This document shows positions 1-12,276 of a stretch of DNA of 12,276 bases, one piece after another (within the stretch, counting starts at the first letter, position 1; every line of letters begins with the position of its first letter). The translations under genes were made by a program, and so were the position numbers. The notes below the pieces were generated by a model. That model searched no databases. It saw only the letters and a program-made list of their open reading frames with translations, and was not told the DNA's origin. This stretch comes from Vulcanimicrobiota bacterium (GTDB taxonomy: Bacteria; Vulcanimicrobiota; Vulcanimicrobiia; Vulcanimicrobiales; Vulcanimicrobiaceae): positions 8,004-20,279 of the forward strand of contig PKZK01000252.1 in assembly GCA_003133025.1 (NCBI GenBank), written 5' to 3'.

Positions 1-1
1 T

Positions 2-652
2 GGGCAGCTTGGCCCAATTCTGCGGTTGGCTCATTTGATCCATCAGCGCCTTGAGCACCGTCTGTTGACGGCGCACGCGGCCCCAGTCGGATTCGACGTC
101 GTGGCGATAGCGCACGTAGCCGAGCACTTGGCCGCCGGTGAGATACTGCTCGCCCTTCTTGAGGTGGATGTGCAGGTCGCCGTAGTTGTCGTCGTAGTCC
201 ATGTCGTGCTCGACGTTGACGTTCATGCCGCCCATCGCGTCGACCAACTGTTTGGCGCCGTCGGGCTGCACGGCGAGCGTCGCGTCGACGTGCACGCCGG
301 TCAGCGCGGTCACCACCTTCGCGGTCGTGGCCGGGCCGCCGAAGCCGATCGCCGAGTTGATCTTCTGATGCCCGTGTCCCGGGATCGCAACCCAGGTGTC
401 GCGCGGGATCGAGACGAGCGTGGCCAAGCGGCGGTCGATGTCCAGATGCGCCAGGATCAGCGTATCCGAGTTGCCTTCGTCGGCCTGATAGCCCAGCAGC
501 AGCACGTTGAGCCGATGCGAGTGAAAGGCGCTGTCGGCGCTGCGCACGGCGATCGACTGTTGCACGCCGCCGCGAATCGCCGGAACGGCAAACGCGGCAG
601 CGACGACGACGGCGCACGCGACGAGCGCGCCGACGATGAGTTTTCGGTTCAT
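2..652 (-). CDS. LCP (LytR-CpsA-Psr) family protein, putative cell-envelope glycopolymer transferase; 3' end runs off the window
   Basis: Absent from the ORF track (no stop in the window); translated by hand from ATG at 652: MNRKLIVGALVACAVVVAAAFAVPAI (N-terminal anchor)...NVLLLGYQADEGNSDTLILAHLD...LVSIPRDTWVAIPGHGHQKINSA...LVDAMGGMNVNV...GYVRYRHDVESDWGRVRRQQ. SIPRDT, KINSA, VRxRH and DxGRxxRQQ are LCP hallmarks. GAGGA SD lies just upstream. Confidence 0.93.
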   Translation of the reverse strand, partial: MNRKLIVGALVACAVVVAAAFAVPAIRGGVQQSIAVRSADSAFHSHRLNVLLLGYQADEGNSDTLILAHLDIDRRLATLVSIPRDTWVAIPGHGHQKINSAIGFGGPATTAKVVTALTGVHVDATLAVQPDGAKQLVDAMGGMNVNVEHDMDYDDNYGDLHIHLKKGEQYLTGGQVLGYVRYRHDVESDWGRVRRQQTVLKALMDQMSQPQNWAKLP

Positions 653-655
653 GGA

Positions 656-735
656 TTCCTCGAGGGGAGAGCGCGTTCGAGCGCTTCCCGCGCGTTACGT
701 TACGAAGGGAACGCGGCGAGGAAGGGCGGCGCGCG
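656..735 (-). promoter_or_regulatory. Putative translational attenuator: RAPP arrest codons, anti-SD/SD stem and two internal hairpins upstream of the LCP start
   Basis: On the mRNA (minus strand), RAPP codons 735-724 are followed at once by UUCCUCG (723-717), the exact complement of CGAGGAA (662-656), which contains the LCP SD. Enclosed hairpins: CGCGUU/AACGCG (715-710 with 696-691) and GGGAAGCGC/GCGCUCUCCC (689-681 with 674-665). Confidence 0.68.
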
Positions 736-1323
736 TTTGCCGCCGCGCGCTGCGAGCGGATGGGGACGCGCCGCGTGCGCTACGGCAAAGTGCAGCCGTT
801 GGCTGCGCACGCGCGCGAATGCGCGACGCACGAAGATCGCGCGGATCAAGAGCGCCGCGCCGGCGGCGGTGCGCGTGGCCGCATCGAGCGCGCGCGTGAG
901 CGCACAGACGGTCAGGATGCAGGCGCCGCCGTGCAGCGCCAAGGCGACGCCTACGGGCGCGCCGAGCCAGAGCGCGCCGCCCAGCGGATGCCCCGCGACG
1001 GCGATTTGCTCGAGCGTTTCCATGGCGAAGAGCGCGCCGAGCTGCGCCCCGAAGATCGCGGGAAACATCGGCACGAGGCGCAACCGCGCGAACGGCGCCC
1101 GGGGGCGGGTGACGAGGGCGCGCGTGCGCAGAAACACGTAGAGCGCCGCGAGCACCAGGGCACCGGCGAGCGCGGGCAGCACGTCGAGGCTGCTGTGGTC
1201 GGTGTAGTTTCCGCGCCCGAAGAGGCCGGCGTTGGAGGCCGCTTCGACCAAGGGGTCGGCAAGCGCGGCGGCCGAAATGGCCGCGACGGCGCCGAACAAC
1301 CCGCGAAAACCGCTCCGAAGCAT
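700..1323 (-). CDS. Multi-pass membrane protein with C-terminal RAPP motif (candidate ribosome-arrest leader)
   Basis: 207-aa ORF with about 4-5 hydrophobic segments and a polar YTDHSSLD loop, ending ...HPLAARGGKRAPPFLAAFPS*. Co-oriented with the LCP gene and 47 nt upstream of it. The start codon is less certain because GGAG lies 14 nt upstream. Confidence 0.78.
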   Translation of the reverse strand: MLRSGFRGLFGAVAAISAAALADPLVEAASNAGLFGRGNYTDHSSLDVLPALAGALVLAALYVFLRTRALVTRPRAPFARLRLVPMFPAIFGAQLGALFAMETLEQIAVAGHPLGGALWLGAPVGVALALHGGACILTVCALTRALDAATRTAAGAALLIRAIFVRRAFARVRSQRLHFAVAHAARPHPLAARGGKRAPPFLAAFPS

Positions 1324-1514
1324 CGTCCGGCGGTCTTCTCCATCGGCCGGGCCCGCCTCTTTAGGGGCTCCCGAGAGATTCGACGGCTCCTGCGCTTTCG
1401 GTTTGGGCTCTGCGCCGAACGGACATAAGGCAGGTTGCCGACGCTTGCTCCGCCCGTCCCATGCCCCGCATCAACCGCTCGGCAAACGCTCGAAGACTCG
1501 AAAGGGATCCATCC

Positions 1515-1862
1515 ATGCGAAAAATCACGCAATTCATCCTCGCGTTCGCGATCGCGACACTCGGAATCGCTCCGGCCGTTGCGGACACCGTCGGCAGCGC
1601 GAATTTCTCCGGCATCGTCAACCACGTCTCGGGGAACAACATCAAGGTGACCAACCCGAAGACCAACCAGACGTTGAGCTTCCTGATCGTGCCGAAGTTC
1701 GATCAGGTCTTTTCCGCCGACGGCAAGACCACGTATCAGATGGGCGCGATCAAGGCCGGCCAGTACGTCAAAGTCTACTACGATCAGAAGTTCCTCGGCC
1801 AGCGCCACGCCGATCGCATCCTGTTGCTCACCCAGGGCAATCACGTCATGGGCAAACAGTAA
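1515..1862 (+). CDS. Small secreted beta-rich hypothetical protein (possible OB-like fold)
   Basis: ATG at 1515 after AAAGGGA. MRKITQFILAFAIATLGIAPAVA-D is a typical Sec signal peptide with an AxA cleavage site. The mature part has alternating beta-strand patterns (GIVNHVSGNNIKVTN; IKAGQYVKVYY). Strong GC3 codon bias. Confidence 0.82.
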   Translation: MRKITQFILAFAIATLGIAPAVADTVGSANFSGIVNHVSGNNIKVTNPKTNQTLSFLIVPKFDQVFSADGKTTYQMGAIKAGQYVKVYYDQKFLGQRHADRILLLTQGNHVMGKQ

Positions 1863-2589
1863 CCCCGATCAACTCGACGGCGCGGCGGAAGATCGCGTCG
1901 AACATGGGCTCGGTCAAGACGCCCGTGTTCGTGTTCTGCCGGCTGGGATGGTATGAGGCCAGCAGCACGATCTTCCGGCCGTCGCTTTCGCGCACGGCCT
2001 GCGCTTCGGCGCCGTGTGCGAATGCCGGACGCTCGCTGAAGACGTAACCTCCACGCAGCAGAGCGTCGTACGCAGCGCGCGTGCCGATCGCGCCCAGACC
2101 GAGCACGACGCGCACGGTTGCGAGCGCGCTGAATTCTTCGTCGAGATAGGGCGCGCAATTGCGCAACTGCTGCGGCGTCGGCTTGTTGCCCGGGGGCGCG
2201 CAGCGGACGGCAGCCGTGATCAACGCGTCGCGCAATTCCAGGCCGTCGCCGCGCGCCGTCGACTCGGCTCTATTCGCAAAGCCCGCGCGGAAGAGCGCGC
2301 GGTAGAGCCACAGGCCCGACGCGTCGCCGGTGAAGGGCCGGCCGGTGCGATTGGAACCGTGCGCGCCGGGCGCGAGGCCGACCAGCACGAGCCGTGCCCG
2401 CGGGTCGCCGAAGGCGGGCACCGGGCGTCCCCAATATTCGGCGTCGCGGTACTCGCGCTTCTTGACCCGCGCCACCTCGGCGCAGTACGCGCGTAGCTCC
2501 GGGCAGCGCTCGCAGGCCACGACGCGCTTCTCCAGGCTCTGCAAAGCGCTCGCTTTTCCCCTCCGCTCACCCACGCGGGGCGCGTTCAT
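1846..2589 (-). CDS. udgB: Uracil-DNA glycosylase family 5 (UdgB-type, Fe-S cluster)
   Basis: Family-5 motif GLAPGAHGSNRTGRPFTGD; Cys ligands CERC and VRCAPPGNKP...RNC; C-terminal SYHPSRQNTNTG motif; YWGRPVPAFGD. Confidence 0.93.
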   Translation of the reverse strand: MNAPRVGERRGKASALQSLEKRVVACERCPELRAYCAEVARVKKREYRDAEYWGRPVPAFGDPRARLVLVGLAPGAHGSNRTGRPFTGDASGLWLYRALFRAGFANRAESTARGDGLELRDALITAAVRCAPPGNKPTPQQLRNCAPYLDEEFSALATVRVVLGLGAIGTRAAYDALLRGGYVFSERPAFAHGAEAQAVRESDGRKIVLLASYHPSRQNTNTGVLTEPMFDAIFRRAVELIGVTVCP

Positions 2590-2602
2590 CCGAGTCTTGT
2601 CC

Positions 2603-2638
2603 TAGACCTCGCGCGGGGCTCGTGGCATGCTTATCGCG
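2603..2638 (+). promoter_or_regulatory. Putative sigma70-type promoter giving a leaderless MFS transcript
   Basis: TAGACC (2603-2608), 17-nt spacer, CATGCT (2626-2631) with an extended TG, then 7 nt to ATG 2639. No SD is visible before either candidate ATG. Confidence 0.5.
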
Positions 2639-3859
2639 ATGGCTTCGCAGGAATTGGACCGCCGGGGCATGTCGGTGCTGTCGCTGGCGCACGTCGTCGA
2701 CGACATCAACCAGAGCGCGCTGCCCGCGCTCCTGCCGTTCCTGATCGCCGGGCGTCACCTCAGCTACACCGCGGCGGCCGGCCTGATGCTCTTTGCGAGC
2801 TTGAGTTCGTCGATCGTGCAGCCCGCCATCGGCCATCTCTCCGACCGGCGCTCGATGCCCTGGCTGATCGCGCTCGGCGTGCTGTTGGCCGGCGGCGGCT
2901 TCGCGCTTGCGGGCACGATGCCGTCGTATTTCCTCATCGCGCTGTGCGTGGGCGTCAGCGGCTTCGGCATCGCGATGTTCCATCCCGAAGCGGCGCGCTT
3001 TGCAAATTACGTCGCGGGCGCGAAGAAGGCCACGGGCATGCGCTGGTTTGCGGTCGGCGGCAACGTGGGCTTCGCGCTCGGGCCGCTCGTCATGACGCCG
3101 GCGCTCTTGGCCTTCGGACCCTCCGGTACGCTCGTGATGATCGTGCCCGCAGTTCTCATGGCGATTGCGGTGCTGGTCGAGCTTCCGCGCCTGCAAACGT
3201 TCGCGCCGCCGCGAAGCGTCGCCAGGATCTCGCTCGGCCGTGACGATTGGAGCGCCTTCGGGCGCCTGACCGCGTACGTCTCGCTGCGTTCGATGGCCTA
3301 TATCGGCATGGTCGCCTTCACGCCGCTGGTCTTCATCGACGTGCTGCACGCGAATCCGAGCGTGGCTAACGCGGCGCTCAGCGCGTTTTTGATTGCGGGC
3401 GCCTTCGGTACGATCGTCGGCGGCCGGTTGGCCGATCGCGTCGGACGGCGTGCGATGCTGCTCGGCTCGGTCGCGCTCTCCGCGCCGCTGCTGTGGTTGC
3501 TCTCCATCGCGGCGAACGCGCACGTTTCCGTGTTGCTCGCGGCGGCTTTGCTCTGCGCGCTGGGCTTCACGCTGGTCGCGTCGCAGACCGCCTTCGTGGT
3601 TTTAGGCCAAGAGTATCTGCCCAATCGTTTGGGCATCGCCTCCGGCGTCACGCTGGGCCTCGCGATTTCGCTCGGCGGCGCGTTCTCGCCCGTACTCGGC
3701 TGGATCGGCGACCACCACGGTCTGGTCGCGGTGTTGGACGCGATCGTCGTGCTCTTGCTGCTCGCTCTCGCTGCGGGATTGACCTTGCCGCGGACGGCGC
3801 GGCGCGCGACGCTCAGCGCAGTCCCGGAAATCCAAGCCGCGCCAGCGCTGCGTACGTAA
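2639..3859 (+). CDS. MFS transporter, Fsr (fosmidomycin-resistance)-like family
   Basis: About 12 hydrophobic segments. LSLAHVVDDINQSALPALLP, QPAIGHLSDRR, GIAMFHPEAAR, FAVGGNVGFALGP and GGRLADRVGRR (MFS motif A) match Fsr-like proteins. Alternative start at 2627. Confidence 0.9.
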   Translation: MASQELDRRGMSVLSLAHVVDDINQSALPALLPFLIAGRHLSYTAAAGLMLFASLSSSIVQPAIGHLSDRRSMPWLIALGVLLAGGGFALAGTMPSYFLIALCVGVSGFGIAMFHPEAARFANYVAGAKKATGMRWFAVGGNVGFALGPLVMTPALLAFGPSGTLVMIVPAVLMAIAVLVELPRLQTFAPPRSVARISLGRDDWSAFGRLTAYVSLRSMAYIGMVAFTPLVFIDVLHANPSVANAALSAFLIAGAFGTIVGGRLADRVGRRAMLLGSVALSAPLLWLLSIAANAHVSVLLAAALLCALGFTLVASQTAFVVLGQEYLPNRLGIASGVTLGLAISLGGAFSPVLGWIGDHHGLVAVLDAIVVLLLLALAAGLTLPRTARRATLSAVPEIQAAPALRT

Positions 3860-4337
3860 CGATCCCGACCGAGGTCGAGAGGTTGAGGCTGCGCACCGCG
3901 TCCTCGCGCATCGGAATGCGCAGCGTGCGCTCCGGATAGGCCTCGAGCAATGCGCCGGGCAACCCCGCCGTCTCCTTGCCGAAGAGCAACGCGTCGCCGC
4001 GAGCGAAGGCGGCGCCGGCATACTTCTGTCTGCCGCGCGTGCTCGCAAGCCAGAGCCGCTCCGCGGGGAAATGCGTCAGAAACGCCTCGAGCGAGGCGTG
4101 CACCGTCACGTCGAGCGCGTGCCAGTAATCCAAGCCCGCGCGCTTGAGTTCGCGATCGTCGATCGAGAAGCCGAGCGGTTCCACCAGATGCAGCGCGCAG
4201 CCGGTGGCGGCGCAGAGCCGCGCGACGTTGCCCGCGTTGGGCGGGATCTGCGGTTCGACCAGCACGACGTGCAGCGGTGCGTCCGTCGCGATGTCGTCGC
4301 GCAACCGGTCGCGTGGGTTCGCGGGCCTTTCGCTCAT
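3813..4337 (-). CDS. trmL: tRNA (cytidine/uridine(34)-2'-O)-methyltransferase, SPOUT family
   Basis: HVVLVEPQIPPNAGNVARLCAATG, LHLVEPLGF, LKRAGLDYW, LLFGKETAGLP, RIPM...RSLNLS. ATG at 4337 overlaps the upstream TGA (ATGA). Confidence 0.95.
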   Translation of the reverse strand: MSERPANPRDRLRDDIATDAPLHVVLVEPQIPPNAGNVARLCAATGCALHLVEPLGFSIDDRELKRAGLDYWHALDVTVHASLEAFLTHFPAERLWLASTRGRQKYAGAAFARGDALLFGKETAGLPGALLEAYPERTLRIPMREDAVRSLNLSTSVGIVTYAALARLGFPGLR

Positions 4338-5224
4338 TGGTTGGCGAGCTCGAGCAGGTGCGCGGCGCGTTCGCTCGGCGCGATCAGATAGGCGACGCCG
4401 CCATGCCCGAGCCAGGCACGTTCGAACGCGCCGGCCGGGTATGCGCCGCGCACGTCGCGCCCCGCGGGATCGTTGACCAGCACCGTCCCGTCGGCGCCGA
4501 GGCCGCGCACGACCAGCAGATGCCCCGCGCTCGCGGGCAACGGCGCGCCGGGCAACGCGCCCTCTGGCCACGCGATCGAGACGGCGAGCGGAATGCCCGC
4601 CGCGAGAAACTGCAGCGCGTGGCCGAGACCGCGCAGATACGCGGTTGCGGCCGCAAAGCCCAGCGCGCCCGCAAACGCGGTGTTGAACGCCCAATTACCC
4701 GCGCCGCCGTAGGCCGTGTCGTACACCGCCGCCGCAACGGCCGGCACTGCAAGCGGACGGCCCCAATAGGCCAGCAGCATTGCGAGCGAAGCCGGCGAGC
4801 ACCAGCCGCGTTCGTGCTCGTGACCCGGCGGATACTGCGAATAGGCGGGCACGTCGAGTTCGACCGGCCGAGCGTTTACCGTCGCGTCATCGCCGCCGCC
4901 GGGTTGCGTCGGCGTCGCGATCCACAGCGCGTCGAGCGCGACCTCGCTGCGCACGTGCAGCGTCCTCAGCGGCGGCGTCGCGAGCGCCGTGTCGACGGCG
5001 AGTTCGAGGCCGCCCGCGCACCCGTACTGCGAGCTGCGCTCGCCTTCGCTCCACCGTACGAAGGCCAGCCACGGCGAACGCGAGCCGTCGGGAAAACTCG
5101 CCGCGAGTTCGATGCTGCCTCGCGGCGCCCTCGCGTTCCAGGAGACGAGGGCCCGCGTTGCTTCGTGCGCGAGTGCGACGTCCGCTTCGAGCGGCGGCGC
5201 CTCGAGACGGATCAGATCTGCCAC
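4334..5224 (-). CDS. Peptidase C39-like (papain-fold cysteine peptidase) with an N-terminal beta domain, no signal peptide
   Basis: LDVPAYSQ (oxyanion Gln), WCSPASLAMLLAYWG (Cys), AGNWAFNTAFAG, GHLLVVRG (His), VLVNDPA (Asp), FERAWLG. The likely GTG start at 5224 (or 5230) overlaps the end of the SBP gene; the ORF-track extension to 5815 overlaps that gene and looks spurious. Confidence 0.85.
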   Translation of the reverse strand: MADLIRLEAPPLEADVALAHEATRALVSWNARAPRGSIELAASFPDGSRSPWLAFVRWSEGERSSQYGCAGGLELAVDTALATPPLRTLHVRSEVALDALWIATPTQPGGGDDATVNARPVELDVPAYSQYPPGHEHERGWCSPASLAMLLAYWGRPLAVPAVAAAVYDTAYGGAGNWAFNTAFAGALGFAAATAYLRGLGHALQFLAAGIPLAVSIAWPEGALPGAPLPASAGHLLVVRGLGADGTVLVNDPAGRDVRGAYPAGAFERAWLGHGGVAYLIAPSERAAHLLELANQ

Positions 5225-6834
5225 TCCCACGAATTCCAGTTGTCGGTGATGTATTCGGCGGGCTCGTAGTTGCGCAGGTCGGCGTTGTAGGCCGCGAGCG
5301 TACGCTCCCAATAGAAGAAGACGGTGGGCACGAGTTCGTGAATGCGCGTCTCCTCGCGCTGATAGAGCGCCTTGCGCTTCGCGCGATCGAAGGTGCGCAG
5401 CGCGGCGTCGGAGAGCGCGGTAATCTCGGGATCGCGCAGGAACGAGGTGTTCGCGCCCTTGGGCGGCACGAAGTCGCCGCTCCAACTGCCTTGGTTGTCG
5501 GGGTCGGGTCCGTTGGTGTCGATCGACCACTCGAGGTCGTAGGTGCCCGAATAGAGCGGGCCCGTTTGCGCGAACAGAAAACTCGCCGGATAATTCTTGA
5601 TCGTCAGCGCGAGGCCGAGCCCGCGCAGTTGCTGTTGCATCTGCACCTCGGCCTCTTCGTTGCCGGGTTTGTGCGTTGCGGAGATCGTAAGCCCGAGCGG
5701 CGCGCCGGCCTTGCGGCGCACGCCGTCGGGCCCGGGCGTCCAGCCCGCGGCGTCGAGCAGGCGTTTCGCGCCGGCCGGATCGTACGGATAGAAGGGCACG
5801 TGGGGCGCGGCCCACGAGTCGGGCGGGATGTCGCTCGTGGAGCGCAGGTTGTACCCGTGGTAGACCGTCGCGTTGAGCCTATTCCAATCGATGCCTTCGG
5901 CGATGGCCAGGCGCACGCGCGCGTCGCTCAACCCGGGGCGCGAACAGTTGATGGCCAAGCGCCGCCAGTTGGCGATCAAGTGCGTCACCTCGTGCAAGCC
6001 CGCGATCTGGTGCAGGCGCGGCACCAGCCGTTCGTCGACGTTGGCGATCACGTCGATGTCGTGCGTGGCCAATTCCGAGAAGAGCGAGTCGGGATCGGGC
6101 ACGATCTTGATGCTCAAGCGCTGAAGTTTCGGCGCGCCGCGCCAGTACGCCGGGTTGGGCTCGAACTCGAAGCCCGAGCCGTGATTCCAGGTCTTGAGGA
6201 CGAACGGTCCGCTCGAGAGCGGGTGCGCGTTGAAATCGGCGCGGTTGAGATCGGGCAGTTTGCCCAGCAGGTGCTCGGGCAGCGGCGGATACGCGCTGCC
6301 GCCGCCGCCGCCGAAGATGCCCAGCACGTTGGCGTTGGGCCGTTTGAGCCGCACGACCGCGGTGTAATCGTCGGGCACGTCGATGCGCTCGACGTCGTCC
6401 CAGCCGTACAGCGCCTTGGTGGCATTGCGCCTGTCGACGACCGCGCGCCAGGTGAAGCGCAGGTCGCGTGCGGTCAGCGGCGCGCCGTCGGCCCAGCGCA
6501 CGCCGTGGCGCCAATGCAGCACGATCGTTTTGGAATCCTTGGAGATGCCGCCGTTGGCGTAGGTCGGCACCTCGGTCGCGAGTTCGGGCACGAACTCGCC
6601 GTGCGGATCGTAGCGGAAGACGGGCGCGAAGATCAGCGCGTCGATCTGATCGGTCGCGTCGGTGTGCGCGAACATCGGGTTGAGGTTGTCGGGTTCGTCG
6701 CTCATGCCGATGCGCAGGTGGCCCGGAACCGTCCACGCATTGCGTTCGTCCGCGGTGCGCGCGACGGGAGCGGTCGAAGCGCACGCCGTCGCCGCGAAAC
6801 TCACCAGCAGCGCGAGCAGCGCCGCGCGTCTCAT
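5212..6834 (-). CDS. ABC transporter substrate-binding lipoprotein, family 5 (OppA/DppA/MppA-like)
   Basis: Lipoprotein signal MRRAALLALLVSFAATA-C; EPDNLNP, PELATEVPT, VRWADGAPLTARDLRFTW, SGPF, DARVRLAIAEGID. ATG at 6834 overlaps the upstream TGA (ATGA). Confidence 0.94.
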   Translation of the reverse strand: MRRAALLALLVSFAATACASTAPVARTADERNAWTVPGHLRIGMSDEPDNLNPMFAHTDATDQIDALIFAPVFRYDPHGEFVPELATEVPTYANGGISKDSKTIVLHWRHGVRWADGAPLTARDLRFTWRAVVDRRNATKALYGWDDVERIDVPDDYTAVVRLKRPNANVLGIFGGGGGSAYPPLPEHLLGKLPDLNRADFNAHPLSSGPFVLKTWNHGSGFEFEPNPAYWRGAPKLQRLSIKIVPDPDSLFSELATHDIDVIANVDERLVPRLHQIAGLHEVTHLIANWRRLAINCSRPGLSDARVRLAIAEGIDWNRLNATVYHGYNLRSTSDIPPDSWAAPHVPFYPYDPAGAKRLLDAAGWTPGPDGVRRKAGAPLGLTISATHKPGNEEAEVQMQQQLRGLGLALTIKNYPASFLFAQTGPLYSGTYDLEWSIDTNGPDPDNQGSWSGDFVPPKGANTSFLRDPEITALSDAALRTFDRAKRKALYQREETRIHELVPTVFFYWERTLAAYNADLRNYEPAEYITDNWNSWEWQI

Positions 6835-7910
6835 CGGCGCAGCGCCGGTTGCGCGAGCGGGGCGCGTTTGCGCGCGAACGCGGGCGCCATCGCCGCGTAG
6901 AGTTCGTCGGGTCCGAAACGCACCACGTCGTCGGCGGGCAGGCCGGTCTCGATGCGCGCGCGTTCGATCTCCTCGCGCGCCGTCGCGTCGTCGAGTCCGG
7001 CGGTGTTGAGCGCGATGCCCGCAACGAGCGCCGGCTTCACGCCCGCGCACAGCGCTTCGTACGTGCGAATCGCCGTGCGGTACGAAAGCAGCGGCGTGTT
7101 CAAGCCGTCGACGGCGGTGCGCGTGGGCCGGTGCACGAGCACGAGCGCGTCGGGCGCCGCGCCGAACAACAGCGCGAGCGTGACCGGCGCGTAGGCCGGA
7201 TTGTTGATGCCGCCCTGACCCTCGACGAAGAGTACGTCGGCGCCGGGAGCGTGTTCCACGACGAGCCGCTCCGCGGCGCCCGTCGCGAAGTCGGCGATGA
7301 CGCGGTCGATCGCGATGCCGCTGCCGGCGATCATGATGCCCGTCTGACCGGTCGCGACGAAGCGCGCGTTCTCGCCGTGGATCAACGCCGAGCGCGTCAA
7401 CTCGAGCGCGGCCGTCATCTTGCCCACCGCGCAATCGGTGCCCACGAGCAAGACGACCCGCGCCTCGACGCCGTACGCTTCGCCCGAGAAGAGCGGCACT
7501 TCGGGCGGTAGACGCACGTCGCGGATCGTGCCGCCGCCGCGCGCGGCGGCCTGGGCGAACTGCGCATCCTCGCCGAGAATCTGGTGTAGTCCGCTCACCA
7601 CCTCCAGCCCAGCCTCGAGTGCCGCGGCGATCGTCGCGCGCCAAGCCCGCGGGAGCGCGCCTCCGGGCGGCGCGACGCCGACGAGCAGCGCCGTCGGCGC
7701 CAGAGGCAGCGCTGCGTCGAAACCGGCCACGATCGGCGCGTCCGAGTTGAGCGTGGGCACGACGTCGCGCACGCGCTTGCCGGCGTGCGTCGCGTCGATG
7801 ACGGCCACCACGTCGTCGTTACCGTACGCGATCACGCCGTGCGCCGTCTTCGCGGAGCGGTCCGCAAACTCGCCGTCGGCGAGGATGACGTAGCGCCGCC
7901 GGCCGCTCAC
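6831..7910 (-). CDS. DUF1611 family protein (DgcN-like putative D-glutamate N-acetyltransferase; P-loop-like fold)
   Basis: AKTAHGVI, VGVAPPGGALP, VVSGLH, VGTDCAVGKMT, FVATGQTGIMI, DFATGAAE, VEGQG, LLFGAAPDALVLVH are DUF1611 motifs. GTG at 7910 overlaps the epimerase TGA (GTGA). Confidence 0.9.
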   Translation of the reverse strand: MSGRRRYVILADGEFADRSAKTAHGVIAYGNDDVVAVIDATHAGKRVRDVVPTLNSDAPIVAGFDAALPLAPTALLVGVAPPGGALPRAWRATIAAALEAGLEVVSGLHQILGEDAQFAQAAARGGGTIRDVRLPPEVPLFSGEAYGVEARVVLLVGTDCAVGKMTAALELTRSALIHGENARFVATGQTGIMIAGSGIAIDRVIADFATGAAERLVVEHAPGADVLFVEGQGGINNPAYAPVTLALLFGAAPDALVLVHRPTRTAVDGLNTPLLSYRTAIRTYEALCAGVKPALVAGIALNTAGLDDATAREEIERARIETGLPADDVVRFGPDELYAAMAPAFARKRAPLAQPALRR

Positions 7911-8926
7911 GCCGCGGCGCGCTCGCGCACGCCGAGGCCCGGCCGGTCGCTGAGGATCAGCTTGCCGTCGGCATACGTTACGCCGCTGAATGGATCGTCG
8001 GCGGTCAAGAACGGACCGTCGAGATCGGCCCAATCGACCGCCGGCGAGATGTGCGCCGCGGCGGTGGTCAGCACCGCGCTCTCGACCATGCAGCCGAGCA
8101 TGATCTTCAGGCCGAGCGCGCGCGCCGTGCAGATCATGGAAATCGCGCCGCGCAGGCCGCCGCACTTGACCAGCTTGATGTTGATGCCGTCGACGCAGCC
8201 TTGCAGCGCGGGCAGATCGCGCGAATCGCGCGCGTCTTCGTCGGCGACCAGCGGCACGGACGTGCGTTCGCGAATCCAGCGCAGCCGCTCGGGCGCTCCG
8301 GCCGGGATCGGCTGTTCGCAGAATTCGAGGTCGCAGCGTTCGAGTTCGCCGAGCACCGCGACCGCGCGTTCGGGCGTCCAGGCTTCGTTGGCGTCGACGC
8401 GCAACGCGCCCGTGTAGCGTGCGCGCATCGCGCGGATCAGTTCCACGTCGTCGGCCGTGCCGAGCTTGACCTTGATCACCGGGTGCGTGCGGATCTCGTC
8501 GAGTTTGGCCAGCATCCGCTCGGGCGTATCGATGCCCACCGTAAACGAGGTGACCGGCGTGCGCGCCGGGTCGAAGCCGCAGATCTGCCAAAGTGGACGG
8601 TCGAGGTCTTTGCCGATCCAATCGTAGAGCGCCACGTCGAGCGCGCAGCGGGCTGCGGGCGGCAGGCCGGTCAGCAATCGTGCGACCGCGTACGGATCGT
8701 CGCCCAGCGGGTGCGCGCGCAGCGCCGCGGCCACCGATTCGACGCTCTCGGCGTATCGCGCGCTCGGCGCGGCTTCACCCAGGCCCTCGTGCTCGCCGTG
8801 CTGCAGCCGGACGATCAGCGTGTGTGCGTCGGTCTCGGAACCGCGCGCGATCGTAAAGGTGTGAACGAGCGGCAGCCGGAGTTCGTCGAGCGACAAATGC
8901 ACCCGCGGCGTCTTACGCGATAGCAC
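7907..8926 (-). CDS. Enolase-superfamily dipeptide epimerase (L-Ala-D/L-Glu epimerase / DgcA-like racemase)
   Basis: FTIARGS (specificity Arg), GLGEAAP, KVK catalytic Lys, metal ligands in DANE, EQP and ADE, NIKLVKCGG second Lys, GCMVES, and the DLDG (DxD) dipeptide-epimerase motif. GTG 8926 has AGGAG upstream; GTG 8902 is an alternative start. Confidence 0.93.
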   Translation of the reverse strand: MLSRKTPRVHLSLDELRLPLVHTFTIARGSETDAHTLIVRLQHGEHEGLGEAAPSARYAESVESVAAALRAHPLGDDPYAVARLLTGLPPAARCALDVALYDWIGKDLDRPLWQICGFDPARTPVTSFTVGIDTPERMLAKLDEIRTHPVIKVKLGTADDVELIRAMRARYTGALRVDANEAWTPERAVAVLGELERCDLEFCEQPIPAGAPERLRWIRERTSVPLVADEDARDSRDLPALQGCVDGINIKLVKCGGLRGAISMICTARALGLKIMLGCMVESAVLTTAAAHISPAVDWADLDGPFLTADDPFSGVTYADGKLILSDRPGLGVRERAAA

Positions 8927-8983
8927 GCACGGCTCCTATGGAGTCAAGGGCGCCGCGGGCGCCGCTTGGGGAACGAGGGAAAC

Positions 8984-10486
8984 ATGGCTATCCGGTTTCG
9001 ACGCTCGATCGTCTGGTTTCGCCGGGATCTGCGACTCGACGATCACGTCGCGCTCGACCTCGCCGCGCGGGAGAGCCGCGAAGTGGTCTGCGCGTTCGTG
9101 CTCGATCCTTCGTTGCTGCGCTCCGACCGAGTCGGTCCGCCGATCGTCTCGTTCTTCTTCGATGCGCTCGCGGAGTTGCGTCGCGACCTGCGCGCGCGCG
9201 GCGGCGAGCTGGTCTTGCTGCAGGGCGATTTCGCCGGCGAATTGAGCGAGTTGGCGCGGCGGGTGGAGGCCGACGCGCTGTACTACAACCGCGACGTCGA
9301 CCCGGCCGCGCTCTCGCGCGACGAGCGCGTCGCCGCGCGCTTGGAGGCGCGCGGCGTGCGCGTCGTCGCCTTGAACGATTTGACCTACTTCGCGGCGGAC
9401 GAGGTGCGGCAGGCTTCGGGCTCGGCATACGTCGTGTTCACGCCCTTCAAGCGCCGCTGGCTCGAACGGCAGCGCGAAGACCCGCGGCCGCCGGCCGATT
9501 CGCTGCGCGCGCTGGCGAAGAAGGCGCTGGGCGCGAGCGCGCTCGAGGCGGCGGGCGTCGCCGAACTCGGCGTGCCGAGCCCCGAACTCTTCGGCCACGC
9601 GCGCTCGAGCGCGTATCCCGCGGGCGGCGCGTCGCGCGGGGCTGCATTGCTCGATGCGTTTCTCGCCGAGCGGGCGGCGGCGTACGCCTCGGCGCGCAAC
9701 ATTCCGGCGCTCGACGGCACCTCGCAACTCTCGCCGCATCTGCGCGCGGGCACGCTGGGCATTCGCCGCTGCTTTGCGCGCGCGTTCGAAGCGCGCGACG
9801 CCGCGCGCGGCTCGACGACCGGTTTCGATACCTGGATCTCGGAGTTGATCTGGCGCGAATTCTATCAGCAGATCCTCGCGAATTTTCCGCGCGTCGCGAG
9901 CGGCCCGTTCGTGGAGGCCGCGCAGCGCATTCGCTGGCGCGACGACGAACGGGATTGGATCGCCTGGCGCGATGCGCGCACGGGCTATCCGATCGTCGAC
10001 GCGGGCCTGCGTCAACTCGAACGAACGGGCTGGATGCACAATCGCGTGCGCATGATCGCCGCGTCGTTCTTGACCAAGGATCTGTTGCTCGACTATCGCT
10101 TGGGCGAACGTCACTTCGAGCAACGCCTCGCCGACGCCGATCTCGCCGCGAACAACGGCGGCTGGCAGTGGTCGGCCTCGACGGGAACGGACGCCGCACC
10201 GTACTTTCGCGTGTTCAATCCCGTGCTGCAAAGCCGTAAATTCGATCCCGACGGCGATTATCTACGCACCTGGCTTCCCGAACTGAGTAAGCTCGATGCG
10301 CGCGGCATTCACGAGCCCTGGACCGTTTCGCCCCTCGAACTCGAGGCCGCGGGCGTGCGCCTCGGGCGCGACTATCCCGAACCCGTCGTGGATCACTTTA
10401 TCGCTCGCGAACGCGCCCTCGCGACGTTCGGCCCCGTCTTGGGCAAAACTGCATTAGGCAAAACGGCTGCTTCTGTCAAGTCTTGA
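8984..10486 (+). CDS. phr: Deoxyribodipyrimidine photolyase (CPD photolyase, class I-like)
   Basis: IVWFRRDLRLDDH, YVVFTPF, GTSQLSPHL, ELIWREFY, TGYPIVDAG, GWMHNRVRM, ADADLAANNGGWQWSASTGTDAAPYFRVFNP, IHEPW. ATG at 8984 follows GAGGGA. Confidence 0.96.
   Translation: MAIRFRRSIVWFRRDLRLDDHVALDLAARESREVVCAFVLDPSLLRSDRVGPPIVSFFFDALAELRRDLRARGGELVLLQGDFAGELSELARRVEADALYYNRDVDPAALSRDERVAARLEARGVRVVALNDLTYFAADEVRQASGSAYVVFTPFKRRWLERQREDPRPPADSLRALAKKALGASALEAAGVAELGVPSPELFGHARSSAYPAGGASRGAALLDAFLAERAAAYASARNIPALDGTSQLSPHLRAGTLGIRRCFARAFEARDAARGSTTGFDTWISELIWREFYQQILANFPRVASGPFVEAAQRIRWRDDERDWIAWRDARTGYPIVDAGLRQLERTGWMHNRVRMIAASFLTKDLLLDYRLGERHFEQRLADADLAANNGGWQWSASTGTDAAPYFRVFNPVLQSRKFDPDGDYLRTWLPELSKLDARGIHEPWTVSPLELEAAGVRLGRDYPEPVVDHFIARERALATFGPVLGKTALGKTAASVKS
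10439..10468 (+). repeat. Imperfect 15-bp tandem duplication (TTGGGCAAAACTGCA / TTAGGCAAAACGGCT)
   Basis: 12 of 15 positions identical. Encodes LGKTA-LGKTA at the photolyase C-terminus and lies just upstream of the predicted 6S -35 box. Confidence 0.75.
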
Positions 10487-10502
10487 CCGATGGTGAGACA
10501 AT
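10473..10502 (+). promoter_or_regulatory. Putative sigma70-type promoter of the 6S RNA, overlapping the phr stop codon
   Basis: CTGTCA (10473-10478), 18-nt spacer, extended -10 TG-A-GACAAT (10494-10502). The predicted start near 10510 coincides with the first base of the RNA's terminal stem. Confidence 0.6.
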
Positions 10503-10509
10503 GGAGTCT

Positions 10510-10690
10510 GGAAGCTCGACTGCGCTCGTACGCGTACTTGTCTAGGTGTAGGACCAACGTAAACACCAAGGGAGCCAAGCTCCGGATACGACGGCGTGGG
10601 GCAACCCACCAAACCGGCGCCCGGGCCGCACCCACCTGCTAAAAGCAGGTCTCTACCCGGGCATGCAGACGGCAGTGTGGTCGAGTTCCC
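10510..10690 (+). ncRNA. ssrS: 6S RNA
   Basis: About 180 nt. Terminal stem GGAAGCUCGACUGCGCU (10510-10526) pairs with AGUGUGGUCGAGUUCC (10674-10689). A/C-rich central bubble ACCAACGUAAACACCAA; GGGAGC...GCACCCACCUG signature of Firmicutes-type 6S; 3' bubble hairpin ACCUGCU-AAA-AGCAGGU; apical GUGGG-GCAA-CCCAC tetraloop hairpin. Not confirmed by a covariance search. Confidence 0.86.
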
Positions 10691-10691
10691 C

Positions 10692-11420
10692 TCACACCTT
10701 TTCGCGAGCGAACTCGGTGCGCAAGCGCGCCAGCGCTCGATGAAATGCGGCGCGGTCGCCGCGCTCGTCGCGCCGGTCGATCGTCACGAAACCGCGGAAG
10801 CCGCGTAATCCCTCGACGAGCGTTTGCGCGAGCGCGTCGCCGGGCAGGGCGAACGCCGCCACGTCGTCGACGTCGCACACGCCGAGAATCGTCTTCGTCA
10901 GCAGCGCGTCGCTGCGATCGACCGCGGCGAGTTCGGTCGCGGCCAGCGCGAAGCGCAACCACGAACTGTCGACGTCCTTGGCCAGTCGCTTGAGGTCGGC
11001 GCCGGAGGCGCAGAGCGTTTCGGGCGCGTTGCGCAGGGCCAAGGGAACGTTGAGCCGCTTGGCCGTGCCGAGCGCTTCGCGTAGCGCCGCCGAAAACGCG
11101 CCCCACGCGTCGGGGTCGTCGCTTGCCGGCGAGGCCGCGAGCGTCACCAGCGGCGCACCCAAACGCAGCGCGGCGTCGAGCGCGACGGCGAGATCCTCGA
11201 CGCCCTCCGTCGCTACGCCCGCAACCGTCAGCCCGAGATCGACGGAGGTCTTCTTGACCTGCGCCAGATACTCGTCGTCGCGGCGCGGGAAGTGGCGCAG
11301 GTCGAGCAGCACGCCGTCGAGTTCGAGTTCCGCGGCGCAGAGATCCAACCACTCGAGGTGCGTGAGCGCGCCGGCCGCGAGATCGGCGGCGAACGATGCG
11401 CTCGAAGCGGCTATCTTCAT
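10692..11420 (-). CDS. Xylose-isomerase-like TIM-barrel protein (sugar-phosphate isomerase/epimerase family), apparently lacking metal ligands
   Basis: MKIAASSASF...LEWLDLCAAELELDGV...YLAQVKKTSVDLGLTVAGV...ALDAALRLGAPLV...AKRLNVPLALRNAP...RGFRGFVTID follows the AP_endonuc_2 pattern. ATG at 11420. Confidence 0.75.
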   Translation of the reverse strand: MKIAASSASFAADLAAGALTHLEWLDLCAAELELDGVLLDLRHFPRRDDEYLAQVKKTSVDLGLTVAGVATEGVEDLAVALDAALRLGAPLVTLAASPASDDPDAWGAFSAALREALGTAKRLNVPLALRNAPETLCASGADLKRLAKDVDSSWLRFALAATELAAVDRSDALLTKTILGVCDVDDVAAFALPGDALAQTLVEGLRGFRGFVTIDRRDERGDRAAFHRALARLRTEFAREKV

Positions 11421-11480
11421 CAGCCCGGCGTTTTCGGGCTTGCGGGCGGCGCTCCCGTTCGTGCGGAAAAGGGCCTCACC

Positions 11481-11990
11481 ATGAAGATCGCCCTCGCCGC
11501 GGACCATGCCGGGTTCGCTTACAAAGACGACATCGTCGCGCTGCTGCGCACGCTCGGCCACGAGCCCCACGATTTCGGCGCCGCCGATGCGACGCCGGTC
11601 GACTATCCCGATTACGGTTTCGTCGTCGGTCTCGCCGTCGCCAGCGGCGCGTTCGATCGCGGCATCGTCGTCTGCGGTTCGAGCGTCGGCATCGCGATCG
11701 CGGCCAATAAGGTCGAAGGCGTGCGCTGTGCGGCCGTCTTCGATCAACTCGCCTGCGAACTTTCGCGCCGGCACAACAACGCCAACGTGCTCGCCGTCTC
11801 CGAGCGGCTCTCGGGTTGGGAGCAGATCGAACGCCTCGTGCACGTCTTCCTGGAAACGCCCTTCGAGAGCGGGGGCCGTCACTCGCATCGCGTGGCGAAA
11901 CTCGCCTACGGTCCGGCCGAACAGGCCAAGGCGCGTGCCGATCTCGCGCGCGGATTCGTCGAGGGAGCGCAGACGCCGGCGCCGCTCTGA
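11481..11990 (+). CDS. rpiB: Ribose-5-phosphate isomerase B (RpiB/LacAB family)
   Basis: MKIALAADHAGF, VDYPDY, GIVVCGSSVGIAIAANKVEGVRCA, RRHNNANVL, TPFESGGRHSHRV. Adjacent to glyA as in the common rpiB-glyA synteny. Confidence 0.94.
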   Translation: MKIALAADHAGFAYKDDIVALLRTLGHEPHDFGAADATPVDYPDYGFVVGLAVASGAFDRGIVVCGSSVGIAIAANKVEGVRCAAVFDQLACELSRRHNNANVLAVSERLSGWEQIERLVHVFLETPFESGGRHSHRVAKLAYGPAEQAKARADLARGFVEGAQTPAPL

Positions 11991-12082
11991 GCGAGCGTGC
12001 GCGCGCGCATCGCGACGCCGGCCGATGGCCCGCGGCCATGAGCGGGGCGGGCCCGGCCGGGGCGTAGGCGAAGTCTGTTCTC

Positions 12083-12276
12083 ATGCAGACGCTCGAAAAC
12101 GCCGCTCTGTCCGGCTCCATCCTCGACACGGTCGACCCCGAGGTCGCCGCGGCGATCCACTTCGAGGAAGCCCGCCAGCGGGAAAACCTCGAGCTGATCG
12201 CCTCCGAGAACTACGCCAGCCGCGCCGTGCGCGAAGCGACGGGCTCGGTGCTGACCAACAAATATGCCGAAGGCTA
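12083..12276 (+). CDS. glyA: Serine hydroxymethyltransferase, 5' part (truncated by window end)
   Basis: Hand translation from ATG 12083: [70 protein letters not shown] and LTNKYAEG are SHMT signatures. Confidence 0.96.

Follow-up and report, generated by a model that had tools for sequence, protein, structure and literature searches.

The leader gene and the LytR-CpsA-Psr (LCP) gene described here, at one end of a window of 12,276 nucleotides (the whole stretch of DNA that was analysed), form a real and well conserved module, very probably a RAPP arrest switch that follows the logic of SecM. The leader is a membrane protein whose C-terminus reads GGK-RAPP-FLAAFPS in the translation of the open reading frame at 700-1323 on the minus strand. 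As an earlier note on this DNA had stated, this frame encodes 207 residues, ends in RAPP and is followed 47 nt after its stop codon by the LCP gene, both of which were confirmed from the sequence. In our judgement the leader probably stalls its own ribosome and frees the ribosome-binding site of the LCP gene, stalling being the likely on-switch of LCP synthesis because a stalled ribosome would cover the strand that pairs with the Shine-Dalgarno sequence (SD), as in SecM. The idea of a RAPP arrest leader coupled to LCP, put forward in the earlier note, keeps its motif, its spacing and its partner gene, as far as these can be read from sequence, but loses the tunnel-length argument that came with it.

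By analogy with ApdA, ApdP and CruR, the ribosome would stop when Pro199 (729-727) occupies its P site and Pro200 (726-724) its A site. At this stage all four helices of the leader, which end at residue 143, 57 before the stall, would already have left the ribosome and entered the membrane, and the lifetime of the stall would depend on the state of this membrane domain, transmitted through a linker of fixed length. The stalled ribosome would then cover 723-717, so that the SD at 662-656 opens and LCP is translated. The features concerned are collected in Table 1.

Table 1. Position and basis of the elements of the leader-LCP module in the window.
Feature	Position	Strand	Basis or description
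LCP (LytR-CpsA-Psr) glycopolymer transferase gene, 5' part	2..652	minus	PF03816, E 4.7e-43; TIGR00350
LCP ribosome-binding site, predicted to be sequestered	656..662	minus	pairs with 723-717
Spacer with predicted side hairpins bringing anti-SD and SD together	663..699	minus	fold; similar multi-branch folds elsewhere
Leader gene	700..1323	minus	207 aa, four-helix membrane protein, C-terminal RAPP plus 7 residues
Anti-Shine-Dalgarno strand, 7 nt right after the last Pro codon	717..723	minus	folds, covariation
RAPP codons, R197-P200	735-724	minus	Pro codons at 729-724
Amphipathic helix and basic linker, residues 144-196	736..894	minus	variable sequence, near-fixed length
Helix 4, ~124-143, last clear membrane helix, conserved H131	895..954	minus	hydropathy, conservation
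Helix 3, ~84-108, conserved Q94, M101, E102, E105, Q106	1000..1074	minus	model, conservation
Helix 2, ~48-66, preceded by loop with D42 and LCP-clade D47	1126..1182	minus	model, conservation
Helix 1, ~residues 8-31, conserved D23 and E27	1231..1302	minus	model, family conservation

The leader family and the genes that follow it

In a domain search neither the leader nor 36 of its relatives were assigned to a Pfam or NCBIfam family. The named relatives belong to Vulcanimicrobiota (Eremiobacterota), and a family profile matches 70 of the 201 genomes of this phylum, all of them in three families of one class, with 346 matches among 1.84 billion representative proteins. We read 124 loci, from 43 species genomes, 80 metagenomes and the present locus, and counted the 119 C-termini closed by a stop, nine further segments that were cut or frameshifted being left out. 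RAPP was found in 110 of these C-termini, RGPP in seven, and CAPP and RPPP in one each; the CAPP copy (L019) is still linked to LCP. The conservation of RAPP/RGPP among homologues, which the earlier note had set as a check, therefore holds in 117/119 cases. Exactly four residues follow the motif in 87/119 C-termini while seven follow it at this locus. In the first homologue search RAPP lies within the last 25 residues in 50 of 52 proteins, query included, and R[AG]PP does so in 135 of the top 150 representatives, the other 15 including truncated or extended forms and RSPP or RPPP variants. These two rarer variants are among those that keep partial arrest in the mutagenesis published in PMC12992588. 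Within one family (f3), leaders L141-L144, L135 and L136 carry RPPP or RSPP; the f3 leaders mostly precede exported proteins with no Pfam match, two of which start with a CxxCH-like segment. By comparison, the ~1,900 likely genes of this genome contain 4 instances of RAPP and 34 of AAPP. Judged from the sequences compared, the terminal motif of the leader family is under selection.

The LCP gene starts at 652 and runs off the window, its product being 371 aa long in a near-identical locus (L044). Like the LCP proteins MsrR, TagU and TagV, this product passes the curated PF03816 and TIGR00350 cut-offs, with the domain placed behind an N-terminal anchor. Its best solved relatives are MsrR and TagV (E ~3e-30 to 5e-30), with an alignment to MsrR over residues 46-262, and D63, R84, R181, R183 and R192 are invariant in 24 aligned copies. 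Members of the family transfer lipid-linked glycopolymers and bind polyprenyl pyrophosphate (PMC6381275). Unlike other LCPs, the one examined here follows an arrest-type leader, and its lineage encodes TonB-dependent receptors as well.

A check on which genes lie downstream of the homologues, also set in the earlier note, was answered with a classifier based on copies that match Pfam: in 93 of the 119 loci an LCP gene follows within 900 nt, nine have too little DNA and 17 have other genes. These 17, some of them assigned by eye, include three family-4 glycosyltransferases, three CsoR-type repressors, a bestrophin-like protein and a receptor-like protein, along with three LCP starts that look decayed. 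The gap between the leader and the downstream gene ranges from 30 to 117 nt in 51 representative loci. Since the genes upstream of the leader in the window recur in none of the 76 loci that have enough DNA, leader and LCP gene travel as a unit. Four loci (L010, L015, L112 and L153) have an intact leader followed by only an N-terminal stub of the LCP gene, which looks like deletion or replacement of the target.

A genome-wide profile search gave 98 matches; we read 40 of the top 54 and 21 of the remaining 44, in partial overlap with the 119 loci above. LCP follows 38/40 of the high-scoring matches and 1/21 of the lower-scoring ones; of the remaining 20 in the lower-scoring set, 13 stand before proteins that carry a carboxypeptidase-regulatory domain at the N-terminus, a TonB plug being present in two. 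The LCP-linked leaders group together in a quick tree (SH-aLRT 97; 40 LCP-linked and 2 others), and this clade spans three LCP subtypes. LCP subtype labels cluster on a quick leader tree (11 changes vs 35 when shuffled), a result that we do not use as an argument for co-evolution because such a tree is rough and kin share labels.

In this genome six membrane proteins end in R[AG]PP, five of which score against the family profile. Their targets are the present LCP gene, four TonB-receptor-like genes (three with TonB plug or barrel matches and one with the N-terminal domain alone) and a DJ-1/PfpI gene followed by SCO. Most of the five further leaders, found on contigs C51, C58, C71, C147 and C254 (loci L124-L128), have His in place of D23. 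Over the whole family, the same leader fold precedes receptor-like proteins with a carboxypeptidase-regulatory domain and glycosyltransferase, CsoR, DJ-1/SCO, redoxin and RND genes, and no secA, secDF or yidC was found among the downstream genes classified.

Neither a sigma-70-like promoter in 600-1900 nor a terminator between leader and LCP gene was detected, Rfam gave zero matches within the window, and a search for the leader in plasmids gave no match. Contigs from RNA runs (4 runs of 23 listed) cover a small divergent gene near 1420-2050 but neither the leader nor the LCP gene, a pattern uninformative on absence of expression. This divergent gene (1515-1862, plus strand) encodes a 115-aa predicted secreted protein with no Pfam match and is covered in all four runs. 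Further away, a run of minus-strand genes at 4337-8926 encodes a dipeptide epimerase-like enolase, a DUF1611 protein, a family-5 solute-binding protein and a C39-like peptidase, and could possibly serve peptidoglycan peptide recycling.

Membrane domain, linker and candidate signal

The AlphaFold model of the leader, built from 34 sequences, has a mean pLDDT of 87.9 and helices at residues 2-31, 48-72, 84-110 and 124-185, and family hydropathy supports four membrane segments, the last one ending near residue 143. The last clear transmembrane segment thus ends ~57 residues before P200, and we reject the claim of the earlier note that it ends one tunnel length upstream of RAPP. The hydrophobic segment on which this claim was based does end at V165, the end of TAAGAALLIRAIFV, 35 residues before P200, but residues 152-165 are amphipathic (family hydropathy 0.7-0.9, ~20% charged, often with several Arg) and form no conserved membrane helix. 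What is conserved is the spacing of the motif from helix 4, also proposed as a check: the interval between the WLGxP motif, which precedes helix 4, and the last Pro is 75-78 residues in 90/90 loci, and 74-80 in 135/150 representatives where both motifs were found, compared with 50-66 in 66/68 for the helix 2-to-3 interval. Such a fixed spacing, seen across homologous sequences, may hint at a force-released arrest.

Foldseek searches with the leader model gave no match at E <= 0.001. The best row of VIA-align (Z 8.7, rmsd 4.0 over 135 residues) is a helical bundle of the YbbAP/FtsX type, a score within the range of common helix arrangements, and no fold was assigned. A complex prediction with leader residues 1-170 and LCP scored 0.00, which counts neither for nor against binding.

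Eight residues of the leader (E27, D42, D47, E102, E105, Q106, W119 and H131) are invariant in 40/40 LCP-linked copies. Position 47 is D in all 40 and S or G in all 12 copies of the sister group, while at position 23 His prevails in the deeper branches of the family. The putative pocket formed by such residues is not specific to LCP, D47, S44 and H112 excepted, because most of them are common to the sister group, which precedes non-LCP genes. As for the His-bearing DHSSLD loop singled out in the earlier note, its H43 is poorly conserved (102/213), whereas D42 (192/213) and H131 (196/213) are conserved. Given that the N-terminus, the loop at 66-83 and the tail are all basic, both termini would be inside the cell, and D23, E27, D42, D47, E102, E105, Q106 and H131 would therefore point toward the outer face. 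Going by helix positions, D23, E27, D42, D47, E102, E105 and H131 would form one acidic/His pocket, which would probably face outward.

A ligand held in this acidic pocket may set the lifetime of the stall, a guess that leaves room for two directions, since the ligand may release the stall (as in CruR) or deepen it (as in CutF). Our first choice of signal, a guess with rather less than an even chance of being right, is a divalent metal held in the acidic/His pocket, since genes for receptors, SCO, CsoR and redoxin stand behind sister leaders and LCP enzymes use Mg2+. As second choice, also a guess and clearly less probable, we name a lipid-linked wall precursor, given that LCPs bind polyprenyl pyrophosphate and that three copies of the leader precede a glycosyltransferase. 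Insertion or folding by Sec/YidC is a somewhat weaker candidate for the signal, and something else altogether is the least probable of the four. A broader and rather doubtful reading is that the leaders are a family of four-helix nascent-chain receptors, which would read an outer-face ligand while still bound to the ribosome and would have been re-tuned repeatedly, the LCP clade with Asp47 sensing a lipid-linked wall precursor or a metal-pyrophosphate head and the His-rich clades sensing metals for outer-membrane receptors. If this were true, the LCP-clade leader would be the first arrest peptide monitoring cell-wall polymer synthesis.

The alternative that survives best, which was the main idea of the earlier note and which we consider unlikely, needs no small ligand: as in MifM and ApcA, the leader would monitor membrane insertion, the pull of Sec/YidC insertion releasing the stall and poor insertion inducing LCP. 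The four predicted membrane helices and the fixed distance from helix 4 to the stall would suit such a monitor, and nearly all identified downstream products look exported or membrane-bound. However, no downstream Sec/YidC gene was seen, so that no feedback loop is apparent, the last clear transmembrane segment is as far as 57 residues from the stall with the amphipathic stretch 152-165 in between, and a generic insertion substrate needs no polar pocket that is strictly conserved and varies from one target clade to the next.

Predicted pairing between the end of the leader and the LCP ribosome-binding site

When the segment 760-630 is folded, both the minimum-energy and the centroid structures pair 723-717 with 662-656 and so close a multi-branch loop, and removal of the 5' strand leaves the LCP SD open in the centroid fold. 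Taken by itself, this locus folds no more stably than shuffled sequences do (z -0.9). A small hairpin just 5' of or over the Arg-Ala codons (736-752 in the window, and homologous places elsewhere) is also predicted in most of the folds shown.

For covariation, 90 of the 93 LCP loci were retained (two have no R[AG]PP and one no in-frame start) and thinned to 51 under 60% identity, a set in which some LCP start codons may be mis-picked. When the 15 nt from -3 to +12 of the RAPP end are paired with the SD region of their own locus, the energy is -12.3 kcal/mol, compared with -8.7 for permuted partners (z -10.4, 0/2000 permutations, 51 loci), the z-scores being overstated because the loci are kin. 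The own SD beats that of the nearest relative in 36/51 loci, and in 28/35 under 50% identity. In the 51 loci, windows shifted to -120 to -18 or to +9 and +12 relative to the end of RAPP gave no pairing signal, and 156 ordinary gene pairs taken from this genome gave none either (z -0.5). Unbroken helices of at least 8 pairs occur in 15/51 own pairs vs 6% of foreign pairs, while an unbroken 6-pair helix is missing in 14/51 loci. On these comparisons, which are of sequences throughout, the post-RAPP codons covary with the LCP ribosome-binding site.

A simulated ribosome footprint at RAPP raises the accessibility of the SD from a median of 0.03 to 0.27 over the 51 loci, compared with medians of 0.07 and 0.03 for footprints placed 10 or 20 codons upstream. 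At this locus the probability that the SD core is unpaired goes from 0.01 when the RNA is free to 0.28 with the footprint at RAPP. The predicted opening is modest, accessibility exceeding 0.5 in 5/51 loci and gaining more than 0.2 in 23/51.

Elsewhere in the family the pairing varies with the locus. In this genome the paralogues on C71 and C147 have no anti-SD pairing and that on C254 has little. Close relatives of the leader that precede a family-4 glycosyltransferase or a bestrophin-like or unassigned protein (L053:3130, L054:1580, L055:1131, L046:1341 and L005:5573) keep the anti-SD/SD pairing, which suggests that the cassette has been reused. RGPP-type leaders similar to the LCP clade (L104:3154, L113:3127 and L123:3121) precede a CsoR/RcnR metal-sensing repressor with the SD stem still predicted; each would be an arrest leader controlling a transcription factor.

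The same stretch of DNA could also be read through transcription, as for CruR (PMC9426467), the stalled ribosome mainly blocking Rho-dependent termination between the two genes and the stem being secondary. We find this quite improbable: C exceeds G around the leader end in 51/51 loci at -60 (by +12.8 points on average, to which the Pro codons contribute) and Rho is present in 70/81 genomes of the class (two of them, G128 and G202, unpublished), but the position-specific covariation with the SD would be left unexplained, and Rho was not found in this genome (80% complete) or in G063 (96% complete), which carries an LCP-linked leader. Altogether Rho was not found in 11/81 genomes of the class, for example G045 (a single contig), G063 and G105, hence some genera may have lost it.

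Less probable still is a role of the leader as a stable membrane accessory to the LCP enzyme, with the pause serving co-translational assembly or coupling in a fixed ratio rather than sensing. The well-folded model, the conserved core and the link of one clade to LCP across three subtypes agree with such a role, and a ribosome terminating 4-7 codons after RAPP would also briefly melt the stem; against it, the same fold stands before unrelated genes and no such leader precedes the second LCP gene of this genome. Finally, a chance motif in an ordinary membrane protein is very improbable: the GC-rich DNA of this genome does contain 76 open frames that end in R[AG]PP, but conservation, spacing and covariation largely refute it, and 6/6 of those with membrane segments precede a co-oriented gene with an SD vs 2/8 for A[AG]PP.

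Relation to known arrest leaders

The preferred reading, an arrest leader that opens the LCP ribosome-binding site, falls within a class described by Fujiwara et al. 2025, who reported RAPP/RGPP leaders before diverse genes and demonstrated arrest for seven such leaders of S. lividans, four of them with four transmembrane segments (PMC12992588). That study also states that RAPP alone is insufficient for arrest, and its survey ends by asking whether arrest regulates downstream genes other than those of Sec, by what mechanism, and what pulls the chain. The suggestion of the earlier note that the system may be undescribed is therefore narrowed, RAPP leaders before non-Sec genes, four-transmembrane ones included, being already shown to arrest there, while no LCP target was found in print. 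The 30 enriched RAPP target classes of PMC12992588 do not include LCP; LCP, LytR and Eremiobacter do not occur in its main text; and LCP has 0 matches in the 10 supplements searched, so that a case listed elsewhere may have been missed. A literature search found no paper linking an arrest peptide to LCP.

Like the leaders of that study, the one described here is shorter than 300 aa, is a membrane protein with a C-terminal RAPP/RGPP and a co-oriented downstream gene, and has conserved candidate ligand residues in a four-helix domain; as in the published RAPP classes, paralogues precede TonB-receptor-like, SCO-linked and redoxin genes. Unlike those leaders, however, its pocket is mainly acidic and not Cys/His, and where the mechanism was left open in the material published there, the covarying SD stem here points to one. 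Atlas feature scores place the leader at 0.96 to two clusters whose commonest phylum is Actinomycetota, and residues 1-165 at 0.76 versus named clusters; the comparison with actinobacterial four-transmembrane leaders of the SLIV_18480 type was made by such feature scores. Homology to actinobacterial YcnI-linked leaders is possible, as judged by eye from one supplement row of PMC12992588, and no YcnI was found in this genome.

Like SecM, MifM, VemP and the Apd/Apc peptides, the leader would arrest near its C-terminus, and it shares with SecM-type systems a stem, here predicted by computation, that hides the SD of the next gene and would be opened by a stalled ribosome (PMC10987492). It differs from them in its target, a wall glycopolymer transferase and not localization machinery, LCP standing where SecM-type leaders have secA, secDF or yidC, and in its N-terminal part, a conserved four-helix domain and not a signal sequence or single anchor. 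It may be ligand-responsive as are CruR of Bordetella and CutF of Rhodobacter, the stalling of the latter being reported to melt a stem over the ribosome-binding site of the next gene. Unlike these DUF2946 leaders, it gives no DUF2946 match at E <= 1, has no CXXC either in its own sequence or in the conserved columns of the family, and has four helices, and CruR acts through Rho.

In light of the published material covered, these leaders make up a sensor family that has not been described and whose target class has not been reported, and they fall within a leader class published in 2025 (PMC12992588). The family provides comparative evidence for a mechanism, in the form of a covarying SD stem under the stall site, and brings in a target class that the published enriched list lacks, the cell-wall LCP transferase. 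Because pocket residues change with the target across a natural series of paralogues, the question of the signal is directly testable by domain swaps and, should the signal be a wall precursor, the leader would represent a new way of sensing envelope synthesis.

Follow-up and report, generated by a model that had tools for sequence, protein, structure and literature searches.

A probable nascent-peptide switch ahead of an accessory LCP gene in Vulcanimicrobiota, with covarying complementarity to the ribosome-binding site across its leader family

Stem-loops that sequester a Shine-Dalgarno (SD) sequence and are opened by arrest in an upstream leader have been established for secM, mifM, vemP and uDF_RQH (PMC10987492), and likewise for cutF (PMC9973294, bioRxiv 2025.02.05.636593). 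In secM-secA, mifM-yidC2, vemP-secDF2 and uDF_RQH-secDF2, the target is often a second paralogue and the leader monitors the machinery that it induces (PMC10987492). Other leaders carry the motif RAPP or RGPP, which is strongly avoided in proteomes; seven of seven such Streptomyces leaders tested gave arrest, for which RAPP by itself is insufficient (PMC12992588). In the arrest register, RAP occupies the P site and Pro the A site (PMC10951233). RAPP leaders are known ahead of the genes for TonB receptors, YcnI and others, and those with four TM segments have proposed metal sites (PMC12992588). In CruR-bfrG of Bordetella pertussis, RAPP arrest acts through Rho termination on unstructured RNA, and CruR has a CXXC copper site and belongs to DUF2946 (PMC9426467). 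CutF of the Rhodobacter capsulatus CutF-cutO system, also of DUF2946, combines a Sec signal peptide with a Cys copper motif (PMC9973294).

Here we describe a RAPP-ended leader that precedes an LCP (LytR-CpsA-Psr) gene, in a window of 12,276 nucleotides that comprises the whole stretch of DNA analysed. The mechanism we propose, in which an arrest peptide frees a sequestered SD, is already known from secM, cutF and the RAPP leaders; what is new is the leader family, the LCP target and the altered first Mg2+-ligand position of the leader-linked LCPs. Neither LCP nor LytR is mentioned in the main text and ten supplementary files of PMC12992588, whose Appendix, three archives and figure labels could list LCP, or in the main texts of PMC10987492, PMC9973294 and PMC9426467, and no literature joining LytR-CpsA-Psr with arrest terms was found among the matches listed. 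The locus would thus extend arrest-peptide control to cell-wall polymer attachment. Also, the terms 'Shine', 'stem-loop' and 'secondary structure' are absent from the main text of PMC12992588, and family-wide covariation for SD sequestration bears on how RAPP leaders regulate their downstream genes, a question left open there. The features of the leader and its target are as follows.

700..1323, minus strand: leader ORF, 207 aa, modelled as a four-helix membrane protein, with the tail GGKRAPPFLAAFPS
724..735, minus strand: Arg-Ala-Pro-Pro codons, read from the sequence (Lys-Arg-Ala-Pro-Pro at 738-724)
729-727 and 726-724, minus strand: P-site Pro and A-site Pro, respectively, of the expected stall register, taken from PMC10951233
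832..876, minus strand: conserved hydrophobic segment, a candidate for force transmission, some 35-49 residues N-terminal to the P-site Pro and probably near the tunnel exit
931..1257, minus strand: near-invariant polar residues D23, E27, D42, E102, E105 and H131, also Q94, W119 and P123, a candidate outer-face cation site
2..652, minus strand: 5' part of the LCP gene (PF03816, E 4.7e-43), which extends past the window

The RAPP codons sit seven codons ahead of the leader stop (UAA, 702-700) and are followed directly by the Phe-Leu codons 723-718; the LCP gene starts at 652, 47 nt downstream of the leader and on the same strand. The leader frame has a GC3 of 0.84 and conserved homologues, and because of these properties it was preferred over two Arg-rich shadow ORFs, 760-1428 (plus strand) and 951-1844 (minus strand), which were set aside. 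A DNA contig, possibly derived from the source sample, covers 200-1500 with five differences and zero gaps, so an assembly artefact is unlikely. An AlphaFold2 model of the leader has four helices (pLDDT 88.5), and hydropathy peaks are also seen. Profile scans returned no Pfam or NCBIfam family, a Foldseek search of the PDB gave no match at E <= 0.001, and the ESM Atlas matches were confined to unnamed clusters from Vulcanimicrobiota and Actinomycetota.

Divergently oriented to the leader, and having a 137-bp upstream region in common with it, lies a gene for a secreted-looking protein of 133 aa without a Pfam family (1461-1862, plus strand). The RNA runs X1 and X2, apparently one data set, gave short pieces, none of them over 656-723; the sole identical piece spans 151 nt (1313-1463) and lies at this shared upstream region. 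Elsewhere in the host genome there are further frames ending in RAPP or RPPP, on contigs C51 (5091-5705, plus strand), C71 (1854-2447, minus strand) and C147 (two sites); two of these further frames are leader-family members, one ahead of a TonB-type receptor and the other ahead of a secreted protein of 285 aa, and both C147 sites lie ahead of TonB-type receptors.

Leader homologues were found in 30 of 61 relatives, and profile matches in 55 of 151 Vulcanimicrobiota genomes, all within three families of one class; named matches come from Vulcanimicrobiota/Eremiobacterota and from a few contigs that carry other labels in their records. At E <= 0.001, 532 clusters (50% identity) match the leader, and among the best 150 of these 532 clusters R-[AGSP]-P-P is present within the last 25 residues in 142, R-x-P-P standing out as conserved while the rest of the tail diverges. 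We retained 87 loci out of 95 distinct profile hits, leaving out six that were motifless in the called frame, one without downstream sequence and one in which no long ORF started within 200 nt; one locus from a genome marked unpublished (L025, G008) is counted among the 87, and no claim depends on it alone. The tail after the motif is 2-11 codons long in 86 of the 87 loci and the gap to the next gene 24-117 nt in 84, with start codons of the downstream genes picked by a script that uses SD strength. By script, the downstream genes encode 40 LCPs, 29 TonB-type receptors, 6 porin-like proteins, 2 DUF1007 proteins and 10 others; a Pfam scan of 51 downstream products confirmed all 21 of the LCP-class ones and found no secA, secDF or yidC. 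AcrB and SCO1 are also among the proteins whose genes the family heads.

By description, close counterparts are found among the RAPP/RGPP arrest peptides that head non-Sec genes, which include the four-TM leaders SLIV_18480, 27375, 33595 and 33605 of Streptomyces lividans (Fujiwara et al., EMBO J 2025, PMC12992588). Like the RAPP/RGPP leaders of that study, the leader here is a small (<300 aa) membrane protein with RAPP near its C-terminus and a same-strand downstream gene at a short distance, the combination expected of a RAPP-type regulatory arrest peptide; TonB receptors recur as a target class, and conserved polar residues as a proposed metal site. As in CruR-bfrG, RAPP arrest would keep the target on and a ligand would relieve it, and TonB receptors are the target in many paralogues (PMC9426467). 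Unlike CutF, the leader is polytopic and carboxylate-rich and heads an LCP gene; the DUF2946 profile matched none of 29 family members at E 0.05, and a conserved CxxC was not found in the family. The LCP here is a second paralogue, as the targets of SecM, MifM, VemP and uDF_RQH often are, but unlike them it is no translocase. By sequence, then, the leader falls outside both the DUF2946 proteins (CruR/CutF) and the Sec/YidC monitors (SecM, MifM, VemP, ApdA, ApdP).

In the LCP, a PF03816 domain is preceded by an N-terminal membrane anchor, and orthologues also have a LytR_C domain. The PF03816 core, membrane anchor, second Asp and Arg pocket are shared with the LCP phosphotransferases TagT/U/V, LcpA and Cps2A (PMC7831098). 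In Cps2A, D234 and D246 hold Mg2+, and loss of either reduces activity (PMC7831098, PMC6225345). These two aspartates are not both present in the LCP here: in the motif G-x-D...R-x-D, Q56 (487-485) and N61 (472-470) stand in place of Asp and Arg, whereas D63 is kept at the second Asp position, as are R84, K97, N99, R181 and R183. Q56 was mapped to the first Mg2+-ligand Asp by motif, via alignments to S. aureus LcpA (6uex), TagU and Lmo1026. The change recurs with the leader. Unlike TagT/U/V, LcpA and Cps2A, 35 of the 40 leader-linked copies have Gln or Asn at the first Asp and Thr, Asn or Gln at the Arg of R-x-D (25 Gln + Thr/Asn, 10 Asn + Gln, 5 canonical), compared with Asp at this position and a canonical G-x-D...R-x-D in 17 of 17 leaderless LCPs. 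Since the 35 altered LCPs fall in two clades, they represent one or two events. The second Asp and the Arg equivalents of R84, R181 and R183 are retained in 58 of 58 aligned LCPs, and in the Q56 clade a conserved Asp-Glu (D58/E59) in a shortened loop might substitute for the lost ligand.

PF03816 was matched at least twice in 16 of the 20 genomes searched, the host included (the 20 were hand-chosen and mostly leader-positive), and neither the second host copy (contig C86) nor 16 other copies had a family leader within the flank examined. The leader-linked genes thus provide natural LCP variants without the canonical Mg2+ ligand alongside a canonical copy in the same genomes, and a testable case for the role of redundant LCP paralogues in an uncultured-rich soil phylum. 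The second leader-linked clade (L007, L008, L011, L013-L016, L019, L020 and L068) has also lost two more residues, the conserved Asn in K-I-N and the final Arg in D-x-x-R-x-x-R-Q; at 299 aa the LCP of L011 is shorter, and its gene is possibly broken. In the host, an unknown base falls at LCP residue 218, near position 8003 of the contig and just outside the window (window 1-2). The host LCP reads 338 aa against 369-373 in orthologues, so a gap may account for some 35 lost codons.

We propose that the leader is probably a nascent-peptide translational switch, in which a predicted stall at RAPP frees the sequestered SD of the LCP gene and turns on this accessory copy. In free mRNA, the anti-SD codons just after Pro-Pro would pair with the LCP ribosome-binding site and keep the gene off; a ribosome stalled at RAPP would cover the anti-SD with its footprint, and prolonged arrest would leave the SD open and LCP translation on. 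By analogy with SecM, CutF, CruR and ApdA/ApdP, leader and LCP gene would share a transcript, stalling would occur at RAP|P, and the arrest would be released by pulling from the membrane-inserted part of the leader.

What the leader senses is the weakest step of this scheme. Among 149 aligned representatives, D23 is conserved in 129, E27 in 147, D42 in 148, E102 in 148, E105 in 149 and H131 in 144; in the 40 LCP-linked leaders, E27, D42, D47, E102 and E105 are invariant, H131 is kept in 39 and D23 in 36 (Asn in the other 4). The Arg-rich inner loops would place these polar residues at helix ends on the outer face. A distant group of 24 leaders, which precede other receptors, porin-like genes and DUF1007, has His at both positions 23 and 45 in 24 of 24 and keeps E102. 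Additionally, the 142 motif-bearing homologues have a mean hydropathy of +0.8 to +1.6 in the segment 35-49 residues ahead of the P-site Pro. Taken together, the sequences suggest a ligand site whose chemistry shifted from His-rich to carboxylate-rich, and release by pulling: a cation bound to the carboxylates would allow the four-helix bundle to fold and pull the chain free, the SD re-closing and the gene going off, and scarcity of the cation would leave the ribosome stalled and the gene on.

Given the switch, a shortage of some divalent cation that binds the outer-face carboxylates is a tentative choice of signal, with rather less than an even chance of being right. The same switch could respond to membrane-insertion capacity, as in MifM, to acidity, or to lipid-carrier or envelope stress, and one or another of these has close to an even chance; they compete with the signal step only. 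A four-helix membrane protein, as modelled, with a hydrophobic stretch at pulling distance would suit such a role, LCP enzymes use polyprenyl-linked substrates (PMC7831098), and carboxylates and His could titrate protons. However, a ligand site is indicated by the invariant D/E/H residues and by their replacement with His in the leader branch ahead of TonB receptors, DUF1007 and porin-like genes, and neither sec nor yidC genes occurred among the 51 downstream products scanned. The fullest version of the cation reading is unlikely as a whole. In it, a periplasm-facing sensor of Mg2+ (or a similar hard divalent cation) arose from a His-type transition-metal sensor through His-to-carboxylate swaps, and scarcity would stall the ribosome and so call up an LCP with one Mg2+ ligand lost; if true, cell-wall assembly would have a metal-sparing backup under ribosomal control.

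The RNA elements that would carry the proposed switch are the following.

717..723, minus strand: anti-SD arm UUCCUCG, occupying +7 to +13 relative to the P-site codon, assigned from sequence, fold and covariation
656..662, minus strand: SD arm CGAGGAA, with the SD core GAGG at 661-658
691..715, minus strand: inner stem 1, CGCGUU (715-710) with AACGCG (696-691), leader stop in the loop; sequence not conserved
665..689, minus strand: inner stem 2, GGGAAGCGC (689-681) with GCGCUCUCCC (674-665), one bulge, its end lying 13 nt upstream of the AUG; not conserved in sequence
703..707, minus strand: weak second anti-SD CUUCG, which re-pairs with CGAGG in the fold with 735-710 blocked

The initial annotation had proposed that UUCCUCG (723-717) and CGAGGAA (662-656) close a three-way junction over the SD. 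The complementarity is exact on the minus strand at these coordinates, GAGGA (661-657) is separated by 4 nt from the LCP AUG (652-650), and direct reading bore out the two inner stems, with the leader stop codon in the loop of CGCGUU/AACGCG. The junction itself was reproduced as the MFE of 760-640, with predicted pair probabilities of 0.67-0.98 for the outer helix (seven positions) and 0.75-0.99 for the inner stems (seven pairs sampled). Without a ribosome, the SD is predicted to be unpaired with a probability of 0.01-0.02 in three window sizes, in agreement with the closed SD that had been claimed for free mRNA. LCP had been expected to have no promoter of its own in 653-720; no sigma-70-like promoter was found in 560-1560, in a scan of low power in which shuffled sequences also gave 0. 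The Rfam covariance models gave no match, with best scores of 20-21 bits against cut-offs of 70.

A ribosome at the P-site codon was taken to cover -12 to +15, and this footprint was imposed on the fold. At this locus, it lowered the predicted opening energy of the SD core to 2.2-2.9 kcal/mol from 5.0-5.7 free, and raised the predicted unpaired probability of the SD from 0.01-0.02 to about 0.4; placing the footprint 30 nt farther upstream gave no help. The claim that a stalled ribosome frees the SD thus held, in the model, for the core (5.7 to 2.9 kcal/mol) and failed for the wider zone that takes in inner stem 2: a 10-nt zone (-14..-5) gained 0.0 at RAPP, a full 30S-sized zone became harder to open (8.4 to 10.1 kcal/mol), and the gain vanished once the opened zone took in the 3' arm of inner stem 2. 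The second weak anti-SD (707-703) falls outside the footprint. Across the family, scanned in 84 of the 87 loci (two were left out for length), the mean change in SD-zone opening energy was -0.6 to +0.05 kcal/mol with the ribosome at least five codons upstream and about -2.9 kcal/mol from one codon before the RAPP P site onward, flat to the stop; the gain was at least 1.5 kcal/mol in 52 of the 84 loci and less in 32.

In the model, then, the RNA is coupled to a ribosome at the end of the leader, and reading this coupling as a regulated stall draws on the peptide motif and on analogy. Ordinary translational coupling predicts the same RNA: without a regulated stall, every ribosome that completes the leader would promote LCP initiation, and the leader, synthesized in step with LCP, would serve as its structural partner in the membrane. 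In the folds, the SD is opened to much the same degree wherever a ribosome stands from RAPP to the stop; at this locus, SD opening costs 2.35-2.76 kcal/mol when the stop codon occupies the A site, against 2.20-2.65 at RAPP. This explanation does not account for the near-universal R-x-P-P in a tail that otherwise diverges, and one leader family heads unrelated genes, from LCP, TonB-type receptors and DUF1007 to AcrB and SCO1, as would be expected of a regulator more than of a partner subunit. We therefore consider it improbable.

The covariation across orthologous loci that had been proposed as a check was found. Here, the 24 nt from the P-site Pro were paired with -22..+3 of the downstream gene, using own and foreign partners. 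Over 87 loci, own partners paired at -16.0 kcal/mol and foreign ones at -11.5 (0 of 20,000 permutations), the advantage being present in the LCP subset (40 loci, -15.7 against -10.7) and in the non-LCP subset (-16.3 against -12.5). Related loci are not independent, so these p-values overstate significance; with the LCP loci thinned to one per genus, which left 17, the values were -14.8 and -10.2 kcal/mol (0 of 50,000 permutations). The controls, 369 script-called, same-strand, non-RAPP gene pairs from the host genome, had no own-partner advantage (-14.95 against -14.54 kcal/mol). In 75 of 87 loci, the segment starting at the P site outpaired one taken further upstream in its own leader. Perfect helices of at least 7 bp were present in 34 of 87 own pairs; among foreign pairs the share was 3.8%, and among controls 4.9%.

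Pro-Pro codons are C-rich, and for this reason the RNA evidence, described as independent of the peptide, is only partly so: the real codons outpair synonymous redraws in 72 of 87 family loci, an excess beyond the peptide, and hardly any such excess is seen at this locus, where the helix of at least 7 bp persists in 38% of 60 synonymous draws. At the two motif Pro codons, CCU appears in 27 and 24 of the 87 loci, versus 47 of 698 Pro codons elsewhere in the leaders, a preference that slow decoding could also explain. RNAalifold, run on a MAFFT alignment of 12 LCP loci, returned no consensus pairs because the spacers vary in length and sequence, and covariation was therefore counted after placing the loci in a common register, set by their P-site codons and SDs. 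In this fixed register, 24 of 91 loci (the 87 and 4 metagenome loci) combine CCU at +9..+11 with AGG in the SD zone; three further CCU loci without AGG were excluded from the count. At the six free flanking positions, 95 of 144 cells pair, compared with 65.1 +/- 5.3 after row shuffling, and position +12 of the 24 loci has C-G in 8, G-C in 4, A-U in 3 and U-A in 2. Descent alone would hardly yield the genus-thinned result, or four kinds of pair at a single position. The conserved element is the outer anti-SD/SD helix, the part of the proposed junction that stood; the inner stems are not conserved, and a three-way junction was seen by eye in 7 of 24 folded LCP loci, the others having single hairpins or larger multiloops. 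Across the family, a stem thus pairs the SD with RNA that would lie under the footprint of a stalled ribosome, as predicted by folding and supported by covariation, which is the arrangement of secM and cutF.

The same covariation, showing selection on the helix, bears on a CruR-type scheme in which the stall mainly blocks Rho-dependent termination and the SD helix is secondary. CruR, a RAPP leader ahead of a TonB receptor, does act via Rho (PMC9426467), and 29 of the 87 family loci lie ahead of TonB-type receptors; however, Rho requires unstructured RNA (PMC9426467) and the family spacers are predicted to be strongly folded, and no intrinsic terminator was found in 653-720. As the main mechanism this scheme is very improbable, and a Rho layer and an SD-helix layer may coexist.

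The caution in the initial annotation that a 7-bp match could be chance was justified for the single locus: the whole-fold z-score is -0.73, and the duplex of -12.1 kcal/mol is equalled or exceeded in 70% of the 369 control pairs, so that complementarity exceeds chance across the leader family and not at this locus alone. As the explanation of the family pattern, chance complementarity in GC-rich DNA, which holds for this locus read alone, is contradicted by the permutation, genus-thinned, synonymous-codon and fixed-register tests and is extremely improbable.

Several family members depart from the common layout. In L009 (G037), CAPP replaces RAPP, a 7-8 bp anti-SD helix is retained and the LCP downstream is canonical; arrest may be lost in this case. 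In L042 and L116 (G129), a bestrophin-like gene (PF14023) lies between the leader and a Gln-type LCP gene. The leader of L027 (G016, with a further match in G176) is reduced to its first ~40 residues, and the gene after this remnant is one that we take to resemble the N-terminus of a KdpD-type sensor. Finally, a short Cys/His-rich ORF follows the leader in L021 (G051) and L098 (G057); in L098 the next gene is presumably phosphoesterase-like, and what we take to be a similar gene lies 3' of LCP in L107.
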